Shown here: positions 1-64,000 of the stretch, in pieces
How positions within the stretch are numbered: position 1 is the stretch's first letter
How the letters are laid out: every line of letters begins with the position of its first letter
Notes under the pieces: generated by a model
What the model was told of the DNA's origin: nothing
Seen by the model: the letters and a program-made list of their open reading frames with translations, nothing else
Database searches by the model: none
Source: Candidatus Nomurabacteria bacterium
GTDB lineage: Bacteria; Patescibacteriota; Minisyncoccia; Phycocordibacterales; UBA9973
NCBI GenBank assembly: GCA_023898605.1
Contig: CP060230.1
Location: 67,944 to 131,943, forward strand
Length of the DNA: 64,000 nt
Reading direction: 5' to 3'
Translations under genes and position numbers: made by a program

Positions 1-1
1 A

Positions 2-508
2 AGAGATAGTCTAGATAATTCTCTAGGAACTCTTCTCAAGAAACTAGATACTCCTTCTGAAAAAAAACCTGATTTCAAAAAATCCAAAAAACCTTCTTTT
101 GTTTTAAAGAGCGATATTCAGAAAGGGCTGGACGAAAAGATAATTATAGAAAAAAAAGAAGAGAAACATATGAGTCTCGGTTCTCTAAAACAAAGACCTC
201 CAGAAGTAAAGTCTCCGAGTATAAAGTTTGATCCAAGCAAAGACGCTTCAGACGAGAAAAGAAATGCTCTCAAAGAAGCTCTTTCCAAGGTTTCTATAAC
301 TTCCAAGGTTTTTGTAGATAAAAAAGAGGAGAAGAAAGAAGAAATCCCAGAAGCAAAGAAAAAGACTATAGAGGATTTCAACAAAAGTATAAGTAGTATC
401 AAAGAAGACGAGCCTACTAGAGTCATAGAAAAACCAAAAGAAACAAAGAAAGAACCAGAAAAAAACAAAATTTCACCTGAAGAATTATTAAAAATTTTTG
501 ATGAATAA
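2..508 (+). CDS. hypothetical Lys/Glu/Ser-rich protein, 5' end outside window
   Basis: The frame of ORF 170..508 stays open back to nt 2. The translation is low-complexity and KE-rich, with no recognisable domain. Confidence 0.4.
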   Translation, partial: RDSLDNSLGTLLKKLDTPSEKKPDFKKSKKPSFVLKSDIQKGLDEKIIIEKKEEKHMSLGSLKQRPPEVKSPSIKFDPSKDASDEKRNALKEALSKVSITSKVFVDKKEEKKEEIPEAKKKTIEDFNKSISSIKEDEPTRVIEKPKETKKEPEKNKISPEELLKIFDE

Positions 509-1970
509 AGTAGGCAAGATCACAATATTTGTTTTTATATTTTTGTTTTTTACACAAAGGGCGAGTGCGCTCGTTATAAACGAGGTCATGTATGATCTAG
601 ATGGAACTGACACAGATAGAGAGTGGATAGAGATTTACAATGACGGAGGTTCTAGCTTGGACATAGAGGGATACAAGTTTTTTGAAGCAAACAGTAATCA
701 TACTCTTACAATATATTCTGGTAGTTATGTTTTGCCAGCAGGGTCTTATGCTGTGATTTGTCAAAAACCAGAAACTTTTCTTTCTGATTGGCCGGGTTTT
801 ACTGGTACTCTTATAGATTCTAGTTTCTCTCTTTCCAACGAGTCTGGAGAGTATCTAGAGATAAGAGATTCCAACCTCGCTACGGTTGCAACTCTTTCTT
901 ATGATCCAAGTATTGGTGCCGCTGGTGATGGTAATTCGCTTAACCGCAATGGTTCGTCTTGGATAGCGGCTTCTCCGTCTCCTGGGTCTAGCAACAATAC
1001 TTCTTCTAATTCTAGTAACGACAATACTGACAACACAACTACTACCACAACTACAACAGCTTCTTCTAGCTCCGGATCACCGACTTCTTCTGGAGAAACT
1101 GTACAGAAGCAATCTTCTTGGTCTATCACTTTTTCTATGCCGAGTTCCGGATATGTGGGTGACGAAATAGAGATAGAAGGGATTGTAAAAAATCTTTTTC
1201 TAGAAAGAATACGGTCAGGGTTTTTTTTCTGGAATATGGGAGATGGATCTGTGTATGAAGGAGAAAAACTTTCTGAGATAACACACACTTATAAATATCC
1301 AGGAGATTATATAATCGTTTTGGAGTATTGGAGAAATGGATCTTTTGAACCAGAAGTTATTGCTAGAAAAAATATAACTATAGAAAATAGTAGTATCAAG
1401 ATTTCTCCAATTTCTTCACCAAACGGAACAAGTATCAAGATAGAAAACTCTGGCAAGGGCGAGATAGATCTTGGTGGTTGGGAAGTTATGCTTGTCGGAA
1501 GTTCGTATATCTTGCCTAAGAATACTATAATCTTGCCATCAAAAACTATAACTCTTATGCCAGAGCAGACAGGATTTACCTTTGTCGGAAACTCTCTTTC
1601 TCTCATGGCGCCTGACCATACACTAGCTTCAACTTACAGTACTCAGCCCGTTACGAGTTATGCTTATAGTTCCGGGGGTGGGTCTACTGGGATTTCTAGA
1701 GCAGTTTCTTATGGTGGTGATAGTGATGTCGATGTGCTTCCTAGGGCATCATTTACCGATGAAGAATCTAGTAATCTTTCTGCAAACGTTATAGATTCTG
1801 GCATTTCTAAAAATACTTCCGTGTATGCGTTTTTTGTAATATTTCTTTTCTTGGTTTCTCTAGGATATTTGTATATAAGAAGAACGAGCTTTGCCAAAGC
1901 CGGAGAAGATATAGAAGACACGGCTCCAGAAGAAGAGGAAGACGGCTATGATTTCAAACTTCTAGAGTAA
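498..1970 (+). CDS. secreted/membrane-anchored protein with two lamin-tail-domain (LTD)-like modules and a PKD-like module
   Basis: There is an N-terminal hydrophobic signal-like segment. LTD-like strings are LVINEVMYDLDGTDTDREWIEIYN and IKIENSGKGEIDLGGWEV; a PKD-like string is GDGSVYEG..HTYKYPGDYII. It also has a poly-Thr/Ser/Asn linker and a C-terminal TM helix. Confidence 0.7.
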   Translation: MMNKVGKITIFVFIFLFFTQRASALVINEVMYDLDGTDTDREWIEIYNDGGSSLDIEGYKFFEANSNHTLTIYSGSYVLPAGSYAVICQKPETFLSDWPGFTGTLIDSSFSLSNESGEYLEIRDSNLATVATLSYDPSIGAAGDGNSLNRNGSSWIAASPSPGSSNNTSSNSSNDNTDNTTTTTTTTASSSSGSPTSSGETVQKQSSWSITFSMPSSGYVGDEIEIEGIVKNLFLERIRSGFFFWNMGDGSVYEGEKLSEITHTYKYPGDYIIVLEYWRNGSFEPEVIARKNITIENSSIKISPISSPNGTSIKIENSGKGEIDLGGWEVMLVGSSYILPKNTIILPSKTITLMPEQTGFTFVGNSLSLMAPDHTLASTYSTQPVTSYAYSSGGGSTGISRAVSYGGDSDVDVLPRASFTDEESSNLSANVIDSGISKNTSVYAFFVIFLFLVSLGYLYIRRTSFAKAGEDIEDTAPEEEEDGYDFKLLE

Positions 1971-1972
1971 AT

Positions 1973-2542
1973 CTAATTAGAAATTTTCTTCAATATAAGC
2001 GGTACTTTTTTGAAATCATTTATTAGAGTTTCTCTCATTCCTCCGTTATATAGTGCGGCTGCGGGGTGGTAAAGTGGCAAGAAATATTCTGTTTGTATAT
2101 TTTTGAATTTTTTGTGTATTAGTTTACCGTGAGCTTCCGATATTTTTAGTTCAGGAAAAAAGTCATTCATAGAGTGCCTCCCGAGAAAAATTATAAGTTT
2201 TGGTTTTATAAAGTTTAGCTCTCCCAGAAGCCACTCTCTGCACGCATCTTTTTCTTCTGGTAGAGGGTCGCGGTTATCTGGTGGGCGATACTTTACTATG
2301 TTTGTTATGTAGATATCTTCTCTTTTTAGTTTTGTCGTTTCTAGCATTTCTGACAAGAATTTGCCGGCAGCTCCTATAAAAGGCCTACCTTCCTGGTCTT
2401 CTTTTTTGCCAGGTGCTTCACCAATAAATACTATATCGGATTTCGGGTTTCCGTCTCCAAACACGGGCCTAGTTGCTGACTTTTTCAATTCACATTTTGA
2501 AGATTCGTGCCATTTTTGTTGGAGTTCTGATAGATTCGCCAT
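1973..2542 (-). CDS. uracil-DNA glycosylase, family 4
   Basis: Shows the motifs GEAPGKKEDQEGRPFIGAAGKFL and HPAAAL, which are typical of family-4 UDG. Confidence 0.8.
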   Translation of the reverse strand: MANLSELQQKWHESSKCELKKSATRPVFGDGNPKSDIVFIGEAPGKKEDQEGRPFIGAAGKFLSEMLETTKLKREDIYITNIVKYRPPDNRDPLPEEKDACREWLLGELNFIKPKLIIFLGRHSMNDFFPELKISEAHGKLIHKKFKNIQTEYFLPLYHPAAALYNGGMRETLINDFKKVPLILKKISN

Positions 2543-2583
2543 GCTTTTATTATACTTGTTTTTCTGATATAGTGCAGAGTGCT

Positions 2584-2883
2584 ATGTCAATCAAGAAATT
2601 TATAATGAAAAACGCCCTTAGGGCAAAAGGTGTTTCAAAAGAAGATGCTGAGAATTTTGCAAGCAAGATAGAGGGTAACCCAGAACTGATCGCCTCTATG
2701 AAAAAACTAGAAGAAAACAAAGAAGTAAAAGCACTTTTTGAGAAAATACAAAAAGAAATAGAAGAAAAGAAAAAAACCATGCCCGAGATGTATGCAACTG
2801 TTCAGGTTATGGGTAAATACAAACAAGAAGTCATGAAGCACAGAGATGAGCTCATGCCACTTTTTGAAATGATGAACAAGTAA
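2584..2883 (+). CDS. hypothetical small helical protein
   Basis: I place the start at the internal ATG at 2584, which avoids overlap with the UDG gene. The charged KE-rich sequence has no recognisable domain. Confidence 0.4.
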   Translation: MSIKKFIMKNALRAKGVSKEDAENFASKIEGNPELIASMKKLEENKEVKALFEKIQKEIEEKKKTMPEMYATVQVMGKYKQEVMKHRDELMPLFEMMNK

Positions 2884-2900
2884 AAAAGTCAAAAATCATA

Positions 2901-3272
2901 ATGCAAAACTCAAAAGTTAAATTCAAAACAGACTTAATTGAAAGAGCGTATGATTTTGGTTTAAAAGTTATATTTCTTTGTGACAAGTTACCGCAAAAAA
3001 GAAGTTCTTGGGTTATATCAGATCAAATAATAAGATCTGGCACATCTATCGGAGCAAACCTTGTTGAAGCAAAGTCCTCAAGTTCTAGATTGGAATTTAA
3101 AAGGTTTTACGAAATAGCCTTGAAAAGTGGGAACGAGTCTGTTTATTGGCTTAGACTTTTATTTGATGCAAGTTTAATAAACAAAAAAGATTTTGATTCA
3201 TTAAAAGAAGAGTTAGATGAAATAAATAAAATGGTCGCTAAAAGTGTTATTAGTTTGAAGAAAAAGTTATAA
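2901..3272 (+). CDS. four-helix-bundle protein (23S rRNA intervening-sequence protein family)
   Basis: The string SIGANLVEAKSSSSRLEFKRFYEIALKSGNESVYWLRLL matches the family signature (IGANI.EA....S..DF...L.IA.GS..E..YWL). Confidence 0.75.
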   Translation: MQNSKVKFKTDLIERAYDFGLKVIFLCDKLPQKRSSWVISDQIIRSGTSIGANLVEAKSSSSRLEFKRFYEIALKSGNESVYWLRLLFDASLINKKDFDSLKEELDEINKMVAKSVISLKKKL

Positions 3273-3321
3273 GTCATATTTGTACTTTTGACTTTTAAAT
3301 TTTAATTTTTAAATTATTATT

Positions 3322-4449
3322 ATGCTCAAGATAGGAATTGTTGGACTTCCCAATGTAGGTAAATCAACGCTTTTCAATGCGCTTACAAAAAAGTGTGTTC
3401 CGGCTGAGAATTATCCGTTTTGTACTATAGACCCATCTGTGGGTATTGTTCCTGTGCCAGATGAAAGAGTAGAACTACTTTCAAAGTTTTCTAATTCCGA
3501 GAAGTCTATACCGGCAGCGATAGAGTTTGTCGATATAGCAGGACTCGTAGAAGGTGCAAGCAAGGGAGAGGGCTTGGGAAATAAATTCCTGTCTCATATA
3601 AGAGAAGTAGATGCGATACTAGAAATGGTTAGACTTTTTCCCGCCTCCGCCAAGGCTACAGGCGGGCAAGCCCCTTCTGGCGATATTGTTCATGTCTATG
3701 GGAATATAGACCCACTCAGAGATATCAAGGTTATAAATCTAGAACTTATACTTGCTGATCTAGAAGTTGCAGAAAAAAGAATCGGAACTCTAGCAAGAGA
3801 TGTGAGAAGTGGCAACAAGGAAGCGATACTAGAAGAATCTATTTTGAAAAAAATAATCCCCGCTCTAGAATCAGAAAAGATGATAAACGAAATCGAGTTT
3901 GATGAGAAAGAGGCTGCAAAACTAAAAAGCATGAACTTTCTAACTTCCAAAAAGATAATTTATGGCCTCAACAAGAAAGCCGGTGCCAAAAACTTTGATG
4001 AGTCTGATCCAGAAAAGTTCAAAGAGTTTTGTGATTATATCGAGTCTTCAGGTGCTGGTTGGGTTCTACTCGATGCCAAGATAGAAGATGAACTCAAGGA
4101 TTTCGAGGGTTCAGAAAAAAACGAGATGAGAGAAGCTATGGGCGGAGATGATGATGGTGTGGACCATCTCATAAAAAGGTCTTATGAAATTCTAGGATTA
4201 GAAACATATCTAACAACTGGTCCAGATGAAACTCGTGCGTGGACTATCAAGAAGGGTAGTACTGCACCAGTTGCTGGTATGGCTATACATACAGATTTCA
4301 AAGACAAATTTATCCGTGCAGAAGTTGTCTTCTGGAAAGATCTACTTGATGCAGGTTCTTATGCTGAAGCTAGAGCAAAGGGAAAAGTTAGGACGGAAGG
4401 GAAAGACTATATCGTAAAAGACGGAGATGTGATTGAATTTAAAATATAA
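3322..4449 (+). CDS. ychF: ribosome-binding ATPase YchF
   Basis: Has the P-loop GLPNVGKST, then FCTIDP, DIAGLVEGAS, and the C-terminal TGS-like string TRAWTI..GSTAP.AG.IHTDF..FIRAEV. Confidence 0.95.
   Translation: MLKIGIVGLPNVGKSTLFNALTKKCVPAENYPFCTIDPSVGIVPVPDERVELLSKFSNSEKSIPAAIEFVDIAGLVEGASKGEGLGNKFLSHIREVDAILEMVRLFPASAKATGGQAPSGDIVHVYGNIDPLRDIKVINLELILADLEVAEKRIGTLARDVRSGNKEAILEESILKKIIPALESEKMINEIEFDEKEAAKLKSMNFLTSKKIIYGLNKKAGAKNFDESDPEKFKEFCDYIESSGAGWVLLDAKIEDELKDFEGSEKNEMREAMGGDDDGVDHLIKRSYEILGLETYLTTGPDETRAWTIKKGSTAPVAGMAIHTDFKDKFIRAEVVFWKDLLDAGSYAEARAKGKVRTEGKDYIVKDGDVIEFKI
3640..3678 (+). repeat. in-frame 39-nt GC-rich hairpin module inside ychF (encodes PASAKATGGQAPS)
   Basis: Stem cccgcct (3640-3646) pairs with aggcggg (3660-3666). 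It interrupts the conserved YchF string F..D.IVHV. A related core (caaggctac.ggcggg) recurs upstream of leuS. Confidence 0.6.
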
Positions 4450-4468
4450 AAATATTTTAAATTCAATC
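4431..4468. repeat. perfect 17-bp-stem palindrome spanning the ychF stop codon
   Basis: The sequence is gattgaatttaaaatat-aaaa-atattttaaattcaatc. Confidence 0.8.
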
Positions 4469-4488
4469 ATCCTGAGCTTGTCGAATGG

Positions 4489-4509
4489 GTAATAGAATTC
4501 AAAATATAA
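4489..4509 (+). repeat. second copy of the ychF 3' end (reads VIEFKI-stop)
   Basis: gtaatagaattcaaaatataa compares with gtgattgaatttaaaatataa at the true ychF terminus. It shares the 19-bp atagaattcaaaatataat with 4818-4836. Confidence 0.7.
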
Positions 4510-4514
4510 TTAAT

Positions 4515-4543
4515 TTGACATTAATACAATATTGTGTTAGTAT
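4515..4543 (+). promoter_or_regulatory. sigma70-like promoter TTGACA-17-TAGTAT
   Basis: TTGACA lies at 4515-4520, followed by a 17-nt spacer and TAGTAT at 4538-4543. Confidence 0.55.
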
Positions 4544-4603
4544 GTAGAGAAACTAGGATTTTATTCTAACGCTGTCTAGTACAATCAAAAAAAAGGAGGC
4601 AAT

Positions 4604-4741
4604 ATGTTTTGGCATACTATTGGTCAATACCAGTACGAACATGATGCAAATGGGTACACGGGATGGTACCGTTGCGTCGGAGGTAAAATGGCCAACGGCC
4701 ACTGGCCCGAGTGGAATAACAGAACTGGAGCCACGCGGTAA
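4604..4741 (+). CDS. small ORF, 45 aa (MFWHTIGQYQYEHDANGYTGWYRCVGGKMANGHWPEWNNRTGATR)
   Basis: A strong SD (AAGGAGG) precedes the ATG. The ORF has its own promoter and terminator and is locally GC-enriched. It falls below the ORF-track size cutoff. Confidence 0.4.
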   Translation: MFWHTIGQYQYEHDANGYTGWYRCVGGKMANGHWPEWNNRTGATR

Positions 4742-4759
4742 AATCGCAAAAAATCAACA

Positions 4760-4794
4760 CCCCATCTAGTAGCGAAAGCGAACGATGGGGTTTT
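4760..4794 (+). terminator. intrinsic terminator after the 45-aa ORF
   Basis: Stem ccccatc pairs with gatgggg and is followed by tttt. Confidence 0.6.
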
Positions 4795-4814
4795 GAACTT
4801 ATTAAGGTGGCAAG

Positions 4815-4835
4815 GTCATAGAATTCAAAATATAA
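4815..4835 (+). repeat. third copy of the ychF 3' end (reads VIEFKI-stop)
   Basis: The sequence is gtcatagaattcaaaatataa. It is followed directly by a terminator. Confidence 0.7.
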
Positions 4836-4840
4836 TAAAA

Positions 4841-4862
4841 CCCCGTTTTCACGGGGCTTTTT
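4841..4862 (+). terminator. intrinsic terminator (probably the ancestral ychF terminator)
   Basis: Stem ccccgt pairs with acgggg and is followed by a T-run. Confidence 0.6.
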
Positions 4863-4899
4863 CTGTATTTGTTTTGTTTTTTTGATATAATGGAAATAC

Positions 4900-5202
4900 A
4901 TGCAAAAGTACGTAAAATATTCTCTTAAATTAGCATATAGTTTTGTTTTGTCAGTCGTATTTTCTTTTTGTTTATCTGCAAGTATACCTATGATCTTTGG
5001 TGACAATTTAAGAGATTTTTTTGATTTTCAGGATAAACCATATGGATATGTAGGATTGTTTCTGCTTACTATATCTAGTATTTTATTTTTTGTGTTATAC
5101 GAAAAAAATAATAGTATCTTTAGGTCATTTGAAAGAATAACAATACTTCTTATTTATTTTGTCATTTTATCCTCATTTTTTACAGCGAGTGTGCAATATT
5201 AA
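4900..5202 (+). CDS. hypothetical polytopic membrane protein
   Basis: Contains several hydrophobic helices. No family was recognised. Confidence 0.4.
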   Translation: MQKYVKYSLKLAYSFVLSVVFSFCLSASIPMIFGDNLRDFFDFQDKPYGYVGLFLLTISSILFFVLYEKNNSIFRSFERITILLIYFVILSSFFTASVQY

Positions 5203-5206
5203 ATAT

Positions 5207-5488
5207 ATGAAAACTATAGAAAAGATATACAAATTTATATACTCAGTCTTTCTTTCTCTACCAATTATTTTACTTATAAATGTAACTTTTATTCTTTTTT
5301 TTAAGAGAGCCTCTTTTTTTCATAGTTTTGCCACTATTGGCATAGCTATAGTTCTCTCTATACCTTTTACATTTTTGATATTCAGATCAGTTTTAAGAGA
5401 GCGAAGATTTATTTTGGTTGTAGAAAGGTCTATTATAGTTTTAGTATTCTTTTTTATTGCATTTATTTTTTCAAGATTAATTTTCTAG
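5207..5488 (+). CDS. hypothetical membrane protein
   Basis: I place the start at the internal ATG at 5207, just after the upstream stop. The protein has hydrophobic helices. Confidence 0.4.
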   Translation: MKTIEKIYKFIYSVFLSLPIILLINVTFILFFKRASFFHSFATIGIAIVLSIPFTFLIFRSVLRERRFILVVERSIIVLVFFFIAFIFSRLIF

Positions 5489-5527
5489 ACAAAAATTAAT
5501 CTTTGTTTTATATAAATCAGTATCTCT

Positions 5528-5725
5528 TTACTCTTCAAAAATTCGGGGGATTTTTACTACAATTGATAGACATGGATCATCGAAATTATGGATAAGAAAT
5601 GGCGGAGACGCTCTCCCTTCACTTCTTTTGACAACGATACTCATATCATCATTTTTTTCAGGGATGAAAATCGTTGCCCCAGTCGGACAGGTATAGCATT
5701 TCTGCTTTTTGTTTTTTTCTGACAT
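5528..5725 (-). CDS. hypothetical protein, 65 aa
   Basis: Supported only by the ORF itself. No motif was recognised. Confidence 0.25.
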   Translation of the reverse strand: MSEKNKKQKCYTCPTGATIFIPEKNDDMSIVVKRSEGRASPPFLIHNFDDPCLSIVVKIPRIFEE

Positions 5726-5831
5726 AAGAAAGATCCAATTTAGTTATCACCATATTACATCATATAAACTATAGTGTCAAGTTGTAATATTTATCGAAAA
5801 ATATACGTTTTTTTGCTATAATCGAGGGACA

Positions 5832-5870
5832 ATGGAGGGGAAATATGACCATAAAAACATAGAAAAAAAT
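5832..5870 (+). pseudogene. relic of the leuS 5' end (MEGKYDHKNIEKN..)
   Basis: YDHKNIEK parallels the real LeuRS N-terminus NYDHKGIERKW. The relic runs straight into a GC-rich insert. Confidence 0.5.
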
Positions 5871-5932
5871 GGCCCTCCTTCGCTTCTTCTTCGCCAAGTC
5901 TACGAAGAACAAGGCAAGGCTACGGCGGGCGC
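5871..5932 (+). repeat. GC-rich structured insert between the leuS 5' relic and the functional leuS start
   Basis: Contains the hairpin ttcttcg..cgaagaa and the core caaggctacggcgggc, which is also seen inside ychF. Confidence 0.5.
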
Positions 5933-5970
5933 ACAGATATATGCACTAAGGTGAAATATTTAATTTAAGT

Positions 5971-8900
5971 ATGAATAACTATGATCACAAAGGAATAGAA
6001 CGTAAGTGGCAAGAGAGGTGGGAGAAAGACGGTATTTATACTGTTTCGGACAAGGAAGAAAACAAAGATAATTTCTATACTCTAGTAGAATTTACATATC
6101 CATCTGGAGATTTGCATGTTGGCCACTGGTACGCGTTTGCAGTGCCAGATATTTTCGCACGATATAAAAGGATGCAAGGATACAACTCACTTTATCCTAT
6201 GGGATTTGATGCGTTTGGACTACCAGCAGAAAATGCAGCGATAAAACTAGGCGCAGATCCAAAGGTTTGGACATATGAGCAGATGGACAAGATGCGTGGG
6301 CAATTCAAAACAATGGGAGCAAGTTTCGACTGGGATAGAGAGGTAGTTTCTTGCGACCCGAATTATTACAAATGGACACAGTGGATGTTCAACCAATTTC
6401 TAAAAAATGATTTGGTTTATCGCGATACTACCAAGGTAAACTGGTGTCCCAAAGACAAGACAGTTCTTGCCAATGAACAAGTTGTAGACGGCAAATGCGA
6501 GCGATGTGGAAGTGAAGTAGAGCAGAAGAACCAGGATCAGTGGATGATTCGTATTACAAAATATGCCGATAGATTGATAGACGATCTGGATATTCTAGAT
6601 TGGCCAGATGCGATAAAAGATGCACAAAAAGCATGGATAGGAAGAAGCGAAGGAAGTGAGATAAGTTTTTCTCTAAATTATGAAAAAGAAAAAGTAAAAA
6701 ATGAATATTTCAAGTTTAGACCAGAACTTGTTGAATTAATTGAAAAAGGTTTGAAGACAGCAACCTTTAGAATGGAAGCTAAAAATGTTTCTGTTGGCGA
6801 TATTGTTAGTTTGATTAATTGGTCAGATGGCAAAGAAAGTAATCAAAAAGAGTTTGATAAAGCTAAAATAATAAAAGTCTCGGAACATAAATTAGGAGAT
6901 TTGCCACTTGATTATCCTGGTCACGAAAAAGATTCTTCAGTAGAAAAAAGACTTGCAAGGTATCAAGAATACTATGGCGACCACATAACAAACGATTCAA
7001 CTGTTTATATATATGAATTTCTTCCTCTTTCAATTCGTGTTTTCACCACTCGCGCAGACACACTATTTGGCGTGACATATGTTGTACTTGCTCCAGAACA
7101 CCCACTAGTAAATAAACTTCTTGATCAAGTAGAGAACAAAGAAGAAGTAGAAAAGTATATAGAAGAAACAAAGAAAAAGTCAGAACTAGAAAGACAAATT
7201 GGTTCAAAAGATCCTTCGACTGGCTCAGGACTAGGAAAAACTGGCGTAGAATTAAAAGGTATAACTGCAATAAACCCAGCAAATGGTGAAGAAGTGCCAG
7301 TTTGGATTGCAGACTATGTGCTTGCTGGGTATGGTACAGGTGCTGTTATGGCGGTACCTGCTCACGATGAGCGAGATTTTGAATTTGCAAAGAAATATGG
7401 ATTAGATTCTAAAATAGTTATTGTGAATTCGACCGGAGAGTGTACAGACGATGCTATTTCAAGAAATGTTGTTAAATCTTTTATAGAAAAGGACGGAAAT
7501 GTATATTTAGTAAGAGATATAGGTCCAAGCGGAAAGTCTTACTGGTCACTTCCTGGTGGTGGATATGAAGATGCAGAAGACGATATCTCTGCACTTACAA
7601 GAGAAATCATGGAAGAAACTCCATTTCGAAATATAAAAATTGGACAATTCATAGGGGCATCAAGACATTGCTATGATTTCAAAGCTATAAAAAATTCACG
7701 TTTAACAAAAATATTTTACGCAAGTTATGATATTGAGAATAAAAATTCAAACCCTCAAGTTCCTGGAAACTGGTTTCCAAAAGATGAGGCAATAAGGATG
7801 CTTTTGGAAGATGGAATAATAATAGAAGGAAACATACTAAGTAACTACTTTGAAGGAAAAATTAATACAGATAATGGAATTTTGATAAATTCTGGAAATT
7901 TTAATGAAATAACTTCAGAAGAAGCTAAGAAAAAAATCACAGAATTTGTTGGAGGAAAAATGGTAAAGACTTACAGACTTCGTGACTGGGGAATAAGCCG
8001 CCAGAGATATTGGGGTTGTCCTATACCTATAGTTTACGATCCGGAAGGAAAAGCTCACGCGATCCCAGACGAACATTTGCCATGGATATTGCCGACAGAT
8101 GTAGATCATACTCCAGACGGAACACCACCTCTTGCAAGAAGCAAAGAGCTTTTTGAACGAACAGAAAAAATATTTGGCGAAGGTTGGAAGCCAGAAGTAG
8201 AAACAATGGATACATTTGTAGATTCTTCTTGGTATTTCTATAGATACTTAGATAACAAAAACGAAAAAGAATTTGCATCGATAGATAGTATGGATGCATG
8301 GATGCCGATAGATATGTACATGGGAGGAGCAGAGCATACAACTATGCACTTACTATATTCACGATTCTGGACAAAAGCTCTTTATGATCTCGGACTAGTA
8401 AAAGATAACGAGGCATATAAGATGAGACGAAACAGAGGGCTTATACTTGGTCCAGATGGAAACAAGATGAGTAAATCAAAAGGAAACGTCATAAATCCAG
8501 ACGAAGTTGTAGATAGGCTTGGTGCAGATACGGTGCGATTGTACCTTTGTTTTATGGGGCCATACGGAGTGACTGTAAACTATCCGTGGGATCCAAACGG
8601 GGTTGTAGGTGTGAGAAGATTTCTAGAAAGAGTTTGGAAATTGAAAGAAAAAATAGATCCAGAGAAAAAAGTTTGTCGTACAGACCCACTTGTACACAAA
8701 ACAATCAAAGGCGTCACGAGTGACATGGAAGAGTTCAAGTTTAACACTGCTATATCCAAGATGATGATACTATCCAACGCTTTGGAAGGAGAGGATAAGA
8801 TAGTAGAAGCTTCTTATAAAGCCCTGCTTCGTCTTCTTTCACCATTTGCACCACACATAACAGAAGAGTTATGGCAATCTTTTGGACATTCTTCGTCAGG

Positions 8901-9159
8901 CTCAGAACAAGGAACAGAAAGTATCCACCTTTCTTCTTGGCCAGAATACGATGAGAGCATGACAAAAGACGAGACCGTTATGATTGGTATTCAGATTAAC
9001 GGCAAGGTTCGTGGTGAAGTAGAGGTTGGAGACGAAGATACAGAAGAATCAGTGAGAGAGAAGGTTATGTCTATAGACAAGATAAAACCATGGTTAGAAG
9101 GAAAAGAAATCAAGAAATTTATCTACGTAAGCAAGAAGATTGTTAACATTGTCGTATGA
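5971..9159 (+). CDS. leuS: leucyl-tRNA synthetase with two extra inserted domains
   Basis: Has a HIGH-type motif (HVGH), the CP1 strings TTRADTLFG and AVPAHDERDFEFAKKYGL, and KMSKS. At 1062 aa it exceeds the roughly 800-860 aa I recall for bacterial LeuRS. Confidence 0.95.
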   Translation: MNNYDHKGIERKWQERWEKDGIYTVSDKEENKDNFYTLVEFTYPSGDLHVGHWYAFAVPDIFARYKRMQGYNSLYPMGFDAFGLPAENAAIKLGADPKVWTYEQMDKMRGQFKTMGASFDWDREVVSCDPNYYKWTQWMFNQFLKNDLVYRDTTKVNWCPKDKTVLANEQVVDGKCERCGSEVEQKNQDQWMIRITKYADRLIDDLDILDWPDAIKDAQKAWIGRSEGSEISFSLNYEKEKVKNEYFKFRPELVELIEKGLKTATFRMEAKNVSVGDIVSLINWSDGKESNQKEFDKAKIIKVSEHKLGDLPLDYPGHEKDSSVEKRLARYQEYYGDHITNDSTVYIYEFLPLSIRVFTTRADTLFGVTYVVLAPEHPLVNKLLDQVENKEEVEKYIEETKKKSELERQIGSKDPSTGSGLGKTGVELKGITAINPANGEEVPVWIADYVLAGYGTGAVMAVPAHDERDFEFAKKYGLDSKIVIVNSTGECTDDAISRNVVKSFIEKDGNVYLVRDIGPSGKSYWSLPGGGYEDAEDDISALTREIMEETPFRNIKIGQFIGASRHCYDFKAIKNSRLTKIFYASYDIENKNSNPQVPGNWFPKDEAIRMLLEDGIIIEGNILSNYFEGKINTDNGILINSGNFNEITSEEAKKKITEFVGGKMVKTYRLRDWGISRQRYWGCPIPIVYDPEGKAHAIPDEHLPWILPTDVDHTPDGTPPLARSKELFERTEKIFGEGWKPEVETMDTFVDSSWYFYRYLDNKNEKEFASIDSMDAWMPIDMYMGGAEHTTMHLLYSRFWTKALYDLGLVKDNEAYKMRRNRGLILGPDGNKMSKSKGNVINPDEVVDRLGADTVRLYLCFMGPYGVTVNYPWDPNGVVGVRRFLERVWKLKEKIDPEKKVCRTDPLVHKTIKGVTSDMEEFKFNTAISKMMILSNALEGEDKIVEASYKALLRLLSPFAPHITEELWQSFGHSSSGSEQGTESIHLSSWPEYDESMTKDETVMIGIQINGKVRGEVEVGDEDTEESVREKVMSIDKIKPWLEGKEIKKFIYVSKKIVNIVV

Positions 9160-9196
9160 CAAAAGAGTTAGTTTTGTTTATACTTTAGTTTAGATT

Positions 9197-11473
9197 ATGC
9201 TAAAAAAAATCTCTAGAAAAATAACGAGAGGAGATAGACTGCTATTTTTGTTCTTGTCTTTGGGTATGTTTTTGTCTATGACATTTTTCTTACCCGACAC
9301 TTCTCTTATAGATTCTGCTTCAAAAGGTTTTTTCTACTCACTATTTGCATTGGTTATATTTATAGCAACTGTCTCACTTGTTTTATTTAGAAACAGATTT
9401 TCCTTTTCTAGCAGGCCGTTTCTTTATAGTGTTATTTTATTGGTTGTACCACTATCGTTACTTTTGTTTTTGACAAACTCTTTTTCTAGATCTTTTTTGG
9501 GAAGCGATTTTAGTCCAAACACGTATATATTTCTTTTTTCTAGTATTGTATATATTTCTTCAGCGCCATTTTTTGTAAATTCAGAAAGGAGGATAACGAC
9601 ACTACTATTTTTGCCACTCATTGTCTTTCTTATTGCAGCTAGCCTTTCTTTCTTGCAGGTTTCTGGAGTAGATATATTTTCTGGTGAGTTTATAAATCCT
9701 GTAGGTTCATGGGCGGCACTTTCTGTATTGGCTGGACTTATGTTTGTGTTTGTTATGGTTTCGCTCGAGTTTTTCAAACTAAACAAAACAGAAAAAGTTT
9801 TATCTTATATATTGGCAATTTTGTCACTACTTATTTTTACCCTTGTTAGAAACGAGGCGATACTTGTAGCTGTGGGACTTACTTCACTATCGGTTATCTC
9901 TCTCAAGACACTTCTTCCTGGACACAGAGAAGCTAGAGCGCCATTTTACGCGTTCTTTTCGATCATACTTGTAGCACTACTTCTTTTCGTGGGCGGATAC
10001 TTCAGTAATTTCTTGGGGAACACTTTTGGACTTTCTTTTGTAGATATAAGACCATCTTTTAGTTCAACTACTTCTGTCATAAAAAGTAGTTGGGGTGGTG
10101 AGGGATTCCTTGTCGGTTCTGGTATAAACAGCTTCTCTAATTCTTGGAATTTGTATAGACCAGAAGCAGTTATTTCTTCCGATATTGCGTTCTCGAGTTT
10201 TTCAAATGGTTTTGGTTATATAATGACTCTTTTTGGAGAACTTGGTCTTATTGTCGGAGTTGCTTTGACGATATTTTTGATTCATGGATTAATCATGGCT
10301 TGTCGAGTTTCTATGATGGTGGTTAGTGACAAGAGTGAAAATAGAAAAAATATCTTTTTGATTCTTCCACCTATCATGATGCTTTATAGTTTTGCAATAC
10401 TACTACTTTATTCTGGTTCTGTACCAACGGTTGCTTTGTTTGTTTTGAGCTACGCACTTGTACTTGCGTCACAGAGATTCCTTGGCATCGGAAAAACTTT
10501 TAGAATAGATATTTCCAAGGATCCAAGACTTGCATTTGTTTCTATGATTTTTGGCATATTCCTTTCTATATTTGCAGTCTTTTCTATAGCAGGTGTTTCT
10601 TCTCGGATGACTGGAAACTTCTTTTATCAAAAAGCTATAAATAGTGCTAGGGCAGGGAACCTAGATTCATACTACTTATTTACAGACAAGGCATCGAGAT
10701 CGAATCCCGCAGATTTTGCCCTTATAGAGAGAGCAAGAGCAGAAATTTCTATACTCGGTAGAGCGCAAGCTGACGGAACACAGATAGACGAAAATCGTGC
10801 TAGTAATATTTTCTCTAGTGCAGAGAGTTATGCTCTTCGGGCAATAGAGTATGACGCAAGAAACGCAGACAATTGGGCGTTCCTAGGCAACTTATACAAA
10901 AACTTTATTTCAAAAGACAACGAACAGTTTTACCAAAACTCTATAGTCGCCTTTGACAAAGCTCTAGAGTTCCGACCAAACGATCCGTCTATATATCTTT
11001 TCGAAGGAGAAGCTGCTCTTAGAAAAGATGATGTGGCTCTTGCAAGATCTATGGGAGAAAAAGCACTTTCTATAAAAAACAATTATGGAGATGCATTTGT
11101 TTTCTTGATATCACTAGAAAGTAGTATAGAGAACTACAAAGATGCTGTTAGACTTGCTGAAGCAATGGTGGAGAATATACCGAGCATAACTTCTTTCCAG
11201 ATTTTGGGAGAAGTATATGATTTGTCTGGTGACAAAACAAAAGCTAGGAGTGCATACGAAACAGCATACTTGCTTTCTGGTAGAAGCTTTGAGCTTTCAA
11301 ATGTCCTTGCTAGCTTTTATTCAAAATATGGTATAAATGATGGTCTAGATATGCTTATAAGTGACGAGAATTCACTGAGAGGAAATATAGACTATATAAA
11401 CTATCTTCTTGGTCTCAAGAGTAAGCCTGTCGTAGAAGAGACTTCTCCAGAAGAAGAATCTTCCGAAGAGTAA
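9197..11473 (+). CDS. polytopic membrane protein with C-terminal TPR repeats (O-antigen-ligase/Wzy-like candidate)
   Basis: The N-terminal part has more than 10 predicted TM helices. The C-terminal part has TPR-like repeats (AWAFLGNLY, AFDKALEFRPND). Confidence 0.5.
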   Translation: MLKKISRKITRGDRLLFLFLSLGMFLSMTFFLPDTSLIDSASKGFFYSLFALVIFIATVSLVLFRNRFSFSSRPFLYSVILLVVPLSLLLFLTNSFSRSFLGSDFSPNTYIFLFSSIVYISSAPFFVNSERRITTLLFLPLIVFLIAASLSFLQVSGVDIFSGEFINPVGSWAALSVLAGLMFVFVMVSLEFFKLNKTEKVLSYILAILSLLIFTLVRNEAILVAVGLTSLSVISLKTLLPGHREARAPFYAFFSIILVALLLFVGGYFSNFLGNTFGLSFVDIRPSFSSTTSVIKSSWGGEGFLVGSGINSFSNSWNLYRPEAVISSDIAFSSFSNGFGYIMTLFGELGLIVGVALTIFLIHGLIMACRVSMMVVSDKSENRKNIFLILPPIMMLYSFAILLLYSGSVPTVALFVLSYALVLASQRFLGIGKTFRIDISKDPRLAFVSMIFGIFLSIFAVFSIAGVSSRMTGNFFYQKAINSARAGNLDSYYLFTDKASRSNPADFALIERARAEISILGRAQADGTQIDENRASNIFSSAESYALRAIEYDARNADNWAFLGNLYKNFISKDNEQFYQNSIVAFDKALEFRPNDPSIYLFEGEAALRKDDVALARSMGEKALSIKNNYGDAFVFLISLESSIENYKDAVRLAEAMVENIPSITSFQILGEVYDLSGDKTKARSAYETAYLLSGRSFELSNVLASFYSKYGINDGLDMLISDENSLRGNIDYINYLLGLKSKPVVEETSPEEESSEE

Positions 11474-11476
11474 TTT

Positions 11477-13165
11477 ATGGTTGAGAGGATTGTACACGTA
11501 CTTAGCAAAGAATTTAGTACCACTAGTAAGGCAGCACTTATACTGGGTCTTTTTTCTTTTTTGTCACAAATTTTTGGTCTTGTTCGAGACAAACTACTCG
11601 CTTTCTATATAGGACCCTCTGAAACGCTCGACATATACTACGCTGCATTTAGAATGCCAGATCTTCTTTTTGTAACGATGGCGTCTATTACTTCTGTTAC
11701 GATACTTCTTCCTTTTCTGGTAGAGATGAGAGGTGATACAAAAGGCGTTGGTAATTCTAGAAAACTCATAAACAGTGTTACAACAACTTTTTTCTTTATA
11801 ATGACGATTTCTATTGCGATCGTCTTTTTGTTTGCTCCACTTATTTCAAAGGCTTTGGTTCCAGGTTTCGATGAAGAAGCAAGAGAGTTGTACGTAACCA
11901 TAACTAGGATCATGCTGTTTTCTCCACTGTTTCTAGGTATTTCAAACTTGTTTGGTTCTATAACGCAGATGTTCAACAAGTTTATGCCTTATGCTCTGGC
12001 CCCAGTTTTTTATAACCTAGGTATAATTGTCGGAGTATTTTTGTATGTACCTATGGGCATAGAAGGTCTAGCACTCGGAGTTGTTATAGGATCACTTATG
12101 CATGCCTTTGTTCAGCTTCCAGTTGTTTTCAAGTATAAAGCTGTACCCAAAATAACTTTCGATATTGACTGGCCACTCGTTAGGAGGGTTGGTAAGGTTA
12201 CGATACCTAGAACTTTGGCTCTTTCTCTAAACAACGTTTCTCTTATTGTTATCGTTTTGTTTGCTTCTAAACTAAGCGAGGGTTCTATCTCTATCTACAA
12301 CTTTTCTATGCACATACAAGCTGTACCACTCGGAATAATAGGTATATCGTATGCTGTTGCAACTTTCCCGATTCTGACAAAATCTTTCCAAGATAAAAAG
12401 ATAGATGAATTTTTGAGTAGCATTGTTTCTTCTATGAGACAGGTTGTTTTCTGGTCTATTCCGATAGCGGTTCTTTTCATCGTTCTGCGAGCTCAGATTG
12501 TTAGAGTCATACTTGGATCAGGACAGTTCGATTGGGGCGATACGAGACTAACTGCTGCGTCGTTTGCACTTTTTGCAGTTTCTATTGTTTCTCAAAGTGC
12601 GATTGTTCTACTTGTACGAGGTTTTTATGCTGCATCAAATACAAAAATCCCTCTTGTTATAAATCTCATATCTTCTACGATTATAGTTGTTCTCGTTCCA
12701 GTTCTTCTTCAGTTTTATCATGTGTATCCATACTTCCGAGAATTTATAGAAGTAACTCTCAAGGTCAAAGATGTTCCGGGCGGTGAAGTTCTGATGCTGC
12801 CTATGGCTTACTCTATAGGTACGATACTAAATAGTGTTCTTCTTTGGATGTTCTTCAAAAAGAAATATATGAAAGGTTTGAGATATTCGTTTAATCGAAC
12901 ACTTGTACACTCTGTTTCGTCTGCTTTGTTTGGAGGTATATTTGCTTATATGTTCCTCATGGTTTCTTCTTCTTTGTTTGAGATAGATCGATTCTATGAA
13001 ATATTTATACAAGGATTCCTTTCTGGGGTTATCGGTATAATCGCAACCGCTACATCTCTCCAGATTCTAAAAAACGAAGAATACTTCCATATCATGAAGT
13101 CTATAAAGAGCAAACTAAACGTCAAAAAACAACTAGTATTCTACGATACAGAAGAGTTAAATTAG
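11477..13165 (+). CDS. murJ: lipid II flippase MurJ
   Basis: The N-terminal string GLVRDKLLAFYIGPSETLDIYYAAFRMPDLLF and about 14 TM helices fit the MviN/MurJ family pattern. Confidence 0.85.
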   Translation: MVERIVHVLSKEFSTTSKAALILGLFSFLSQIFGLVRDKLLAFYIGPSETLDIYYAAFRMPDLLFVTMASITSVTILLPFLVEMRGDTKGVGNSRKLINSVTTTFFFIMTISIAIVFLFAPLISKALVPGFDEEARELYVTITRIMLFSPLFLGISNLFGSITQMFNKFMPYALAPVFYNLGIIVGVFLYVPMGIEGLALGVVIGSLMHAFVQLPVVFKYKAVPKITFDIDWPLVRRVGKVTIPRTLALSLNNVSLIVIVLFASKLSEGSISIYNFSMHIQAVPLGIIGISYAVATFPILTKSFQDKKIDEFLSSIVSSMRQVVFWSIPIAVLFIVLRAQIVRVILGSGQFDWGDTRLTAASFALFAVSIVSQSAIVLLVRGFYAASNTKIPLVINLISSTIIVVLVPVLLQFYHVYPYFREFIEVTLKVKDVPGGEVLMLPMAYSIGTILNSVLLWMFFKKKYMKGLRYSFNRTLVHSVSSALFGGIFAYMFLMVSSSLFEIDRFYEIFIQGFLSGVIGIIATATSLQILKNEEYFHIMKSIKSKLNVKKQLVFYDTEELN

Positions 13166-13204
13166 TTTTCAAAAAAGGCTTTTTCTGGTAGTATCGACTT
13201 GTTT

Positions 13205-15004
13205 ATGGATATAAATAACATAAGAAATTTCTCTATAATAGCCCACATAGATCACGGTAAATCCACTCTGGCAGACCGGTTTCTTGAAGTTACTGGTACT
13301 GTAGAAAAAAGAAAGATGAAAGACCAGGTTCTAGATTCGATGGAACTAGAAAGAGAGAGGGGAATCACGATCAAGATGCAGCCAGCCAGGATGGAATACA
13401 AACTTGGCAAAGATAAATACATTCTCAATCTTATAGACACTCCTGGACACATAGACTTCTCATATGAGGTTTCTAGGGCTATGAAGGCTGTAGAGGGTGC
13501 GATATTACTCGTAGACTCCACTCAGGGCGTTCAGGCGCAAACTATGACCACTCTAGAGATGGCCAAGAAGGCTGGGCTTGTTATAATCCCAGCTATTTCC
13601 AAGGTTGATTCGCCACTTTCTAGACCAGAAGAGGTTTCTTCTGAAATTGCAAAACTTCTAGATTGCGATCCAAAAGAGGTTATGAAGGTTTCTGGTAAAA
13701 CTGGTGAGGGCGTAGAAGATCTTCTAAGAAAGATAGTCGATACAGTACCAGCTCCTAAAAAGAGCGATACAGATATGCTCCAATCTCTAGTTTTTGATTT
13801 TAGTTACTCTAGTCACAGGGGTATCGTTGTATACATGAGAGTTTTCAGCGGTTCGGTCAAAAAGGGCGATACGCTTACATTTCTTGCTTCAAACGAGTCT
13901 TTTATCGTAAATGAAGTTGGAGTAACAAAACCAGAAGAACTACCTGTTTCTTCACTAGGTTCAGGAGAAATAGGTTATATAGTCACTGGTATCAAAAAAC
14001 CAAAGATCGCATCAGTTGGAGACACGCTTACACTAACAAAACAAAAAGCAAAACCACTTTCTGGTTACGAAAAACCAAACCCTGTTGTTTGGGCATCTAT
14101 TTTTCCGGAGAGCCAAGATGATTTTACAATACTAAGACAAGCTCTAGAGAGACTACAACTTTCTGATTCTTCACTTACTTTCGAAGAAGAATCTTCTGGA
14201 GTTTTGGGTAGAGGTTTTAGAATAGGTGTTTTGGGTATGCTTCACCTTGAAATAGTAACAGAAAGACTAAAGCGAGAGTTCAAGCTCGATCTTGTTATCA
14301 CGACTCCGTCTATAACTTATAACGTTATCAAGAAAAACGGTGAAAGCGAGATAGTTTATTCTCCTCACAAATTTCCAGATGACGGTTCTGTCAAAGAAGT
14401 TCATGAGCCTTGGGCTGATATCGTTATAATCTCTCCAGACAAATATCTGGGAACTATCTCGAGTCTACTTTTTGAACACGAAGGAGATATAACTCACACC
14501 GAAACCATGAGCGGTGGAAACGCCAAACTTTCTGTTTCTATGCCACTAAGAGAGCTTATGAGAAACTTTTTCGACAAACTAAAAAGCGCGACTCAGGGCT
14601 ACGCCTCTATATCTTATGAAATAGTTGGAGACCTGCCTGCAGACGTTGTGAGACTAGACATACTTATAAACGAAGACGTTGTTCCTGCTTTTTCTTCGGT
14701 TGTTTCTAGAAGAAGAGCATACGAAGAAGCCGAAGAAGCTGTAGAGACACTAGAGAAAATTCTTCCAAGACAACAAGTTGCCATAAAGATACAAGGTAGA
14801 GCTTTGGGTAGAATAGTTGCTTCTAGGAAGCTTTCAGCTTTCAGAAAGGACGTTACTCAGCACATGTATGGTGGAGATATCACTCGAAAAATGAAACTTA
14901 GAGAAAAACAGAAGAAAGGTAAGAAGAAAATGCAGGAAGGTGCAAAGGTAAACATACCTCACGACGTTTTCCTGAAGATGATGAGAAGGGGAGGAGATAA
15001 GTAG
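13205..15004 (+). CDS. lepA: elongation factor 4 (LepA)
   Basis: Shows IRNFSIIAHIDHGKSTLADR, DTPGHIDF and the LepA C-terminal domain. I prefer the ATG at 13205 to the TTG at 13199. Confidence 0.95.
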   Translation: MDINNIRNFSIIAHIDHGKSTLADRFLEVTGTVEKRKMKDQVLDSMELERERGITIKMQPARMEYKLGKDKYILNLIDTPGHIDFSYEVSRAMKAVEGAILLVDSTQGVQAQTMTTLEMAKKAGLVIIPAISKVDSPLSRPEEVSSEIAKLLDCDPKEVMKVSGKTGEGVEDLLRKIVDTVPAPKKSDTDMLQSLVFDFSYSSHRGIVVYMRVFSGSVKKGDTLTFLASNESFIVNEVGVTKPEELPVSSLGSGEIGYIVTGIKKPKIASVGDTLTLTKQKAKPLSGYEKPNPVVWASIFPESQDDFTILRQALERLQLSDSSLTFEEESSGVLGRGFRIGVLGMLHLEIVTERLKREFKLDLVITTPSITYNVIKKNGESEIVYSPHKFPDDGSVKEVHEPWADIVIISPDKYLGTISSLLFEHEGDITHTETMSGGNAKLSVSMPLRELMRNFFDKLKSATQGYASISYEIVGDLPADVVRLDILINEDVVPAFSSVVSRRRAYEEAEEAVETLEKILPRQQVAIKIQGRALGRIVASRKLSAFRKDVTQHMYGGDITRKMKLREKQKKGKKKMQEGAKVNIPHDVFLKMMRRGGDK

Positions 15005-15006
15005 AT

Positions 15007-15114
15007 TTATCCTCTCAAGCTAGGCATAAATAGCATTATCATAGAAATTATGACAAGAATGCTTATTATTCCCCAAATTCTTATTATTATTTTTCTGTGC
15101 TTTTGTTTAAACAT
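15007..15114 (-). CDS. possible 35-aa small membrane protein
   Basis: The ORF MFKQKHRKIIIRIWGIISILVIISMIMLFMPSLRG has a single TM helix. It is below the track cutoff. Confidence 0.25.
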   Translation of the reverse strand: MFKQKHRKIIIRIWGIISILVIISMIMLFMPSLRG

Positions 15115-15159
15115 AGTCTTTTATGATATAGTTTTCTATATAAGAAGATTACCAGTCTA

Positions 15160-15525
15160 ATGAAAAAATATCAAGAATCAAAAAAGGGTAGCTTTTGGGG
15201 ATCGAAGGTCTGTTTTTTTCTCCTTTGTTTTTTTTGTTTTTTTATATTTTTGGGAGTTTTTAGGAGCTTGGAGAGTTATAAAATAGCAAAAGGTAAGTAT
15301 ATACAAGCAGTTCAAGAAAACGAGCTTGTAAACAAGTCCAAAGATAAAATAGAAGACTCTATAATCTCTTTTGATAGCCCTCTCGAAAAAGAAAGAATAA
15401 TAAGAGAAAATTATAATGTTTCTAGAGATGGTGAAGGAGTTATAGTGGTAGTAGATAAAGAAGAAGAAGTAGAAGAAAAGACTACTTTTGGATTTATAAA
15501 AAACCTGTTCTCCAAAGAAGATTAG
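15160..15525 (+). CDS. septum-formation initiator (FtsB/DivIC-like) protein
   Basis: Has an N-terminal TM helix, a coiled coil, and the C-terminal string ERIIRENYNVSRDGEGVIVV typical of the family. Confidence 0.6.
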   Translation: MKKYQESKKGSFWGSKVCFFLLCFFCFFIFLGVFRSLESYKIAKGKYIQAVQENELVNKSKDKIEDSIISFDSPLEKERIIRENYNVSRDGEGVIVVVDKEEEVEEKTTFGFIKNLFSKED

Positions 15526-15615
15526 ATAAACTTGACAGAGGTGATATAATATAAGAGTAAAGATAAAAGTATCTTGTTTATAAGTATTAAGTAGCATGGC
15601 TAGGCTTGTAACAAA

Positions 15616-15849
15616 ATGAAATCAGTAACTATATATTCAACACCGTCATGTCACTTTTGTCATATGGCAAAAGAATTTTTAGGAGAAAAAAACATCGAAT
15701 TTACAGATTACGATGTATCTTCTGATGCAGCAAAAAGACAAGAAATGGTTGAAATGACTGGACAACTTGGTGTACCTGTAATCAAGATAGGAGATGACAT
15801 AATGGTTGGATTCCATCAGGGGAAAATCGAAGAACTTCTAGGGCTTTAA
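15616..15849 (+). CDS. glutaredoxin-like protein (NrdH/YruB type)
   Basis: The 77-aa protein carries a CHFC redox motif and the thioredoxin-fold string GVPVI. Confidence 0.85.
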   Translation: MKSVTIYSTPSCHFCHMAKEFLGEKNIEFTDYDVSSDAAKRQEMVEMTGQLGVPVIKIGDDIMVGFHQGKIEELLGL

Positions 15850-15923
15850 AAAACTTATAAATTAATGTAGAATCAGAAAACCGGTTTATGCCGGTTTTTT
15901 GATTGAGAGAAACGCCCCCGTAG

Positions 15924-15966
15924 CCCCGACGCTATGGTCGGGGTCCATACAACTTCACTCGTCGGG
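15924..15966 (+). repeat. family-A GC hairpin module (ccccgacgctatggtcgggg...cgtcggg)
   Basis: The 27-nt string gtagccccgacgctatggtcggggtcc is shared with 16641-16667. Confidence 0.7.
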
Positions 15967-16040
15967 ATTAAATGGACCCCAGTTGTAGAGCAAAGCTCAC
16001 AACGGGGCACAGTAGAACAGTTCCGCGCGCCCCGTATCAT

Positions 16041-16112
16041 GTCTCCGTAGTTAAATGGATATAACAGCTCCGTCCTAAGGAGTAGTTGTGGGTTCGATTC
16101 CTGCCGGAGACA
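16041..16112 (+). tRNA. tRNA-Arg (anticodon CCT)
   Basis: I folded the cloverleaf by hand. The acceptor is GTCTCCG/CGGAGAC, the anticodon loop is GTCCTAA and the T loop is TTCGATT. No CCA is encoded. Confidence 0.85.
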
Positions 16113-16195
16113 CAAATTGTTAGAGACATTGATATCGGGGGGGGTTCTACTTTGTCCTTCGAAACTTTAGTGAAGAAGGAAGGAATAGTTCTGGG

Positions 16196-16224
16196 CTTGC
16201 CCTGTCTGAAATAGGCGGGGTGAA
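16196..16224 (+). repeat. family-B GC hairpin module (degenerate copy) in the T-loop position of the ghost tRNA
   Basis: cttgccctgtctgaaataggcggggtgaa compares with cttgccccgcctgaaataggcggggtgaa at the Val locus. Confidence 0.65.
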
Positions 16225-16283
16225 ATTCCTGGCGGGGGCACAAAATCTATCTACTAAACTTTATTTTTGATATAATTTAATGG

Positions 16284-16616
16284 ATGGAAATAGACAATAA
16301 TAAAAAAATTGATGAGATCTTGGAGCTTTTGGAGGAGAATAACAAAATGCTTAGACACATAAGAGGCTCACAGAGAAGATCTCAGATTTTTAGGTTGCTT
16401 TATATTGTGGTTATCATAGCTCTTACAGCCGGTGCTTACTACTATATAAATCCATATATAAGTCAGGTTATGGACGCCTATTCTGGAATTCAAGATACTC
16501 TGGGCGGTATAGGTGAAATACCATCCAACATTTCCAATACAAATCAAGAGGCTGGAAATTTGTTAAAAGGCGGAAATTTTGATATAAATTCTTTACTAGA
16601 AGGACTAGGGCAGTAG
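16284..16616 (+). CDS. hypothetical single-TM protein
   Basis: The 110-aa ORF has a central TM helix. No family was recognised. Confidence 0.4.
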   Translation: MEIDNNKKIDEILELLEENNKMLRHIRGSQRRSQIFRLLYIVVIIALTAGAYYYINPYISQVMDAYSGIQDTLGGIGEIPSNISNTNQEAGNLLKGGNFDINSLLEGLGQ

Positions 16617-16633
16617 CCCTTTCTTTCTTAGAT

Positions 16634-16699
16634 GCTCAGGTAGCCCCGACGCTATGGTCGGGGTCCCGTACTTCTACAAAGTAGAACGTCGGGGCTCAG
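16634..16699 (+). pseudogene. 5' fragment of a ghost tRNA-Phe (GCTCAGGTAG[51-nt insert]CTCAG)
   Basis: Removing 16644-16694, which has ccccgacg...cgtcgggg termini, restores GCTCAGGTAGCTCAG. That string is close to the start of the intact tRNA-Phe. Confidence 0.55.
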
Positions 16700-16702
16700 A
16701 AT

Positions 16703-16963
16703 ATGGCGTGGGTGTATATATTAAAAACTAAATCTGGTAAGTTTTATATTGGTAGCACTATCAATTTAGAGCAAAGATTAAAACACCATAAAGGTGGGAA
16801 TACTCCTTCGACATATAGGTTGAAGTTTGATAGTCTTTTATTGTCTCAAGAATATGATACTTTGAAAGATGCCAGGAGTGTTGAATCAAAATTGAAAAAA
16901 CTCAAACGAAAAGATTATTTACAAAAAATTGTTGAAGATGGTTTTATTAAAATAAAACCCTAA
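16703..16963 (+). CDS. GIY-YIG nuclease family protein (86 aa)
   Basis: Shows VYILKTKSGKFYIGSTINLEQRLKHHKGG. The ATG lies 3 nt after the ghost D-arm CTCAG. Confidence 0.9.
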   Translation: MAWVYILKTKSGKFYIGSTINLEQRLKHHKGGNTPSTYRLKFDSLLLSQEYDTLKDARSVESKLKKLKRKDYLQKIVEDGFIKIKP

Positions 16964-16992
16964 CGTTGAAAATAAAAATTTGTTTACAAAGT

Positions 16993-17066
16993 GCTCGGGT
17001 AGCTCAGTTGGTTAGAGCACTCGCCTGAAGAGCGAGGTGTCGGCAGTTCGAGTCTGCCCCCGAGCA
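16993..17066 (+). tRNA. tRNA-Phe (anticodon GAA)
   Basis: The acceptor is GCTCGGG/CCCGAGC, the anticodon loop is CTGAAGA and the T loop is TTCGAGT. The flanks tttacaaagt and actttgtaaa extend the acceptor helix by 10 bp. Confidence 0.9.
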
Positions 17067-17092
17067 CTTTGTAAATAAGATTAGATGTGTAT

Positions 17093-17215
17093 GCTCAGTA
17101 CCGACGTCCCGACATGTGGTCGTCGGGAGCACGGAGAGCCGACAGAATCGTCGGCTTTGGTTAGAGCACTCGCCTGAAGAGCGAGGTGTCGGCAGTTCGA
17201 GTCTGCCCCCGAGCA
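17093..17215 (+). pseudogene. 3' part of the ghost tRNA-Phe with a ~57-nt double-hairpin insert after GCTCAG
   Basis: 17157-17216 is a 60-bp perfect repeat of 17008-17067. There is no matching 5' acceptor strand. The insert holds the hairpins tcccgac/gtcggga and gccgac/gtcggc. Confidence 0.6.
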
Positions 17216-17249
17216 CAAGATATAACCTAGTCAATTCTAATTTTAAAAA

Positions 17250-17327
17250 ATGGTACACTACACTTACATTTTAAAAAGCTTAAAGGATGGCAAGTATTAT
17301 ATAGGGTCAACCTCCGATTTGGGCTAG
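17250..17327 (+). pseudogene. truncated GIY-YIG N-terminal remnant (25 codons)
   Basis: Reads MVHYTYILKSLKDGKYYIGSTSDLG and then a stop. Confidence 0.6.
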
Positions 17328-17346
17328 CTTCACCCCAAAGATGTTC

Positions 17347-17375
17347 TTGACATAAAAGTATTATTATACTATAAT
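17347..17375 (+). promoter_or_regulatory. consensus promoter TTGACA-17-TATAAT
   Basis: Both hexamers match the consensus exactly and the spacer is 17 nt. Confidence 0.65.
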
Positions 17376-17389
17376 GTTAGAGATAGTTT

Positions 17390-17914
17390 ATGATCTTTAA
17401 CTTAAAATACTTTATCATGTCGAATAATAATGAAACAGTTGAAAACCCTACCACTTCTGTAGATAAAGTGGTAATTTCAATCTCTAAACGATCGATCTGG
17501 TCATTTATTGGACTGCTTGTGGTAGCTGGCTTCAGCTATCTCCAATGGATAGGCTATTTATTGCCAACCTTTAAGCAGATATTTATTTTGATTGAGGAAG
17601 CAGATGCTTCAATTTTAAGCGTAAGCCAAATAGGGTTGATGTGGGTGCCCGTAATATCGTACGCCCTAGTGGCGTTAAATATCTGTCTTTTTTTTAATAT
17701 ATTTAAGGAATTAAAGAAAGAGAAAGGTCTCATTGCGGGTCTCATTGTGGGTCTCATTTGGGGTCTTTGGGGTCTCATTGCGGGTCTCATTGCGGGTCTC
17801 ACTGCGGGTCTCATTGTGGGTCTCATTTGGGGTCTCACTTGGGGTCTCACTTGGGGTCTCACTGCGGGTCTCATTATGGGTCTCATTATGGGTCTCAAAA
17901 ATGAGTACTCATGA
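17390..17914 (+). CDS. membrane protein with C-terminal (G-L-I/T-x) tetrapeptide repeat array
   Basis: Two N-terminal TM helices are followed by about 14 in-frame GLIAGLIVGLIWGL... repeats. Confidence 0.6.
   Translation: MIFNLKYFIMSNNNETVENPTTSVDKVVISISKRSIWSFIGLLVVAGFSYLQWIGYLLPTFKQIFILIEEADASILSVSQIGLMWVPVISYALVALNICLFFNIFKELKKEKGLIAGLIVGLIWGLWGLIAGLIAGLTAGLIVGLIWGLTWGLTWGLTAGLIMGLIMGLKNEYS
17726..17896 (+). repeat. 12-bp tandem repeat GGTCTCAYTRNG, about 14 units, in-frame
   Basis: I counted the units directly. One unit is shortened to 9 bp. Confidence 0.9.
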
Positions 17915-17990
17915 AAATACAAAAGAGCTTGTCTTGGATGAGCTCTTTTTTAATTTTTATAAATTAATATTCGAATATCAAAGACATAAC

Positions 17991-18018
17991 AAAACCACCC
18001 GTATATGGGTGGTTTTTT
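17991..18018. terminator. bidirectional intrinsic terminator
   Basis: The sequence is aaaaccaccc-gtatat-gggtggtttttt. Confidence 0.7.
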
Positions 18019-18020
18019 AT

Positions 18021-18551
18021 TTATAGTGATTTTACCTTGATAGTTGTTTGTTTGTCTTTGTCTATCTTTGGAAGTCTTATTGTTAGAAGTCCGTGTTTTT
18101 CTATCGCTTCGGCTCTTTCTGGTTCGATTTCTTGTGGGAGAATTATAGTTCTAGAGAATGCACCCCAATATAGTTCCTTTGTGAAATAATCTTGTTCTGG
18201 TATGGCACGATTTTCTTCTCTTCGTCCTTTTATAACAATTGAGTCTCTAGTTATGCTTATACCCAAGTCTTCTGGCCTCACTCCAGCCACCATTGTTTGT
18301 ACTATTATTTCTCCTGGTGTTTGGTATACGTCTACAGTTAGTTGACCCTCTTCTTCTTGCCACGCGTCTTCTTCTTCTACCACAATTTGAGATTGTGGGC
18401 TTTGGGATTTAACCTTGAGTGTTCTTACGTCTTTTTGTGCTAGAGGTTTTTCTTCTTCCTGTGCGAACACATCATCGTCTTCCATCAAGTCTTCGTCAAA
18501 GCGAATACTTCCTGTCAGTCTTTCGAAGAGAGATTTTCTTTTTTTTATCAT
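18021..18551 (-). CDS. Hsp20/alpha-crystallin small heat-shock protein
   Basis: Shows alpha-crystallin domain strings: DVYQTPGEIIVQTMVAGVRPEDL, FSRTIILP, GLLTIRLPK. Confidence 0.85.
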   Translation of the reverse strand: MIKKRKSLFERLTGSIRFDEDLMEDDDVFAQEEEKPLAQKDVRTLKVKSQSPQSQIVVEEEDAWQEEEGQLTVDVYQTPGEIIVQTMVAGVRPEDLGISITRDSIVIKGRREENRAIPEQDYFTKELYWGAFSRTIILPQEIEPERAEAIEKHGLLTIRLPKIDKDKQTTIKVKSL

Positions 18552-18556
18552 AATAA

Positions 18557-19285
18557 TTAATTTATTGTCGGCTGAATGTTTTCTTTGTAATAAATAGCGT
18601 CAGATATTCTTCTAAGTCTTTCGAAGAATAGCATACTAACAATTGCGAGAACCCATAGAACGCCATAAAGTCTCCAGAATTGTTCTCCTGTATCATTAAT
18701 TATAAGGAAATTAAACGTTCCGTGCAATAAAATTGCCACCATAATCCCCACAATACTATAAAAGACTCTGACTATTTTTAGATATCTAAACCCTAGTCCC
18801 ATGCCTATACCTATTGCTGCACTCGATATAGTGTGCAGGATTGATGCACCCAAGAATCTGAGTCCGCCTGTAAGAAGACTAACTGTAGTGTCTTGTGTTG
18901 TTATCGGATCAAACAAGAACATAGAGTTTTCTAGCGCAGAAAATCCAAGAGCAATCGTTATAAAATAGATAGGGAAGTCTATAGGTTCGTCTGCCTTGCC
19001 ACTAGGCAAGATTATTATTATGAACATCAAGAATTTTAGGATTTCTTCTGATGCTGCAGCAAGTCCGACAAATGTTTTGTCGTCGATAGAAATACTGCTC
19101 AAAAACTCCTGTATAGGCAAGACAAGTGGTACAGCTATCATTCCTCCTAGGAATGCCAAAAACAAAAGACCTTTTGGTTCGGGTCTTTTGTCATCTTCTT
19201 TGAGCCAAAACCATAGCCAGACTAGAGCTGGAATGATTCCACTTGCTATAGCAACCAATATATTGTTTATGCTTTGATACTCCAT
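18557..19285 (-). CDS. PrsW-family intramembrane metalloprotease
   Basis: A polytopic protein with the EEILKF and HGTFNF motifs. Confidence 0.7.
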   Translation of the reverse strand: MEYQSINNILVAIASGIIPALVWLWFWLKEDDKRPEPKGLLFLAFLGGMIAVPLVLPIQEFLSSISIDDKTFVGLAAASEEILKFLMFIIIILPSGKADEPIDFPIYFITIALGFSALENSMFLFDPITTQDTTVSLLTGGLRFLGASILHTISSAAIGIGMGLGFRYLKIVRVFYSIVGIMVAILLHGTFNFLIINDTGEQFWRLYGVLWVLAIVSMLFFERLRRISDAIYYKENIQPTIN

Positions 19286-21456
19286 TTCTCTACCATAAGA
19301 GGACTATCGTGTCCCAAGAGTGACCATATTTCTTCTGTTACAAATGGCATGAATGGATGAAGCGCTTTGATCTGTTCTTTTAGTAGATACAGAAGCGTAT
19401 ATTTTGCAGAGTCATTCATGTCTTTTTTACACTCTTCTATTATGATATCAGCAAATCTGTGCCAGAAGAAGTGGTAAAGCTTCTCGCCGACTAGGTATAA
19501 CTTGTATTCTGTCATTTCTTTTGTAATTTCTTCCAAAAGTTTTTGCCACTCGTCTATATATTCTTGGTGAGAAGGATCTAGTTTTGGAGTAATAGAAGTA
19601 TCGAAGTCAGAAGTATTTTCTAAAACAAATCTTGTAGCGTTCCATATCTTGTTACCAAACTTTTTGTAAGCTTTGATTTTTTCTTCGCTCAAGTTGTTGT
19701 CTCCTCCTGGTCCTATGCCAACGATTAGACCCATACGTAGCGCGTCAGCACCGTAGTCTTTTATAACATCTACTGGGTCTAGTGTGTTTCCTAGAGATTT
19801 ACTCATCTTTCTTCCTTGTTTGTCACGAACGAGCCCGTGTAGATATACGTTCTTGAACGGTATTTCTCCTATTAGGTATTTTGTCATAAGAACCATTCTT
19901 GCAACCCAGAAAAAAATTATGTCATAACCAGTTTCGAGAACAGTTGTTGGGTGGTATATGCTATCTTTCGAATTCGCGAGCCATTTCTTGAGATCTATAT
20001 CATAAACTTCTTTGTCTAGAAGCGTAGAGAATGTCCAAAGACCGGAAGAAAACCAAGTGTCTAGTGTATCTTCGTCTTGTACCCAGCCGTCTCCAGGAGA
20101 AGTTTTTGAAACTTCTATTTTTCCGTCTTTGTGCCAAGCTGGAACTCTGTGCCCATACCATATTTGTCTAGAGATATTCCAGTCACGCAAGTTTTCTATC
20201 CAGTTTGTATAAACTCTCTCATATCTTTCTGGCATTATGTTTATTTCGCTCTCTTTTACAACATCTAACATTAGATCTTTGAGACTTTTTCCTGTTTCGT
20301 TTTTCTTGTTTACATCAACCCACCATTGCATTTTAGGTAGTGGTTCTATAATCCCGCCAGTACGTTCTGCTGTTGCAACGCTTTGCACAACCTCTTCTTC
20401 ATTTATTAGAAGGTTTTCTTTTCGTAGCCACTCAACAACAGCTTCTCGCGCTGCTTCAACTTTTGTATCTTTTACTCCTTCCATACCAACTGTCATCTTG
20501 GCGTATTCGTTTATAACTTGTTTCATTGGTAGGTTGTGTCTTTCCGCGATTTCCCAGTCTGTTTGACTATGCGCTGGAGTAACACCAAGAGCGCCAACTC
20601 CAAACTCTGGATCGACTTCTTCGTCGGCAATTATTTTTACAGTTACAGTTTCGCCTGCAAACTCGAAAGAATATTCTTTGCCTACGTATTCTTTATATCT
20701 AGCATCATCTGGGTGTACAGCAACTGCAGTATCTCCAAGTTTTGTTTCTGGTCTTGTTGTTGCTATAGGGAAGGGGAAGTCGTTAGAGTATTTGAAAGTG
20801 TACATTTTACTTTTTCTTTCTTCTCTAACTATTTCGTCATCGGAAATAGTCGTTTGACCTTTTGGATCCCAGTTTACTATTCTTTCTTTTCTGTATATAA
20901 GTCCGTCGTCATACATCTTTTTAAACGCAGAGAAGACAGCTTCATGTCTTGTTTCGTCTAGTGTGTAAGCTTCTCGTGACCAGTCGAGTGATGCACCCAT
21001 CTTTATACATTGAGAAATGATAGTGTCGTGAGAGTCCTGTGCGAACTTCTCAACTCTTTTCAAGAATTCTTCACGTCCCAAATCTTGTTTTCTAATTTTT
21101 TCTTTTGCCAACTCTTTTTCTACTTTTGACTGTGTTGCTATGGCTGCATGATCTGTTCCTGGTATCCAAAGTGTCCTGAGTCCTCGCATTCTAGCGAAAC
21201 GAACCATTATGTCTTCTATTGCGAGCATAGAAGCGTGTCCTGTGTGCAGTGTTCCTGTTACGTTTGGAGGAGGGAGAACAATAGAGAAAATCTCGGCGTC
21301 TTTGTCTGTAAAACCTTTTTCTATACAAATATCTGGATTAAAAAGTCCGCTTTTTTGCCACATATCATATATGCGATCTTCTGTGTCTATGTGGTCGTAT
21401 GGAGACAAGAATTTCTCCGGTATGCTTGTCCCGTTAGATTTTTCATTTGAATTCAT
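19267..21456 (-). CDS. valS: valyl-tRNA synthetase (short form, no C-terminal coiled coil)
   Basis: Shows PPPNVTGTLHTGHA and KMSKSLGN. It ends at 729 aa, right after the anticodon-binding domain. Confidence 0.95.
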   Translation of the reverse strand: MNSNEKSNGTSIPEKFLSPYDHIDTEDRIYDMWQKSGLFNPDICIEKGFTDKDAEIFSIVLPPPNVTGTLHTGHASMLAIEDIMVRFARMRGLRTLWIPGTDHAAIATQSKVEKELAKEKIRKQDLGREEFLKRVEKFAQDSHDTIISQCIKMGASLDWSREAYTLDETRHEAVFSAFKKMYDDGLIYRKERIVNWDPKGQTTISDDEIVREERKSKMYTFKYSNDFPFPIATTRPETKLGDTAVAVHPDDARYKEYVGKEYSFEFAGETVTVKIIADEEVDPEFGVGALGVTPAHSQTDWEIAERHNLPMKQVINEYAKMTVGMEGVKDTKVEAAREAVVEWLRKENLLINEEEVVQSVATAERTGGIIEPLPKMQWWVDVNKKNETGKSLKDLMLDVVKESEINIMPERYERVYTNWIENLRDWNISRQIWYGHRVPAWHKDGKIEVSKTSPGDGWVQDEDTLDTWFSSGLWTFSTLLDKEVYDIDLKKWLANSKDSIYHPTTVLETGYDIIFFWVARMVLMTKYLIGEIPFKNVYLHGLVRDKQGRKMSKSLGNTLDPVDVIKDYGADALRMGLIVGIGPGGDNNLSEEKIKAYKKFGNKIWNATRFVLENTSDFDTSITPKLDPSHQEYIDEWQKLLEEITKEMTEYKLYLVGEKLYHFFWHRFADIIIEECKKDMNDSAKYTLLYLLKEQIKALHPFMPFVTEEIWSLLGHDSPLMVEKWSIKA

Positions 21457-21655
21457 AATTTTCTCTTTATTTTAAGATCGAAAGCCTATATTTGTCTCAT
21501 AAAAATAAAACAAAATCTGTTCGGGATTTCTCTCTGACATGAAAAAAATATAGCATTTTATAGCCTTTTTTTCCAGGAATCATTACTATAGATTGAGTAT
21601 TGACTAGATACAATAATTATTATATAATAATATTACCTCTAAAGATTGAGGTTAT

Positions 21656-21793
21656 ATGGCAATGACAATGTCATTAATGGCGCTGATGCAAGGTTATAGA
21701 GACCAATCCGTCTTTGTTTGTTGTGGCGTTTACAACAAACTAGTCGATACCTTTCAAGGAAGGGAGACGATAAATAGCAGTTCTTTATTATGA
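21656..21793 (+). CDS. possible 45-aa leader ORF coupled to the downstream gene
   Basis: A GAGG RBS precedes the ATG. Its stop TGA overlaps the ATG of 21790 (ATGA). Confidence 0.3.
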   Translation: MAMTMSLMALMQGYRDQSVFVCCGVYNKLVDTFQGRETINSSSLL

Positions 21794-22386
21794 AAAATAT
21801 CATTGTTGGTCTTTTCTTGGTGATCGTATGTGTTTGGATTACTTACGTAATTTCATTCATTTGGTTCTTCGATAAATACAAGGAAACCAAAGATCCTGGT
21901 TACCCGTTTGTCTTTTTTACACTTATTGTTTTGTTGGGTTTTGCCCATGTTGAGCTTTACACTGGCATTCAAAAGCGTTTTGCTGATATTGCAAACAAAG
22001 CAACAAACACAAACAAGCATCAACCTAAGAAAAGGAAAACCTTGCGGGATTATCTGCGAGAAACCAGTTTCACTTTTGATCTGGAAGATGAAAATCGATT
22101 GATTTCAAAAAATAATCCAGGCCTTGTTATAAGGGTTAGTAAGGGACATTCAATTGACGATGTGAATATTTACACAAATCGTCCACATGAATTAAATGAG
22201 GAAGATGAGATTTGTGTGACAAACCAGATTCTTTTCATCCGTAATTTTTTTTACCATATGGGAAGTCACGAAATCAATATCTACAAAAGTCCAGCGGCTA
22301 AGTGGGAAGATTTCTCTCAGGAACTGATTGAAACAATCTTTAATCTGTATGAAGGAAAGTATCAGGTTGAAGAACACGAAGCTTAA
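21790..22386 (+). CDS. hypothetical membrane-anchored protein (2 TM plus soluble domain)
   Basis: Has hydrophobic N-terminal helices. No family was recognised. The gene is locally GC-enriched. Confidence 0.5.
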   Translation: MKNIIVGLFLVIVCVWITYVISFIWFFDKYKETKDPGYPFVFFTLIVLLGFAHVELYTGIQKRFADIANKATNTNKHQPKKRKTLRDYLRETSFTFDLEDENRLISKNNPGLVIRVSKGHSIDDVNIYTNRPHELNEEDEICVTNQILFIRNFFYHMGSHEINIYKSPAAKWEDFSQELIETIFNLYEGKYQVEEHEA

Positions 22387-22397
22387 AGTTCTTTACC

Positions 22398-22432
22398 ATG
22401 CGCGGCAAGTAATTACTTGCCGCGCATTTTTT
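22398..22432. terminator. strong intrinsic terminator between convergent genes
   Basis: The 13-bp stem atgcgcggcaagt/acttgccgcgcat is followed by a T-run. Confidence 0.75.
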
Positions 22433-23585
22433 ATCCTTCGATTCGGAGATTTCCTTCGGCACGGATTTCATCCACCGGTATACTTTGACCGAAATAAAAC
22501 GAAGCTATCGCAACCATGAGAGCGTTGTCTCCAGACAGATCACTTCTCGGATAGAATATTTTTGTATCAGATAGTTCTTTTATGAGTCTTTCTTTTAGGT
22601 AAGAGTTAGCAGCTACTCCACCACCAACAACAAGCATGTTTGATCCAAACTCTTTCATGGCATCCACAGTTTTCTTTACTAGTACATCTACAGCTGCATC
22701 TTCGAACGCTCTCGCTACTTCAGACTTGTCCATGTCATCTTGGTTTTTCTCGACATAGTATCTAACTGCTGTCTTGAGTCCAGAAAAAGAAAAATCATAA
22801 CTTTTTTCGTGCATCATAGGTCGTGGAAAGCCAATTTCTTCTTTTTCGTGTATCTTTCTATGCTTGTCGGCTATTTTAGATATTTCTGGTCCGCCAGGAT
22901 ATGGGAGTCCGAGCATTCTTGCTACTTTGTCAAAAGCTTCACCTACAGCGTCGTCTTTGGTTTCGCCAAGTATTTTGTACATGCCCCAGCCATCTACTTT
23001 TACAAGTTCTGAGTGTCCTCCGGAAACTAGTAGTGATATAAATGGAAACATATCTTCTCTTATTGTGAAGTTTTTGTTTCCGTCTTCTGCAAATACAGAA
23101 AATATATGACCTTCCATGTGGTTTATAGGTATAAGAGGTATATCCCACAACACTGATAGTGCTTTTGCAAAGTTTATACCAACCCACAATGTCGGCTCTA
23201 GTCCTGGTCCTCTTGTAACCGCTAGCTGATCTACTCCCTTGATATCGTATTTTTTTGCAAAGACTAGTAGATCTTCGTATAGTCCAGTTTCTCTTTCTAG
23301 TATTTCTTTGGCTTTTTCTAATCTTGTTTTGTCTACTTCTCCAGACTTTTCTTGTATCATTCCTGCTTCACGAAGTGCGAGTTCTAGTATGGGAACGAGT
23401 GCTTTGGCGTGTTCTCTTTTTGCGACAGCAGGGAAAACACCACCGTATTTGGCGTGGATCTGCGCTTGTGATGCTATGCAATTAGAAAGTATCTCGAAGT
23501 GTGTTTCTTCGTCGCTATCTTTTTGTGTACTAAGTATCGCTATGGCTGTTTCGTCACAAGATGTTTCTATCCCCAAAATTTTCAT
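22431..23585 (-). CDS. tsaD: tRNA N6-adenosine threonylcarbamoyltransferase TsaD
   Basis: Shows MKILGIETSCDETA, HMEGH and VSGGHSELV, with the full Kae1/Gcp architecture. Confidence 0.95.
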   Translation of the reverse strand: MKILGIETSCDETAIAILSTQKDSDEETHFEILSNCIASQAQIHAKYGGVFPAVAKREHAKALVPILELALREAGMIQEKSGEVDKTRLEKAKEILERETGLYEDLLVFAKKYDIKGVDQLAVTRGPGLEPTLWVGINFAKALSVLWDIPLIPINHMEGHIFSVFAEDGNKNFTIREDMFPFISLLVSGGHSELVKVDGWGMYKILGETKDDAVGEAFDKVARMLGLPYPGGPEISKIADKHRKIHEKEEIGFPRPMMHEKSYDFSFSGLKTAVRYYVEKNQDDMDKSEVARAFEDAAVDVLVKKTVDAMKEFGSNMLVVGGGVAANSYLKERLIKELSDTKIFYPRSDLSGDNALMVAIASFYFGQSIPVDEIRAEGNLRIEG

Positions 23586-23634
23586 GTCTATATATTATAC
23601 AAGATTTTTGTTTGATGCGTGTTATATTGTTGTT

Positions 23635-24600
23635 ATGTTTTCAGAAGACGAAGAAAAAAGTGAAAAATTAACAAAGATTTTAGATCAAAATGGTTTTACC
23701 AAAAAGGAAATCGGTATAGCCATTATTGACTTGAAAGAACCTGAGCCAAAGATTTTTGGGTATAATTTTGAGCACTTTATATATCCTGCCTCTGTTTACA
23801 AAGTCTTTATTGGCGCGGAAGCATTGCGTAGAATTGAGTCCGGTGATTTTTCACTAGAGCAAGTTATTGAAGTAAAGTATCCAAATGATGTAGATAAAGA
23901 TGCAAAGATTTTTCCAGGAGATAACAGAAATCTTTTAAAATCTGGCGATAGAGTAACTATAGATTATTTGCTTGATCTTATGTTTACTCGTAGCGACAAT
24001 ACAGCATCCAATTGTCTTATAGATTTAGTGGAAAGAGAAAGTATAACTAAAAATATAATATACAAATATAACTGGCAGGGAAGTGAAGTAACAAGAAAGT
24101 TTTTGGATAGAACAAAAGAAGATAAACCATATAGATATTCGGATACTACTATGACATGCGCAAGACATGTTGCAGAATTTTTTTACCTTGTTGAAAAAGA
24201 AGAACTTGTGTCCCCGTGGGTGTCTAAAAATTTAAAAGAATATATGCTCCGATGGAATACTGGGGGGAGAAAGGGTTTATCATTATCTGATTATATTTCT
24301 TATTATAGAAAGGGTGGATATTTGGAAAACAATTTGTATCTTCCGTTTTATCGTGAATATTACAAAAAGGCAGGCTTTGCGCTAGACTATGCAGCTATCG
24401 GTGTATTTAGACTCATAAAAACAATTGTCACAAAAGGTTGGGCATTTATACGTTGGGTAAACGATGCAGGAGTAGTAACAGGAAAAAATTCACACTATGT
24501 TATATCTTTCTTTTCAGTAAACAAACAAATAAATCCTTACAAAAAATTTAATTCAGAAAAATTAGCGAAACTCATATTTGAGTTTATGGAAAATAGATAA
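23635..24600 (+). CDS. class-A beta-lactamase-like serine hydrolase
   Basis: Has an SxxK motif (SVYK) and an SDN motif. I place the start at the ATG at 23635, because the long upstream extension lies antisense to tsaD. Confidence 0.65.
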   Translation: MFSEDEEKSEKLTKILDQNGFTKKEIGIAIIDLKEPEPKIFGYNFEHFIYPASVYKVFIGAEALRRIESGDFSLEQVIEVKYPNDVDKDAKIFPGDNRNLLKSGDRVTIDYLLDLMFTRSDNTASNCLIDLVERESITKNIIYKYNWQGSEVTRKFLDRTKEDKPYRYSDTTMTCARHVAEFFYLVEKEELVSPWVSKNLKEYMLRWNTGGRKGLSLSDYISYYRKGGYLENNLYLPFYREYYKKAGFALDYAAIGVFRLIKTIVTKGWAFIRWVNDAGVVTGKNSHYVISFFSVNKQINPYKKFNSEKLAKLIFEFMENR

Positions 24601-24858
24601 TTTTTTGGTATCTTTATACTACCACACTCGAACATTTTTCCGAAAGAAATGAATACTTTTTGTTCAGGTTTAAAAATGCAAGCAAGCGCTGCTTTTCCGA
24701 TTCGCGAAATACTTTTCATTTTTAAAAGAATTTTACCGCAACGTGCGATGCCGAGATGATTTGTTTTCTTTTGACATTCTGCGAGTTTCTCCGTTCTCGT
24801 TATATCTACTAATTCAAGTAGGAAGTAGATTAACCTAGGAGCAGTATAGCATAACTGC

Positions 24859-24887
24859 TTGACAAAACCAAATGCTTATGCTATGAT
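24859..24887 (+). promoter_or_regulatory. promoter TTGACA-17-TATGAT
   Basis: The hexamers and the 17-nt spacing were read directly from the sequence. Confidence 0.55.
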
Positions 24888-24926
24888 ATTGGTAATTCTT
24901 TAAAAAATATTGATTTTTAGGGTTTA

Positions 24927-24980
24927 TTTTGAAAGTTATCAGAACTGCCAGAAACTTGGCTTGTCTGATAACTTTCAAAA
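24927..24980 (+). promoter_or_regulatory. 17-bp perfect inverted repeat in the 5' leader of the 25007 gene
   Basis: ttttgaaagttatcaga pairs with tctgataactttcaaaa across 20 nt. The spacer contains an inner hairpin, gcca/tggc. Confidence 0.5.
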
Positions 24981-25006
24981 TTCATAAAAAATTAAAAATC
25001 AATAAA

Positions 25007-25519
25007 ATGGAAAAATCAAAGAAAGGCTCTCGTGCTATGAGTACTGCTGCAATTTTCGCAATCATTATTTCTGTCGTTGGCTCTTTAATTTTAAGAGTTA
25101 ATACAGAAAATATGGTAATGGATGTTTTACTCGGACTTTTTGTCTTTGGAAAATTTGCCATGACCATGATGTTTACCCAAGGGTGGAAAGTGTTCAACCA
25201 CAAAACAATTCTCGGAATGCCACGCCTTTTGTTTGTTTTTTATATCATTGTTGGAACTCTTTTGGTTTCAATTTTTGTAACAAGCAGACAATTCGGTCCT
25301 GACTTAGCTTCTTCTGCAAAAAACATTCTCGGTTTCGTAATTTCAGCTTCGGCTGGATTGATCGGAACTTTGTATATGTGGTATGCCGGAGTTAATGAAT
25401 GGATGGCAGGTGGTAGTGAATATGATGCACGGATGCAATTCAAAAGTAAAGGTGATTCAGATGAAGTAACCGAGGAAAAAGTTATTAAACTGAAAAACCT
25501 TGGCGTTATTCCATCTTAA
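25007..25519 (+). CDS. hypothetical 4-TM membrane protein
   Basis: I place the start at the ATG at 25007, downstream of the leader hairpin. The protein has hydrophobic helices. Confidence 0.5.
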   Translation: MEKSKKGSRAMSTAAIFAIIISVVGSLILRVNTENMVMDVLLGLFVFGKFAMTMMFTQGWKVFNHKTILGMPRLLFVFYIIVGTLLVSIFVTSRQFGPDLASSAKNILGFVISASAGLIGTLYMWYAGVNEWMAGGSEYDARMQFKSKGDSDEVTEEKVIKLKNLGVIPS

Positions 25520-25644
25520 TATCTTTGCCAGAAAAAATTCGAGCTTCACTAATTTTTTAGTGAAGCTCTTTTGTTTTTCTATTTGCCCGCCCCGCCAAAA
25601 AACAAATTCGTCCGCTTTATTTATTTTGAAAACAGGTTCCATTT

Positions 25645-25765
25645 TGGTGGGCGATACAGGACTCGAACCTGTGGCCTTTTCAACGTCATCCCGCCTATTT
25701 AGGACGGGATAAAATGAACGCTCTAGTTCACCCCGCCTATTTCAGGCGGGGCAAGCTGAGCTAAT
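25645..25765 (-). pseudogene. 3' portion of a ghost tRNA-Val (encodes CCA) with hairpin inserts in the D loop and anticodon loop
   Basis: On the minus strand it reads ATTAGCTCAG[29-nt hairpin]CTAGAGCGTTC[27-nt hairpin insert]TGACGTTGAAAAGGCCACAGGTTCGAGTCCTGTATCGCCCACCA. Confidence 0.6.
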
Positions 25766-25992
25766 TTTTCTTTGTAATCTTTATTTTTCTTTTTTAGCCA
25801 CTTTTCGTGTTTTCTGGCTAGCTCATAATTTTTATATTCTTTGGTGTAAACTAAAACATATGGTTTTAGTTTAGAGGAGGTTTTTAATTTACCACTATTG
25901 TGTTCTTTTAATCGCCTAGTTGGATTATCAGAAATACCCACATAAAAACTTTGGTTTATTTTACTTTTTATAAGATAAACAAAGCAAGACAT
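25723..25992 (-). CDS. GIY-YIG nuclease family protein (89 aa)
   Basis: Shows FVYLIKSKINQSFYVGISDNPTRRLKEHNSG. The start codon lies 1 nt after the tRNA-Val 3' end. The last 14 codons read through the ghost D arm and hairpin. Confidence 0.85.
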   Translation of the reverse strand: MSCFVYLIKSKINQSFYVGISDNPTRRLKEHNSGKLKTSSKLKPYVLVYTKEYKNYELARKHEKWLKKKNKDYKEKLAQLAPPEIGGVN

Positions 25993-25993
25993 G

Positions 25994-26066
25994 TGAGCGA
26001 TAGAGGATTCGAACCTCTGACCTTTCCCACGTCAAGGGAACGCTCTACCGACTGAGCTAATCGCTC
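25994..26066 (-). tRNA. tRNA-Val (anticodon GAC)
   Basis: The cloverleaf folds as GAGCGAT-TA-GCTC-AGTCGGTA-GAGC-G-TTCCC-TTGACGT-GGGAA-AGGTC-AGAGG-TTCGAAT-CCTCT-ATCGCTC-A. Confidence 0.9.
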
Positions 26067-26474
26067 GCTCAAATAAAATTACTACAGTACAAATTGTATC
26101 AATAAAAAATAAAATATGCTCTACTTCACCCCGCCTATTTCAGGCGGGGCAAGCTGAGCTAATCGCTCGCTCAAATAAAATTACTACAGTACAAATTGTA
26201 TCAATAAAAAATAAAATATGCTCTACTTCACCCCGCCTATTTCAGGCGGGGCAAGCTGAGCTAATCGCTCGCTCAAATAAAATTACTACAGTACAAATTG
26301 TATCAATAAAAAATAAAATATGCTCTACTTCACCCCGCCTATTTCAGGCGGGGCAAGCTGAGCTAATCGCTCGCTCAAATAAAATTACTACAGTACAAAT
26401 TGTATCAATAAAAAATAAAATATGCTCTACTTCACCCCGCCTATTTCAGGCGGGGCAAGCTGAGCTAATCGCCC
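26051..26474 (-). repeat. four perfect 102-bp tandem units plus the ghost tRNA-Val 5' end
   Basis: Units start at 26051, 26153, 26255 and 26357, with a partial unit at 26459. On the minus strand each unit contains an AT-rich promoter-like region, GAGCGATTAGCTCAG, a 29-nt hairpin and GTAGAGC. The array ends in GGGCGATTAGCTCAG (26474-26460), which matches the ghost 3' acceptor. Confidence 0.85.
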
Positions 26475-26574
26475 TAGTGGGTTATAGAATATAACAATTG
26501 AGATCAAAAGTCGAATGGTTGCCTTGCCTTGGTTTGTGTTATAGTATCATCCTAAATAAATTTAAGTTTTTTAT

Positions 26575-27243
26575 ATGAGAAGAAGAGATATCAAAGCACC
26601 CGAAGGAAACAGAGTCCTTGTTTTTGCTTCTGGCTCCAAGGATGGAGGCGGTAGTGGTTTCGAGGCTATGGTTACTAGTCCCTACGGACTCAATGTTGTT
26701 GCCGTGGTTTCAAATCATGAAAACGGTGGAGTGAGACAAAGAGCTGATAGGTTGGGAGTACCTTTTATTTTTTTCGACGGACCTTTTACAGAAGAAGGTT
26801 ACAATTCGATTTTAGAAAAAGTTGGAGAAGTTGATCTCATCTTTTTGTCTGGTTGGCTCAAGCTTGCAAAAGGTCTTGATCCGACAAAGACTCTGAACAT
26901 ACACCCTGGTCCACTTCCTCGTTTTGGAGGAAGGGGAATGTATGGGCACCATGTTCACGAGGCTGTGATGGAGGCATACAGGAAGTTCGAGATTGCAACT
27001 TCCGAAGTCAACATTCACTTTGTTACCGACGAGTATGATCGAGGTCCGGTTGTATTCAAAAAGCAGGTATCTATCTATCCGTTTTATACGGTTGATATGC
27101 TTGCAACTGAGGTCAACAAGGTGGAACATCAATTCCAGTCAGAAGTTGCGGCAGCATTTCTGATGGGAAAGATCAGCTGGAGTGGAAAAATGGAGGACTC
27201 TCCAACAACATTTCCAAATTATCTAGGAGTCGCCCCTATGTAG
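26575..27243 (+). CDS. PurN-like formyltransferase (stand-alone N-terminal formyl-transferase domain)
   Basis: Shows LNIHPGPLPRFGG (the NIHPSLLP motif), HFVTDEYDRGPVV (catalytic Asp region) and the N-terminal VLVFASGSKDGGGSG. Confidence 0.75.
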   Translation: MRRRDIKAPEGNRVLVFASGSKDGGGSGFEAMVTSPYGLNVVAVVSNHENGGVRQRADRLGVPFIFFDGPFTEEGYNSILEKVGEVDLIFLSGWLKLAKGLDPTKTLNIHPGPLPRFGGRGMYGHHVHEAVMEAYRKFEIATSEVNIHFVTDEYDRGPVVFKKQVSIYPFYTVDMLATEVNKVEHQFQSEVAAAFLMGKISWSGKMEDSPTTFPNYLGVAPM

Positions 27244-27314
27244 GGCGACTTTTTTATTTTTGACAAAAAAGGCAATATGGGTGTATATTCAGAAATGAAT
27301 CAAACCCTCGCACC

Positions 27315-27857
27315 ATGCAAAACCCAAACTTGATTATTCGGTACATTTTTCCATTGATTAATTCAAATGGAATTGACTCTAGTATTGGATTTTTGACCGA
27401 CACAGAGATACAGGGTTGTAATATACACTTTGTATCCAATTTCTTCTGGAATGAATTTTATCCCACTAAGTATAGTGGAATGGAGATTCTAGAAGAGTGC
27501 ATCAATCAGTCACTCATGGAAAATCCACGAGAAATTTTTTTGTTTCTTGTTCAGATGAAGCAGGCAGACAAACTGATTTCGCGTGAGAAAATACCCATGC
27601 CATGCATTCACCCCAAAGACATGATTCTCGGAAACACTGTTCTGGAAATTCAAAACATTTCAGAACTAAAAAAGATGAGAGGTGGAGTACCTGCTTCGAT
27701 TTCGGATATACCTTATATCGAGGTTGGCTCAAAGAGGAGAGATCATGTCATCTATCCGTTTACCTTTGAGTTCGACATTGATCCAAAAGAAGTCGGAAGG
27801 CCATTTTTTGGAATCGACAGCGTCGAATTTCCAAACCACAAAAAACAGATATCTTAA
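27315..27857 (+). CDS. hypothetical protein, paralog 1 of a tandem pair
   Basis: Shares blocks with 27944..28504: FWNEF..KYSGMEILE vs YFWKQ..KYFGMEKLE, and IPMPCIHP vs IPMPMIPP. It has its own promoter and terminator. Confidence 0.5.
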   Translation: MQNPNLIIRYIFPLINSNGIDSSIGFLTDTEIQGCNIHFVSNFFWNEFYPTKYSGMEILEECINQSLMENPREIFLFLVQMKQADKLISREKIPMPCIHPKDMILGNTVLEIQNISELKKMRGGVPASISDIPYIEVGSKRRDHVIYPFTFEFDIDPKEVGRPFFGIDSVEFPNHKKQIS

Positions 27858-27864
27858 ATCACAA

Positions 27865-27888
27865 GCACCCCACGTCGGGGTGCTTTTC
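27865..27888 (+). terminator. terminator hairpin gcaccccacgtcggggtgc plus T-run, fused to the next -35 TTGACA
   Basis: Read directly from the sequence. A near-identical module lies at 28511-28534. Confidence 0.7.
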
Positions 27889-27943
27889 TTTGACAAGAAA
27901 TATTATATGGGTGTATATTCAGAAATGAATAAAACCCTCAGTT

Positions 27944-28504
27944 ATGAAAGAAACATATCTCATTTTGAGACAACTGTACTTTACCAGTATAGGAGAACCT
28001 TATATCTTCGTAAGCGAAGATGAACTTTTCCACGGAAGGAATTTTAACACCAGGGTTGAAGAAATTTATATTGTTTCTGAATACTTTTGGAAACAAAACC
28101 CTCATAAGTACTTTGGAATGGAAAAATTAGAATCTTTAATTTCTGAACGCGTTGAAGATCATAGGTCTGCACGTATTATTTTTTTCTTTATGGAGAAAAA
28201 TTATCTTGATAAAATTATCAAGAGATCTTGTATTCCTATGCCAATGATTCCTCCCGGGTGTATTGCCTACGGTATTGATATTCGCCCCATGCTTTTTTAT
28301 TCTATAGAAATCGATAAAAATCTTCGCATCGGACATATCGGAGACAAAGAAGCACCCATTGTGTGGACAGATGAGGAAAAACCAAGACCTTTGGTTGGAT
28401 CAGTATTTTTCAATTATGATTCCATGTTAAAATATCCGGACGGCATAATACCTTTGTATATAGCTGGTCCAGGCTTCAATGACGCTCGCTTTAAGGTTAT
28501 CTGA
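27944..28504 (+). CDS. hypothetical protein, paralog 2 of a tandem pair
   Basis: See the evidence for paralog 1. Its 5' region is nearly identical over 35 nt to that of paralog 1. Confidence 0.5.
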   Translation: MKETYLILRQLYFTSIGEPYIFVSEDELFHGRNFNTRVEEIYIVSEYFWKQNPHKYFGMEKLESLISERVEDHRSARIIFFFMEKNYLDKIIKRSCIPMPMIPPGCIAYGIDIRPMLFYSIEIDKNLRIGHIGDKEAPIVWTDEEKPRPLVGSVFFNYDSMLKYPDGIIPLYIAGPGFNDARFKVI

Positions 28505-28510
28505 AATAGT

Positions 28511-28534
28511 GCACCCCGCGTCGGGGTGCTTTTC
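28511..28534 (+). terminator. terminator hairpin gcaccccgcgtcggggtgc plus T-run
   Basis: Read directly from the sequence. Confidence 0.7.
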
Positions 28535-28583
28535 TTTTGACAAAATCTGATTTTTGATGTAATTTAACAAAAAATTGAAAACT

Positions 28584-29135
28584 ATGGTTAAGAAATATTT
28601 ATTTCCCAGGAACAGACTCGTTTTGACATTCAGGGGTTTAAGATTCACAATTGCTTTTGGATACGACAAAAACTGTTTTGGAGGGAAGAATAATATATTT
28701 TTTTCTTCTCTACTTTATTCTCAGGTCTATTTCTTTTTGGAGGTCCCCAATGACCTGGGCGGTATCGAAGCTTTTCATAGAATCCAGCCATCTTCTGGTA
28801 AAAAAGTGTATGCCGAAGGTGCTGGGGGACCGTTTTTCTACCCAAGTGAATTTTTTGATTTCATGGTTTCGGATATTTCTGAAGCAATTATGAATAATAA
28901 ATCACAGCAAGCAGAAGAATGGAAAAGGTTTATGAATAGCATCGTCGTTATAACCGTTGGTCCCCAGAAAAATATCGTGGGTTTCTGGTTCGAGGATGAT
29001 GTGATTCATGAGATTGGTGGAGCAGTTCTCACCAAAAGGTTCGAAGATCTCCAGCACGTGTTTGAATCTTTTCCAAGACGTATGGTTTTGGCTGCTGTAA
29101 AAAAAAGGGCGGGAAACAACAAAGGAAAAAGATAA
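28584..29135 (+). CDS. hypothetical protein
   Basis: I prefer the ATG at 28584. No family was recognised. The gene is followed by the terminator aaaaagcgccacttggcgcttttt. Confidence 0.45.
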   Translation: MVKKYLFPRNRLVLTFRGLRFTIAFGYDKNCFGGKNNIFFSSLLYSQVYFFLEVPNDLGGIEAFHRIQPSSGKKVYAEGAGGPFFYPSEFFDFMVSDISEAIMNNKSQQAEEWKRFMNSIVVITVGPQKNIVGFWFEDDVIHEIGGAVLTKRFEDLQHVFESFPRRMVLAAVKKRAGNNKGKR

Positions 29136-29565
29136 CTCAAAAAGCGCCACTTGGCGCTTTTTATTTTTGTGAAGTTTTGCCACCCTCCCGTTCGTGTGTG
29201 CGTAAAACCCCGCTCGTAAGGACGAGAGGGGGAGGTGCGAGCGGGGCTCCCTAAAAACAAAACCACTCATATTATAAGTGGTTTTGGAGCAAGGTATACT
29301 CATCTGTCGCTATCTAAGTTACCAGTTCTTATACAACTGCTCATCAAGCTCTAAAGATATTGATAACTATTGCTCAGTCTGACCTTTATTTTCCGCGTCG
29401 TTGGCGCAAAGCACTTGCGGCAACAGATTTTTCTTTTTTTCGAGGGAGGTCCTTTCTCAAAAGTTTTGATGCAAGTTTGCCAACTTTTTTACTAGTTTTT
29501 GCCATAAAATTATATAAATTAATTATTAATATCGACCAATATAGAAATATGTGGAAAACTGTACA

Positions 29566-29594
29566 TTGAAAACTTTCTATATATTTTCTATAAT
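29566..29594 (+). promoter_or_regulatory. promoter TTGAAA-17-TATAAT giving a near-leaderless lexA-MTase mRNA
   Basis: The TATAAT ends 7 nt before the ATG at 29602. The promoter is flanked and overlapped by the inverted repeat atatagaaa (29539-29547) / tttctatat (29574-29582). Confidence 0.55.
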
Positions 29595-29601
29595 ATCATA
29601 C

Positions 29602-31050
29602 ATGATTACAAAAAAGCAAAAAAATGTGCTGGATTTTATAAAAAATTTTCAGCAAAAAAATGCTATATCCCCATCATTAGAAGAAATTAAGAAAAAATTT
29701 GGTTTAGCTTCCGTTTCTACAGCTTCTTATTATGTTGAAAAACTAGAAAGCAAAGGATATTTAAAAAAAGACGACAAACAACACAGAGGAATATCGGTTT
29801 TTGAAAACGAAAGCATGGTAAAAATACCTTTACTTGGCGTAATTGCTGCTGGAGAACCAATACAATCCATAGAAAACCGTGAAGAGATTGCACTTCCAAA
29901 GAGTAGGATAGGCAACAACAATAATGTTTTTGCATTGAGGGTCTCAGGAGACAGTATGATCGACGAAAATATACAAGACGGTGATGTGGTTGTTGTAAGA
30001 GAAACTAAAAACCCCACAAACGGTGATAAGGTTGTCGCATTAATAGATCGAGAGAATGTTACTTTAAAAACTTTTTATAAGGAAAAAAAACAAATTTTAC
30101 TTAAACCAGCAAATAAAAAATATGACTCGATTGTCATAGATAAAAATAGAGAATTTGAAATTCAAGGAGTGATGATTGATATTGTAAAACAATCATTTAA
30201 CAATCCTGTAGATATTATATTTCCAGAAAAGGCGCAGAAACGAAAAACGACTATTCCTCTAAATAAAGTAGTGTGTGGAGATTGTGTTGATGTGATGAAA
30301 AATATACCAGACAACTCCGTTGACATGGTCGTTACTTCTCCACCTTATGATGATGTAAGAAACTATAATGGTTTTAGTTTTAACCTACACGACACAGGTA
30401 AAGAAATCTTTAGAATTTTAAAAGACGGTGGTGTTGTAGCTATGGTTATCCAAGATCAAACAAAAAATTTTGGTAAAAGTTTAACATCTTTTAGAACTAT
30501 CGTTGATTGGGTGGATAATATAGGTTTTAAATTATTTGAAACAGTAATTTATAGAAAACATGGTACCGAGGGGGCATGGTGGAAATATCGTTTTAGGGTA
30601 GATCATGAATATATGCCAATTTTTATTAAAGGAGAAAGACCCAGCTATTTTAATAAAGAAAATCTTAAGATACCCTCAAAGCATGGTGGAAAAGTAATGA
30701 CTGGTAGTGGAAATAGAAAGACTGATGGAACAACAACAAAAACAGTTACAAGACCTATAAATTTAAATAAATGCCGTGGAACTATTTGGGATTATTTGAA
30801 TGCAGGTGATAAGAATCCATTAAAAAGAAAACATCCAGCTGTATTCCCAGATCAAATTCCTGTGGATTTTATAGATTGTTTTTGTCCGCCTAAAGGCATA
30901 GTCCTTGATCCGTTTGTAGGTTCAGGATCAACACTAGTTGCCGCTAAAAAGCTCGGGAGAAATTATATTGGGATTGATATCTCACAAGAGTATTGTGATC
31001 TAACAGAGGAAAGATTAAAAAAGGATATACCAAACACCTTATTTAAATAG
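29602..31050 (+). CDS. LexA (wHTH plus S24 peptidase) fused to a beta-class N4/N6 DNA methyltransferase
   Basis: The N-terminal half has LexA features: cleavage site VIAAGEP, the Ser motif VSGDSM and the Lys motif VTLKTFY. The C-terminal half has MTase motif IV (TSPPY) and motif I (DPFVGSGST). The frame is continuous. Confidence 0.85.
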   Translation: MITKKQKNVLDFIKNFQQKNAISPSLEEIKKKFGLASVSTASYYVEKLESKGYLKKDDKQHRGISVFENESMVKIPLLGVIAAGEPIQSIENREEIALPKSRIGNNNNVFALRVSGDSMIDENIQDGDVVVVRETKNPTNGDKVVALIDRENVTLKTFYKEKKQILLKPANKKYDSIVIDKNREFEIQGVMIDIVKQSFNNPVDIIFPEKAQKRKTTIPLNKVVCGDCVDVMKNIPDNSVDMVVTSPPYDDVRNYNGFSFNLHDTGKEIFRILKDGGVVAMVIQDQTKNFGKSLTSFRTIVDWVDNIGFKLFETVIYRKHGTEGAWWKYRFRVDHEYMPIFIKGERPSYFNKENLKIPSKHGGKVMTGSGNRKTDGTTTKTVTRPINLNKCRGTIWDYLNAGDKNPLKRKHPAVFPDQIPVDFIDCFCPPKGIVLDPFVGSGSTLVAAKKLGRNYIGIDISQEYCDLTEERLKKDIPNTLFK

Positions 31051-31053
31051 ATT

Positions 31054-32079
31054 TTATTCCATCTTATCAGGAGTTTCTAAGGTGTATTCTATATTTATTC
31101 CACTTGTCATTGCCCAAGATAATGGGTTTTTATCAAAAAACGCCTTGAAATTAACATTTGTTAATGTTTTTCCGTCTTTTTCGAAACTGCTTTTTGTAAA
31201 TTTATACAATTTAAATCCATTCCATCTCCACGAATTTTTCTTGTATTCCCACTTAGTTAAAGAGCCAAGCAATGTTAAGAATTTTTCAATTCTCTCCACT
31301 GCACCTTGATTAATTTTATAGCTAGTTCCATCTTCCTCAGTATTGTAATGTTCGCCATCTTTAGTTGATATTTTTAATCTATCACCCCTTTCGTGAGGAA
31401 TACTTATTTTATCCCTTTCTCTAAAGAAATTATCCATCTCTCTCATCAAGTTTATAATTGTTGTATATTTTTCATTTTCAAAAATTACATTTAAAGGGCT
31501 ATTTTTTTTATCAGCATCAAGATAATTTAACCAATTTAAAACATTCTCCGGATAACTAAATAAAACATTGAAAACACCATCTGTGAAATATAGTGGCGGT
31601 ATAGAATCCTCATCCAAAGCGACACGAGTGTGTTCGTTTACTATTCCCATAAGAATATGAATTGTTGCCAGTGGATATTTAAGACGAAAGTCATGTTTTC
31701 CGTCATACTCTCTTAAATTATTTGGCTGGATACAGTTTTTAAATTTTTCATCCCAATTTGCAGGTTTATTATTTTTATTTAAAAGCAACATATGGTGACC
31801 CAAACTACGAATATCGCCTCTGGAGATTTCCATGTCTAAAAAGATACAATCTTTTGGTTTAATTCCATCCTTTAAAACCATAACCTTCCCATCATAAAAA
31901 CCTTCTATAGTCCAATCAAAATAATGAGACATGAACAGCCCACATAGCAAACCGTCACTATCCGGACTAAGAATTGCTTTATGATTTCTCTCAACGATCC
32001 AAGGATATTTTTTGATTAAATCTTTATAATCAATTTTATCATTGTGTCTATTTTCTAATAATCTCTGTATATTTGACAT
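31054..32079 (-). CDS. putative type II restriction endonuclease
   Basis: The call rests on context. The gene is convergent with the MTase (3-bp gap) and 4 nt downstream of a C-protein-like HTH gene. No family was recognised by eye. Confidence 0.45.
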   Translation of the reverse strand: MSNIQRLLENRHNDKIDYKDLIKKYPWIVERNHKAILSPDSDGLLCGLFMSHYFDWTIEGFYDGKVMVLKDGIKPKDCIFLDMEISRGDIRSLGHHMLLLNKNNKPANWDEKFKNCIQPNNLREYDGKHDFRLKYPLATIHILMGIVNEHTRVALDEDSIPPLYFTDGVFNVLFSYPENVLNWLNYLDADKKNSPLNVIFENEKYTTIINLMREMDNFFRERDKISIPHERGDRLKISTKDGEHYNTEEDGTSYKINQGAVERIEKFLTLLGSLTKWEYKKNSWRWNGFKLYKFTKSSFEKDGKTLTNVNFKAFFDKNPLSWAMTSGINIEYTLETPDKME

Positions 32080-32083
32080 AAAT

Positions 32084-32305
32084 TTATTTAACGAAAAAAT
32101 CTAGCGATTTTTTATAAAGTTTTGCAAACTCTTTGAGTTGCAAAACATCAAAGCGTCTTTGTCCAGATTCTATCTTTGAGACATAAGATTGAGTTCTGCC
32201 AAGTTTTTCAGAGACTCCAATCTGACTTAAACCAGCTTCAAGACGCGCTTTTTTCAAGCGTTCTACTATTTTCTTATGGTCGTCTTGATAAATCGCTCTT
32301 GGCAT
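32084..32305 (-). CDS. XRE-family HTH, controller (C) protein-like
   Basis: The 73-aa protein shows LSQIGVSEKLGRTQSYVSKIESGQR and sits immediately upstream of the putative REase. Confidence 0.7.
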   Translation of the reverse strand: MPRAIYQDDHKKIVERLKKARLEAGLSQIGVSEKLGRTQSYVSKIESGQRRFDVLQLKEFAKLYKKSLDFFVK

Positions 32306-32365
32306 ATATCTATATAATAGTATTCCATTGTGTATTATTCCAAATTGCCATATAATTTATATAGA

Positions 32366-32455
32366 CCCGCCCGAAGCCCCATCGCCATACCTTTTCAAAA
32401 AGAATCCCTTCGCGAAAAAGAAAAAGAATGGAGATGCGGAACGGGGCGAGGGCGG
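32366..32455. repeat. GC-rich long imperfect inverted repeat at the island edge
   Basis: cccgcccgaagccccatcgcc is roughly complementary to ggagatgcggaacggggcgagggcgg across an A-rich loop. Confidence 0.4.
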
Positions 32456-32737
32456 AGCGCCGAGGTACAAGGTGCTAGTCGGCATGATTAGTAGTTTTCG
32501 AAAAAAGTTCGCGCATTGGTTATAATTTCATCACAAAGTACACAAAAATCCCACGCAGGTGGGATTTTTGGTCTTTGTGACCCTAGTCGTGGTGCGACCA
32601 TACGATTCGTTGCTCCCACAATGCTTTTTTGGCTTTTTCTATTATATCAAGTCGACCCTTGTCGAGCGACAAAAAGTGACAAAAGTGACACAGGTTTAAA
32701 TAAAAAGGTTACAGCAATCTGTAACCTTTTTGCTACT

Positions 32738-34030
32738 TTATGGATTTAATCGCTTAACATCTCTTGGGAGATAAGTCGCCTCGCGAACATTTGGCAGGTC
32801 GAGGATTTTCATAATGAATCGTCCAGGACCAATACCTGCACCTCCATGTGGAGAGCATCCCCATCGGAAAAAGTTGAGATAATCTTTTAATTCTTCAAGA
32901 GACATACCTTTCTCTTTTGCTTGTTTCTCAAGTATCTCAATGCGGTGCTCACGTTGTGCAAGAGTCGTTACTTCAATACCTTTAAACAAAAGGTCTGCGC
33001 GCTTGCCCCGACCTTCTTCGTTGCGCATATGATAAAAGGCACTTTTTGATACATGGTATTCAGTAATGAAGACGAAGTCGTGATTGTGCTTTTCTCGTAC
33101 GTATTCACTGATAGCGCGCTCTTCTTCTGGAGAGAGATCGTGTTCTTCTCCGCTTGCCACACCACGCTCTGCAAGTATCTTTTTTGCTTCAACCATCGTA
33201 ATCTGCGGAAAAGGCATACTAGGGATTTCTAGTTGGAGCTCTGGAAACTTTTCTTTTAATCGGGTAAATCCAGAAACTATCATATTTTCCTCGGCAACAA
33301 TGATGTCCTGATGAGATTCAATGTAGGCCATTTCAAAATCCCAACCAGTAAATTCTGTAAGGTGTCGGGTTGTAAATGAAAGCTCTGCTCGAAATACAGG
33401 ACCTGTCATAAACACTCTTTCAAAACCACTTGCAATAGCCATTTGTTTATAGAACTGTGGTGACTGTGCAAGATATGCCTTGCGGTCAAAGTAGTTAACT
33501 TCAAAGACTTCAGCACCAGTTTCGCTTGGCGTTGACATGAATGAGGGTGTATAGATTTGAATAAAATTATTTTTATCCCAGTAGTCACGGAAGCCTTTTT
33601 CAAGTTCCGTCCATACCTTGAAAATCTTTAGATGATCTGGTTTACGAAGATCAATCCAGCGATAGTCGAAACGTATAGGTGCTTCAGTTTCTTCTCCACC
33701 CTTCTTTTCAATAATTGGTATCGGTAGCTGTGCATCGGCAGCTGAAAGTACTTCGATTGAAGTAGCTTCTATTTCATAACCACAAGGTGCCTGAGCTGCC
33801 TCTTTCACAAGGCCTACAACTTTAACCACTGATTCTGTAGTAAGTTCCTTGGCAATTTGAAAAGCCTCGGCCTGTTCAATGGTAACGACTGTTTGCAAGA
33901 TACCAGTTACATCCCGAACAATAAGGAATGCGATTTTACTTTGCGCACGTATAGTATGAGCAAAGCCTACGACAGTAGTCTCTTTCCCTGAATACTCAGG
34001 AATGTCTTTAATATAGGTTCTTATAATCAT
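32738..34030 (-). CDS. aspS: aspartyl-tRNA synthetase, archaeal/type-2 (possibly non-discriminating)
   Basis: A 430-aa class IIb aaRS with an N-terminal OB fold and class II motifs. The C-terminal string GGAGIGPGRFIM..REATYLPRDVKRLNP favours AspRS over AsnRS. Confidence 0.8.
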   Translation of the reverse strand: MIIRTYIKDIPEYSGKETTVVGFAHTIRAQSKIAFLIVRDVTGILQTVVTIEQAEAFQIAKELTTESVVKVVGLVKEAAQAPCGYEIEATSIEVLSAADAQLPIPIIEKKGGEETEAPIRFDYRWIDLRKPDHLKIFKVWTELEKGFRDYWDKNNFIQIYTPSFMSTPSETGAEVFEVNYFDRKAYLAQSPQFYKQMAIASGFERVFMTGPVFRAELSFTTRHLTEFTGWDFEMAYIESHQDIIVAEENMIVSGFTRLKEKFPELQLEIPSMPFPQITMVEAKKILAERGVASGEEHDLSPEEERAISEYVREKHNHDFVFITEYHVSKSAFYHMRNEEGRGKRADLLFKGIEVTTLAQREHRIEILEKQAKEKGMSLEELKDYLNFFRWGCSPHGGAGIGPGRFIMKILDLPNVREATYLPRDVKRLNP

Positions 34031-34039
34031 ATTTATTAG

Positions 34040-34260
34040 AGATGAAGGAACAAAAATGCCCCTTCGAACTTATGTTGATAAGCTCGCAGGGGCGATAGTA
34101 TATCGCGGTGCCACCCTACTTTTTTCTCTGGCTCCGTATCGTTGCCTCCCCGTTGTCAGTGGTTCAAAGGCTTCGATATGCAGTAACGCTACTATATCAC
34201 AAACACATACTTAAGTAAAGCGGTAGCGAAAAGCTTTTCGCAAGTATGCTATGTATTTCT
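34040..34260 (-). promoter_or_regulatory. T-box leader upstream of aspS
   Basis: The minus strand carries AGGGTGGCACCGCG (complement of 34104-34117), matching the T-box consensus. The terminator GCCCCT..AGGGGC plus T-run lies at 34093-34052. A candidate specifier GAC-A is seen in cactGACAacgg. Confidence 0.6.
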
Positions 34261-34310
34261 AGTCCTGCATAGTCTTAGCAAACATAGTGAACTCTGTCAT
34301 CAATATATAC

Positions 34311-35594
34311 ATGACAGAAATAATAAAAGACAATTTAAAGTATTGTTTGTACGCCCGCAAATCAACCGAAGCAGAAGAAAAACAAGCTCTTTCTATTGAT
34401 TCCCAAATCAAAGAAATGAAGCAAATAGCTGATCGTGAAGGGTTAAATATTGTTGAGATTCGTCGTGAATCTCATAGTGCAAAAGAATCAGGTCAACGAC
34501 CAGTATTTGAAGAAATACTAAAGGATATAGACGACGGCATATTTAACGCCATTATCACTTGGGCACCAGATAGATTAAGTCGTAATGCAGGAGACCTAGG
34601 AAAACTGGTTGATCGTATAGATCAAAAGAAACTAACTCAAATCAAAACTTTTGGTCAGACATTTACAAACTCACCAAGTGACAAATTTCTTCTTATGATT
34701 TTGTGTTCTCAAGCAAAACTTGAGAATGACAACAAGAGTATTAATGTGAAGCGAGGTATGAGAGCACGGTGTGAAATGGGATTATGGCCAGTACAGCCAC
34801 CAACTGGATATAGAAAGCCAAATGAGAGATTGTCTAAATGTGAAGTAGAGATTGATCCAGAAAGAGCACCGGTTATCAAACAAATTTTTGAAAAGATTGC
34901 ATACGAACGATGGAGCGGAATGAGAGTATATTCGTGGTTGCGATATGAATTAAATTTTAAAACACACAAAGGATTCTATTTAAGTGTCGGAAATGTATTT
35001 AAGATAATCAACAACACCTTTTATTACGGACGATTTGAATTTCCACAAGGAAGTGGAAACTGGTATGACGGAAAACACACACCAATAATCAGTAAAGAAC
35101 TTTTTGATGATTGTCGATCTGCAATTAAAACACAGGTCATAAAAACCCATGGAAAAGAGTTTGCGTTTACTCGAATGGTGAAATGTGGATCGTGCGGATC
35201 GGGGATTACTGCTGATGAGAAGTTCAAGAAGTTGCTAAACGGAGGAGTAAATAGACATGTCTATTATAGGTGTACGAAGTCGAAAGATAGAAAATGTACG
35301 AATCCTGCAATAAACGAAGACGATCTATTAAAAGAATTTCAGAAAATGGCAGGAACTTTGGAACTTAATGAAGTACAACTTAATGAGAAATTAAATCTTG
35401 AAATTAAGAAATTCAAAAAACTTCAAGCGATGTTTTTAGGAAAGGACAACCCAGCAGATATACAGAAAGTTGATCTCAGAAATTACATGAAATTCGTTTT
35501 GAAAGACGGAACAATTTTAGAAAAACGATCGGTTCTTGATTGTATAAAAAACGATCTAGTTTTGAAAAATAAGATCATAATAGTTAAAGAGTAA
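34311..35594 (+). CDS. large serine recombinase
   Basis: Shows YARKSTEAEEKQALSIDSQ (catalytic Ser region), a recombinase domain and a Cys-rich zinc ribbon (CGSCGSG...YYRC). I prefer the ATG at 34311. Confidence 0.9.
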   Translation: MTEIIKDNLKYCLYARKSTEAEEKQALSIDSQIKEMKQIADREGLNIVEIRRESHSAKESGQRPVFEEILKDIDDGIFNAIITWAPDRLSRNAGDLGKLVDRIDQKKLTQIKTFGQTFTNSPSDKFLLMILCSQAKLENDNKSINVKRGMRARCEMGLWPVQPPTGYRKPNERLSKCEVEIDPERAPVIKQIFEKIAYERWSGMRVYSWLRYELNFKTHKGFYLSVGNVFKIINNTFYYGRFEFPQGSGNWYDGKHTPIISKELFDDCRSAIKTQVIKTHGKEFAFTRMVKCGSCGSGITADEKFKKLLNGGVNRHVYYRCTKSKDRKCTNPAINEDDLLKEFQKMAGTLELNEVQLNEKLNLEIKKFKKLQAMFLGKDNPADIQKVDLRNYMKFVLKDGTILEKRSVLDCIKNDLVLKNKIIIVKE

Positions 35595-35710
35595 AACTAA
35601 CTTTTTAAACAAAAATACCTAACGAGATCATCGTTAGGTATTTTTGTTATTCTTTATAGCAAGGGTATTTAGTGACCCTTGTCGAGTGCTCGAACTAGCA
35701 CTCGACTCTG

Positions 35711-35782
35711 TGACCCTACGGGGAATCGAACCCCGATTACCGGCTTGAAAAGCCGATGTCCTAACCGTTAGACGATAGGGCC
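35711..35782 (-). tRNA. tRNA-Glu (anticodon TTC)
   Basis: The reverse complement is GGCCCTATCGTCTAACGGTTAGGACATCGGCTTTTCAAGCCGGTAATCGGGGTTCGATTCCCCGTAGGGTCA, which folds as a cloverleaf. Confidence 0.9.
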
Positions 35783-35898
35783 ATTTGGTGGAAAGATTAT
35801 AACACAAGAAAATGATAAAGCAAACGGTATTTCCTTGTCAGATATATGTTTTGTGGTAAGATTTGTTTAAGCGTTTTTTCTGAAAAATCGGGGGAATA

Positions 35899-36048
35899 AT
35901 GGTGGGTTTTTGGCGTCGTCATTATAGTACGTCTGATTCCGTGGTTGTTTTCTGCCACCCCCGATTTTTTCCAAGTTCTTTACAATGGAAAACCCAGCGA
36001 CCGTCTGGTACGCCTCCATTATACGATTTTCTCGTTAAGTGTGTTTGA
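35899..36048 (+). CDS. possible 49-aa small ORF or structured sRNA
   Basis: The unit has the promoter TTGTCA-16-TAAGAT (35835-35862), a GGGGGA element before the ATG, and a terminator at 36065-36088. A 12-bp inverted repeat (35883-35894 / 35958-35969) spans it. Confidence 0.25.
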   Translation: MVGFWRRHYSTSDSVVVFCHPRFFPSSLQWKTQRPSGTPPLYDFLVKCV

Positions 36049-36064
36049 TTTTTTTGAATTCCGA

Positions 36065-36088
36065 CCCCCGTGCTTGCACGGGGGTTTT
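36065..36088 (+). terminator. intrinsic terminator cccccgtg-cttg-cacggggg-tttt
   Basis: Read directly from the sequence. Confidence 0.7.
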
Positions 36089-36140
36089 ATATTTGTAATA
36101 GATAAATTTCTATGTATAATCAAAAAAAACCCCTGCACCT

Positions 36141-36710
36141 ATGAAAAATATGCAAACCCTCTCCGACCATCAATTGGTCCAAATGTTCATGAGTGATGGA
36201 AATGAACAAGCTTTTGGTGAAATCTATCTTCGGTACGAAAATCCCGTGAGAGATTTTATTAAAAAATTGTTTTACGGCAGTAAAATGCCAAACTGTCAGG
36301 ACGAAGATGATATCGTTCAAGAAACCTTCCTGAATGTACATAGTGCCTTGAAAAGAGGCCTGTACAAGAATGAAGGGAGAATGAAGGCATGGATCTTTAC
36401 TGTCGCAAAGAATCTTTTTCTGACAATTTTCCAAAAAAACAAAAGGAAGCCAGTGTCGGAACTCAATGATTGGTATTCTAAAATGGTGTTTTTGCCAGAT
36501 ATAGAGAACAGAATGTTCTCCGAAAGGGCTTTCGAATTTCTACTAAAAAGCGGTAGAGATTATGATTGTTTGTTTTTGTATGCGATTGGTTTGAAATACA
36601 ACCAAATTGCAGAAGTCATGAATATCTCCAAAAACACCGTAGGGGCAAAAATATTTAAACAAAGAAAATCTTTGGAAGAGGTTTTTGCCCCAGAGAGATC
36701 AGAACGTTGA
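36141..36710 (+). CDS. ECF-type sigma-70 family factor
   Basis: Region 2 reads DIVQETFLNVHSAL...AWIFTVAKNLF. Region 4 reads the HTH YNQIAEVMNISKNTVGAKIFKQRKSL. Confidence 0.8.
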   Translation: MKNMQTLSDHQLVQMFMSDGNEQAFGEIYLRYENPVRDFIKKLFYGSKMPNCQDEDDIVQETFLNVHSALKRGLYKNEGRMKAWIFTVAKNLFLTIFQKNKRKPVSELNDWYSKMVFLPDIENRMFSERAFEFLLKSGRDYDCLFLYAIGLKYNQIAEVMNISKNTVGAKIFKQRKSLEEVFAPERSER

Positions 36711-36809
36711 AAACAACAACTGCGTGCCCCGTGCTGCGCAGTTTTTTTGTGATAAAATATTCTGGTTAATCATTTAACTAAAAAATAAAAAAATATAAAA
36801 ATCGGCACT

Positions 36810-36838
36810 TTGACATAAGTGTCGATTTTATGTAGTAT
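36810..36838 (+). promoter_or_regulatory. promoter TTGACA-17-TAGTAT overlapped by an imperfect inverted repeat
   Basis: Hexamers and spacing were read directly. The repeat tcggcac..gtgtcga flanks the -35 hexamer. Confidence 0.5.
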
Positions 36839-36857
36839 CGAAAAAAAGCACATTCAT

Positions 36858-37904
36858 ATGTCCAATAAAAAACCAGAAATGACCATAGACTATTCTAAGG
36901 CAGAAGAGGTTTTCGGAACATTGTATGATGCTTTCGAAAACAAAACTTTTCCTTTTGACCAAGTCGTTTTACCTCAAAGGAGGGATAACATGCCTGACTC
37001 GATAGAGTGGGGTGGTCGCGATCACGCACTTTTTCTGTTTACTCTATGCTACTACATGAGAGGTCAGATAAAGAGTGAAACTGCTGTAAAAAATCTCAAG
37101 AAAATATGGGAAGACAACAAAGATTTGTTCGACCCAGATTACTTGAAATTTGCGGACCACGAAACAGTTTCCAAGATTATCGAAGACAAGTTGTTTTTTA
37201 ACGGCCTCGGATTCGGATCAAAGTCCATTGCACCCCAATGGTGTCTCAACAAAGTCAAAATAGCCAATCATTGGTCAAGTGATCCACGTAAACTGTTTGA
37301 AAATGTTTCCGGATATGAAGACGCTCTAAAGGTCGTAGCAAACAAGGGTAAATGGAAAGCCGAGAAGCCAAACGGTTTCTATGGTTTCCAAGAGAAAATG
37401 GTTTCCATGCTCGCATATTTTTATGTTGATGCAGGAATTATTTCACCCCTGAGATTCCCGCCACCAATAGATTTTCATATCTTGAGAGTTCTGGTTTCAA
37501 ACGAAGTTTTGAAGATCAGTAACTTCTATCCCGGAATGAGTTTCTATTATGGTAAGACCACCGATATGGCAAGAGAGGTGACAAATTGGTGGTTGGAGAA
37601 ACATTCTAAAGATCCGATGATACTTTCCAACGTTCTGTGGCTTATGTCTCGGGACAACTGTGAAAGATCCCCAACAAACGGATCAATCATTGGAGAGTAC
37701 AAAGCAAGGAGTACTAAGGTGAATCCAAAAAATCTTTCTTTCAAGATGGCCACTAAAAGGTTCGAGAATACCTGCTTCAGGTGTCCGATCAAAGATAGTT
37801 GTAGGTATGATATACCATCGGCTTCTTATTATACACACGGAAAACTCGAAGTAAGGCAAGAGAAGAAAAAGGACTATCTGGTACAACTAAGGTTGAAACT
37901 ATAA
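36858..37904 (+). CDS. HhH-GPD-superfamily-like protein (putative DNA glycosylase) with C-terminal Cys cluster
   Basis: FYGFQEKMVSMLAYFYVDAGII..PPPIDFHILRVLVSN aligns by eye with the EndoIII hairpin region (GVGRKTA....VDTHI.RV). The C-terminal CFRCPIKDSC has C-x2-C-x5-C spacing. Confidence 0.4.
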   Translation: MSNKKPEMTIDYSKAEEVFGTLYDAFENKTFPFDQVVLPQRRDNMPDSIEWGGRDHALFLFTLCYYMRGQIKSETAVKNLKKIWEDNKDLFDPDYLKFADHETVSKIIEDKLFFNGLGFGSKSIAPQWCLNKVKIANHWSSDPRKLFENVSGYEDALKVVANKGKWKAEKPNGFYGFQEKMVSMLAYFYVDAGIISPLRFPPPIDFHILRVLVSNEVLKISNFYPGMSFYYGKTTDMAREVTNWWLEKHSKDPMILSNVLWLMSRDNCERSPTNGSIIGEYKARSTKVNPKNLSFKMATKRFENTCFRCPIKDSCRYDIPSASYYTHGKLEVRQEKKKDYLVQLRLKL

Positions 37905-37978
37905 GCGTTTGATTTGAATTTTCAGTCAAACGCTTTTTCTTTTTGCATAAAGTGGGGGATAGGAATATAATTTACATT

Positions 37979-38581
37979 ATGATAAAAGTTGACTACAAAG
38001 AAGCTTTTTTGGGGATACTAGGTGCGGTTCTTGTAATTGTTGCTATCGGAGTTGCACCACTGGAAAAAATCAAAAATTCTTCTACAAACAAAGGTGAGGT
38101 CGGTGTTTCTGATTATGAAAAAACTGTAAACGAAATACTGTCTGTTATTGCTCTATCTTCGGAAGTAAACGAGCCGGTGGGGTCTTTGTTTGAAGAATAC
38201 TACTCAACACATTCTTCTTCTGATATGAGTGTTGCAGAAAAGAATCTACTTGATCAAGCAAGACGAAGACTAGATGGGGCAGGGGTTTCACTCAGGATAC
38301 CAACTGTCGAAGGTGTGAATTTATACTCTATGCAAGGAGGTGACGGATACGGTGGATATTTCTGGGTCCTGTGGCTTTCTGAAGAAAGAAGAGCTGGACT
38401 AGTAGGTAATCCAGATATAACAATAAACTTCCCAGTAGAAGATCCGAGCGTGCTTATGGTCAGAACAGAAAAGTTTATGGTAGACGGAGAAGACCAGCCA
38501 TTAGTCAGGGGTTATCTTATAGAAAATGGTTTTGCAAACCCAACAGTCGGACCGTCTCCAGTGTTTGTAGAATATAAATAA
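37979..38581 (+). CDS. hypothetical N-terminally anchored exported protein
   Basis: Has a single N-terminal TM helix. No family was recognised. Confidence 0.45.
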   Translation: MIKVDYKEAFLGILGAVLVIVAIGVAPLEKIKNSSTNKGEVGVSDYEKTVNEILSVIALSSEVNEPVGSLFEEYYSTHSSSDMSVAEKNLLDQARRRLDGAGVSLRIPTVEGVNLYSMQGGDGYGGYFWVLWLSEERRAGLVGNPDITINFPVEDPSVLMVRTEKFMVDGEDQPLVRGYLIENGFANPTVGPSPVFVEYK

Positions 38582-38602
38582 AAATCTCCGCACAAAGCGG
38601 AG

Positions 38603-38654
38603 TTTTTTTATTCTCTATCTACTCTCTCATCGAGAAGTACTGGCTCTATGTCGC
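38603..38654. repeat. 52-bp duplicate of the rmuC 3' end (copy 1)
   Basis: Identical to 39673-39724: tttttttattctctatctactctctcatcgagaagtactggctctatgtcgc. Confidence 0.9.
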
Positions 38655-38675
38655 CAAAACTTTTTATATTTATAT

Positions 38676-38704
38676 TTGACTTATATATATTTATATAGTA
38701 TAAT
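38676..38704 (+). promoter_or_regulatory. promoter TTGACT-17-TATAAT
   Basis: Hexamers and spacing were read directly. Confidence 0.6.
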
Positions 38705-38723
38705 ATAAAAAAATAACAACAAA

Positions 38724-39668
38724 ATGCACCTTAACAAAAGCCAACAAAAAGAAGTACAAAAATTTCTACAGATGGTAGGTGCTAAAAAGCCACTTACCTT
38801 AGAAGAAGAAAAAAGACTCTTTGAAAAGAGTCTTTCAAAAGACCAAATTAAAAAATTATTGATTTCGCACAATGCTCGTTATATTGTGCATGTAGTGAAA
38901 GAACACCTTTACGAAGGTGTTGAAATAGCTGACCTTCTACAAGAAGGATTGGTAGCGACTTATGTCGCTGCCGATAAATTTGACCATACTCGTGGTTTTA
39001 AATTTATCAGCTACGCTACTCATTACATGAAAGCGTATATTTTGAAATTTTGTTCAGAGGAGATTAATTTTAGCCTAAGTGAGATGCTAAAACACATTAA
39101 GGTAAAAAAAATTTCTTCAATTTTTGAACAAAAGTTTGGGATATACCCTCTAATTCAAGATATTGCCTTTGACGAGGAGGTGATGGAATACCTTGGAATT
39201 AGTAGTGGGAATCTTAAAAAAATTTTTTACAAAATAGAGGTTCTTTCCTTGGAAGCTACTTACAAGGAAAGAAGGGATGGAGAATCCTATACCTCAAGTG
39301 TTTCACCAATCGATGTGTTGATTGATGAAACCTTCGCGATCGATCCTGAGATGGAGAAGGAGTCCTTCAGGATGGACTTAAAAGAGTTTTTCAAAATCTT
39401 AAATATCCGTCTAAGGACGGACTTGTCCTTTCTTATCTTCAATATAGGTTCGCAAGAGCTTATAAAAGATTCGAAGGACAATCTCGTCCAAGAATTGATG
39501 GAAGAATATCCATCAGGATATGAAGTTGACTTGGAAACCCTGGGACTCGTCTTGGGGATTAGCAAGGAAAGGGTAAGGCAAAGGATTCATAAGAGCATCT
39601 CTGAGCTAAGAAAAAGGGAGAAGCTTGTGAGTCTGTTTTTTGAAAAACATAGAAGCCTTCTTAATTGA
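38724..39668 (+). CDS. sigma-70 family RNA polymerase sigma factor (group 3/4-like)
   Basis: Region 2 reads DLLQEGLVATYVAADKFDHTRGFKFISYATHYMKAYI. Region 4 reads LGISKERVRQRIHKSISELRK. Confidence 0.8.
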   Translation: MHLNKSQQKEVQKFLQMVGAKKPLTLEEEKRLFEKSLSKDQIKKLLISHNARYIVHVVKEHLYEGVEIADLLQEGLVATYVAADKFDHTRGFKFISYATHYMKAYILKFCSEEINFSLSEMLKHIKVKKISSIFEQKFGIYPLIQDIAFDEEVMEYLGISSGNLKKIFYKIEVLSLEATYKERRDGESYTSSVSPIDVLIDETFAIDPEMEKESFRMDLKEFFKILNIRLRTDLSFLIFNIGSQELIKDSKDNLVQELMEEYPSGYEVDLETLGLVLGISKERVRQRIHKSISELRKREKLVSLFFEKHRSLLN

Positions 39669-39672
39669 AGGC

Positions 39673-39724
39673 TTTTTTTATTCTCTATCTACTCTCTCAT
39701 CGAGAAGTACTGGCTCTATGTCGC
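39673..39724. repeat. 52-bp repeat (copy 2), including the true rmuC stop and last 15 codons
   Basis: Identical to 38603-38654. Confidence 0.9.
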
Positions 39725-40718
39725 TAGATGCTCCAGCGATACGCAAGACGTCTTTGTCGACTTTCTTGAGTTCTTTTCCAGAAGAGTTATAGTGATTTAC
39801 TGCAGTCGATAAGGTGTTGCCGAGTTTGTTATGATAATCCTCATAAGCTTTCAAGTGTTTACCTAGATCTTCAACTCTTTTGATTATTTCTTGTGCGCGT
39901 TCTTCTATCTCTAGAGCTTTGAGCCCTTGGAGAACAGTTTGGAGGAATGCTAGGAATGAAGTAGGAGAGACTATGATAACTTTTTTTTCTTTGAACGCAT
40001 AGTCTATGAGGTCACGAGTGTTGACCTTGATACCGCCGACTTGAGCAACAAGAAGATCATAATATATAGCTTCGTGAGGTATGAACATAAACGCAAAGTC
40101 CATAGTTCCTTCGCTTGGTTTTACGTATTTACTTGTTTCGTCGATACGAAGCTTGAGATCGTTCTTGAACTGCTTCTCCAACTCTTCTCTTCGAGACTTA
40201 TCTTTTTCTTCGACAAGACGGTTGTAGTTTTCTAGAGAAAACTTGGAGTCTATCGGTATAATCTTGTCTTTGACGAAAACAACTGCATCGACAATAGTAC
40301 CGTCTTTGAAACCATACTGTACTTGGTATGAGCTTGGAGGAAGAACATTTTTCAAAACTGTTTCTAGATAATATTCGCCCAAGATACCTCTTTGTTTTGG
40401 ATTCTTGAGTATGTCCTGGAGACTTTCTAGCTGTTCGGCGAAACCTACAACTTGTTTTCCGGTTTCTTTGACTTCAGTAAGTTCGCGAGTTATTTCTCGT
40501 ATTATTTTTTGTGATTCTCCCGCTTGGTATCGTATAGATTCGTTGACTTGTCTTTCTGTTTCGCGGAGTTTCTGATCGAGAGTATTGGAGAGGTTGTTTA
40601 GTTGCTGTAGTAGTAGGGAAGAGTCGCCATCTTTTGGAGAAGAGTTCTTGTTTTTGGAAAGATAAAAAATAATCCCCAAAAGCATGATGACTATAATTCC
40701 AAAAAAGATGTTTTCCAT
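39678..40718 (-). CDS. rmuC: DNA recombination protein RmuC
   Basis: Has an N-terminal TM helix, a coiled coil, and the RmuC nuclease-like core (DAVVFVKDKIIPIDSKFSLENY). Confidence 0.9.
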   Translation of the reverse strand: MENIFFGIIVIMLLGIIFYLSKNKNSSPKDGDSSLLLQQLNNLSNTLDQKLRETERQVNESIRYQAGESQKIIREITRELTEVKETGKQVVGFAEQLESLQDILKNPKQRGILGEYYLETVLKNVLPPSSYQVQYGFKDGTIVDAVVFVKDKIIPIDSKFSLENYNRLVEEKDKSRREELEKQFKNDLKLRIDETSKYVKPSEGTMDFAFMFIPHEAIYYDLLVAQVGGIKVNTRDLIDYAFKEKKVIIVSPTSFLAFLQTVLQGLKALEIEERAQEIIKRVEDLGKHLKAYEDYHNKLGNTLSTAVNHYNSSGKELKKVDKDVLRIAGASSDIEPVLLDERVDRE

Positions 40719-40755
40719 ATCGGTTAATTATATCAGATTTTGAGTATTAAAAAAT

Positions 40756-40960
40756 TTGACTTTTGACTGATAATGTTTAATATCGGTTTTGAATAAAGCA
40801 CATATAGATGAAAGAAAAAAATATACAAAAAGTGCCCATTGTCTGGGCACCAGGGCATCATGTATCTGTAAAAACTATGGACCAGTTGCCTAGCCACAAC
40901 TACGAAACACCGGACTATTTAGTTCGGAAATGACCCAAGGCCGCGTTTGCGGCCTTTTTT
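40756..40960 (+). ncRNA. orphan small transcription unit (sRNA or 41-aa ORF at 40808..40933)
   Basis: The promoter is TTGACT-16-TAATAT (40756-40783). The body is GC-enriched. A strong terminator (aggccgc-gttt-gcggcct plus T6, 40938-40960) is oriented for the plus strand. Confidence 0.3.
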
Positions 40961-41708
40961 ATTGTTCGAGGAAATATTTGAGAGTATATAGCCAGTCTTC
41001 TTCTCCATCAGGGTTTTTTAGTTTTTCGTTGTACATCCACTCTAGATAACCTCTATCCATTTTGGCAACGTCTTCTACTTTTTGTCCGTTATATTTTCCA
41101 AAACCAAAAACTCTCATTATAGAAGGCTTGCTAGAGATTTCTATCATTTCTTTTATTGCTTCTTCTTCGTCGCCATTGTTTTTGTCTAGAAACTTTTTGT
41201 AGAGTCTTTCAAATAGTTTTCCCAGAACCAAAACATCACCCTTGGCATCATGAGCTTGAGCATCTACATCCATATCTAGAAAGTATCTTAGGTACTGCAA
41301 GTTGTATCTCGGTATTTTGGAGTCTTTGTCCATATGGCGTACGAGTCTCAGTGTGCAGATAAAGTCACCGATGTTTATGTCTTCTTTTGAAAACATATTT
41401 ATATCGAAAGGTGCGTTGTGTGCTACTGGTATATTATCTCTATCTTCAAAAAGTTTTTTGATTTTTTCATAATCAGAACTTTTTTTGAAAGCTTCTTTTC
41501 CTTCTACCATTTTGTTTGAGATATGATGAACTGCACTTGCTTCTGGTGGTATGGGTTTTCCAGGATTGTACAACTCTACAAAAATCTCACCATCTTCAAA
41601 GCTTGTGTCACCACGCTCTTTCTTGGCATAAGCTATTTGGCATAGTACATCTTCTTCTGTGTTTCCAGTAGTTTCTGTATCAAAAAATATAAAATTCTTC
41701 ATAGCCAT
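40959..41708 (-). CDS. DEDDh 3'-5' exonuclease with C-terminal DUF3820-like domain
   Basis: Shows FFDTETTG, HNAPFDINM and HDAKGDV. The C-terminal part reads KYNGQKVEDVAKMDRGYLEWMY. I place the start at the ATG at 41708. Confidence 0.8.
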   Translation of the reverse strand: MAMKNFIFFDTETTGNTEEDVLCQIAYAKKERGDTSFEDGEIFVELYNPGKPIPPEASAVHHISNKMVEGKEAFKKSSDYEKIKKLFEDRDNIPVAHNAPFDINMFSKEDINIGDFICTLRLVRHMDKDSKIPRYNLQYLRYFLDMDVDAQAHDAKGDVLVLGKLFERLYKKFLDKNNGDEEEAIKEMIEISSKPSIMRVFGFGKYNGQKVEDVAKMDRGYLEWMYNEKLKNPDGEEDWLYTLKYFLEQ

Positions 41709-41738
41709 ACTATACAACTTTTGATATAATCTTTCTAT

Positions 41739-42191
41739 ATGAGTTTGCAAACAGACATAAAAGAAAAAATAAAAGAAGCAATGTTGGCAAAGGACCAAGT
41801 AAGGCTTGGTGTTATGAGGATGCTAACTAGTGCGTTTACAAATGAGCTTGTAGCCAAGGGTAAAAAGCCGACAGAAGAACTTTCTGACGACGAGGCATTG
41901 GCCGTGATTGCAAGGCTTGCAAAACAGAGAAAAGACTCAATAAGTCAGTTCGAAGCCGGTGGAAGAATGGATCTTGTAGAAGAAGAGAAGGGTCAGCTAA
42001 CTATTCTAGAAGAATTTTTACCAGAAATGATGGGAGAAGATGAAGTTAGAAGTTTTGTTTCTACAAAGAAAACAGAGCTCGGAGTAGATGATCCAAAAGA
42101 CAAAGGAAAGCTTATGTCAGAAGTTATGAAAGAATTAAAAGGTCGAGCCGATGGAGGCATTGTAAAAAGTGTAGTAGATAGTTTGTTTTAA
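41739..42191 (+). CDS. GatB/YqeY domain protein
   Basis: Shows IKEAMLAKDQVRLGVMRMLTSAF and a 150-aa family pattern. Confidence 0.85.
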   Translation: MSLQTDIKEKIKEAMLAKDQVRLGVMRMLTSAFTNELVAKGKKPTEELSDDEALAVIARLAKQRKDSISQFEAGGRMDLVEEEKGQLTILEEFLPEMMGEDEVRSFVSTKKTELGVDDPKDKGKLMSEVMKELKGRADGGIVKSVVDSLF

Positions 42192-42206
42192 ATTTTTTAA
42201 TTATGA

Positions 42207-42484
42207 ATCCCGTTAGAGATTAATCATGTTTTATGTTTACGTATTACAGAGTAAAAAAGACGGGAAAATGTATACAGGAAGTACCAAAGATCTTCGGAAG
42301 CGCTTTTTGCAACACGAAAAAGGATTATCAACTTGGACAAAAGGAAGAGGTCCATTTATAATGGTTTATTATGAAGCATGTCTCAATGAGCAAGATGCTC
42401 GGTCGCGTGAGACATATTTAAAATCAGGTATGGGAAAGCGTTATCTAAAAAATAGACTTAAGCGCTTCCTATCTCTAACGGGAT
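42207..42484 (+). mobile_element. minimal GIY-YIG element bounded by perfect 14-bp terminal inverted repeats
   Basis: atcccgttagagat (42207-42220) is the reverse complement of atctctaacgggat (42471-42484). ATGAA/TGAA is present on both flanks. Confidence 0.65.
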
Positions 42485-42486
42485 GA
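42226..42486 (+). CDS. GIY-YIG nuclease family protein (86 aa)
   Basis: Shows FYVYVLQSKKDGKMYTGSTKDLRKRFLQHEKG. Confidence 0.9.
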   Translation: MFYVYVLQSKKDGKMYTGSTKDLRKRFLQHEKGLSTWTKGRGPFIMVYYEACLNEQDARSRETYLKSGMGKRYLKNRLKRFLSLTG

Positions 42487-42821
42487 AAATTATAGTTCAT
42501 TGGCTTATCCTAACTCTAGCGGTATTTGCTGTACCATATTTTGTTGGAGGTATATCAGTAGATAGTGTAGTTGTGGCGATTATTGTCGGTGCGTGTCTTG
42601 CGTTTATAAATATGGTTGTAAAACCTGTTATATCTATCCTAACTCTACCCATAAACATAATTACTCTAGGACTTTTCTCTTTAGTTATAAATGCGGGGCT
42701 TTTCTACCTAGTTTCGACAGTCGTCGAAGGTTTTAGTGTAGATGGGTTCATGCCGGCACTTTGGGGATCTCTGGTTGTTTCAATAATAAACTGGTTTTCT
42801 GGTAAAGTCGTAAGAGATTAA
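42483..42821 (+). CDS. phage-holin-family-4 / YvlD-like membrane protein
   Basis: A 112-aa protein with 4 TM helices and the string FINMVVKPVISILTLPINIITLGLFSLVINA, typical of the family. Confidence 0.7.
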   Translation: MKIIVHWLILTLAVFAVPYFVGGISVDSVVVAIIVGACLAFINMVVKPVISILTLPINIITLGLFSLVINAGLFYLVSTVVEGFSVDGFMPALWGSLVVSIINWFSGKVVRD

Positions 42822-42822
42822 G

Positions 42823-43737
42823 GTGATAAAATTTTTCCAAAAAAGAAAAACTATAGTTACTCATGACTCGTCTTTTCACGCGGACGATCTTTTTGCTTGT
42901 GCAACGCTAAAAATCTTGTATCCAAATGCAAAAATAATAAGAACTAGAGACGAGAAGATAATCCAAAAGGGAGATATTGTTCTAGATGTTGGTGAAATAT
43001 ATGACGAAGATAAAAAAAGGTTTGATCACCACCAAAAAGAGGGTGCAGGTTTTCACGATATAGATACTTCTATTCCATATGCGTCTTTTGGGTTGATATG
43101 GAAAAATTTTGGATTAGAGATTTGTGGTGGCGACAAAGATGTATGGAGAAAAATAGAAAAAAATATTGTTCTGCCTATAGATGCGACAGACAACGGAGTA
43201 AGTACGATAAACCTCATAGGTAATGTTTCGCCATATTTTGCGCCCGAAACTTTTTTGGCGTTTTCTCCTTCGTGGAAAGAAGATAAATCAAATATAGATA
43301 AAATATTTCTTGAACAAGTTGAGAAAGTAAAGACACTGCTTTTACGAGAAATAAAAGTAGCCAAAGATGACATAGACGGAGAGAGACTTCTAGAAAAAGC
43401 ATATCAGGATGCAGAGGACAAAAGATTTTTGATTGTAGATGTAAATATGCCGAGACCTCTTTATCAGGGATATCTTCCGGTAAAAAGCGAAGTTTGCTTT
43501 CTTATATATCCATCTAGTGACAAAAAGAGTTGGAAAGCAGAATCTATAAGAGCTGATTTTGGGACAATGAACTCTAGAAGATATTTCCCTCAAAACTGGA
43601 GAGGGTTAGGAGAAGAAAAACTTCGAGAAGTTACTGGAATAGATGACGCTATCTTCTGTCACAGGGCTGGATTTCTAGTTATGGCTGAGACTTTCGAAAG
43701 TGTAAAAAAAATGGTAGAAATAGCACTACAAAACTAA
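42823..43737 (+). CDS. MYG1-family metal-dependent hydrolase
   Basis: Shows THDSSFHADDLFACATLK and FDHHQ. It uses a GTG start. Confidence 0.85.
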   Translation: MIKFFQKRKTIVTHDSSFHADDLFACATLKILYPNAKIIRTRDEKIIQKGDIVLDVGEIYDEDKKRFDHHQKEGAGFHDIDTSIPYASFGLIWKNFGLEICGGDKDVWRKIEKNIVLPIDATDNGVSTINLIGNVSPYFAPETFLAFSPSWKEDKSNIDKIFLEQVEKVKTLLLREIKVAKDDIDGERLLEKAYQDAEDKRFLIVDVNMPRPLYQGYLPVKSEVCFLIYPSSDKKSWKAESIRADFGTMNSRRYFPQNWRGLGEEKLREVTGIDDAIFCHRAGFLVMAETFESVKKMVEIALQN

Positions 43738-43738
43738 T

Positions 43739-44713
43739 ATGCATTTAGTAGATGAAGTAAAAATAAAAGCAGTAGCCGGAAAGGGGGGTGACGGCGTCAT
43801 ACGTTGGCGTCATGAGAAATTCGAACCCAAAGGGGGTCCTGCTGGTGGAGATGGTGGACGCGGAGGAAGCGTTTATTTTGAGGCGGTCAGAGATCCGTTT
43901 TTACTTGCTAGTTATACTGACAAAAAGGTCTACAAGGCAGAAAATGGTATGCCAGGAAGTGACGGCAAGAAGAAAGGTAAAGACGGTGAAGATCTTGTTA
44001 TCAAGGTTCCAGTTGGATCAAAAATAATAAACCTTTCGACAGACGAAGAAGCAGAACTTCTAGAAGAAGGACAAAAAGTAAAAATGCTTTCTGGAGGAGA
44101 AGGTGGACTCGGAAATGATAGATTCAAGTCTTCTAGAGAAACAACTCCATATATAGCAACGCCGGGAAAGATTGGTGAAGAATCAGAGTTTTTGATAGAG
44201 CTATCTCTTCTTGCTGATATAGGACTTGTCGGTTTTCCAAATGCAGGAAAAAGCTCTCTTCTAAACTCTATAACAAACGCAAATGCAAAAGTTGGAGAGT
44301 ACGAGTTCACAACACTAGAACCAAACCTTGGAGACATGCACGGATTTGTTATTGCAGATATTCCGGGTCTTATAGAGGGTGCAAGCGAGGGTAGGGGACT
44401 TGGGAGTAAGTTTCTAAAACACATTTCTCATACAAGACTTATAGCTCACCTCGTATCTTGTGAGGCCGGTATGAATATGATGAAGGCCTACAAAGAAATA
44501 AGAAAAGAACTAGAATCATACGGTAGAGGTCTTTCAGAAAAGGACGAGATAATCATACTTTCTAAAACAGATGCCTTTACTGATAACAAAGAAATAGAAA
44601 AGAAAGTGGCTGATTTCAAGAAGCTCGGAAAACCAGTTTTTGCAGTATCTTTGTTTGACGAAGAATCTATCAAAAATCTAAAAGACGGTCTCGTAAAAAT
44701 ACTAGAGAAATAA
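43739..44713 (+). CDS. obg: GTPase Obg
   Basis: The Obg fold reads AGKGGDGVIRWRHEKF.PKGGPAGGDGGRGGSVYF. The G domain shows GFPNAGKSS and DIPGLIEGAS. Confidence 0.95.
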   Translation: MHLVDEVKIKAVAGKGGDGVIRWRHEKFEPKGGPAGGDGGRGGSVYFEAVRDPFLLASYTDKKVYKAENGMPGSDGKKKGKDGEDLVIKVPVGSKIINLSTDEEAELLEEGQKVKMLSGGEGGLGNDRFKSSRETTPYIATPGKIGEESEFLIELSLLADIGLVGFPNAGKSSLLNSITNANAKVGEYEFTTLEPNLGDMHGFVIADIPGLIEGASEGRGLGSKFLKHISHTRLIAHLVSCEAGMNMMKAYKEIRKELESYGRGLSEKDEIIILSKTDAFTDNKEIEKKVADFKKLGKPVFAVSLFDEESIKNLKDGLVKILEK

Positions 44714-44775
44714 AACCTTGATAATAGTGGATTTTGCTAGAGGCTTTATTTATGTATAATTGAATCTATATAAAT

Positions 44776-45831
44776 ATGCCACTAGACTTCATAAAAATCT
44801 TCTTGCCATCAACACTTTCTTTTCTGGTAGGTATTTTGGTAACTCCTAGACTTACGTATTATTTCTACAAATACAAAATGTGGAAGAGAGTGTCTAGAAA
44901 AGACAACTTTGTTGAAATGAGTGAAGAGTGGAAGAAAATCCACAATGAGAAAGAAGAAGTTTCTACTCCTAGAGTTGGTGGTATTGTGATCTGGCTATCT
45001 GTTTTTTTGATAACAGCTATACTCTGGGTTCTTTCTAGGGTTTCTTCTGGAGAAATAATAGAGAGATTTGATTATGTTAGTAGAAGTCAGACATGGCTTC
45101 CGTTTTTTGCACTACTTGTTGGAGGAATAGTTGGTCTTATAGAGGATTCACTAGAGATTTTTACAAGCAAAACTAAAACTCTTTCTCATGGACTCGACAA
45201 AAGAGTTCTTATATCGATTATCGTTGCGATAGGACTTTTCTTTGGATGGTGGTTCTTTGCAAAGCTCGGAGTTAGTACTGTTCATATACCGTTTGATGGC
45301 GATGTAAATCTCGGGATTTTGTTTATACCGTTTTTTATATTAGTTACACTCGGAATATTTTCTTCTAGAGTTATCGACGGTATAGACGGTCTTTCTGGTG
45401 GAGTTTTGGCGATTATATTTGCATCGTATTCACTTATAGCATTTTTCAATAATCAGATAGACCTGGCTACTTTTTCTGGAGTAGTTGCAGGAGCGATACT
45501 TGCGTTTCTTTGGTTCAATATACCACCAGCAAGATTCTATATGGGAGAAACGGGAATGCTGGCTCTTGCACTATCGCTTTCTATAGTTGTGTTTATGACA
45601 GGAGAAGTTTTGATGCTTATATTGATCGGTCTTCCTCTGGTTATTACTTCTATTTCTTCTGCACTACAGATTTTTTCAAAAAAATATTTTGGTAAAAAGG
45701 TTTTCAAGATCGCACCTCTACACCACCACTTTGAAGCACTAGGTTGGTCTAGACCCAAGATAGTTATGCGTTATTGGATTGTGTCGCTTGTTTGTGGGTT
45801 TTTGGGAGTCATAATCTCTATTGTTAGTTAA
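44776..45831 (+). CDS. mraY: phospho-N-acetylmuramoyl-pentapeptide transferase
   Basis: A polytopic protein with DGIDGLSGG and APLHHHFE, sitting in the mraY-ftsW-murG context. Confidence 0.85.
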   Translation: MPLDFIKIFLPSTLSFLVGILVTPRLTYYFYKYKMWKRVSRKDNFVEMSEEWKKIHNEKEEVSTPRVGGIVIWLSVFLITAILWVLSRVSSGEIIERFDYVSRSQTWLPFFALLVGGIVGLIEDSLEIFTSKTKTLSHGLDKRVLISIIVAIGLFFGWWFFAKLGVSTVHIPFDGDVNLGILFIPFFILVTLGIFSSRVIDGIDGLSGGVLAIIFASYSLIAFFNNQIDLATFSGVVAGAILAFLWFNIPPARFYMGETGMLALALSLSIVVFMTGEVLMLILIGLPLVITSISSALQIFSKKYFGKKVFKIAPLHHHFEALGWSRPKIVMRYWIVSLVCGFLGVIISIVS

Positions 45832-45845
45832 ACATAAAAATAGCT

Positions 45846-46964
45846 ATGTACACTTCGAAGAAAGGAGAAATAGATAAATTCTTTCTTTACACGACAATGG
45901 TGTTGGTTGGTTTTGGAGTACTAGCGTTTATTTCTGCGGCCTTTGGTATATATGCAAAAAGCCAGGAAAAGTTTTTTTCTATACTTTTTAGTCAGCTAGT
46001 TTTGGGACTTGGACTCGGACTTCTGGTTGCTTATTTTACATCGAAAGTAAATTACAAATTTTGGAGAAAACACTCACTAGTTTTTTTTATAATTTCTATC
46101 GTGGCGTGTCTTTTGGTTTTTGTTCCCGGAATAGGTGTTTTGTATAACGGAGCAAGGCGTTGGATATCGATAGGACCCATATCTTTCCAGCCTGCAGAGT
46201 TTTTGAAAATTGCAGTTATATTATATCTTTCTGCATGGCTTTCTTTTGTAAGGAACAAGCCAAAAAATTTCTGGTGGAGTTTGGTCCCGCTAGTTGCGAT
46301 TTTAGGAGTGGCGGGAATTATTCTTGGTTTTCAACCAGACACAAAGAGTTTTATTCTCATAGTTGCTGCATCTCTTGTCATGATTTTTGTTTCCGGAGTT
46401 AGTTTCAAGTATATAGGTATAGCTCTTGCGCTTATCGCAGTAACTTTGACACTTATGATACTTTTTAGGCCATATGTTGCTACTAGAATAAAAACATATG
46501 TTGACCCTAGTTCTGACCCTCTCGGTTCTTCGTGGCAGATAGATAACTCAATGATCGCTATTGGTTCGGGGGGATTTTTTGGTAGAGGTTATGGCCAGAG
46601 TATCCAAAAGTTCACATATCTTCCAGAACCACACGGAGACTCTATATTTGCAGTAATAGGGGAGGAAATGGGATTTTTGGGGACAACATTTTTGGTTTTG
46701 CTGTACGCAGCTTTTGGTTTGAGAGGTTTCAAGATAGCCATGATGGCACCAGACACGTATAGTCGATTTTTGGTTGTTGGTATAATCGGACTACTTTTGT
46801 CTCAGTCCTTTCTCAATATTCTTTCTATGACCGGACTTTTCCCACTAACGGGAGTACCTCTTGTTTTTGTAAGTCACGGCGGTACATCTCTGCTTTTCTC
46901 ATTTTTTGCTGTCGGTATAGTTATGAACGTATCTAGATACACCAAAATAACATCTTTGGTATAA
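45846..46964 (+). CDS. ftsW: SEDS-family peptidoglycan glycosyltransferase FtsW
   Basis: Shows SFQPAEFLK, PEPHGDSIFAVIGEE and GGTS. Confidence 0.9.
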   Translation: MYTSKKGEIDKFFLYTTMVLVGFGVLAFISAAFGIYAKSQEKFFSILFSQLVLGLGLGLLVAYFTSKVNYKFWRKHSLVFFIISIVACLLVFVPGIGVLYNGARRWISIGPISFQPAEFLKIAVILYLSAWLSFVRNKPKNFWWSLVPLVAILGVAGIILGFQPDTKSFILIVAASLVMIFVSGVSFKYIGIALALIAVTLTLMILFRPYVATRIKTYVDPSSDPLGSSWQIDNSMIAIGSGGFFGRGYGQSIQKFTYLPEPHGDSIFAVIGEEMGFLGTTFLVLLYAAFGLRGFKIAMMAPDTYSRFLVVGIIGLLLSQSFLNILSMTGLFPLTGVPLVFVSHGGTSLLFSFFAVGIVMNVSRYTKITSLV

Positions 46965-46973
46965 TATAGTCCT

Positions 46974-48110
46974 ATGAGAATACTTTTTGCTGGAGGAGGC
47001 ACAGGAGGACATTTTTACCCGATAATCGCTGTTGCCGAGGAATTAAACGCACTTGCTGACAAAGAAAAAATAATAGAACTAAAACTTCACTACGCCTCTA
47101 CAGAACCGTATGACAATGCGGCGCTTCTTAGAAACGGGATCAAGTTTGAACAAATATATGCTGGAAAAGTTAGAATATATTTTTCTCCAAAAAACATTAT
47201 AGATATATTCAAAACTTTTGTTGGTTTTATCAAAGCCCTAGGGATGGTCTATAGACTTTATCCAGATGTTGTTTTCTCCAAGGGTGGTTACGCGAGTGTC
47301 CCTACTGTTTTGGCGGCGAGAATTTTAGGTATACCTGTTATCATTCACGATTCAGATTCAGTTCCCGGAAGGGCGAATCTTTTTGCTGGTAAGTTTGCAA
47401 AACGAATCGCGCTTTCTTTTGAGTCTGCAGCGAGTTATTTCAAACACAAAGATAGGATTGCCATAACAGGACAACCAGTAAGACGTGACTTGCGCGAGGC
47501 GACTAGAGAGGGTGCATATGAGCATTTTGATCTTGATCCAACCAAAAAGACAATACTTATATTTTGCGGTTCACAAGGTGCACAAAAAATAAACGATATA
47601 GTTTTGGATACACTGCCACATATCTTGAAAGAGTATCAGGTTATACATCAAACTGGAGACAAGAACAAAGATATAGTTATGAAAGAGGCAAAAGTAATCC
47701 TAGGAAAAGATTACGAAACCCTTTCAAAAAATTACAAAGTTTTTGGTTTTCTAAACACACTTTCTACAAAACTTGCTGGTGGGATTGCTGATGTTTCGAT
47801 AGCTAGAGCGGGATCTTCTATTTTTGAACTTTCACTTTGGGGCGTGCCGTCTATATTGATACCAATAACAAGTTCGAATGGTGATCACCAAAGAAAGAAT
47901 GCATATGCAGTAGCTAGAACTGGCGGGGCAGTGGTTATAGAAGAAGCAAACATGAAAGATACAATAATAATCTCCGAAATAGAAAGAATACTCAAAAATG
48001 AGACACTTCATGATCAAATGTCTAGAGATATAAAACATTTTGCTACACCCGACTCAGCGGGAATAATAGCGGGGGAGATATTGCGTGTTGCTCTAGATCA
48101 CGAAAAATAA
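46974..48110 (+). CDS. murG: UDP-GlcNAc:lipid I GlcNAc transferase MurG
   Basis: Shows AGGGTGGHFYPIIAV and the C-terminal string ARAGSSIFELSLWGVPSILIP. Confidence 0.9.
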   Translation: MRILFAGGGTGGHFYPIIAVAEELNALADKEKIIELKLHYASTEPYDNAALLRNGIKFEQIYAGKVRIYFSPKNIIDIFKTFVGFIKALGMVYRLYPDVVFSKGGYASVPTVLAARILGIPVIIHDSDSVPGRANLFAGKFAKRIALSFESAASYFKHKDRIAITGQPVRRDLREATREGAYEHFDLDPTKKTILIFCGSQGAQKINDIVLDTLPHILKEYQVIHQTGDKNKDIVMKEAKVILGKDYETLSKNYKVFGFLNTLSTKLAGGIADVSIARAGSSIFELSLWGVPSILIPITSSNGDHQRKNAYAVARTGGAVVIEEANMKDTIIISEIERILKNETLHDQMSRDIKHFATPDSAGIIAGEILRVALDHEK

Positions 48111-48150
48111 AAAAGATGAAAATATAAGGATTTTTTGCTAGAATGGTGGC

Positions 48151-49491
48151 ATGAAAGAAAATGGAGTAGTAACAAGATTTGCACCGTCTCCCACTGGGAG
48201 ATTTCATGTTGGAGGAGTCAGAACAGCTCTTTATAACTACCTTTTTGCAAGACATACTGGTGGCAAGTTTATTCTAAGAATAGAAGATACAGACAAAGAA
48301 AGATCTAAGAAAGAATATGAAGACGAAATCATGGATCTTTTCTCATGGCTTGGACTAGAGCATGACGAATTCTATAGACAGTCTGATAGAACTTCTACAT
48401 ACAGGAAATATCTTGAGAAGATGATAGAAGAGGGAACTGCTTATGTCTCAAAAGAAGAAAATCCAAAAGAAGGACAAAGAGATGAAGTTATAAGATTTAA
48501 AAATCCAAACAAAGAAGTTACTTTCAAAGACGAGATTTTGGGAGAAATAACGTTTGATACAACAGAGCTTGCAGATTTCGTTATTGCTAGAGATTTGGAC
48601 AACCCTGTTTATCACTTTACTGTTGTGGTAGATGATTTTGAGATGGGCGTTACACATATCATAAGAGGACAAGAACATATTTCAAATACACCAAGACAAC
48701 TACTTCTTCAAGAAGCTATCGGAGCGACACGTCCTTTGTATGCTCATATACCACTTATACTTTCGAAAGATAAAACAAAACTTTCAAAAAGAGATCCATC
48801 TGTTGTACCTGCGATTGAATATAGAGATTTGGGTTATCTTCCAGAAGCACTACTGAACTTTTTAGCGCTTATTGGATGGAACCCCGGTGGAGACAAAGAA
48901 GTTTTTTCAAAAGATGAACTTGTAAAAATGTTTGATATATCCAAGGTCCAAAAGAGTGGGGGAGTTTTCAATAATGAAAAACTAGAATGGTTTAATCGTG
49001 AGCATATAAAACTTCTAAGCCAGGAAGAAAAGATAGATGCAATAGTAAAAAACCTAACAGATGAATTCAAAAATGACCCAAATTTTTCTGAAGAAAAGAT
49101 AGGGAAGGGGGTAGAGGCCATCCTAGAGAGAATATCCGTTTTTGGTGAAATAAGCTCTCTGTGCGCCTCTGGAGAGCTAAATTGGCTTATAAAACAGCCT
49201 GTTTATGACGGAAAAATGCTCCTGTGGAAAACTTCTACAGCCGATTCTACCAAAAACCATCTTAATAAGGTTTTGTCAATAGTTCAAGATTTGGACTCTA
49301 ATGGCGACGCTTCTTACTGGAAAGAAAACATTTTTCCTTATGCAGATGAAGTTGGTCGTGGTGATGTTCTCTGGCCCCTACGCGTATCTCTATCTGGCTT
49401 AGAAAAATCCCCTGACCCTTTTACACTCATGAGTATTCTTGGCAAAGATGAATCTATTTCTAGGATTAAGTTTGCTATAGGCCTATGCTAA
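48151..49491 (+). CDS. gltX: glutamyl-tRNA synthetase
   Basis: Shows RFAPSPTGRFHVGGVRTALYN (HIGH region) and KLSKR. Confidence 0.95.
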   Translation: MKENGVVTRFAPSPTGRFHVGGVRTALYNYLFARHTGGKFILRIEDTDKERSKKEYEDEIMDLFSWLGLEHDEFYRQSDRTSTYRKYLEKMIEEGTAYVSKEENPKEGQRDEVIRFKNPNKEVTFKDEILGEITFDTTELADFVIARDLDNPVYHFTVVVDDFEMGVTHIIRGQEHISNTPRQLLLQEAIGATRPLYAHIPLILSKDKTKLSKRDPSVVPAIEYRDLGYLPEALLNFLALIGWNPGGDKEVFSKDELVKMFDISKVQKSGGVFNNEKLEWFNREHIKLLSQEEKIDAIVKNLTDEFKNDPNFSEEKIGKGVEAILERISVFGEISSLCASGELNWLIKQPVYDGKMLLWKTSTADSTKNHLNKVLSIVQDLDSNGDASYWKENIFPYADEVGRGDVLWPLRVSLSGLEKSPDPFTLMSILGKDESISRIKFAIGLC

Positions 49492-50786
49492 AGACTTTCT
49501 TTAGATATTTAGCATCTTTTCTTATTTTGTTTTCGATGACGTTTTCTAGCGCTCTCGCTAATAGTGCTGTTACTGATCTTGAAAACAAAATAGAAAGCCA
49601 CCAAACTGAAATAGAAAAACTAAACCAAGAACTAGAGATTTTTCAACGAGAATTGAATAGTCTTTCTCAAGAAAAGAATACTTTATCAAATGAGGTAAAG
49701 AAGCTAGATATCACAAAAAAGAAACTAGAAACAGACATAAGGCTGACTGAAGAAAAGATAACAAAAACAGATCTTTCGATAAAAGAACTCGGTATCGATA
49801 TAACAAACAAAGATGAACTTATAAAAAACAAAAAGACTGCTATAGCAAAGGCTTTGAGACAGCTCTATGATGATTCAGGACAAAACAGTCTCATATTTTA
49901 TATTGCTAGCGGTAAAACTCTAGCTGATACTTGGAGACACGCAGATAGCATACTTAGATTCCAAGAAGAACTAGAACAAGATATAGTAGAACTTTCTGAC
50001 ACAAAACAACTTCTAGAAGCTGATAAGAAAGAAGCTGAGAGCTTAAAAGAAGAGCTTATATCACTCAAGTCAGAACTTGGAGACCAAAAAAAGATAGTTG
50101 TTTCAAACGAAACAGAAAAGAATAATCTTCTTTCTGAAACAAAGAATCAAGAATCTAAATATGCAGCTCTTGTCAAAGAAAAGGAAGCTCTTATTGCTGC
50201 TTTTGAAGCAGAACTTCAGGCTTATGAGTCTGAACTCCAATACATACTTGATCCATCCAAACTTCCGGCACCAGGTTCAGGACCACTTGGTTGGCCGCTT
50301 TCTAGTGTTCTTATAACACAGCAGTTTGGAGTTACCGCAGACTCTGGGAGGCTTTATGCAACTGGTTCGCACTCAGGAGTAGACTTTAGAGCATCTACAG
50401 GAACGCCGGTCTTTGCTATGGCAAACGGTACAGTGGTTGATTATGGAGATACAGATATAGCTTGTAGAGGTGCATCTTTTGGTAAATGGGTTCTTATAAG
50501 GTATTCAAATGGTCTTGCGGCTACATTTGGACACTTATCACTTGTAAAGGTCTCAAAGGGCCAAATGGTGACTCCAAATACGCTCATAGCTTATAGTGGT
50601 AATACAGGTAGATCTACAGCGCCACATCTACACGTAACAGTTTACGCTGGAGATGCGGTCAAAGTTGAAGGTAAAGAATCCTTGGCATGTACTGGTAAGA
50701 TTTTGGTTCAGCCAAGAGCGGCGACAAATGCATATCTTGATCCACTTCTTTATATGCCGAAAACAACTTCCTCAATGTTTAAGTAA
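49485..50786 (+). CDS. M23 peptidase with N-terminal coiled coil (EnvC-like)
   Basis: Has a signal sequence, long heptad repeats, and the strings HSGVDFRA and GNTGRSTAPHLH. Confidence 0.85.
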   Translation: MLKTFFRYLASFLILFSMTFSSALANSAVTDLENKIESHQTEIEKLNQELEIFQRELNSLSQEKNTLSNEVKKLDITKKKLETDIRLTEEKITKTDLSIKELGIDITNKDELIKNKKTAIAKALRQLYDDSGQNSLIFYIASGKTLADTWRHADSILRFQEELEQDIVELSDTKQLLEADKKEAESLKEELISLKSELGDQKKIVVSNETEKNNLLSETKNQESKYAALVKEKEALIAAFEAELQAYESELQYILDPSKLPAPGSGPLGWPLSSVLITQQFGVTADSGRLYATGSHSGVDFRASTGTPVFAMANGTVVDYGDTDIACRGASFGKWVLIRYSNGLAATFGHLSLVKVSKGQMVTPNTLIAYSGNTGRSTAPHLHVTVYAGDAVKVEGKESLACTGKILVQPRAATNAYLDPLLYMPKTTSSMFK

Positions 50787-51000
50787 TTTATTTTTCTAAA
50801 GCCCGCCAAAACAATAGGCGGGTTTTTGTATGCTAGACACCAGGGATTGAAGAGCCTTTATAAGTAGACTATTTCTCCCTTATATAATGTCGCAAAAGGT
50901 ATATTGTGCGACTATATATTTATTTATGTATATAATATAAAAACAAAATAAGGGTTGCCCCCTATCTCCCGATCTATGACACAACTCTTAAAAAACAACT

Positions 51001-51447
51001 TTAGCTATTTGAACATTCTCTCCAGATTGCTACGAGTTGATTATATTCTGTAATTAATTCTTCAGTTTCTTGATAAAAACTATTGTAGTATTGTGCGTCT
51101 TGGTTATAGTTTTCAACTCGATCTTTGTAACCAGTCTCATATGGCGCATACGGCTTTTCTAGGGATTCTTTTTCTATATCTAAACTAAGCTTTAGATCGT
51201 CTAACTCAAGCCTTCTTTTTTCTATGTCTTCATACATTTCTTTTTCTGGAGGCAAACATATGTCTGATATATCTTTTCCAGTAGTAAAGTATGAGTCAAC
51301 AATAAGAACATTTTTGTCTTCTCCAACCTTATACTTGTAATATGCTTTCTTGATGTCTTCTTTGAGTAGAGTTATTGTAACAACAACAAAAAGTACAACA
51401 AACATATTTATTATTATTCTATTTCTAGCACCTTTAGTTATTGCCAT
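51001..51447 (-). CDS. hypothetical N-terminally anchored protein
   Basis: Has a single TM helix. No family was recognised. Confidence 0.4.
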   Translation of the reverse strand: MAITKGARNRIIINMFVVLFVVVTITLLKEDIKKAYYKYKVGEDKNVLIVDSYFTTGKDISDICLPPEKEMYEDIEKRRLELDDLKLSLDIEKESLEKPYAPYETGYKDRVENYNQDAQYYNSFYQETEELITEYNQLVAIWRECSNS

Positions 51448-51848
51448 AAGTCATCACAAACTTTTGATTTTTCGTAACCAGCGTCTTCAGCTGATTCTTG
51501 AGTTTCAAAAAATATTTTATTGTCTTCTTTTATACTGTTTGCACCGCTACATCCTACAGAATAGTACTTTTGGCCATTGATAGAGGCTACATAGTTTGAA
51601 GGTCCGTTTGTAGGTCTCGAAACACTGGTATTTTGCCCCAGGACTTCCCCGTCCAGATTTTCAGAATAAGAGTAACCATAAACATAGACATTTTGGTCTT
51701 TTTCTTCGGTTTTTTGCTTGTCTACAGAGAGTCTACCTAGCCCAAATGAGATTATTCCTGTCATGACAAGGACAATAAGCGTAAATACCTCCATTTTATC
51801 AACCCCGGCTCCCCTGCCCTTGATATTTTTGGCTATATTTGTTATCAT
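51438..51848 (-). CDS. hypothetical anchored protein with C-terminal Cys-containing metal-binding-like motif
   Basis: Has a TM helix. The C-terminal part reads YYSVGCSGANSIKEDNKIFFETQESAEDAGYEKSKVC. Confidence 0.4.
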   Translation of the reverse strand: MITNIAKNIKGRGAGVDKMEVFTLIVLVMTGIISFGLGRLSVDKQKTEEKDQNVYVYGYSYSENLDGEVLGQNTSVSRPTNGPSNYVASINGQKYYSVGCSGANSIKEDNKIFFETQESAEDAGYEKSKVCDDLWQ

Positions 51849-51904
51849 ATATCCACCTGATTATAACACATTATAGCAGTAATAACCTTTATTTTTATTG
51901 ATTT

Positions 51905-52183
51905 ATGGCACATAGAAAGGCTGCCGGAACAGCCAAAAACTTAAGAGATTCAAATCCAAAGTACCTAGGTACCAAGCTTTACGATGGACAAGTTGCCAAA
52001 GCTGGTAGTGTTATCGTAAGACAAAGAGGATCAAAAATACTAGCTGGAAACAATGTTTCTATGGGTAAAGATCATACTCTTTTCGCTCTAAAGCCTGGAA
52101 CAGTTAGGTTTGGCTCAAAAAGAAAAACAAACTTTGATGGAAGTGTATCTAGAAAAAAAGTAGTACACGTTGATCAAAAATAA
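51905..52183 (+). CDS. rpmA: 50S ribosomal protein L27
   Basis: Begins [22 protein letters not shown]. Confidence 0.95.
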
Positions 52184-52217
52184 AAACTCCGCGAATCTCG
52201 CGGAGTTTTTATTTTGT

Positions 52218-52667
52218 TTAATCTTCTTTTCTCGAAACAACTAATTCTAGGTTTTCATCTACACTATCTCTCACAACTCTAACGGTATATATTCCAAGCT
52301 GTTTTATGTGTTCAGCCAGTTTTATGTAGTCTTTTGGTATAGTAATACCAAACGTTTTCTTTATTTCTTCGCTTATTCTTTCTTCGTGTATAACTGAATA
52401 AAGTACGCCTTTTTCGTTTGCCTTTTCTTCTAGATGTATTTTTTGACCTCTGATTTTTTCTAGTTCTTTTTCAAATAGACTTGATTGGATGTCTTTTTCT
52501 GCAACTAGGCTAGCTTTTCTTTTTTGTAATTTATCTACAGATTTTGAATCTGCTGGTATGGCTAATTGTTTTGGTATGAGGTAGTTCTGGGCGTATCCAG
52601 AGTTAACTTCTTTTATTTCGTCTTTTTGTCCTACTTTCGGAACAGATTTCAAGAGTATTACTTTCAT
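52218..52667 (-). CDS. rplI: 50S ribosomal protein L9
   Basis: Begins MKVILLKSVPKVGQKDEIKEVNSGYAQNYLIP. Confidence 0.95.
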   Translation of the reverse strand: MKVILLKSVPKVGQKDEIKEVNSGYAQNYLIPKQLAIPADSKSVDKLQKRKASLVAEKDIQSSLFEKELEKIRGQKIHLEEKANEKGVLYSVIHEERISEEIKKTFGITIPKDYIKLAEHIKQLGIYTVRVVRDSVDENLELVVSRKED

Positions 52668-52677
52668 ATTCTTTGGG

Positions 52678-53865
52678 TTAATTGTTTAATAATTCGATCG
52701 CTTTTTCCATTTGTGGATCTCTACCGTTTTCTACATCTTCTTTTGTGAACTCGACTTCATAATCTGGAGTTAGTCCTTGTTCACTTATAGATATACCGTT
52801 TGGTGTTAGCCATTTTGCTACAGTTATCTTGATAGAAGAATTTTCGGTTACAGGTATTAGTTCTTGTACTGAACCCTTACCAAATGTTTGCTCTCCGACA
52901 AGAGTTGCTTTTCCATGCTCACTCATAGCTCCAGCCATGATTTCTGAAGCTGAAGCAGAACCCTGGTTTACTAGTATTACTACATCGTATCCAGTCCCAA
53001 ACACATTGTAACCTCTACTTCTATATTCTTTTTTCTCACCTTCTTTTCCTATAGATTCTATAACTACAGTTTTACCACTAGGAAGGAACCAGCTAGTCAT
53101 ATCGATTGCGCTATCTAGGTATCCTCCTGGATTGTCTCGAAGGTCAATAATTAGTTTCTTTGTTCCAGACTTTAGAAACCTATTTAGAGAGTCTCTAAAA
53201 TCTACATGTGAGTTTTGAGAGAAACTGTATATTTGTATAACGTATATATTGTTTTCTGTGTCTTTGTAATCGTGAACATTTGGTACGTTTATGACGGCTC
53301 TTTGTACATTGATATCTAGATATTCCTCGTCTCTTTTTAAACCAAGTTTTACAGTAGTTCCTTCTTCGCCTCTTATCAAACTAACGCCTTCGCTTAGAGA
53401 AAGTCCTAGAGTGCTTATGTCGTCAATAGATATAACTATGTCTCCAGATCTGATACCAGCCTTTTCTGCTGGAGATCCTGGTAGTGGTGCAACGACAACT
53501 ATTGCTCCGTCTTTTTCATCTACTTCCATACCAACCCCACTAAACTTACCATTGACTCCTTCTAGGAATTTTTGGCTTTCTTCAGGTGTAAAAAATTCTG
53601 TGTACGGGTCCCCTACTGATTCAGTAAGGCCTTTTATTGAACCCCAGATCTTTTCTTCGTCTGTAACTTCTTTGATTGATTTTGATTCTATTATATTCCA
53701 AACCTTCCAATAAGATGCAAAGTTTGCTTCGCTTTCTTCTGCTAGTGCTCCCTCCCCTAGGCTTACTTCCAGTTTGTGGCTACCTAAAGATATACCAACA
53801 AAAAAAGACAGAACACAGAAAGTTAGTATTGTAAATAGTCTAAAAAGGTTTGTGTTTTTGTTCAT
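52678..53865 (-). CDS. ctpA: S41 C-terminal processing peptidase
   Basis: Has a PDZ region (PAEKAGIRSGDIV), the string NQGSASASEI and the catalytic Lys region. Confidence 0.9.
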   Translation of the reverse strand: MNKNTNLFRLFTILTFCVLSFFVGISLGSHKLEVSLGEGALAEESEANFASYWKVWNIIESKSIKEVTDEEKIWGSIKGLTESVGDPYTEFFTPEESQKFLEGVNGKFSGVGMEVDEKDGAIVVVAPLPGSPAEKAGIRSGDIVISIDDISTLGLSLSEGVSLIRGEEGTTVKLGLKRDEEYLDINVQRAVINVPNVHDYKDTENNIYVIQIYSFSQNSHVDFRDSLNRFLKSGTKKLIIDLRDNPGGYLDSAIDMTSWFLPSGKTVVIESIGKEGEKKEYRSRGYNVFGTGYDVVILVNQGSASASEIMAGAMSEHGKATLVGEQTFGKGSVQELIPVTENSSIKITVAKWLTPNGISISEQGLTPDYEVEFTKEDVENGRDPQMEKAIELLNN

Positions 53866-53909
53866 ATTATCTGAACATTATCTCAAATATAAGGAGTTTT
53901 TTCAACCAA

Positions 53910-55103
53910 CTAATTTCCTGCTTCAGATGGCTCGAGAGCTTTTTCTGTGTATGTATTTGCAGGGTCCCATATAAGCCATGAATCTATACCCGCATCGTAT
54001 GTTGCTGTGATTTGTGCTCTAACCATGTCTGCTGTATATGTCGCACCGAGATTGAAGTCTTGTATCCAAGGGCGCAAGTTTTCTGCTGACTTTCCTATAG
54101 CTATAGCTCTATCTACAGCACTTTTCATTGCAATATAAACAACATCATAAGGAACTTCGGCTGGTTTTGGGAAGCCATGCCATGTGTCTGGATAATGTGA
54201 TGGATACACCATAGGACATACGTAGTCGAAATTGCGAAGCCCGTCTTCTAGAATTTGTCCTATATTTAGATCATCTGTATTTGTAGTGGTCATACCAAAT
54301 AGATCCGCAGAGCTGGGTATGCCGTCAGCTCTAAGCTTGTCACCAATAAAAGTATAAAAAGAGTTCATGACTTCTGACTTAACTTTGCCTTCGGAAACTG
54401 GATAATATATATCTTTCATATCTCCATCTGATGGGAATCTTATGTAATCAAAGTTTATTTCATCAAAACCAAGGTCATAGGAACCTTTTGCAATCCGGTA
54501 AGTATAATCCCAAACCCTTTCACTTCCTGCATCTATCCAACTTATACCTTTTCTGTCTTTCCAAACAGAATTTTTATCGCTAGCTTTTTTTACTGCTTCT
54601 TCTGGCCAAACTTTTACAATATGCGGATCTTGAAATACTGCGACCCTACCTATAACATAAATATTTTTTGAGTGCAGCTCTTCTATAAGAGACTCTATAT
54701 CTCTTATTCTGTTCTCGGTTGATCCTATTTCTTGTATAACTTCGTCATCTATCTGAAAAGCAACTTTTCCAGTGTAGTCCTTGATATCGATTATTATAGA
54801 GTTAACCTCAGTTCTTTCTACAAGAGAAATAACCGAATTTCTTATAGACGGTGTTCCTGCTACCCAACTAGTCATATAGACAGCCTTCATGCTGTCTGGA
54901 GTTTCTATATGAGAAGCTACTTTTTTGGGTTCTTCTTCTACTTCTACCTTGGCTTCGACATCACTTTCGATTAGAGATGTTTCAGCTTCGCTTTTTTGGT
55001 TTATTGCGATTAGTCCGTCTAGTTTTATATCTGGAGCTTTATAACCGACAAAGGTAAAAACACCTAGTCCGATTATTCCAAATATAAAATGATTAAACTT
55101 CAT
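53910..55103 (-). CDS. putative glycoside-hydrolase-like TIM-barrel protein (DUF4015-like)
   Basis: Has an N-terminal anchor and the strings MKAVYMTSW..NSIIIDIKDYTG and FDEINFDYIRFP. Confidence 0.55.
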   Translation of the reverse strand: MKFNHFIFGIIGLGVFTFVGYKAPDIKLDGLIAINQKSEAETSLIESDVEAKVEVEEEPKKVASHIETPDSMKAVYMTSWVAGTPSIRNSVISLVERTEVNSIIIDIKDYTGKVAFQIDDEVIQEIGSTENRIRDIESLIEELHSKNIYVIGRVAVFQDPHIVKVWPEEAVKKASDKNSVWKDRKGISWIDAGSERVWDYTYRIAKGSYDLGFDEINFDYIRFPSDGDMKDIYYPVSEGKVKSEVMNSFYTFIGDKLRADGIPSSADLFGMTTTNTDDLNIGQILEDGLRNFDYVCPMVYPSHYPDTWHGFPKPAEVPYDVVYIAMKSAVDRAIAIGKSAENLRPWIQDFNLGATYTADMVRAQITATYDAGIDSWLIWDPANTYTEKALEPSEAGN

Positions 55104-55467
55104 CTTTTAGATTCAAAACTTCTTTTCTTCTTATTCTTCTTCTTGGTGTTGGTTTTTCTTCTTCACTCATTACTGATATTTCTATCCCACGATCTTCTTC
55201 TGGTTCGTTTTCTGGATCTGAAGACAATTCTTCTTCCTCTTCCATTTCTACAGAAGAATCATCCTCTTCTCCGAAGTTTTCAAATCTAAGAGATCTTTTT
55301 TCTCTTATTAGTTTTGCTCTTCTCTTTTTTCTAAAAGAGTAAGAGAAAAATATGATTACTATACCGGTTATTATATAAAGTATTTTTTTGGTATCAGCTG
55401 GAAATCCAGAAAAAGACAGAACAATATTCCAGATACCAATTATCATCAAGATTCTGTATTTTGCCAT
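55093..55467 (-). CDS. hypothetical membrane protein with acidic tail
   Basis: Has 2 TM helices and a Glu-rich C-terminus. Confidence 0.4.
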   Translation of the reverse strand: MAKYRILMIIGIWNIVLSFSGFPADTKKILYIITGIVIIFFSYSFRKKRRAKLIREKRSLRFENFGEEDDSSVEMEEEEELSSDPENEPEEDRGIEISVMSEEEKPTPRRRIRRKEVLNLKDEV

Positions 55468-55502
55468 GGTCTAATTTTACTTTAAAGCTATATTTTTGGC
55501 AA

Positions 55503-56207
55503 TTATTCTCCCCTCGGATAAACCACTACGGTTATCTCTCCTTTTACAACGGTTTTTCTTTCTAATTCTTTTATAACTTCTTCTGGGTAGCCGTATATAT
55601 GCTCTTCGTATATTTTTGTCATCTCGCGTGATACTAAAATTTTTCTAGTATTGTCTTCTTTTTTTATTTCAGAAATAGTTTTTATTATTCTGTGAGGAGA
55701 CTCGTAAAATACACACGTGTGTTCTGTCGACAAAATTTCTTTGATTGTGGAGAGCTTTCCTTTTTTTGTTGGCATAAAACCAAAAAAAGTAAATTTGTTT
55801 GAGGGTGCACCACTCACAGACAAAGATGCAATAATCGCACTCGGTCCAGGTATGGTGAAAATATTTATTTCGGGGTGATTGTCACGAATCTCTTTTAGAA
55901 GTTTTGATCCAGGATCAGAAATTGCTGGTGTTCCTGCGTCTGTGACGAGTGCTAAGTTTTTACCTTCTAGTAGTAGATCGATTATTTTTTCTGAAGAAAA
56001 AACGTTGCTTTTTGAATGATAAGAAATATATGAATTTTTTATTCCAAAAGAACTGAGCATGGTACCAGTTTTTCTTGTGTCTTCTGCAATTATATAATCA
56101 ACTTCTCGAAGTGTGTTTAGCGCTCTCTCCCCTATGTCTCCTAGATTCCCTATTGGAGTTGCTACGACGTAGAGTGTGCTTTCTGTTTTTTTATTTTCCT
56201 TTGGCAT
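55503..56207 (-). CDS. rsmI: 16S rRNA (cytidine1402-2'-O)-methyltransferase
   Basis: Shows LYVVATPIGNLGDIGERALNTLREVDYIIAEDTR. Confidence 0.9.
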   Translation of the reverse strand: MPKENKKTESTLYVVATPIGNLGDIGERALNTLREVDYIIAEDTRKTGTMLSSFGIKNSYISYHSKSNVFSSEKIIDLLLEGKNLALVTDAGTPAISDPGSKLLKEIRDNHPEINIFTIPGPSAIIASLSVSGAPSNKFTFFGFMPTKKGKLSTIKEILSTEHTCVFYESPHRIIKTISEIKKEDNTRKILVSREMTKIYEEHIYGYPEEVIKELERKTVVKGEITVVVYPRGE

Positions 56208-56997
56208 AAAAGAGTTTTTTACCTACGTGTAGTGGGATAAGCGCGCTAGTAACTTTCTTATATTCTTCGTATTCTTGATTGCCGGCGTATCTTTTTTCTA
56301 GAAGTGGTATGCCAGAAACTTTTGTTATTAGAATAGTTATAGTTATAGGTCCTATAATTCCAAACATAAAACCTTGAGTACACAAAGTCATAAGCCATAT
56401 TCCCCACCAAAGTGTTACTTCTCCAAAATAGTTTGGATGTCTTGTGTATTTCCACAAACCTTCTTTCATTATTTTCCCCTTATTTTCTTCTTTTTTCAAA
56501 AATCTGGAAAGCTCATAATCTCCAACTGTTTCGTATAGAAATCCAGCTACAAAAACAAGAAATCCAAATATAACAAAAATATTTTTGTAAGTTTCTGGAC
56601 TAGTACTCATGCCGATAGATACAGGTAAAACGATTAGAGAAAGCATAAATCCTTGAAGAAGATAAACTTTCAAGAAAGATTTTATTATAAAATTTTTACC
56701 CCACTTTTCTCTCCACTCTTTATATCGCCAGTCTTCTTTTTTGCTAGTATTTCTTTTTGAGATATGTACAAGTAGTCTCGTTGCCCACAAAAACACAAGT
56801 GCAAGGATTATTATTTTTGGAGTATTGATTTCACTTATATTTGTCAGAAAAAAAGAAATCGTTACAAACAAAAATCCAGGCCCCCAAGCGCTATCGGCTA
56901 TATCATTTCGATTTAGAAGCATGCCAAGCAAAAATATAACTGACATGTAGATAGTCGCAAGAATTATATTTGAGATAAGTATTTCTATTATATTCAT
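56191..56997 (-). CDS. DUF1295 / steroid-5-alpha-reductase-like membrane protein
   Basis: Shows GLWKYTRHPNYFGEVTLWWG. Confidence 0.7.
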   Translation of the reverse strand: MNIIEILISNIILATIYMSVIFLLGMLLNRNDIADSAWGPGFLFVTISFFLTNISEINTPKIIILALVFLWATRLLVHISKRNTSKKEDWRYKEWREKWGKNFIIKSFLKVYLLQGFMLSLIVLPVSIGMSTSPETYKNIFVIFGFLVFVAGFLYETVGDYELSRFLKKEENKGKIMKEGLWKYTRHPNYFGEVTLWWGIWLMTLCTQGFMFGIIGPITITILITKVSGIPLLEKRYAGNQEYEEYKKVTSALIPLHVGKKLFYAKGK

Positions 56998-57000
56998 AGC

Positions 57001-57495
57001 TTATTTTAGGAATCTATCTAGGGCTATATTTACCCTTTTTCTAAAGTCTTCTTTTTGGCTTTCAAACTCTGAAACAGGCCCTACATATACGTTTTTTGGG
57101 TCTACAAAGCCCTCTAGAGCGTTGACTACGAGTTTTAGGCCTTCTATACCGCGAGCCCCTCCAACTGTCCCAGAAGAGACGCCACAAAATAGCCACTTTT
57201 TTCCACTATAGTTTGGGACCGCTCCGGCGTCTATCAGCATTTTTAGTTCCCCTGGATATCCATGATTGTATTCTGGTGTGACAACTATAAAGTGCGTTGC
57301 AACTGTGATCAGGTCATTCCACTCTTTTGTTTTTTCTGAAGATAGCCCCTCTGTATAATCATGAGCAAAGTCTCTTACATCTACTGTTTTTATTTTTGTA
57401 CTTCTTTCTTTTACTATATTTACCATCTCAGAAAAAACTTGTTCTGACTCTCTCCCCTCTCTTCCTGTTCCAAGTATGATCAAAATATTTTTCAT
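57001..57495 (-). CDS. NAD(P)H-dependent FMN reductase family protein
   Basis: Shows ILGTGREGR and TPEYNHGYPGELKMLID. Confidence 0.8.
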   Translation of the reverse strand: MKNILIILGTGREGRESEQVFSEMVNIVKERSTKIKTVDVRDFAHDYTEGLSSEKTKEWNDLITVATHFIVVTPEYNHGYPGELKMLIDAGAVPNYSGKKWLFCGVSSGTVGGARGIEGLKLVVNALEGFVDPKNVYVGPVSEFESQKEDFRKRVNIALDRFLK

Positions 57496-57496
57496 A

Positions 57497-58516
57497 TTAT
57501 TTTTTTACGATTATTGTCTGTGTTGGATAAGCAATTTCTATTTTTTCTTTAGTGAATTTTTCGAATATGCTTAGCATTATTTTTTCATTTTTGTTCATAT
57601 AGGTTGCATAGTCACTTGAGTTTACGTAATAAACATTTTCAAAGATTATCGAAGAGTCTCCGAAACTAAGTAGGTTTGATCTATCGAACCTTACATCACT
57701 AACGCTTTCATGTGCAGACTTTATTATTCCAGGTATTTTTTCAAGAACATTTTTTGGTGTGTCATATGATACTCCAACGTTGAAAACTACCCTTCTCTCC
57801 TCCAATCTTTTGAAGTTTTGGATTCTAGAAGATGTTAGGTCACTGTTTGATATAACTATTTGCTCTCCTTGCAAGGCTCTTAATCTCGTTGTTTTTATTC
57901 CTATTTTTTCAACTGTACCCATTTTACCGTCTATCATGATCGTGTCTCCTATTTCAAATGGTTTGTCAAAAAATATAGAAAACGAGCTGAATAGATCAAC
58001 CAATATATTTTGTAAAGCTATCGCGATAGCGATACCACCTATACCAAGTGATGCTGCTAGAGAGGTTATATTTACACCCAAGTTCGACAAAACAAAAAGA
58101 AGTGCGATAACCCATATAACTGCACGTATTATGTTTTGTATAAATAATGCTGCTGACTTGGAGGAATCATTCTCTTCTTTGCCTATATATATTTTTGTAT
58201 AGTGTTTAACTGCAGTATTTATGATTATAACTATTTGTGTTGAAAGAAGTACTAGAAATAACTTGTCTCCCACCGACGAAAGTTTGACTCCTAAATCTTT
58301 TGAGAAAATTAGATAAAACGACAAATAAAGTAGGAACCAGTTTTTAACTGACTTAATCATACTCAATATAAGGTCATCAAACGTATTGGATGTTTTTTTA
58401 GAAAACGACGCAAAACCTTTCTTTATAAGTATGTGTACTATTTTGATTGCCAAAAAAAGTACAGCAAAAATTACAAGATCTCTTATGTATGTATTTTCTA
58501 TAATTTGTTCAAACAT
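57497..58516 (-). CDS. MscS-family mechanosensitive channel
   Basis: Has TM helices and the beta-domain string PFEIGDTIMIDGKMGTVEKIGIKTTRLR. Confidence 0.85.
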   Translation of the reverse strand: MFEQIIENTYIRDLVIFAVLFLAIKIVHILIKKGFASFSKKTSNTFDDLILSMIKSVKNWFLLYLSFYLIFSKDLGVKLSSVGDKLFLVLLSTQIVIIINTAVKHYTKIYIGKEENDSSKSAALFIQNIIRAVIWVIALLFVLSNLGVNITSLAASLGIGGIAIAIALQNILVDLFSSFSIFFDKPFEIGDTIMIDGKMGTVEKIGIKTTRLRALQGEQIVISNSDLTSSRIQNFKRLEERRVVFNVGVSYDTPKNVLEKIPGIIKSAHESVSDVRFDRSNLLSFGDSSIIFENVYYVNSSDYATYMNKNEKIMLSIFEKFTKEKIEIAYPTQTIIVKK

Positions 58517-58518
58517 TT

Positions 58519-59223
58519 TTATATATTTATTGTGTCGGGTTGCGCTGCTTCTTTCTTGTGCATATTTCTTATTTCTCTATGATGTCTTTGGAATTGGAAT
58601 AGAGAGAAAACAAATATTGCAGAACCAACTATACCTATTATGTTTACGATAAATGTAGCGAGCGCATCTCTAACTAGAAGTAGTTCAAGTGAAGCAATAC
58701 CAACTCCGATACCAGCAAGTGGTGGGATAAGAGATACAGCTATTGCGACTCCCGGCATTGCGCCACCTATTCTAGGGTGAGCTATACCATACGATGCAAT
58801 CAACCCAGAAACTGTTGCAGTTAGGAATGATAGAAATAGATCACTAGAGAAAAATATGAAGTTTTGTTCGCTTACACCCTGTCTTCCAAAAAGAAAGGCA
58901 ACAATTGTAGAGAGTATCAATGCAAAAACTACGGATCTTATAACCATCTTGATAGAACTACTCATGATAACTGGATCATTTATAACAACACCAAGACTTA
59001 TGGTAAGTATCGGATAAAGTATCGGTGCTACGAGCATACTGGCGATAAGAACTGGTATGTTGTCTAGCATTATTGCAAAAGTCGCCAGCATAACTGACGC
59101 TACAACTAGAACGAAAAATTCTTGTTTTGGAGATGAGTTTTTAATCAAGAGAGATAGACTGTCTCGGATCTCTTGGTCCGTTACGCCTTTTGTAAGGCTG
59201 AAAAATTTCTTATTTTCTTCCAT
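58519..59223 (-). CDS. DUF389-like hydrophobic membrane protein
   Basis: A polytopic protein. LVAPILYPI and the repeat architecture resemble DUF389. Confidence 0.5.
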   Translation of the reverse strand: MEENKKFFSLTKGVTDQEIRDSLSLLIKNSSPKQEFFVLVVASVMLATFAIMLDNIPVLIASMLVAPILYPILTISLGVVINDPVIMSSSIKMVIRSVVFALILSTIVAFLFGRQGVSEQNFIFFSSDLFLSFLTATVSGLIASYGIAHPRIGGAMPGVAIAVSLIPPLAGIGVGIASLELLLVRDALATFIVNIIGIVGSAIFVFSLFQFQRHHREIRNMHKKEAAQPDTINI

Positions 59224-59311
59224 ATGATATATATGCTATCACAAACGTTCTGGGTTATCTATTTGAGAGAAGTTTAAGCCCCGGAATAGAATCCCGGGGC
59301 TGGTTTCAGAT

Positions 59312-59722
59312 TTAGGCCGCTTTTTTGGCCGGCAGTTTTTGCTCATTTCGAAACTCCTTCGATCCTTTTTTTTGCCAGTGTTGGTGGTATTTCACTTCAA
59401 CATTCTTTCCTGTGTACCATGTGATCTTTACATCAAAGCTTCTCTTTGTGTTTCTGCACTTTATAGTGCCGATGGTTTTTTCAGGAAAAACGTGATTGAA
59501 GAATAAAATATCTTCTTCTGGAGCCACGACATATACGAAAAAATTTTCTTCGAAGAACTTTTGGACAGTTTTGGCTAATCCGTATGCATCGTTTTTGTCC
59601 CACCTTTTGTTATGAGTGGTTATTTTTATGTCCTTGCCGTGAACTCGTCTTAGTGCAATTATTTGCTTGCATCCTTTAGAAAGTTTGTGCCTCGAAATGA
59701 ATACTACTTTTTGTTCTCTCAA
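59312..59722 (-). CDS. hypothetical basic protein
   Basis: Supported only by the ORF. No family was recognised. Confidence 0.35.
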   Translation of the reverse strand: MREQKVVFISRHKLSKGCKQIIALRRVHGKDIKITTHNKRWDKNDAYGLAKTVQKFFEENFFVYVVAPEEDILFFNHVFPEKTIGTIKCRNTKRSFDVKITWYTGKNVEVKYHQHWQKKGSKEFRNEQKLPAKKAA

Positions 59723-59777
59723 ATTTACAAGGGTTTGTTTAACCCAGTTTATAAAAAATAAGAAATTCTGTCAAAAT

Positions 59778-60641
59778 TTACTTTCCAACAGAAAAGAGAT
59801 TGATTCTTTCTTCGATTAGATGTGAGACTGCATCTACTGCAGGTTTTAGAATCTTATACGGAGCGATTTCTTCTGGGTCGTCTTGGAGTGAAAGTTTAAG
59901 GGCGTTTTTATACGCATTTCTTATCTCTGTGTTTATATGAACAACACTTACTCCAGCTTTGATTGCTTCTACGAAATCTTCATCTGTAATTCCAGATCCC
60001 CCATGAAGTACAAGAGGTAGACCAGTAGCTTCTTTGATATCTTTGACTCTTTGTACATCTATTCTAGGATTACCACCTTTTACCATTCCATGTATGTTTC
60101 CTATTGCCGGAGCTAGGATGTGTATACCTGTATCACTGCTATAACTTTTTGCCTCTTCTGGATCTGTCATCGTTATGCCTTCTGGTATTTCTTCTAGATT
60201 CTTTGAAGAGCTACCTATATAGCCTAGCTCTCCTTCTACTAGGACTTCTCTTCCCTCTTTTTCCATAATTTCTTTTGCGTATTCGACACATTGTTTTGTT
60301 AGAGCAACGTTCTCATCATAAGGAAGTTTTGCTCCATCTACGATAACCATGTCGAAACCTGCATCTATAGCAGCTTTTACTTTCTCGAAGCTATAGTGGT
60401 GATCAGCATTTAGAAAAACAGGTATTCCCTCTTTCTCTCTCATGTTTCTGACCATTGCTACTGCTGTGGTTAATCCTACGAAACTTTCTTCTCCTTCTGA
60501 AAGTCCTAGGATTACAGGTTTTCCAGTTTTGCGTGCCGCTGAAATGATTCCGTTAAATATCCCGATTGTTGAGAAGTTGAAGTGTCCTAATGCATAACCC
60601 TCGTCTCTCGCCTCTTGTATGTATTCTTTTAGTGTTTTCAT
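59778..60641 (-). CDS. fba: class II fructose-bisphosphate aldolase
   Basis: Shows GHFNF, ADHH and LVLHGGSG. I prefer the ATG at 60641 to the TTG at 60653. Confidence 0.9.
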   Translation of the reverse strand: MKTLKEYIQEARDEGYALGHFNFSTIGIFNGIISAARKTGKPVILGLSEGEESFVGLTTAVAMVRNMREKEGIPVFLNADHHYSFEKVKAAIDAGFDMVIVDGAKLPYDENVALTKQCVEYAKEIMEKEGREVLVEGELGYIGSSSKNLEEIPEGITMTDPEEAKSYSSDTGIHILAPAIGNIHGMVKGGNPRIDVQRVKDIKEATGLPLVLHGGSGITDEDFVEAIKAGVSVVHINTEIRNAYKNALKLSLQDDPEEIAPYKILKPAVDAVSHLIEERINLFSVGK

Positions 60642-60642
60642 T

Positions 60643-60798
60643 TTATATTCCAAAAAATTTTAATAAATAAATAATAAGTAGTGCAATGATAATAAGCTGA
60701 GCGACCTTGTCAAAAGGATCCTCTAATTTTGCTGTTAGTTTGTAGAATATCCCTAGGATTACTACAACCACAAGAAGCGAAGTTAAACTCTCTATCAT
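60643..60798 (-). CDS. 51-aa two-helix small membrane protein
   Basis: The sequence is MIESLTSLLVVVVILGIFYKLTAKLEDPFDKVAQLIIIALLIIYLLKFFGI. Its stop lies 1 nt before the fba ATG. It is below the track cutoff. Confidence 0.45.
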   Translation of the reverse strand: MIESLTSLLVVVVILGIFYKLTAKLEDPFDKVAQLIIIALLIIYLLKFFGI

Positions 60799-60837
60799 AT
60801 ATGTAGATTATATAACATTTTATGTAAATAAAAAAAG

Positions 60838-61296
60838 TCACGCATCGCGTGACTCTAAATCTTCCCAAAAATCTTTTGTTCTTGTTAATGCAAGAGCAAG
60901 TCCCTTCATGTTGTCTATGGGATTTTTGACTTTTGGACATAATTCACTTGGAATTTCAATTGGGAAGCAATTATACAAAATAACTTTCATATTCTCCAAA
61001 AAAGGATAGTATATACCATCCTTGCTGGGGTTTATTTTCCAGTTGTATAGTATATTTGCTTCCTCGTCTGATATTCTGATACTTTCTCTGACTCGCGTCC
61101 TAAATAATTCCAAATAAATTCTTGCTTTTTCTTTGATTTTTTCTTTTTGGATGTCTGTTTTTGGAGGGTCAGCAATTAGTTGGTTTTCATAGTGTTGAGA
61201 TTTTCTTTGAATCTTTTTACATAAGGACTCAAGAATGTTTTTTTTGACAACTTTTCTCAACTCTGCGATTAATCTTAGGCAGTCGATGTCGGTCAT
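60838..61296 (-). CDS. hypothetical protein
   Basis: The 152-aa ORF has no recognised family. Confidence 0.4.
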   Translation of the reverse strand: MTDIDCLRLIAELRKVVKKNILESLCKKIQRKSQHYENQLIADPPKTDIQKEKIKEKARIYLELFRTRVRESIRISDEEANILYNWKINPSKDGIYYPFLENMKVILYNCFPIEIPSELCPKVKNPIDNMKGLALALTRTKDFWEDLESRDA

Positions 61297-61484
61297 ATTG
61301 TCTTAAGGTGCTTTTCTATATTTATACCATATTTTCCACAGTTTCTCAATAGGTTTTATATGATATAATTTTATAAACAAAGACTAGAATTTCGAGCATC
61401 TCTGATATAACCCCCAAGAAAAATCGCTATATAACCAATATGGCAGGTCTTTTTGTTTTTATTATTTTTAATTTCTAACTAATC

Positions 61485-62486
61485 ATGGGTATTTTTTCAA
61501 AAAAAATTGATTTTCTCGCGATCGGAGACAACGTAACAGACGCTTTTATAAAAATAAGTGATGCAAAAACTCACTGTAAACTAGATCAAACAAACTGCGA
61601 GCTTTGTGTACGTTTTGGTGACAAGGTTCCTTTTGACGATCTTATCGTTGTTCCGGCTGTTGGTAACGGTCCAAATGCTGCGGTTGCTGCTGCAAGGCTT
61701 GGGCTAAGCTCTGCCCTATCGGCTGCAATGGGAAAAGATACTTATGGAAAAGAGTGTCTAGAAGCACTCAAGAAAAATGAAGTCATAACTGACTATATAG
61801 ATATTGATCCAAAACTTCCTACAAACTATCACTTTATATTATGGTATGACGTAGAAAGAACTATACTTGTAAAGCATCAAGCATATGTAAGAAAACTAAA
61901 TCCAAAGATGCCAAAGCCAAGATATATATATCTAACATCTTTGGGAGAGAACACTCTAGATTTTCACAACGAGATCGCTGATTATCTAGAAAAAAACCAA
62001 GATATATTTCTTGCCTTCCAGCCCGGAACATTTCAAATGAAAATGGGTATAGAGAAACTAGGAAGAATCTACTCTAGATCAAACCTGTTTTTCTGCAATG
62101 TAGAAGAAGCACAAAGAATACTCGGAGAAGAATCGAGAGATGTAAGTATGCTTCTAGACAAGATTCATAATCTTGGACCAAAAAATGTTGTTATAACTGA
62201 CGGTATAGAGGGTGCATATGCCAGAGAAGAAAATGGCAAGAAATTCTTCGTGCCTGTTTACCCTCACGAACCATTTGAAAGAACTGGTGCTGGAGACGCT
62301 TTTGCATCTACTGTTACTGCTTACCTTGCAATGGGACTAACTTTCGAAGAAGCTCTGATAAGAGGCCCTATAAACTCTATGTCTGTAGTTCAGAAAATTG
62401 GCGCACAAGAAGGCCTACTTCCTAAAAAAGATCTAGAAGACTACCTAGCAAAAGCTCCTAGTGATTACAAAATCAAGGAGATATAA
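61485..62486 (+). CDS. PfkB-family carbohydrate kinase
   Basis: Shows GNGPNAAV and the anion-hole motif TGAGDAFAS. Confidence 0.85.
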   Translation: MGIFSKKIDFLAIGDNVTDAFIKISDAKTHCKLDQTNCELCVRFGDKVPFDDLIVVPAVGNGPNAAVAAARLGLSSALSAAMGKDTYGKECLEALKKNEVITDYIDIDPKLPTNYHFILWYDVERTILVKHQAYVRKLNPKMPKPRYIYLTSLGENTLDFHNEIADYLEKNQDIFLAFQPGTFQMKMGIEKLGRIYSRSNLFFCNVEEAQRILGEESRDVSMLLDKIHNLGPKNVVITDGIEGAYAREENGKKFFVPVYPHEPFERTGAGDAFASTVTAYLAMGLTFEEALIRGPINSMSVVQKIGAQEGLLPKKDLEDYLAKAPSDYKIKEI

Positions 62487-62492
62487 AACCAT

Positions 62493-62900
62493 ATGATAAG
62501 AGAAGGATTTTTCGGAAAAGATAATAGTGAAAATAATAAAAGACTAGAGAATCTGGGTGTTCAGTTAGAGTTGGATATATCAGAAGAAAAAAGTCCTGAA
62601 CAAGGACCAAAAGTTTTGAAACTTTCTGAAATACCATCATCAGAACTTTCTGACATTTTGGAAGATATGATAAAAGAATCTAGTCCACTAGATTCATGGT
62701 TAGACTTGAGAGATGAGTTCAAAGCAAAGATACAAGATTATGAAGCAAAAATACAAAACATAGAAAATGATCCAGAGTTAGAAAAGGCTGAAAATAAAAT
62801 AATGAGAAAAGAAGGACTTTTGAAAGAATATCATAGCAGTATTGCGTCTCTTAAATCTAGAGTTGAACTTTGTCAAAGAGAAATAAATAAATACAATTAA
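62493..62900 (+). CDS. hypothetical acidic coiled-coil protein
   Basis: The ORF has charged heptad-like sequence. Confidence 0.4.
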   Translation: MIREGFFGKDNSENNKRLENLGVQLELDISEEKSPEQGPKVLKLSEIPSSELSDILEDMIKESSPLDSWLDLRDEFKAKIQDYEAKIQNIENDPELEKAENKIMRKEGLLKEYHSSIASLKSRVELCQREINKYN

Positions 62901-62904
62901 TCTT

Positions 62905-63567
62905 ATGAGAAGATTTGAATTTTTTTCAAAGCCGGAAGATAGAGAAAAAGCAAAAGAAGCTATCAAAAAAATAGACCACAATAACTTCCCTTCTGAGGAT
63001 GCATTTGAGGAAACAAAAAACGAACTAGAAGAATCAAATAGAATCGAAACAATAATAAATTCTGAAAAAGAAAAAGGAGAATTTGGAGAAGTTGGTACAA
63101 ACAAGGCCTTGAGAGAGGCTTATAGTAAGATAGTTTCTTCAGAAGAGTATATAGAAAACTTCGAGACAGATCTAAGTGAAATACTTATATTTTTTGAGTC
63201 TCTTGAACAAAACGAGAAGTTCCCAGATGAAATAAAAGAAGCGTATAGTCGCATACCTATGTTTATAGATGCTTTAGAAAAAAGACTAGCTAATCTTTTT
63301 TCGCTAGAAAATTTCAGTGACAAAAAGTATAAAAGAAGTGAATCATACAAAGAAAGACCGGAAAAAGAAGATTCTCTTGAATATCAAGAAGGTGCAAGAG
63401 TTTTGCTTCAAAGGATCAAAAAAATAGTAGAATCAAAACCTATAGAAGACCTAGACGGAAACGAAATAAGAGAGCTAGAAAGTTTACAAGGAATTCTCAT
63501 AGCATCTTCTTCACAAATAAGACAAATAGCTTACCCAGATCTTGATGAGGGTGCTAGTTTGAACTAG
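62905..63567 (+). CDS. hypothetical acidic protein
   Basis: Supported only by the ORF. No family was recognised. Confidence 0.4.
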   Translation: MRRFEFFSKPEDREKAKEAIKKIDHNNFPSEDAFEETKNELEESNRIETIINSEKEKGEFGEVGTNKALREAYSKIVSSEEYIENFETDLSEILIFFESLEQNEKFPDEIKEAYSRIPMFIDALEKRLANLFSLENFSDKKYKRSESYKERPEKEDSLEYQEGARVLLQRIKKIVESKPIEDLDGNEIRELESLQGILIASSSQIRQIAYPDLDEGASLN

Positions 63568-63571
63568 AAAT

Positions 63572-64000
63572 CTATCTATTTCCTACAAAGTCTAGTATTG
63601 AGTTTTTTATACCTTCTTCGTCTAATCCGTAGAATTTCAATAGTTCTTCTGGCTTTCCACTTTGACCAAATTCGTCGTTTATACCGAGTCTTTTTATACG
63701 AGTCGGAAGCCTTTCTCCTAGTAGTTCGGAAACAGCACTACCAAGTCCACCTGCTATCTGGTGCTCTTCTATCGTAACTATTGCACGTGTTTCTTTTGCC
63801 AGAGTAAGTACTGCTTCTTCGTCTAGTGGTTTTATAGTAGATATGTTTAGTACTTTTGATTTTATGCCTTTTTTTTCTAGAGCCTTGGCTGCAAGAATTG
63901 CATTTCTTACAAGTGATCCTGTTGCGATTATACCGACGTTTGGTAGGCCATCAGATGCAAAAAATATCTCTCCCTTCCCTATTTTGAAAGGAGTTTCTTT
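63572..64000 (-). CDS. transketolase-family protein, C-terminal part (5' end outside window)
   Basis: The minus frame is open to the window edge. It reads ...GKGEIFFASDGLPNVGIIATGSLVRNAILAAKALEKKGIKSKVLNISTIKPLDEEAV...IAGGLGSAVSELLGE...GQSGKPEELLKFYGLD. Confidence 0.85.
   Translation of the reverse strand, partial: KETPFKIGKGEIFFASDGLPNVGIIATGSLVRNAILAAKALEKKGIKSKVLNISTIKPLDEEAVLTLAKETRAIVTIEEHQIAGGLGSAVSELLGERLPTRIKRLGINDEFGQSGKPEELLKFYGLDEEGIKNSILDFVGNR

Follow-up and report, generated by a model that had tools for sequence, protein, structure and literature searches.

The GC-rich segment at positions 3640-3672 of the window (the whole 64-kb stretch of DNA that was analysed) is probably a tiny non-coding hairpin repeat that entered the ychF gene secondarily, as a copy of a selfish, horizontally spreading family. 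A miniature palindromic element lying in-frame in a coding sequence had been proposed by the sequence-only reading, and this was borne out on a scale far larger than suspected. The features of the host gene that bear on the argument are as follows.

3322..4449, forward strand: ychF, encoding the ribosome-binding ATPase YchF; intact 375-aa open reading frame (Pfam and 1JAL matches)
3640..3672, forward strand: copy of the hairpin element, +1 form of 33 nt (covariance model R1, consensus match)
3673..3678, forward strand: two further codons, CCT TCT (Pro-Ser), also missing in the nearest relatives (DNA alignments)
3691..3693, forward strand: codon of His124 (aligned to 1JAL and to 8kie, an H114A mutant chain with Ala at that position)

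The 375-aa frame matched the Pfam models MMR_HSR1 (2.6e-21) and YchF-GTPase_C (9.1e-33) and aligned with H. influenzae YchF (1JAL) at 334 bits. Two ENA contigs of independent origin (L001 and L002) carried a near-identical YchF, differing by one residue, and were the same over the 161-nt aligned stretch around the insert; the sequence of the insert did not differ between the window and the independent assemblies ERZ27309384 and ERZ28660125. The gene had been described as essential, which is too strong a word for a universally conserved gene, as an E. coli delta-ychF strain is viable and was used in PMC11814078.

The hairpin with a 7-bp stem that had been reported within ychF was confirmed in sequence and coordinates, the stretch from 3640 to 3678 reading cccgcct ccgccaaggctac aggcggg caagcc ccttct. 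It had been delimited as a 39-nt segment; the element proper covers 33 nt and consists of a 5' arm (3640-3645, CCCGCC), a loop (3646-3659, TCCGCCAAGGCTAC), an extra A (3660), a 3' arm (3661-3666, GGCGGG) and a tail (3667-3672, CAAGCC), with T3646 pairing to A3660 to give the stem of 7 bp. Its translation is P-A-S-A-K-A-T-G-G-Q-A. Judged from the alignments, the two codons at 3673-3678, matched by CCT GCA and TCT TTA in the other two YchF lineages with the module (L008 and L010, respectively), are part of the replaced loop and lie outside the conserved element. The unusual base composition that had been claimed was also evident: a 47-nt island has 68% GC against 40% for the whole of ychF and 32-40% for the window, and the third position is G or C in 9 of 14 codons, where synonymous usage in the window would give 3.3 (P ~0.001). 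The GC excess of the island exceeds what its amino acids demand. Hairpin stability, on the other hand, was dropped as an argument for the ychF copy, as shuffles of the same composition were as stable (-18.6 kcal/mol, z -0.84, with 39 of 200 shuffles folding equally well); the hairpin is significant because it is a member of a repeat family, and not by its own stability.

Membership in this family was seen with covariance model R1, built on 124 independent copies, all of them from other genomes, which aligned to the ychF copy over its positions 1-42, allowing for one inserted A, and gave a score of 42 bits (E 7e-12). The family consensus comprises a 6-nt arm, TCCGCYAARGCTWC, a complementary 6-nt arm' and CARGCC, with a loop of 14 nt and a canonical length of 32 nt, and its boundaries define a sharp 32-nt block; the ychF loop fits this consensus at 14 of 14 positions. 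Over 29 nt the ychF copy was identical to unrelated loci at every fixed position and fell in the same two-base class at a further seven, and the corresponding 29-nt degenerate pattern had six metagenome matches. At least 120 matches were obtained in genomes and 10 in viral sequences, and at least 139 distinct copies came from one pattern scan, in hosts of 33-74% GC; the copies listed were from CPR/Patescibacteria, Acidobacteriota, Verrucomicrobiota, Planctomycetota, Cyanobacteria, Proteobacteria, Bacteroidota and viral contigs. The motif was found to recur both in the window and in other genomes, rather than being restricted to ychF. Some hits in GC-rich genomes fall in proteins rich in Ala, Lys and Pro, whose coding sequence may only mimic the element.

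The conserved part of the element is the 14-nt loop and the CARGCC tail, with arms that vary and covary. Double-sided changes in the arms, counted per sequence and not per independent event, numbered 111, compared with 36 in shuffles, and none of 500 shuffles reached that number. Pairing was observed for 92.7% of arm cells (83.7% in shuffles and 29-54% in slid controls), and 72 of the 124 copies had perfect arms, compared with 30 when the partners were shuffled; the composition of pair 8-27 was GC 58, UA 19, AU 11 and CG 6. The covarying inner C-AA-G pair points to structure in single-stranded DNA. Copies occurred in both orientations, in intergenic DNA, abutting tRNA ends and apparently nested in each other. 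One of them (L055) has an arm that pairs with a tRNA CCA end via a compensated A-T pair, and at one and the same MetRS site different lineages have different, yet paired, arms (CCCGCC/GGCGGA and CCCTCC/GGAGGG).

An origin of the CARGCC tail from the target, as in IS608, was considered and rejected; such a sequence is absent at the site in module-less ychF relatives, and the tail was therefore counted as part of the element. Target-site duplication was not apparent: the junctions had direct repeats of 2-5 nt no more often than when the flanks were shuffled. Rfam returned no matching family up to an E value of 10, with only chance miRNA and snoRNA hits, and no description was found in the searchable literature using the nucleotide and peptide strings of the element and its topic. 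We know of no convincing similarity to rRNA, SRP RNA or tRNA that would indicate the origin of the element.

The family pattern test gave three hits in the window where simulations gave 0.11, and the further copies and related hairpins located there were as follows.

5884..5915, forward strand: inner AT-shifted degenerate copy upstream of leuS (TTCTTC, TTCGCCAAGTCTAC, GAAGAA, CAAGGC)
5873..5935, forward strand: degenerate outer copy, which the inner one interrupts (CCCTCC TTCGC, inner copy, AAGGCTAC GGCGGG CGCACA)
16149..16180, reverse strand: AT-shifted copy downstream of tRNA-Arg (TCCTTC, TTCACTAAAGTTTC, GAAGGA, CAAAGT)
16188..16224, reverse strand: short-loop hairpin with a GGGCAAGCC tail, adjoining the 16149-16180 copy (R1 match)
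25731..25756, forward strand: "family B" hairpin, CCCCGCCT ATTTC AGGCGGGG CAAGC (sequence, BLAST, folding)

The recurrence upstream of leuS that had been pointed out is real but degenerate. The inner copy has 6/6 paired arms, 12/14 loop and 5/6 tail positions and aligned with the covariance model over its full length at only 3.5 bits, and it was accepted on account of this collinear full-length alignment, its perfect arms and the pattern test, not of the model score. The outer copy shared a 17-nt BLAST match, CAAGGCTAC-GGCGGGC, with the ychF copy, and, judged from the sequence, the two copies together look like a nested insertion. The similarity became clear only once the family consensus was known; neither the 16-mer CAAGGCTACAGGCGGG (up to three mismatches) nor CCAAGKCTAC (one mismatch) was enriched in the window. 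At tRNA-Arg, the 16149-16180 copy scored 15.4 bits with R1 (E 0.0035; arms 6/6, loop 11/14), and the adjoining hairpin, matched in its arms and tail only (11.8 bits, E 0.052), is possibly a relative of the element. As for the family B stems at the tRNA loci, which had been grouped with the ychF hairpin, the CCCGCCT/AGGCGGG arms and CAAGC tail are indeed shared, but the loop is short and different, and R1 gave only 6.7 bits despite strong folding (z -6.4); the unit occurs again at 26129, 26231, 26333 and 26435, inside tRNA D-arm fragments, and such hairpins would be at most cousins of the element. In total, one intact and three degenerate copies were counted in the 64-kb window, and CPR loci amounting to 335 kb had about 10 extra ones; this density is low, unlike that of high-copy REPs, and speaks against taking mobility as shown. 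No transposase family was found among the 14 window ORFs scanned with Pfam.

Comparison of YchF homologues showed that the module-bearing state is derived and patchy. The nearest relatives (76% identical) lack the module and have the loop FPLTGGDG (relatives' sequence FPLTGGDGDVTHVYG), and close relatives of the YchF carriers generally (76-90% identical) have an ordinary loop of 7-8 residues; within the clade the loops are 7-22 residues long, with a high content of G, A, S and N. According to a loop census and tree of the best 120 YchF homologues, the module occurs in three scattered lineages and is thus not conserved across distant orthologues. The window's module loop is shared by P0033 and P0041, both placed elsewhere on the tree, the relatives of P0041 (~90% identical) having PLKSDTGN-type loops without the module, which is also absent from P0002-P0008, P0090 and P0093. 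A vertical, lineage-specific YchF loop was rejected on the same census and tree, in which the carriers stand in three places and their closest relatives are without it. The 13 extra residues that had been counted in YchF exist as an excess, but one of only six against the near relatives (a net gain of six codons) and of 11 against 1JAL, the alignment with which has an 11-residue gap directly ahead of DIVHV. In L010, 36 nt stand in place of the 18 nt of L147 and L148, with flanks that look ordinary. The ychF event is, from these alignments, a replacement of the old loop and no clean insertion. The hairpin is not retained in either of the other module-bearing YchF lineages, with a C.A mismatch in L008 and only 3+2 bp in L010.

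Placement of the loop on the YchF structure, which had been proposed as a check, gave a low-pLDDT coil just before the catalytic histidine. In the AlphaFold model of the window YchF (108 sequences; mean pLDDT 78.6), residues 110-121 fell below 50 and formed a coil between strand 98-104 and helix 131-162. His124 aligns with the residue replaced by Ala in 8kie, a chain of E. coli YchF, and comes three residues past the insert-bearing loop. The E. coli residue, His114, is located in a flexible loop (PMC10144078), and hydrolysis is absent in the H114A mutant (PMC11814078). The module occupies a flexible, disordered surface loop three residues ahead of the catalytic histidine (E. coli H114). If our reading holds, the flexible loop of YchF with its catalytic histidine accommodates a foreign 11-residue insert.

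Across the family, the commonest setting of a copy was an in-frame position in a housekeeping gene of an AT-rich CPR bacterium. Among the 45 listed copies in hosts of up to 50% GC, 27 lay in the sense direction, in frame 0 of ORFs no shorter than 200 aa; five were antisense and about 11 non-coding. The favoured frame encodes P-x-S-A-K-A-x-x-G-K-P, and the host genes identified with Pfam were those for MetRS, ValRS, IleRS, CysRS, ArgRS, PheRS-beta, GAPDH, DnaG, RecJ and YchF (second site), the copies leaving the host reading frames open. In the CTAAAG variant one forward frame is interrupted by a TAA, and a TAG is present in one of the reverse frames. Tolerance had been ascribed to a length that is a multiple of three; this applies to the ychF copy, which has 33 nt and is in-frame, but not to the canonical element, as 32 is no multiple of three and the 32-nt unit alone cannot therefore insert in-frame.

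It is proposed that a copy of the repeat entered ychF secondarily and displaced a short ancestral loop of the P-L-T-G-G-D-G type ahead of the catalytic histidine. It would have been tolerated there because the surface loop is disordered and because the +1 variant keeps the gene in frame, with the element read in the only frame whose peptide is small, polar and free of stops. The family may behave as selfish DNA that spreads horizontally, comparable to the Rickettsia palindromic elements (RPEs); we infer its mobility from this pattern, and neither transposition nor excision was observed, nor a difference in presence or absence among near-identical strains. Our best guess as to the mechanism is a trans-acting enzyme that would recognise the folded single-stranded DNA hairpin, in the manner of HUH/RAYT or IS200/IS605-type transposases, which leave no target-site duplication. 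That three YchF lineages have one variant at one site would probably be due to short-patch recombination among alleles of ychF, or else to a permissive site that, through microhomology, captured the element more than once. Some observations lean toward function and not selfishness, namely the conservation of the loop across phyla, the perfect arms of the AT-shifted copies and the compensation at the tRNA CCA end in L055.

One alternative is that the ychF copy arrived by short-patch homologous recombination from a module-bearing ychF allele after a single historical insertion, a route that is compatible with a selfish family and that we consider doubtful, though a real possibility. It would account for the same site, the same frame and the YCT codon after the tail in all three YchF lineages, for the rare +1 form that they have in common (CGGAYGG or CAGGCGG replacing CGGCGG), and could have been supported by the highly conserved flanks, GAAATGGT..TTTYCC and CAYGTNTATGG. 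However, no co-converted tract was visible, the flanks of L010 matching L147 and L148 up to the loop, and as only +1 forms stay in frame here, selection alone could repeatedly choose the same variant. An improbable alternative is that the module is not selfish but functional and selected, either as an mRNA or single-stranded DNA signal for a widely conserved factor or as a useful 11-residue P-A-S-A-K-A-x-x-G-K-P linker. The near-invariance of the 14-nt loop over many phyla with covarying arms would be expected of such a module, as would the 6/6 pairing kept by the AT-shifted window copies (TTCTTC/GAAGAA and TCCTTC/GAAGGA), the compensated A-T pair between the L055 arm and the tRNA CCA end, the different paired arms of lineages at one MetRS site and the strong single-frame bias. 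The same frame bias, however, would result from purifying selection on random insertions, and the arm subfamilies could come from master copies and not from in-place compensation. Furthermore, host genes and sites are unrelated, close relatives do without the module, copies lie in both orientations and also in non-coding DNA, and in ychF both L008 and L010 have a degraded hairpin and keep the peptide only loosely.

Two further explanations fared considerably worse. That the segment is an ordinary hypervariable, lineage-specific YchF loop, with GC-rich Ala/Gly/Pro/Ser codons and a chance hairpin, would be in keeping with the variable loop length of 7 to 22 residues in the clade, the richness in G, A, S and N and the unexceptional hairpin energy (z -0.84). 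It is nevertheless very unlikely, given the 42 bits scored against a model made only from copies of other genomes, the 29-nt match to unrelated loci, the anomalous GC3 and the identical module in non-sister YchF lineages. An assembly, chimera or contamination artefact might be suspected as nearly all copies come from metagenome-assembled genomes, but is scarcely credible with an insert identical in three independent assemblies, open host frames, arms and flanks that vary between copies, and one copy in a cultured isolate, Nitratireductor rhodophyticola.

A wider claim, which we regard as plausible while leaning slightly against it, is that one 32-nt hairpin with a near-invariant loop and freely covarying arms, having spread over at least 10 phyla and into phage contigs and become fixed preferentially in-frame in aminoacyl-tRNA synthetases, GAPDH, DnaG, RecJ and YchF, is the smallest and most widespread mobile or domesticated element known from bacteria. 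On this view the arms that remain paired after AT-amelioration, the compensated tRNA CCA end and the covarying inner C-AA-G pair would suggest that the hairpin is maintained in place and has a role beyond genome parasitism. If our reading of the element holds, some of the short GC-rich inserts in CPR housekeeping proteins may be copies of one promiscuous 32-nt hairpin, and such inserts need not be lineage innovations. The signature arm, TCCGCYAARGCTWC, arm', CARGCC could serve as a marker of horizontal transfer that links AT-rich CPR bacteria with GC-rich phyla of soil and groundwater. A further question is which enzyme or host factor reads a loop conserved from Acidobacteriota to Saccharibacteria.

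Among known elements, the small dispersed repeats of heterocyst-forming cyanobacteria that Elhai et al. are said to have described in Genome Res in 2008 are reportedly ~21-27 nt long, partly palindromic, apparently mobile and nestable. They differ in being known from one cyanobacterial group only, and a single coding frame in essential genes is not known there. RPEs share with the present element a palindromic structure, the lack of a gene of their own and an in-frame position in unrelated housekeeping genes, whose proteins gain a peptide and remain intact, as well as an occurrence in non-coding DNA. In PMC10969869, which summarises Ogata et al. (2000, 2002), they are given as about 150 bp long, in ten families and confined to Rickettsia; here, an in-frame palindrome was likewise found, but with 32-33 nt (11 residues), a single conserved loop and hosts of many phyla and 33-74% GC. 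REP/REPIN sequences, mobilised by RAYT (HUH, Y1) transposases (PMC3116915; PMC3733652), are similar in being GC-rich imperfect palindromes of 20-40 nt that are recognised by shape, so that the arms vary, in the lack of target-site duplication and in a GTAG on the reverse strand. REPs are, however, extragenic, high-copy and lineage-specific, with GTAG or CGTC at one repeat end (PMC3733652), whereas here GTAG forms the first four loop bases on the reverse strand, between the arms and not at an end, and copies are mostly intragenic in AT-rich hosts and of low density. MITEs (ERIC, Correia and BOX; PMC10969869) are also non-autonomous repeats that can be read as part of a host protein; they have terminal inverted repeats from a parent IS, a length of 100-400 bp and target-site duplications, unlike the present element, which is without such duplications.

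The arms of the ychF copy also resemble those of intrinsic terminators in the window. CCCGCC-N(5-30)-GGCGGG occurred seven times in the window and in none of 100 shuffles, and the terminator at 50802-50822 has the same arms (CCCGCC..AGGCGGG) followed by TTTTT. The ychF hairpin, in contrast, lacks a T-run, being followed by CAAGCCCCTTCTGGCG, has the conserved 14-nt loop between its arms and lies inside an ORF through which translation has to continue.

The window is AT-rich (GC 32-40% per 2 kb), and its ORF at 3322-4449 encodes a 375-residue YchF with the Pfam domains MMR_HSR1 and YchF-GTPase_C, which matched the H. influenzae structure 1JAL at 334 bits. The segment at 3640-3678 reads cccgcct ccgccaaggctac aggcggg caagcc ccttct and lies in a 47-nt island of 68% GC. 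An odd base composition and a 7-bp stem had been noticed here in the sequence-only reading, and both were upheld. Nine of the 14 codons in the island end in G or C, compared with 3.3 expected from the synonymous usage of the window (P ~0.001), showing that its composition is foreign at the nucleotide level and does not simply follow from its Ala, Gly and Pro codons. The stability of the hairpin was not exceptional among shuffles of the same composition (z -0.84; 39/200 as stable), and by itself the hairpin is proof of nothing.

Comparison was made with the best 120 YchF proteins, all from Patescibacteria (Nomurabacteria or Paceibacteria-like) and 70-77% identical. The nearest (P0002-P0008, 76% identical), encoded on contigs syntenic from UDG through ychF to leuS, carry the short loop FPLTGGDGDVTHVYG where the window has FPASAKATGGQAPSGDIVHVYG; at the DNA level, the window was 18 bases longer, with a loop that could not be aligned. 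The proposed 13-residue segment is therefore not general among orthologs, as an insertion would predict, although 13 is too many, the excess over both 1JAL and E. coli YchF being 11 residues. A census of this loop gave lengths of 7 to 22 residues across the clade, with sequences essentially the same as that of the window in two other homologues, P0033 (PASAKATDGQAPAN) and P0041 (PTSAKASDGQASLN), whose DNA shows 4 and 8 differences, respectively, from the homologous 36 nt of the window module. This presence is secondary and patchy: the three carriers are far apart on a neighbour-joining tree built with the loop columns left out, and in the ~90%-identical neighbours of P0041, such as P0090 and P0093, the loop is of the ordinary PLKSDTGN type. 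When L010, a module-bearing locus, was compared with the module-less L147 and L148, 36 nt (ACCTCC...TCTTTA) were found to replace 18 nt, CTCAAGAGTGATACAGGT, between ordinary-looking flanks. As vertical inheritance with loss cannot repeatedly regenerate the ancestral loop, the module must have been acquired, by gain or transfer, on at least three occasions, and it is a derived state in which a short loop was replaced. The hairpin has not been kept in the other two carriers, with a C.A mismatch in L008 ychF and 3+2 bp left in L010 ychF, where one G-C is exchanged for A-T.

A metagenome collection was scanned with a 29-nt degenerate pattern taken from the three YchF modules, which matched six loci beyond ychF on contigs of 39-61% GC, in non-coding DNA and in an MnmA-like gene (identified by eye alone). 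A relaxed pattern (TCCGCNAARGCTNC N3-4 GGNCARGCC) matched at least 120 genome contigs and 10 viral contigs. The matches listed comprise at least 139 distinct copies (124 of the common form, 15 longer by one base), bearing out the suggestion that the ychF motif is a repeat. Their hosts, as named in database records, include CPR bacteria (Saccharibacteria, Kaiser-, Roizman-, Nomura-, Magasanik-, Doudna-, Colwell- and Peregrinibacteria and other Patescibacteria), Acidobacteriota, Verrucomicrobiota (one an Akkermansia MAG), Planctomycetota, Cyanobacteria, Nitrospiraceae, Bacteroidota, Elusimicrobia, alpha-, beta-, gamma- and deltaproteobacteria, Actinobacteria-type MAGs and one cultured isolate, Nitratireductor rhodophyticola. 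The copies share a 32-nt consensus (CCCGCC, TCCGCCAAGGCTAC, GGCGGG, CAAGCC). In AT-rich hosts the unit is sharply delimited by its high GC content, its flanks are not conserved, and no target-site duplication was found at its junctions. No Rfam family matched the element, and its exact nucleotide and peptide strings were not found in the searchable literature, which covers few subscription journals, so that a prior description is possible.

Pairing was assessed in a gapless alignment of 124 copies.

Covariation in the element hairpin (each count is a number of sequences rather than of events)
Cells forming a pair: 92.7% observed, 83.7% after shuffling
Double-sided changes: 111 observed (reached by 0/500 shuffles), 36 in the control
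Partner slid 1-3 columns (control): 29-54% pairing
Arm pair 8-27: GC 58, UA 19, AU 11, CG 6
Arm pair 5-30: CG 76, UA 26
Inner pair 16-19: CG 74, UA 40

Covariation among the family members supports the hairpin; arm subfamilies may be inherited within the family. The inner pair 16-19 closes a two-base AA loop, for which single-stranded DNA is more plausible than RNA; because in the usual frame each of the two positions is the third of a codon, this was taken as a hint only.

A covariance model built from the 124 element copies in other genomes placed the ychF copy (3636-3678) in the family with 42 bits (E 7e-12), its sole irregularity being one inserted A.

Further element copies in the window
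16152-16180, minus strand: AT-shifted copy, 15.4 bits, E 0.0035 (TCCTTC, TTCACTAAAGTTTC, GAAGGA, CAAAGT)
5884-5915: inner copy upstream of leuS (TTCTTC, TTCGCCAAGTCTAC, GAAGAA, CAAGGC)
Around the inner copy: outer copy upstream of leuS (CCCTCC TTCGC, then the inner copy, then AAGGCTAC GGCGGG CGCACA)

The GC-rich insert upstream of leuS reads as two copies, one apparently inside the loop of the other, and this nesting is counted here among the observations. The inner copy scored just 3.5 bits with the covariance model; more informative for it is a pattern test (perfect 6-bp arms, at most 3 loop mismatches), which found exactly three sites in the window (16152-16180, the inner leuS-upstream copy and ychF) against 0.11 per simulated window. 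The recurrence noticed near leuS was therefore correct. The 'family B' hairpins at tRNA loci, placed alongside it in the sequence-only reading, have arms and a CAAGC tail in common with the element but a different loop and scored 6.7 bits, and their kinship to it is unproven.

Coding context was analysed in the 45 copies among the matches listed whose hosts have at most 50% GC, since long spurious ORFs are rare there. A one-frame bias was evident, with 27/45 lying in sense in ORFs ≥200 aa long and encoding P-(A/S/T)-S-A-K-A-(S/T)-x-(G/D)-K-P; 5 were antisense and about 11 non-coding. Host proteins identified by Pfam were MetRS, ValRS, IleRS, CysRS, ArgRS, PheRS-beta, GAPDH, DnaG, RecJ and a Saccharibacteria YchF (L043 253-1494, MAG CAYUQA010000107), in which the element occupies another site, in the C-terminal YchF-GTPase_C/TGS domain (..LLR PASAKASADRPG SGGQAW..), followed by a partial second copy. 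In CPR loci, an STLGW-P junction is occupied in both MetRS (L054, L067, L068, L134) and ValRS (L080, L087, L110), and the arms there differ among several lineages and are mostly paired. Several non-coding copies adjoin tRNA genes (L017, L038, L069 and two in L117), the arm sharing 2-5 nt with the acceptor stem. In the N. rhodophyticola isolate (L055 134-244), the 5' arm CCAGCC starts in the encoded CCA end of tRNA-Gln and is matched by the 3' arm GGCTGG, which is compensated to pair with the tRNA CCA. In another contig (L098 6437-6502), the element is exactly central in a host palindrome (atcccgtat, element, gggtacgggat), which suggests insertion into hairpin or cruciform-prone DNA.

The loop was also placed on the protein structure, as the sequence-only reading had proposed. 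An AlphaFold model of the window YchF (108 sequences; mean pLDDT 78.6, pTM 0.77) gave residues 110-121 as coil with pLDDT <50 between strand 98-104 and helix 131-162. Other stretches below 50 were 26-38 and 77-85, taken to be the switch regions, and 317-328. His124 lies three residues beyond the end of the insert and aligns with the E. coli residue replaced by Ala in the H114A chain 8kie. His114 of E. coli YchF lies in a highly flexible G-domain loop and is critical to ATPase activity (PMC10144078, table 1); H114A YchF is without hydrolysis (PMC11814078). The low-confidence coil and the flexible His114 loop together indicate that the element landed in a naturally disordered surface loop, which fits with the insert being tolerated. 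A similar tolerance argument has been made for Rickettsia palindromic element (RPE) insertions (PMC10969869).

The element resembles RPEs in its working and departs from them in the size and host range that define them. It also differs from REP sequences, which are extragenic, of high copy number and distinguished by the position of an end tag, and from MITEs, which have target-site duplications. It was classed with selfish or palindromic DNA translated as protein, a kind already known.

We infer that the element family is, or was, mobile. Enzymes of the HUH/RAYT and IS200/IS605 kinds leave no target-site duplication and read hairpin shape, not arm sequence; a trans-acting enzyme of such a kind, which would recognise the folded single-stranded DNA hairpin, is preferred as the mechanism. 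Purifying selection after insertion would then retain just in-frame, stop-free, loop-located copies. Enzymatic insertion is complicated by the 32-nt unit, which cannot alone be inserted in frame, by the ychF event being a replacement rather than a clean insertion, and by microhomology at many junctions (a 5' host Pro codon, GRPG in CysRS, tRNA ends), and these points make it possible that individual events arose by capture during break repair or by short-patch recombination between alleles. A functional role for the element is likewise kept alive by the conservation of its loop across phyla and by arms that are still paired in AT-shifted copies.

Several further features were observed around ychF and leuS. 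A PF05635 protein ('23S rRNA-intervening sequence protein') is encoded directly upstream of ychF (2901-3272), as in the loci L001 and L002; at this position L003 and L006, relatives that lack the module, carry NYN or DUF2726 genes and no PF05635 gene. LeuS (5971-9159; 1062 aa) contains ASCH (248-352) and NUDIX (506-610) domains in or beside its editing domain, and in L003 and L006 NUDIX is present with no ASCH recorded. Upstream of leuS, 5832-5970 holds a diverged duplicate of its N-terminus (MEGKYDHKNIEK...), whose nucleotides are ~76% identical to those of the actual start at 5971 (MNNYDHKGIERKW). Directly after it come the nested hairpin copies and then AAGGTG, a new Shine-Dalgarno-like sequence, as though insertion after the Trp codon had broken the old 5' end and a second one had taken over. 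Two GC-rich, apparently non-coding islands (29208-29255 and 32360-32480; e.g. CCCCGCTCGTAAGGACGAGAGGGGGAGGTGCGAGCGGGG) have strong pairing potential and no Rfam match at the gathering threshold.

The tRNA loci are also rearranged. Upstream of tRNA-Val, 26067-26470 (minus-strand reading) contains four tandem 102-nt units, each a promoter-like AT-rich stretch and the first ~45 nt of a tRNA with its D-loop broken by the hairpin CCCCGCCTGAAATAGGCGGGG. The same D-loop hairpin, CCCCGCCTGAAATAGGCGGGG, occurs in a tRNA-like remnant at 25640-25770 (minus), whose anticodon region holds another hairpin, CCCGTCCTAAATAGGCGGG, and which has no ARAGORN call. Directly after tRNA-Phe (16993-17067) lies a 5'-truncated second copy (17090-17207; Rfam 31.9 bits) whose D-loop carries a 60-nt GC-rich insert (ACCGACGTCCCGACATGTGGTCGTCGGGAGCACGGAGAGCCGACAGAATCGTCGGCTT). 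Another, REP-like hairpin, GTAGCCCCGACGCTATGGTCGGGG (GTAG, then a perfect 7-bp stem), occurs twice, at 15920-15944 and 16640-16665, each time in place of the D-arm of a tRNA-like 5' fragment. Beside these loci lie small ORFs for free-standing GIY-YIG nucleases (Pfam 4e-14 and 1.5e-14).

GIY-YIG ORFs in the window
16703-16963, plus strand
25723-25992, minus strand
17251-17320, plus strand, truncated

The ORF at 25723-25992 runs through the D-arm fragment of a tRNA and through the hairpin of that fragment (...LAQLAPPEIGGVN), and this arrangement hints that tRNA gene turnover may be driven by a homing endonuclease.

Follow-up and report, generated by a model that had tools for sequence, protein, structure and literature searches.

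A foreign single-gene cassette framed by copies of the ychF 3' end in Candidatus Nomurabacteria: probable serial insertion at a recurrent site in Paceibacterota

In the stretch of Candidatus Nomurabacteria DNA analyzed here (64,000 nucleotides, hereafter the window), the last codons of ychF, a gene encoding a ribosome-binding ATPase, occur three times, and the second and third copies enclose a foreign cassette with a single small gene. We consider serial site-specific insertion at the ychF end of cassettes that carry no recombinase, with the enzyme acting in trans, to be the probable origin of this arrangement (roughly 60%). Different cassettes occupy the same site in some relatives and the site is empty in others, and the extra gene ends bear signatures that are absent from real ychF ends. 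The genomes of CPR bacteria are tiny, with few recognized mobile elements, and their gain of accessory genes is poorly understood. If true, the proposed reading describes a compact path by which genes could pass between phages and CPR bacteria, namely a recurrent docking site at the end of a universal gene, occupied by self-expressing single-gene cassettes with a common module resembling a recombination site. Pseudo-ends located just downstream of ychF would also offer a simple means of searching metagenomes for small accessory or anti-phage genes.

The ychF locus and its cassette

The ychF gene of the window, with Pfam matches to YchF-GTPase_C (9e-33) and MMR_HSR1, lies in a neighborhood encoding an LTD protein, a UDG, a four-helix-bundle protein, and LeuS; the surroundings of the cassette are housekeeping genes, with no prophage, and no recombinase domain was found by Pfam among the 39 open reading frames of the window. 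The original prediction described three copies of the terminal VIEFKI-stop codons, a 19-bp direct repeat common to the last two, a proper terminator after the third only and, between copies 2 and 3, a GC-enriched cassette with a TTGACA-17-TAGTAT promoter, a strong SD, a 45-aa open reading frame, and its own terminator. All of these elements were found (Table 1), the promoter with an additional TG extension. The perfect palindrome predicted at the true stop codon is also present, although its stem is one base pair longer than the 17 bp claimed (4431-4468), the arms at 4430-4447 and 4452-4469 being 18 bp each, 100% complementary and separated by a 4-nt loop (DNA fold z = -5.6).

Table 1. Coordinates of the features identified at and downstream of the ychF 3' end in the window
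Feature	Position	Strand	Evidence
ychF (ribosome-binding ATPase), anchor gene whose 3' end is the putative docking site	3322-4449	+	Pfam
Copy 1, functional last six codons and stop, GTG ATT GAA TTT AAA ATA TAA	4429-4449	+	
Perfect palindrome; 5' arm, ychF end; 3' arm, inverted copy of the ychF end	4430-4469	.	
Conserved hairpin-loop motif TCATCCTGAGCTTGTCGAATGG	4467-4488	+	
Copy 2, pseudo-end GTA ATA GAA TTC AAA ATA TAA, left putative attachment-site copy of the cassette	4489-4509	+	
19-bp exact direct repeat, left copy, putative crossover core	4492-4510	+	
Inserted cassette body between the 19-bp repeats	4511-4817	+	repeat spacing 326
Cassette promoter TTGACA-17-TAGTAT with TG extension	4515-4543	+	
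SD AAGGAGG	4593-4599	+	
45-aa open reading frame, ATG at 4604, MFWHTIGQYQYEHDANGYTGWYRCVGGKMANGHWPEWNNRTGATR	4604-4741	+	
Terminator hairpin of the cassette, CACCCCATC..GCGAAAGC..GATGGGGTTTTGA, belonging to the conserved 3' module	4754-4796	+	folds
Spacer and copy 3, pseudo-end ..GGT GGC AAG GTC ATA GAA TTC AAA ATA TAA, right putative attachment-site copy	4797-4835	+	
19-bp exact direct repeat, right copy	4818-4836	+	
Canonical intrinsic terminator CCCCG-TTTTCA-CGGGG and T-run	4841-4865 (hairpin 4841-4856)	+	

A degenerate 18-nt pattern of the gene end (ATHGARTTYAARRTHTAR) has three exact matches in the 64 kb window, all of them VIEFKI-stop copies, the third of which, without its spacer, spans 4815-4835. 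The 19-mer ATAGAATTCAAAATATAAT is exact at both repeat positions, and with up to three mismatches it has four matches, as opposed to 0.16 expected. The ychF gene remains intact beside direct repeats that match its own 3' end, and the canonical terminator, which adjoins copy 3 only, is probably the original terminator of ychF. Stop-codon read-through into the extra copies was rejected as an explanation, since copy 2 of the window keeps the reading frame of ychF but the equivalent copy in a relative (L008) does not.

One 19-bp repeat and the cassette body together form a 326-bp unit of foreign, phage-related origin. The GC content over the open reading frame is 0.49-0.52, compared with 0.367 for the window, and its GC3 is 0.54, compared with 0.28-0.32 in host genes, which makes the cargo compositionally foreign. 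As had been claimed, the cargo is a single tiny gene; since the cassette holds one 45-aa open reading frame and no integrase, it would have to be non-autonomous, similar to the CIMEs of Streptococcus thermophilus.

The cargo is a real protein gene (dN 0.1-0.25, dS saturated). A metagenome search suggested in the original prediction yielded 78 family representatives and five close homologs. A 138-kb viral contig (IMG/VR) contains one homolog, and others form stand-alone promoter-terminator cassettes on contigs of 26-56% GC. The peptide is predicted to be an all-beta protein (four beta strands in an AlphaFold2 model, pLDDT 74) from a family that, on this evidence, is also present in a large phage. 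It matched no Pfam, PHROG, or PDB family, no tblastn match in a phage collection had an E-value below 3, and a PDB fold search with the model gave no match at E < 0.6; the PDB sequence profile showed a weak similarity to a WD40 blade and nothing else. Exact look-up of the peptide and of the YchF protein of the window returned no record. Fusion partners in the family were of little help: a Fic domain in one case and, in another, a choline-binding-repeat protein that is probably a false relative caused by repeat motifs. A role in phage-host conflict would be our guess. A known non-coding RNA was rejected as the cargo, as an Rfam scan of positions 4000-5400 (E <= 10) returned sub-threshold noise only, the best match being RT-14 (31 bits, with a gathering score of 48 bits), which covers only the terminator hairpin, a hairpin with an internal loop that is not kept in the homologous module of L013.

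A second scar was observed elsewhere in the window, where a perfect duplication of the 3' 60 nt of tRNA-Phe encloses an 89-nt insert. The 3' ends of tRNA genes are a classical target of integrases.

Recurrence of cassettes at the ychF end in relatives

ychF and leuS remain neighbors across Paceibacterota (YchF of relatives is 60-76% identical to that of the window), and the interval between them, which ranges from 113 nt to 3.4 kb, is a hotspot. In four relatives (L179-L182, 76% YchF identity) the site is empty, with the next gene starting 2 nt past the ychF stop codon, and at many loci a plain terminator follows ychF. Extra pseudo-copies of the ychF end were found in at least seven other lineages. 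In L009, L010, L013, and L026, the real end and one or more pseudo-ends of the form (E/K/Q)DG..IEFK(I/V)* frame cassettes of 280-330 nt with unrelated cargos; L013 carries two in tandem (real end, cassette, pseudo-end, cassette, pseudo-end), and L026, like the window, has two pseudo-ends. Promoter, SD, small open reading frame, and terminator are present in three of five cassettes (that of the window and both of L013), a promoter box also follows the L010 pseudo-end, and the TTGACA box of relatives likewise lies 2-8 nt after a real or pseudo stop codon. Two strains with 99% nucleotide identity (L177 and L178) carry the same cassette as the window, and neither polymorphism nor an excision junction was seen at this level.

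The original prediction interpreted the duplicated gene ends as a scar of site-specific integration and proposed looking for an empty site in relatives. That interpretation is supported by the foreign GC3, the different cassettes, and the empty sites; the grounds on which it could have been dismissed, a peptide without homologs and a site that does not vary, fall away because the peptide has homologs and the site is polymorphic among relatives, although fixed at the level of 99%-identical strains.

The repeats could instead be long target-site duplications, generated by templated break repair or by a casposase- or Cas1-like integrase whose staggered cuts lie about 20 bp apart, in which case only gene-end insertions would survive because the duplicated stop codon leaves the gene intact. 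We regard this as improbable. Fresh copies should match the resident end and later drift at all positions, whereas, of the 25 differences that set pseudo-ends apart from real ends, 20 affect the third position of a codon (p = 2e-6 against 1/3; p = 5e-4 against 0.46), as do those between the repeat copies of the window (G>A, T>A, T>C). Moreover, pseudo-ends of different genomes have signatures in common that no real end shows: the pseudo-ends of L010 and L013 are identical at 30 of 33 positions, compared with 26 of 33 for the real ends of the same genomes, and they share a GGA signature found in none of the 36 real ends. This signature was possibly inherited from a common ancestor, YchF of the two genomes being 76% identical. 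The extra copies in the seven other loci all follow the ychF stop codon and are not placed at random. Pseudo-ends are not drifted duplicates.

Duplication of the target would also leave the conserved surroundings of the pseudo-end unaccounted for. The terminator and spacer of the window, with the pseudo-end excluded, are homologous to those of the second L013 cassette (alignment score 39, compared with 12.3 +/- 2.1 for shuffled sequences, none of 2000 reaching 39), and YchF of the two genomes is only 60% identical. The mimic thus belongs to the cassette, because spacer and terminator beside the pseudo-end are conserved between distant genomes, and pseudo-ends behave like attachment sites traveling with cassettes. 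The 3' modules were also folded as single-stranded DNA for the window, L010, and L013, and in these folds only the upstream terminator formed a structure, with the pseudo-end left unpaired. Boundary repeats of the form ..ACCAAG..TTCNAAATTTG..GCGGAGCC adjoin homologous cassettes in L083 (where they read KIKFKIW), L086, and L091, and may be decayed ychF-end mimics.

A further account dispenses with a dedicated system: the ychF-leuS interval would be a flexible island swapped by homologous recombination in its conserved flanks, and the extra ends would result from imprecise, homology-facilitated illegitimate joins with the ychF end of a donor. Both flanks are indeed conserved around variable content, and the region upstream of ychF varies among relatives too. 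The pseudo-ends resemble genuine alternative ychF ends, both in their third-position differences and in the 20/21 identity of copy 3 to the real end of L183, and a recombinase was found neither in the window nor in the ychF-leuS intervals of relatives, where none was evident as judged by the size and sequence of open reading frames only. Four features, however, are difficult to reconcile with such an exchange and make it rather unlikely. Real ends always read DGDV or DGEV, whereas pseudo-ends read DGGA, DGSV, DGIL, or GGKV; the recurring cassettes are nearly equal in size and architecture; three of the five cassettes have a promoter box a few nucleotides past the core, and another such box follows the pseudo-end of L010; and the terminator-spacer-mimic module is common to cassettes with unrelated cargo.

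The hairpin unit and the proposed order of events

The pair formed by copies 1 and 2 frames not the cassette but a separate 39-nt hairpin unit, the origin of which is not explained by simple integration. The palindrome described above recurs in L001, L008, and L023, perfectly matched in each case to the synonymous codons of the respective genome, and the motif TCATCCTGAGCTTGTCGAATGG of the window is also present downstream of ychF in L001 and L008. In its widespread form the motif reads TCATCC-UGAGCYUGUCGAA-GGGUGA (TCATCC-TGAGCYTGTCGAA-GGGTGA in DNA), and 31 of its 81 matches in IMG/VR have the same 4-nt gap geometry, mostly as GAGCYTGTCGAAGGG; its occurrence in many viral contigs is a separate lead. 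No Rfam family covering it was found, its TGA is not enriched as the usual terminator of long open reading frames, and a literature search for the motif or its translations returned nothing relevant. In L124 the motif lies between 21-bp duplicated ends of a gene other than ychF, which suggests that the mechanism for the hairpin unit is not ychF-specific, and in L153 it is flanked by a 12-bp repeat. Under the tentative integron-like reading discussed below, for which the odds are against us, the hairpin would be a kindred mobile unit of minimal size that likewise settles at gene ends.

Several observations favor target-site duplication: the flanks of the motif in L124 and L153 are of the kind it predicts, the 39-nt insert and the 89-nt insert at tRNA-Phe are too small to have been recombining circles, the tRNA-Phe duplication of 60 bp encloses so little, and the inverted copy beside the ychF stop codon resembles snap-back templated synthesis.

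The inverted copy could also be part of a local RNA device, in which it would pair with copy 1 or with copy 2, the alternative hairpins setting read-through downstream of ychF and the small open reading frame being incidental. The hairpin formed with copy 1 is perfect in four lineages despite differing synonymous codons, positions 4447-4472 can alternatively pair with 4487-4512 (77% complementary), and in L023 the second pairing, as read from the sequence, absorbs differences as G-U pairs. Against this, three mismatches in the alternative hairpin of the window are not wobble pairs, only the first hairpin appears in the minimum-energy fold, spacer lengths range from 4 to 12 nt, the structure is absent from most relatives, and copy 3, the foreign GC, and the protein-level conservation of the open reading frame are left unexplained. 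We find such a device very hard to credit.

Under serial site-specific insertion, the last ~20-33 bp of ychF would serve as a chromosomal attachment site in Paceibacterota, where small non-autonomous cassettes dock, each consisting of a promoter, SD, one small open reading frame, a terminator hairpin, a short spacer, and a ychF-end mimic. A recombinase supplied in trans would catalyze conservative site-specific recombination between the mimic of the cassette and the resident ychF end, leaving the cassette between two core copies, ychF intact, and the pseudo-end pushed downstream. In the window, an older event would have separated copy 1, the functional end, from copy 2, the former end, by the 39-nt hairpin unit, composed of an inverted gene-end copy and the widespread motif; a more recent one would have inserted the 326-bp cassette into copy 2, giving rise to copy 3 beside the original terminator, with the cargo expressed from its own promoter. 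Size speaks against this scheme, in that 326 bp is small for a recombining double-stranded circle and the hairpin unit, at 60 bp, cannot have existed in circular form. Exact att-like strings had no matches in IMG/VR that would mark an autonomous parent element carrying the mimic.

Comparison with known mobile systems

The absence of inverted repeats bounding 4511-4817 and a flanking repeat of 19 bp, as opposed to a duplication of 2-14 bp, do not fit a MITE or insertion sequence. In the case of a diversity-generating retroelement, the differences are not adenine-only, no RT was found, and the RT-14 match is below its gathering score.

The cassette is similar to phage morons in being an autonomous promoter-ORF-terminator unit of deviant base composition with a homolog in a phage genome; in contrast to morons, it lies in a bacterial chromosome without a surrounding prophage and is bounded by host-gene-end repeats. 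The IMEX and pdif modules that exploit host Xer are likewise recombinase-less DNA mimicking a specific chromosomal site that serial integration regenerates, but the site here is the ychF stop region and not dif. No resemblance to an 11-6-11 XerC/D site (28 bp) could be shown beyond a visual comparison with dif of B. subtilis.

A parallel may also be drawn with integrative elements at gene 3' ends, which also leave the gene intact and the insert flanked by direct repeats of the gene's 3' end, accumulate extra partial gene ends on serial integration at one site, include cargo-only units without an integrase, and leave empty sites in relatives. CIMEs are such non-autonomous derivatives of elements that integrate at gene 3' ends. 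The ychF units differ in using a protein gene, and not a tRNA gene, as a target, in being 10-100 times smaller (~0.3 kb, one gene), in having their own promoter and terminator, and in the lack of any integrase or replication module in the ychF arrays seen. In the tycheposon islands of Prochlorococcus, repeated integrations push older material downstream and leave partial tRNAs (bioRxiv 10.1101/2020.12.28.424599).

With integron cassettes, the ychF units share a single gene within a few hundred base pairs, a recombinase outside the cassette, an arrangement in tandem with a recombination-site module closing each cassette (L013, L026, and the window), and a module type common to cassettes with unrelated cargo. 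Unlike integrons, they have no intI/attI platform, its place being taken by the end of a housekeeping gene; the pseudo-end does not lie in an imperfect palindrome as attC does, and no RYYYAAC/GTTRRRY core was noted in flanks read by eye; and whereas integron cassettes are usually promoterless and expressed from Pc, three of the five ychF cassettes carry their own promoter. As a tentative extension, for which the odds are against us, Paceibacterota may have their own system for capturing genes in the manner of an integron, with the ychF stop as the platform, an ~85-nt terminator-spacer-mimic unit as the recombination site, and a recombinase in trans that shuffles promoter-bearing single-gene cassettes, some of them shared with phages, in and out.

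The ychF end in the window and its hairpin unit

The window has a low GC content (36.7%) and belongs to the chromosome of a Paceibacterota (CPR) bacterium, with housekeeping genes around the site according to Pfam scans of the window ORFs. The best-matching YchF proteins of the genome collection (60-70% identity) belong to metagenome-assembled genomes of Paceibacterota, Nomurabacteria, and the like. Both translation and pattern matching bore out the original prediction that the ychF end occurs three times (copy 1 being functional), and a search of the whole 64 kb with a degenerate gene-end pattern yielded no further exact match. The predicted 19-bp direct repeat in the last two copies is present, as are the promoter, the AAGGAGG, the 45-aa ORF, and its own terminator between copies 2 and 3; a proper terminator follows the third copy only. 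The perfect palindrome at the true stop was also found, with arms of 18 bp instead of the predicted 17-bp stem.

Features of the ychF end in the window and extra ychF-end copies (pseudo-ends) in loci from other genomes
Feature	Locus	Position	Strand	Basis or reading
ychF	window	3322-4449	+	Pfam YchF-GTPase_C and MMR_HSR1
Last six ychF codons plus stop, copies 1, 2, 3	window	4429-4449, 4489-4509, 4815-4835	+	translation
Exact 19-mer common to copies 2 and 3	window	4492-4510, 4818-4836	+	direct repeat
Perfect palindrome around true stop, 18-bp arms	window	4430-4447, 4452-4469		
Cassette promoter	window	between copies 2 and 3		TTGACA-17-TAGTAT, TG extension
AAGGAGG	window	between copies 2 and 3, ahead of 45-codon ORF		
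45-codon ORF	window	4604-4741, between copies 2 and 3	+	
Terminator hairpin of cassette	window	4754-4796, between copies 2 and 3		folds
Canonical terminator and T-run	window	4841-4856 plus T-run		follows copy 3 only
Pseudo-end	L009			KDGILIEFKV-stop
Pseudo-end	L010			EDGGAIEFKI-stop
Pseudo-ends	L013			EDGSVIEFKI-stop and EDGGAIEFKI-stop
Pseudo-ends	L026			QDGSVIEFRV-stop and a degenerate second copy
Extra ychF-end copy	L008, L023			one each

The pair of copies 1 and 2 is a different object from the cassette. Duplicated ends had been predicted to frame a cargo, which holds for copies 2 and 3; copies 1 and 2 frame only 39 nt, comprising an inverted gene-end copy (4452-4469) and the motif TCATCCTGAGCTTGTCGAATGG (4467-4488). 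Downstream of ychF, L008 and L001 show this arrangement too (gene end, perfect inverted copy, motif, second gene end), with an inverted copy that matches each genome's own synonymous codons, and L023 shows it in degenerate form. L001 (a relative at 70% identity) carries four or more units in tandem just 3' of ychF, ending at exactly 100 N (L001:3375-3474), which may be a repeat-caused assembly gap or a masked stretch. A 60-bp unit could not have been a recombining circle, and may be either a remnant of a larger element or a product of templated insertion. By analogy with quasi-palindrome mutagenesis, template-switch correction against the coding arm may maintain the perfect palindrome. Since the other 18-bp perfect hairpins in the window are terminators, the palindrome may simply terminate ychF. 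A regulatory device based on alternative hairpins is a weakly supported explanation, which leaves copy 3 and the cargo unaccounted for.

The motif TCATCC-TGAGCYTGTCGAA-GGG(TGA) occurs widely among viral contigs (window 4467-4488; L100-L176; L124:1006-1072). Scanning IMG/VR gave 81 matches, 31 of which show the exact 4-nt gap; of these, most read GAGCYTGTCGAAGGG and many form a hairpin with a TCATCC/GGGTGA stem; no covering Rfam family was found, and a literature search found no paper on the motif. In L124 it lies between two copies of the 21-bp end of a gene other than ychF, and the upstream ORF now ends at the TGA of the motif, while in L153 it is flanked by 12-bp repeats. A near-copy, GTCCTGAGCCAGTCGAAGGATC, occurs antisense inside leuS (7207-7228, minus strand), encoding DPSTGSG, and could be a chance match or an in-frame mini-insertion.

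The ychF-leuS interval in relatives and other lineages

L177 and L178, two contigs from other samples, match the window at 99.2% identity across 2.9 kb and carry an identical hairpin unit and cassette, the only two differences within 4400-4900 being located in ychF; upstream of ~2583 they no longer align with the window. The next relatives share 76% YchF identity and the same upstream LTD-UDG synteny, and among them the empty site sought on the basis of the original prediction was found in L179-L182, where the next gene begins 2 nt past the ychF stop. In L183, from the same group, the spacer is 222 nt long and holds no pseudo-end; the real ychF end of this locus, GTCATAGAATTCAAGATATAA, is identical to window copy 3 at 20 of 21 positions. 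These observations fit a reading in which copy 3 with its terminator, together with copy 2, represents the gene end as it was before the insertions. The UDG-ychF interval of the 76% relatives encodes a four-helix-bundle protein, DUF2726, or HTH and NYN; as the downstream content varies too, ychF is variable on both sides. Within the gene itself, a GC-rich stretch (3640-3690) encoding ASAKATGGQAPSG contains two short insertions (4 and 3 residues) compared with these closest relatives. Between the cassette and leuS, two small membrane-protein ORFs (4900-5488; 100 and 93 aa) with a GC content of 0.24-0.25, well under the host average, stand where relatives have conserved 180-aa and 320-aa membrane proteins. 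The leuS gene (5971-9159) encodes a 1062-aa LeuRS with an inserted NUDIX domain, the Nudix box being recognised by eye in the translation; L183 LeuRS has a NUDIX match among precomputed Pfam families.

Within the available DNA, leuS lies downstream of ychF in about 30 of ~45 Paceibacterota-type loci, at a distance of 113 nt to 3.4 kb and with variable content between the genes. The ychF end is a recurrent hotspot. All-frame translation scanned for the C-terminal YchF peptide revealed pseudo-ends in several loci (see table). The real stop and a pseudo-end, or two pseudo-ends, are 280-330 nt apart in L009, L010, L013, and L026. Both L013 cassettes and that of the window show a promoter, an SD, a single small ORF, and a hairpin terminator; the L010 cassette has an SD, ORF, and terminator, and the L009 pseudo-end lacks a preceding terminator. 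A TTGACA box is found a few nt after each real or pseudo stop preceding a cassette in L013 and the window, and likewise after the L010 pseudo-end. All cargos differ: L009 encodes DUF6881, L010 and L013 encode small unknown proteins, and L026 encodes, on the minus strand, a small membrane protein.

When pseudo-ends are compared over their last seven codons with the real end of the same genome, 25 differences appear, of which 20 fall at third positions (p = 2e-6 against a uniform expectation; p = 5e-4 against the ~46% expected if the dead copy drifts and the live copy changes synonymously only). Real ends read DGD(V/T) or DGEV in all 36 examined, whereas pseudo-ends read DGGA, DGSV, DGIL, or GGKV. 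L010 and L013 pseudo-ends are identical at 30 of 33 positions, compared with only 26 of 33 for their functional ends. The terminator and spacer of the window (4752-4814, pseudo-end excluded) are significantly similar to those of L013 cassette 2 (local score 39; shuffles mean 12.3, sd 2.1; 0/2000 reaching 39), with unrelated cargos and YchF proteins just 60% identical. By these comparisons, the terminator-spacer-mimic stretch (the mimic being the pseudo-end) behaves as a module belonging to the cassettes. Codon-position bias, shared signatures, and shared terminator-spacer rule out pseudo-ends as drifted local duplicates. Long target-site duplications or templated repair would account for the L124 locus and for how small the inserts are, but leave the codon-position bias, the signatures common to different genomes, and the shared 3' module unexplained. 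Exchange of ychF-leuS islands by homologous recombination could produce coding-like pseudo-ends, but explains neither the uniform cassette architecture nor the module.

The cassette cargo

The cargo in the window is a genuine protein-coding gene of foreign origin. The search for the 45-aa peptide proposed with the original prediction found homologs: five are close (70-77% identity, 46-71 aa), and searching 1.84 billion representatives with a profile gave a family of 78 members, mostly of 40-65 aa. Across eleven homologous loci with a GC content from 26% to 56%, dN is 0.1-0.25 in ten and 0.4-0.7 in the divergent L096, with dS at saturation, so the cargo is under selection at the protein level. 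GC3 of the ORF is 0.54, compared with 0.28-0.32 in ychF, leuS, obg, and two further host ORFs. One homolog lies in a 138-kb contig listed as viral in IMG/VR, within a dense run of small genes on the same strand, and other homologs are stand-alone units, each with its own promoter and terminator. AlphaFold2 predicted four beta strands (mean pLDDT 74, shallow alignment), and Pfam, PHROGs, phage tblastn, PDB folds, and PDB sequences assigned no function. Homologs in L083:1-1100, L091:1-2100, and L086:1640-2330 occur in arrays of promoter-ORF-terminator cassettes divided by repeated motifs at their boundaries, in L083 a direct repeat of 105 bp and in L091 ..ACCAAGTTCTAAATTTGTTCCATGCGCGGAGCC. The L083 repeat may include a ychF-end mimic in decayed form, with the reading KIKFKIW.

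Probable integration at the ychF terminus

The original reading of a site-specific integration scar at a gene terminus is supported by the repeat, foreign cargo, recurrence, and empty sites, and can be sharpened. Confidence is high that the cassette DNA was acquired horizontally and inserted at the ychF end, and the pattern is best explained as that left by Campbell-type conservative site-specific integration into the gene terminus; confidence in the specific recombination chemistry is moderate. In this pattern the core is duplicated and ychF reconstituted, and the repeats enclose the element-side arms, with the promoter directly after the left core and the terminator-spacer directly before the right one; later arrivals would push older ends downstream. 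Because the ~0.3-kb one-gene units carry no recombinase gene, an enzyme acting in trans must be assumed. No recombinase was found among the window ORFs by Pfam or in the ORF lists of the relatives' ychF-leuS intervals, and an IMG/VR search revealed no autonomous parent element with the mimic. The window cassette is one instance of a recurrent and apparently undescribed phenomenon at the ychF end in Paceibacterota.

A second scar in the window is formed by tRNA-Phe (16993-17067), whose 3' 60 nt (17008-17067) recur without a mismatch at 17157-17216, on the other side of a GC-rich, hairpin-forming insert of 89 nt; here, too, the 3' end of a gene is duplicated around a tiny insert.

The logic proposed for the ychF end, with older gene ends pushed downstream by later integrations, has been described for partial tRNAs in Prochlorococcus islands in the tycheposon study (bioRxiv 10.1101/2020.12.28.424599). 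The ychF-end system works like integrase-mediated accretion; its cassettes differ from autonomous integrative elements in having no integrase. Its arrays resemble integrons in their array logic, but the system is set apart from an integron by its defining marks, having neither intI/attI nor an attC fold, and with cassettes that can carry their own promoters.

Follow-up and report, generated by a model that had tools for sequence, protein, structure and literature searches.

The locus described here raises the question of why a bacterial leucyl-tRNA synthetase (LeuRS) should carry an ASCH domain within its polypeptide chain, and of what such a domain might do there. Bacterial aminoacyl-tRNA synthetases are usually viewed as architecturally conservative, with added catalytic domains being mainly a eukaryotic feature. 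In the window, by which we mean the whole stretch of 64,000 nucleotides that was analysed, the ORF list places leuS at positions 5971 to 9159 of the forward strand (as for all features below), in a reading frame that is unbroken across all 1062 amino acids. The product is a bacterial-type LeuRS with two inserted domains, scoring 901.7 bits against the TIGR00396 leuS_bact equivalog, above its trusted cut-off of 548.4, and aligning to Thermus thermophilus (Tth) LeuRS 1h3n at E=1.5e-198. Its sequence is the same as that of USN94868.1, a protein from a Candidatus Nomurabacteria metagenome-assembled genome; NCBI gives this protein no more specific name than 'class I tRNA ligase family protein'. The gene order leuS-TPR protein-MurJ-LepA is common to the window and the orthologues. 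A motif scan of the translation located the HIGH motif (HVGH, aa 49-52, 6115-6126) and the KMSKS motif (aa 832-836, 8464-8478). Pfam PF13603 (E=1.3e-56) and the alignment to Tth 242-370 place the bulk of the CP1 editing domain at aa 354-493 (7030-7449), and the editing motifs FTTRADT (aa 358-364) and AHDERD (aa 464-469, 7360-7377) fall in columns that are invariant in 108 LeuRS sequences, among them F358, T359, T360, R361, D363 and T364. The catalytic and editing motifs of the synthetase are left intact by the ASCH insertion. Compared with the canonical bacterial enzymes of T. thermophilus (1h3n) and E. coli (4aq7), the catalytic core, zinc module, CP1, anticodon-binding and C-terminal domains align well, but two additional enzyme domains are present, ASCH at Tth 238-241 and NUDIX at Tth 371-378, while the leucine-specific domain of the Thermus enzyme (Tth ~582-637) is absent.

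The first inserted segment covers aa 236-354 (6676-7032), so that 119 residues stand where the relatives of this LeuRS have a hairpin loop of 5-8 residues. Its translation, NYEKEKVKNEYFKFRPELVELIEKGLKTATFRMEAK...STVYIYEFLPLS, is an exact match to the peptide in which a first-pass annotation, made from the sequence alone, had seen about 120 extra residues; it is flanked by ...GRSEGSEISFSL on the upstream side and by IRVFTTRADTLFG on the downstream side. In the alignment to 1h3n, query aa 237-353 lie opposite just Tth 238-241, and the closest insert-free orthologue, P0030, whose core is 90.5% identical to that of the ASCH-bearing P0002, reads SEGSEIDFKL-STGDE-IKIFTTR at the insertion site. Based on the Tth alignment and the STGDE loop of P0030, the net insertion therefore amounts to ~113 residues. 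The segment had also been placed just before CP1, which holds in that it lies at the start of this domain, but not in the strict sense of preceding it, as the insert interrupts a surface hairpin, the first β-hairpin of that domain, with LeuRS strand 225-235 on one side of it and strand 354-359 on the other. The upstream arm of the hairpin, SEGSEISFSL (aa 226-235, 6646-6675), is located in the former model strand and is conserved in 120/120 relatives, and the downstream arm, IRVFTTRADT (aa 355-364, 7033-7062), is located in the latter and leads into the threonine-rich editing motif TTRADT, 4 residues ahead of which the insert ends. In the full-length model (pLDDT 88), the first ASCH strand and the last are continuations of LeuRS strands, and a rigid two-stranded ribbon with a junction pLDDT of 82-91 joins ASCH to CP1. 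The ASCH domain is intact, independently folding and in-frame at the tip of the first CP1 β-hairpin.

The proposal that the insert is an ASCH domain, made in the first reading from its hallmark motifs, was borne out. When searched alone, it matched Pfam ASCH (PF04266) with 36.5 bits (E=8.3e-9; gathering cut-off 21.2) over profile positions 2-101 of 103, and the same region scored 31.6 bits within the whole protein. Apart from ASCH, a Pfam scan of the insert at E<=1 returned just DUF3850, which is related to ASCH, and ApbE, the latter weakly. Given the E-value obtained on the insert alone and the presence of the same architecture in independent assemblies, the match is not due to chance. Structure prediction points in the same direction, with an AlphaFold2 model of the insert (pLDDT 93.3) that has the PUA-like β-barrel fold of the ASCH superfamily. 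The domain proper (aa 248-352, 6712-7026) contains all three hallmarks, namely the octapeptide G-x-K-x-x-(E/T)-x-R in the form GLKTATFR (aa 260-267, 6748-6771, with G260, K262, T265 and R267), the GD strand (V-G-D, aa 275-277), and a C-terminal strand, VYIYEF, whose last residue is F350. Of the proposal that ASCH domains bind RNA and that some act on N4-acetylcytidine (ac4C), the RNA-binding half is the weaker, as the insert is acidic (pI 5.67, net charge -3; median pI of its stand-alone relatives 5.7) and its octapeptide, in the profile alignment to E. coli YqfB, is of the enzymatic threonine type, threonine instead of glutamate being what defines the GKTR subgroup of ASCH proteins (bioRxiv 10.64898/2026.02.27.708502). 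The first-pass annotation knew of no aminoacyl-tRNA synthetase with an embedded ASCH domain, and our search of the literature likewise found no published description of one.

YqfB (PDB 9kyf, 1te7) is an N4-acetylcytidine amidohydrolase (PMC6972931) and is one of the closest known counterparts of the insert, although it shares only ~20% identity with it and is a free-standing protein of 103 aa, whereas the ASCH copy of the window is embedded inside another enzyme. The profile of the insert's family matched YqfB from end to end (E=1.8e-8), whereas no match at the level of orthology was found and YqfB was reached only through this family profile. A phmmer search with the insert as query gave no match at E<=10 in the entire set of PDB sequences, and since an NCBIfam scan of the insert returned 0 families at E<=1, it is not a YqfB orthologue. 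Seven residues are invariant in YqfB-type proteins, namely Lys21, Thr24, Arg26, Asp27, His70, Glu74 and Tyr89 (PMC6972931), and catalytic roles have been described for those of the octapeptide (PMC6972931; bioRxiv 10.64898/2026.02.27.708502). In the profile alignment, K262, T265 and R267 of the insert correspond to K21, T24 and R26, E319 of the G317-H318-E319 triplet (6919-6927) to the catalytic Glu74, and Y335 brings the number of matched residues to five out of seven. At the two remaining columns Asp27 is replaced by Met268 and His70 by Tyr315, although a histidine, His318, adjoins Glu319; the substrate may therefore differ from that of YqfB. Each of the octapeptide residues K, T and R is found in no fewer than 58/60 aligned family members, and among nine copies that form part of larger proteins, by fusion or by insertion (8 LeuRS and 1 Mur-type ligase), the K is present in 8/9 and the T and R in 9/9. 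K, T, R and E are all retained in 7/8 LeuRS-embedded copies, the exception being P0005, where Lys is changed to Arg and Glu to Gly, which indicates that catalysis is not universally retained among the embedded copies.

By sequence, the insert belongs directly to a family of stand-alone ASCH proteins of ~110 aa ('MKTLKF..L..ILSGEKT.TWRLFDDK...GHE...YYG') and their fusions, to which it is 40-46% identical and whose nearly invariant residues it also has. An exhaustive HMMER search over cluster representatives placed 121 of these representatives in the family at E<=1e-3, and we found no member that has been characterised. In a neighbour-joining tree, the LeuRS-embedded copies group with a few stand-alone members. 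The relatives are free-standing or end-to-end fusions with other domains, such as a Mur-type ligase (P0140), kinase-like or nucleotidyltransferase-like partner, and in contrast to the LeuRS copies are not inserted within a host domain. A functional parallel may be found in the archaeal ASCH-HTH tRNA ac4C erasers Afu3ASCH and Pku4ASCH, in which an ASCH module is likewise joined to a tRNA-binding module (bioRxiv 10.64898/2026.02.27.708502). In those proteins the HTH, a small domain at the C-terminus, is the partner and its tRNA binding was shown by experiment, whereas here the partner is a whole synthetase and the module is an internal insertion. Nevertheless, these proteins provide a precedent for the idea that LeuRS could be the tRNA-binding partner of an ASCH domain.

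The hairpin that holds the ASCH domain accepts other cargo as well. In related Paceibacteria with syntenic leuS genes, this position is either empty or occupied by a domain from one of seven or more unrelated families, including ASCH, α/β-hydrolase, NUDIX, HAD, Ham1/ITPase, DUF559 nuclease and nucleotidyltransferase, most of which are hydrolases; the Pfam calls on the non-ASCH inserts were Ser_hydrolase/Abhydrolase, DUF559, NUDIX, Ham1, HAD and nucleotidyltransferase. This alternative cargo had escaped the first-pass annotation. P0002 (ASCH), P0030 (empty) and P0006 (α/β-hydrolase) have cores that are 88.7-90.5% identical and the same gene neighbours. The best explanation is that domains can be plugged into this structurally permissive hairpin, and that its cargo is rapidly gained, lost and exchanged. 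ASCH-bearing LeuRS is not restricted to the Paceibacteria relatives, as homologue searches also found it in Saccharibacteria (TM7), including a LeuRS cluster of 246 members, and in a third LeuRS lineage. A scan of GTDB representative genomes with 5 close ASCH copies returned one locus (L001, on the P0003 contig), and the corresponding scan of JGI metagenomes one partial locus (L008); close copies are evidently rare in both collections, the search patterns being blind to divergent copies of the TM7 type.

The same LeuRS also carries a NUDIX hydrolase domain that was not noticed at first. It replaces Tth 371-378 at aa 494-633 (7450-7869), with Pfam PF00293 matching aa 506-610 at 43 bits (cut-off 21.1) and the Nudix box GGYEDAEDDISALTREIMEETPF at 7558-7626, and segment length indicates an insert at this second site in ~70 of the 120 nearest LeuRS clusters. 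A comparable case of a class Ia synthetase with an unrelated small-enzyme domain is described by the NCBIfam model NF040702, 'isoleucine--tRNA ligase, N-acetyltransferase domain-containing', whose name is among the NCBIfam matches listed for the window LeuRS. It differs from the window LeuRS in the synthetase as well as in the cargo family, and we know of no exchangeable multi-cargo site recorded for isoleucine--tRNA ligases of this type.

Taken together, we think it probable, although by no means certain, that the insert is an active N4-acylcytidine amidohydrolase mounted on a permissive plug-in site of LeuRS, and that it serves as an accessory enzyme rather than as a part of leucylation. Such a putative enzyme would remove N4-acyl groups from substrates typified by N4-acetylcytidine, and by analogy with YqfB and its equivalent residues, catalysis would proceed through Lys262, Thr265, Arg267 and Glu319. 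We infer that the substrate could be either the free nucleoside, in pyrimidine salvage, or cytidines in RNA. The domain would then best be seen as an accessory housekeeping enzyme carried along on an essential, constitutively made protein, a role suggested by the fact that the hairpin is empty or variously occupied in orthologous, syntenic leuS genes. Purifying selection on ASCH is as strong as on the LeuRS core, with dN values of 0.17-0.21 for ASCH, 0.22 for CP1 and 0.13-0.21 for the core, and a saturated ASCH dS of at least 1.4. A Pfam scan of 30 other ORFs in the window revealed no ac4C writers or cytidine-salvage genes, and a six-frame search of the 64 kb with the ASCH profile revealed no second copy. 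Seen as a passenger, the domain leaves unexplained why LeuRS in particular should be the host and why selection on it should match that on the core.

Alternatively, LeuRS might supply the tRNA binding that a small acidic ASCH domain does not have, and the tethered domain might deacylate N4-acylcytidine specifically on bound tRNA-Leu during charging or editing, in parallel to the archaeal ASCH-HTH proteins. The ASCH proteins tested in one study all (19/19) lower ac4C in tRNA, and YqfB itself binds no nucleic acid, tRNA binding being conferred by an appended HTH; moreover, ac4C12 occurs in eukaryotic tRNA-Leu and tRNA-Ser (bioRxiv 10.64898/2026.02.27.708502). The geometry is suggestive as well, given the rigid ribbon and the short stretch of sequence up to TTRADT, as are the match between selection on ASCH and on CP1 and the retention of the fusion in three LeuRS lineages, including the large TM7 cluster. 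However, orthologues with ~90% identical cores have no insert, and the other cargo (NUDIX, Ham1, HAD, α/β-hydrolase) belongs mostly to families better known for small-molecule substrates. In addition, bacterial ac4C has been placed at a tRNA wobble position (bioRxiv 10.64898/2026.02.27.708502). The only such position known to us is C34 of elongator tRNA-Met, and we know of no report of ac4C in tRNA-Leu from bacteria. We therefore give a tRNA-directed eraser a limited, though real, chance of being correct. A non-catalytic role, in which the PUA-like fold would serve as an RNA-binding or structural module that aids tRNA-Leu binding, for instance by offsetting the missing leucine-specific domain, appears quite improbable. 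The absence of that domain from the window LeuRS and the loss of Lys and Glu in P0005 are in line with it, but the insert is as acidic as its stand-alone relatives, and the catalytic-motif residues are kept in nearly all LeuRS-embedded copies. Only 8 residues replace the leucine-specific domain in 120/120 relatives, with or without ASCH; its loss is thus independent of the presence of ASCH, and compensation for it was rejected as an explanation.

The patchy presence of the domain, with different cargo at one site in near-identical cores, also invites the view that it is a selfish or mobile in-frame element of the intein or homing type, or a neutral, decaying passenger without benefit to the cell. 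Among the cargo is DUF559, of Vsr-like nuclease fold; some relatives show short low-complexity 'scars' at the hairpin site; the GC content of the insert (0.29-0.35) is below that of the core (~0.40); and the ASCH- and hydrolase-bearing alleles have a common L-K-V-E-S 5' junction with the same nucleotides, which suggests cassette exchange. Nevertheless, we regard this view as very unlikely, because dN is low while dS is saturated and the fusion is stable across the 246 member sequences of the Saccharibacteria cluster. Insertion of an intein or homing endonuclease was rejected, as Pfam (E<=1) found no Hint, intein or homing-endonuclease family in the LeuRS protein and the direct or inverted repeats flanking the insert were only short matches not above chance. 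The source being a metagenome-assembled genome, the architecture might in principle be an artefact, through a chimeric contig or the read-through of two genes, but the probability of this is practically negligible, as the reading frame is unbroken and each junction falls inside a conserved LeuRS strand. Furthermore, the identical protein is found in NCBI on a 619-kb contig, two further records in its 90% cluster are near-identical (5 and 8 differences), P0002 was recovered from two unrelated samples, and the architecture recurs in three LeuRS lineages.

The preferred reading of an accessory amidohydrolase on a plug-in site already departs from the usual picture of bacterial synthetases, as an essential, single-copy LeuRS here bears two additional enzyme domains, and its hairpin behaves as an exchangeable socket for at least seven unrelated families among genomes whose LeuRS cores are up to ~90% identical. 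These natural variants amount to a map of a highly permissive LeuRS insertion site, which could be of use in protein engineering. A bolder combination, to which we assign a slim chance, would be that the hairpin of CPR LeuRS is a modular socket for hydrolase cassettes (ASCH, NUDIX, Ham1, HAD, α/β-hydrolase, nuclease) swapped by recombination, and that ASCH makes the synthetase bifunctional, charging tRNA-Leu and also clearing N4-acyl marks, or acyl damage, from the cytidines of that tRNA while it is bound. If true, this would represent a tRNA-modification eraser built into a synthetase; as ASCH proteins were recently reported to erase tRNA ac4C, a synthetase-tethered ASCH domain would be the first candidate eraser that is physically coupled to tRNA charging. 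ASCH-LeuRS is also present in Saccharibacteria that are close relatives of cultivated oral TM7 strains, which opens the idea to experiment. More generally, the LeuRS hairpin may represent a route by which ultra-small CPR genomes package their nucleotide and nucleoside housekeeping enzymes.

The leuS gene is a single open reading frame (5971-9159, + strand) encoding a leucyl-tRNA synthetase (LeuRS) of 1062 residues and bacterial type, which scores 901.7 bits against TIGR00396 (cut-off 548.4), matches Thermus thermophilus LeuRS (1h3n) at E=1.5e-198, and carries the HIGH motif as HVGH (residues 49-52), KMSKS (832-836), the threonine-rich editing motif FTTRADT (358-364) and AHDERD (464-469). The protein is identical to USN94868.1, from a Candidatus Nomurabacteria MAG (619-kb contig), and NCBI labels it only as 'class I tRNA ligase family protein'. 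In the first zinc-knuckle (residues 159-162; 6445-6456), CPKD stands in place of the CPKC of Thermus, one Cys ligand having become Asp; the CERC pair is intact. The site of the leucine-specific domain (residues 828-836, 8455-8478 region) comprises 8 residues in this LeuRS and in all of its 120 nearest relatives, compared with about 57 in the Thermus enzyme.

Nucleotides 6676-7032 translate exactly to the peptide that the first-pass annotation had singled out as about 120 extra residues (236-354). In the alignment to Thermus LeuRS, residues 237-353 stand opposite only residues 238-241, and relatives free of the insert have a loop of 5-8 residues at this site (for example SEGSEIDFKL-STGDE-IKIFTTR in the homologue P0030), the net insertion being about 113 residues. 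The proposal that this segment is an ASCH/PUA-like domain was clearly borne out, both by Pfam, whose ASCH model (PF04266) is covered nearly whole by residues 248-352 and gives 36.5 bits on the insert alone against a gathering score of 21.2, and by the predicted fold. An AlphaFold2 model of the insert, built from its family alignment, reached a pLDDT of 93.3 and a pTM of 0.84, and the top 21 Foldseek matches of the predicted structure in the PDB were ASCH proteins only, led by the E. coli N4-acetylcytidine (ac4C) amidohydrolase YqfB with a target-normalised TM-score of 0.78. In addition, the ASCH family profile matches YqfB (9kyf, 1te7) over its full length at E=1.8e-8.

According to the full-length AlphaFold2 model (pLDDT 88.3, pTM 0.78; 82-91 pLDDT at the insert junctions), the first ASCH strand (242-249) is a continuation of LeuRS strand 225-235, and LeuRS strand 354-359 continues the last ASCH strand (344-352). 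With this continuity at both junctions, the ASCH domain sits as a graft at the tip of a hairpin of two strands. Directly after the insert, which ends 4 residues upstream of the editing-site motif, the Pfam model of the editing domain picks up at profile position 22. Since the editing domain of the Thermus enzyme starts around residue 224, the host hairpin belongs to CP1, and the insert, originally placed just before CP1, lies inside its first hairpin.

The octapeptide G260-L-K-T-A-T-F-R267 corresponds to the N-terminal ASCH hallmark that had been read from the sequence, and is the threonine 'GKTR' variant of the YqfB type and not the glutamate 'GKER' variant, as these are defined in a recent preprint (bioRxiv 10.64898/2026.02.27.708502). 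Seven residues are invariant in YqfB-type proteins, namely Lys21, Thr24, Arg26, Asp27, His70, Glu74 and Tyr89; the substitutions Lys21Ala, Thr24Ala and Arg26Ala each abolish YqfB activity, and Glu74Ala slows it 100- to 1000-fold (PMC6972931). In the profile alignment, Lys21, Thr24, Arg26, Glu74 and Tyr89 are matched by K262, T265, R267, E319 and Y335, whereas Asp27 and His70 are unmatched, falling on Met268 and Tyr315, with a His at 318 adjoining E319. The insert is a member of the ASCH superfamily whose fold and core motif resemble those of YqfB. Orthology with YqfB is not indicated, however close the fold: the insert is no YqfB orthologue, as it had no match in NCBIfam and none in the PDB by single-sequence phmmer, and its substrate may differ from that of YqfB. 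The domain is acidic (pI 5.67, net charge -3; median pI 5.7 in its stand-alone relatives), which argues against a general RNA-binding role. The K, T, R and E motif residues are retained in 7 of 8 LeuRS-embedded ASCH copies; in P0005, an ASCH-LeuRS of 931 residues, the motif Lys has become Arg (GERWVTFR) and the Glu of GHE has become Gly, and its ASCH score of 19.8 bits is just under the Pfam cut-off; this copy may be catalytically degenerate.

The hairpin that holds the ASCH domain is occupied differently in related enzymes. Among the 120 nearest LeuRS clusters (Nomurabacteria/Paceibacteria), it usually spans 12-13 residues between alignment anchors, and 18 clusters have a large insert, for which Pfam identified ASCH (P0001, P0002, P0003, P0005, P0007), Ser_hydrolase or alpha/beta hydrolase (P0004, P0006, P0011, P0100), NUDIX (P0052, P0090, P0113, P0119), the Vsr-like nuclease fold DUF559 (P0008, P0064), Ham1/ITPase-like (P0070), HAD (P0108) and aminoglycoside-nucleotidyltransferase-like (P0024) domains. 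Several other clusters have 20-25 extra low-complexity residues there, which may be deletion scars. These states are scattered over a neighbour-joining tree of the LeuRS core: P0002, with ASCH and NUDIX, is 90.5% identical in its core to P0030, with no insert at either site, and 88.7% identical to P0006, with an alpha/beta-hydrolase at the hairpin. The gene order leuS, TPR membrane protein, MurJ, LepA is common to the window and to the loci of P0002, P0030 and P0006 (L003, L005 and L007), and these leuS genes with differing cargo are orthologues, not paralogues. The 5' junction L-K-V-E-S (F-x-L-K-V-E-S; nucleotides TTGAAAGTTGAAAGT) is common to P0002 (L003) and P0006 (L007) although their cargo differs, and P0003 (ASCH) and P0108 (HAD, LKVKS) have a similar one, which hints that cargo is exchanged in an already occupied site, as a cassette, by recombination. 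On these comparisons, the hairpin is a hot spot at which small domains, mostly hydrolases, are gained, lost and swapped, with ASCH as one occupant.

A second insert, a NUDIX domain at residues 494-633 (7450-7869, + strand; PF00293, 43 bits against a cut-off of 21.1), replaces 8 residues (371-378) of the Thermus editing domain. Its Nudix box (7558-7626, + strand), GGYEDAEDDISALTREIMEETPF, is near-canonical, with Pro, by eye, in place of the usual final Gly. Among the 120 closest LeuRS clusters, about 70 have segment lengths that indicate an insert at this site, and NUDIX presence differs between proteins with cores as similar as P0050 and P0020 (96.9% identical) or P0111 and P0084 (about 96-97%). 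In per-segment Nei-Gojobori comparisons of the window with its orthologues at L003 and on the P0003 contig (L001), the ASCH domain (amino acid identity 72-75%, dN 0.17-0.21, dS 1.4 or saturated and not computable) is as constrained as LeuRS itself (CP1: 75-76%, dN 0.22, dS 1.7-2.1; core: 74-83%, dN 0.13-0.21, dS 1.5-1.7 or not computable). The NUDIX segment, with 23-32% identity, dN 0.70-1.03 and dS 1.4-2.1, reflects either very fast evolution or different modules replacing one another at one site. GC content is 0.29-0.35 over both inserted domains (6650-6950 and 7550-8000) and about 0.39-0.43 in the LeuRS core.

When 1.84 billion cluster representatives were searched exhaustively with the insert by HMMER, 121 relatives came up at E<=1e-3, the majority being free-standing proteins of ~110 residues that are 35-46% identical to it; in a 60-sequence family alignment (A1), F14, K27, T30, R32, D42, G82, Y100 and F115 are near-invariant (insert numbering; add 235 for LeuRS numbering). 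The search among representatives also placed ASCH at the same hairpin in other LeuRS lineages (P0125 and its fragment P0127, P0133, P0121 and P0245). P0125 (916 residues, without NUDIX, its core sharing only 46-47% identity with that of the window protein) represents 246 member sequences, and the neighbouring genes on its contig fall into 90%-identity clusters with TM7 oral taxa 346 and 349, Candidatus Saccharimonas and Candidatus Southlakia epibionticum; this makes ASCH-LeuRS an established architecture in Saccharibacteria that have cultivated relatives. An assembly artefact is excluded by the independent assemblies that contain ASCH-LeuRS. In a neighbour-joining tree of the domain, weak at 107 columns, the embedded copies group with free-standing P0122, P0123, P0128 and P0151, which fits the capture of a free-standing ASCH gene on one or a few occasions. 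Copies close enough for pattern scans are evidently rare in GTDB representatives and JGI metagenomes, where the scans returned one genome (L001) and one contig (L008, a partial locus). Fusions of this family are frequent in uncultured bacteria, its members being also joined end-to-end to other putative enzymes in P0140, P0131, P0134, P0135 and P0146; in P0140 it follows what by eye is a Mur-type ligase, at the C-terminus.

Elsewhere in the window, a second class I aminoacyl-tRNA synthetase (tRNA-synt_1 and Anticodon_1; 729 residues, 19267-21456, - strand) looks short for an Ile/Val-type enzyme. The Pfam match to TsaD (384 residues, 22431-23585, - strand) is split in two, which suggests an additional segment, and a 453-residue frame with a beta-lactamase-family domain (23239-24600, + strand) overlaps the TsaD frame on the opposite strand. 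A 499-residue frame (29551-31050, + strand) joins a LexA DNA-binding domain, an S24 peptidase and an N6/N4 DNA methyltransferase in an unusual repressor-methylase fusion, and a large serine recombinase (34287-35594, + strand) lies directly beside tRNA-Glu (35710-35782, - strand), which may mark an integrated element.

We consider it probable, from motifs and comparisons, that the ASCH insert is an independently folding and likely active YqfB-like N4-acylated cytidine amidohydrolase, housed at a permissive site in a LeuRS that is normal in other respects. Its role would be accessory housekeeping in preference to a part in leucylation, because its company as cargo consists largely of house-cleaning hydrolases, the domain is acidic, and near-identical orthologues do without it. 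NUDIX, Ham1 and HAD proteins are known above all as hydrolases that act on small molecules in nucleotide house-cleaning or salvage, and CPR bacteria rely on nucleotide salvage, so that such enzymes would have value to them.

The main competing explanation, that the ASCH domain is an eraser which works on tRNA-Leu and relies on LeuRS to bind the tRNA, draws on the preprint findings that 19 of 19 tested ASCH proteins lower tRNA ac4C, that YqfB alone is without nucleic-acid binding, and that a fused HTH gives an archaeal ASCH protein tRNA binding (bioRxiv 10.64898/2026.02.27.708502). It also accords with the strong purifying selection and with the keeping of the fusion in three lineages, but a link to tRNA is not evident for the other cargo families, and the part of the window that was scanned yielded no writer gene. 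Moreover, we know of no report of ac4C in bacterial tRNA-Leu, and we regard this explanation as unlikely; that such a synthetase-embedded eraser sits on a modular hydrolase socket seems quite improbable. A non-catalytic RNA-binding module is a weaker proposal, disfavoured by the acidic charge and by the conservation of the motif, and so is a selfish or intein-like element, as selection is purifying and neither flanking repeats nor motifs of the Hint or endonuclease kind are present.

The ASCH and LeuRS parts are both known families. A full-text literature search found no paper on ASCH or NUDIX inside LeuRS or on the hairpin as an insertion hot spot, in keeping with the initial impression that an ASCH domain within an aminoacyl-tRNA synthetase is undescribed, and the ASCH eraser preprint mentions no such fusion (bioRxiv 10.64898/2026.02.27.708502). 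What lifts the finding beyond the routine is the multi-cargo socket in an essential synthetase, together with the possibility that tRNA charging is coupled to an ac4C eraser.
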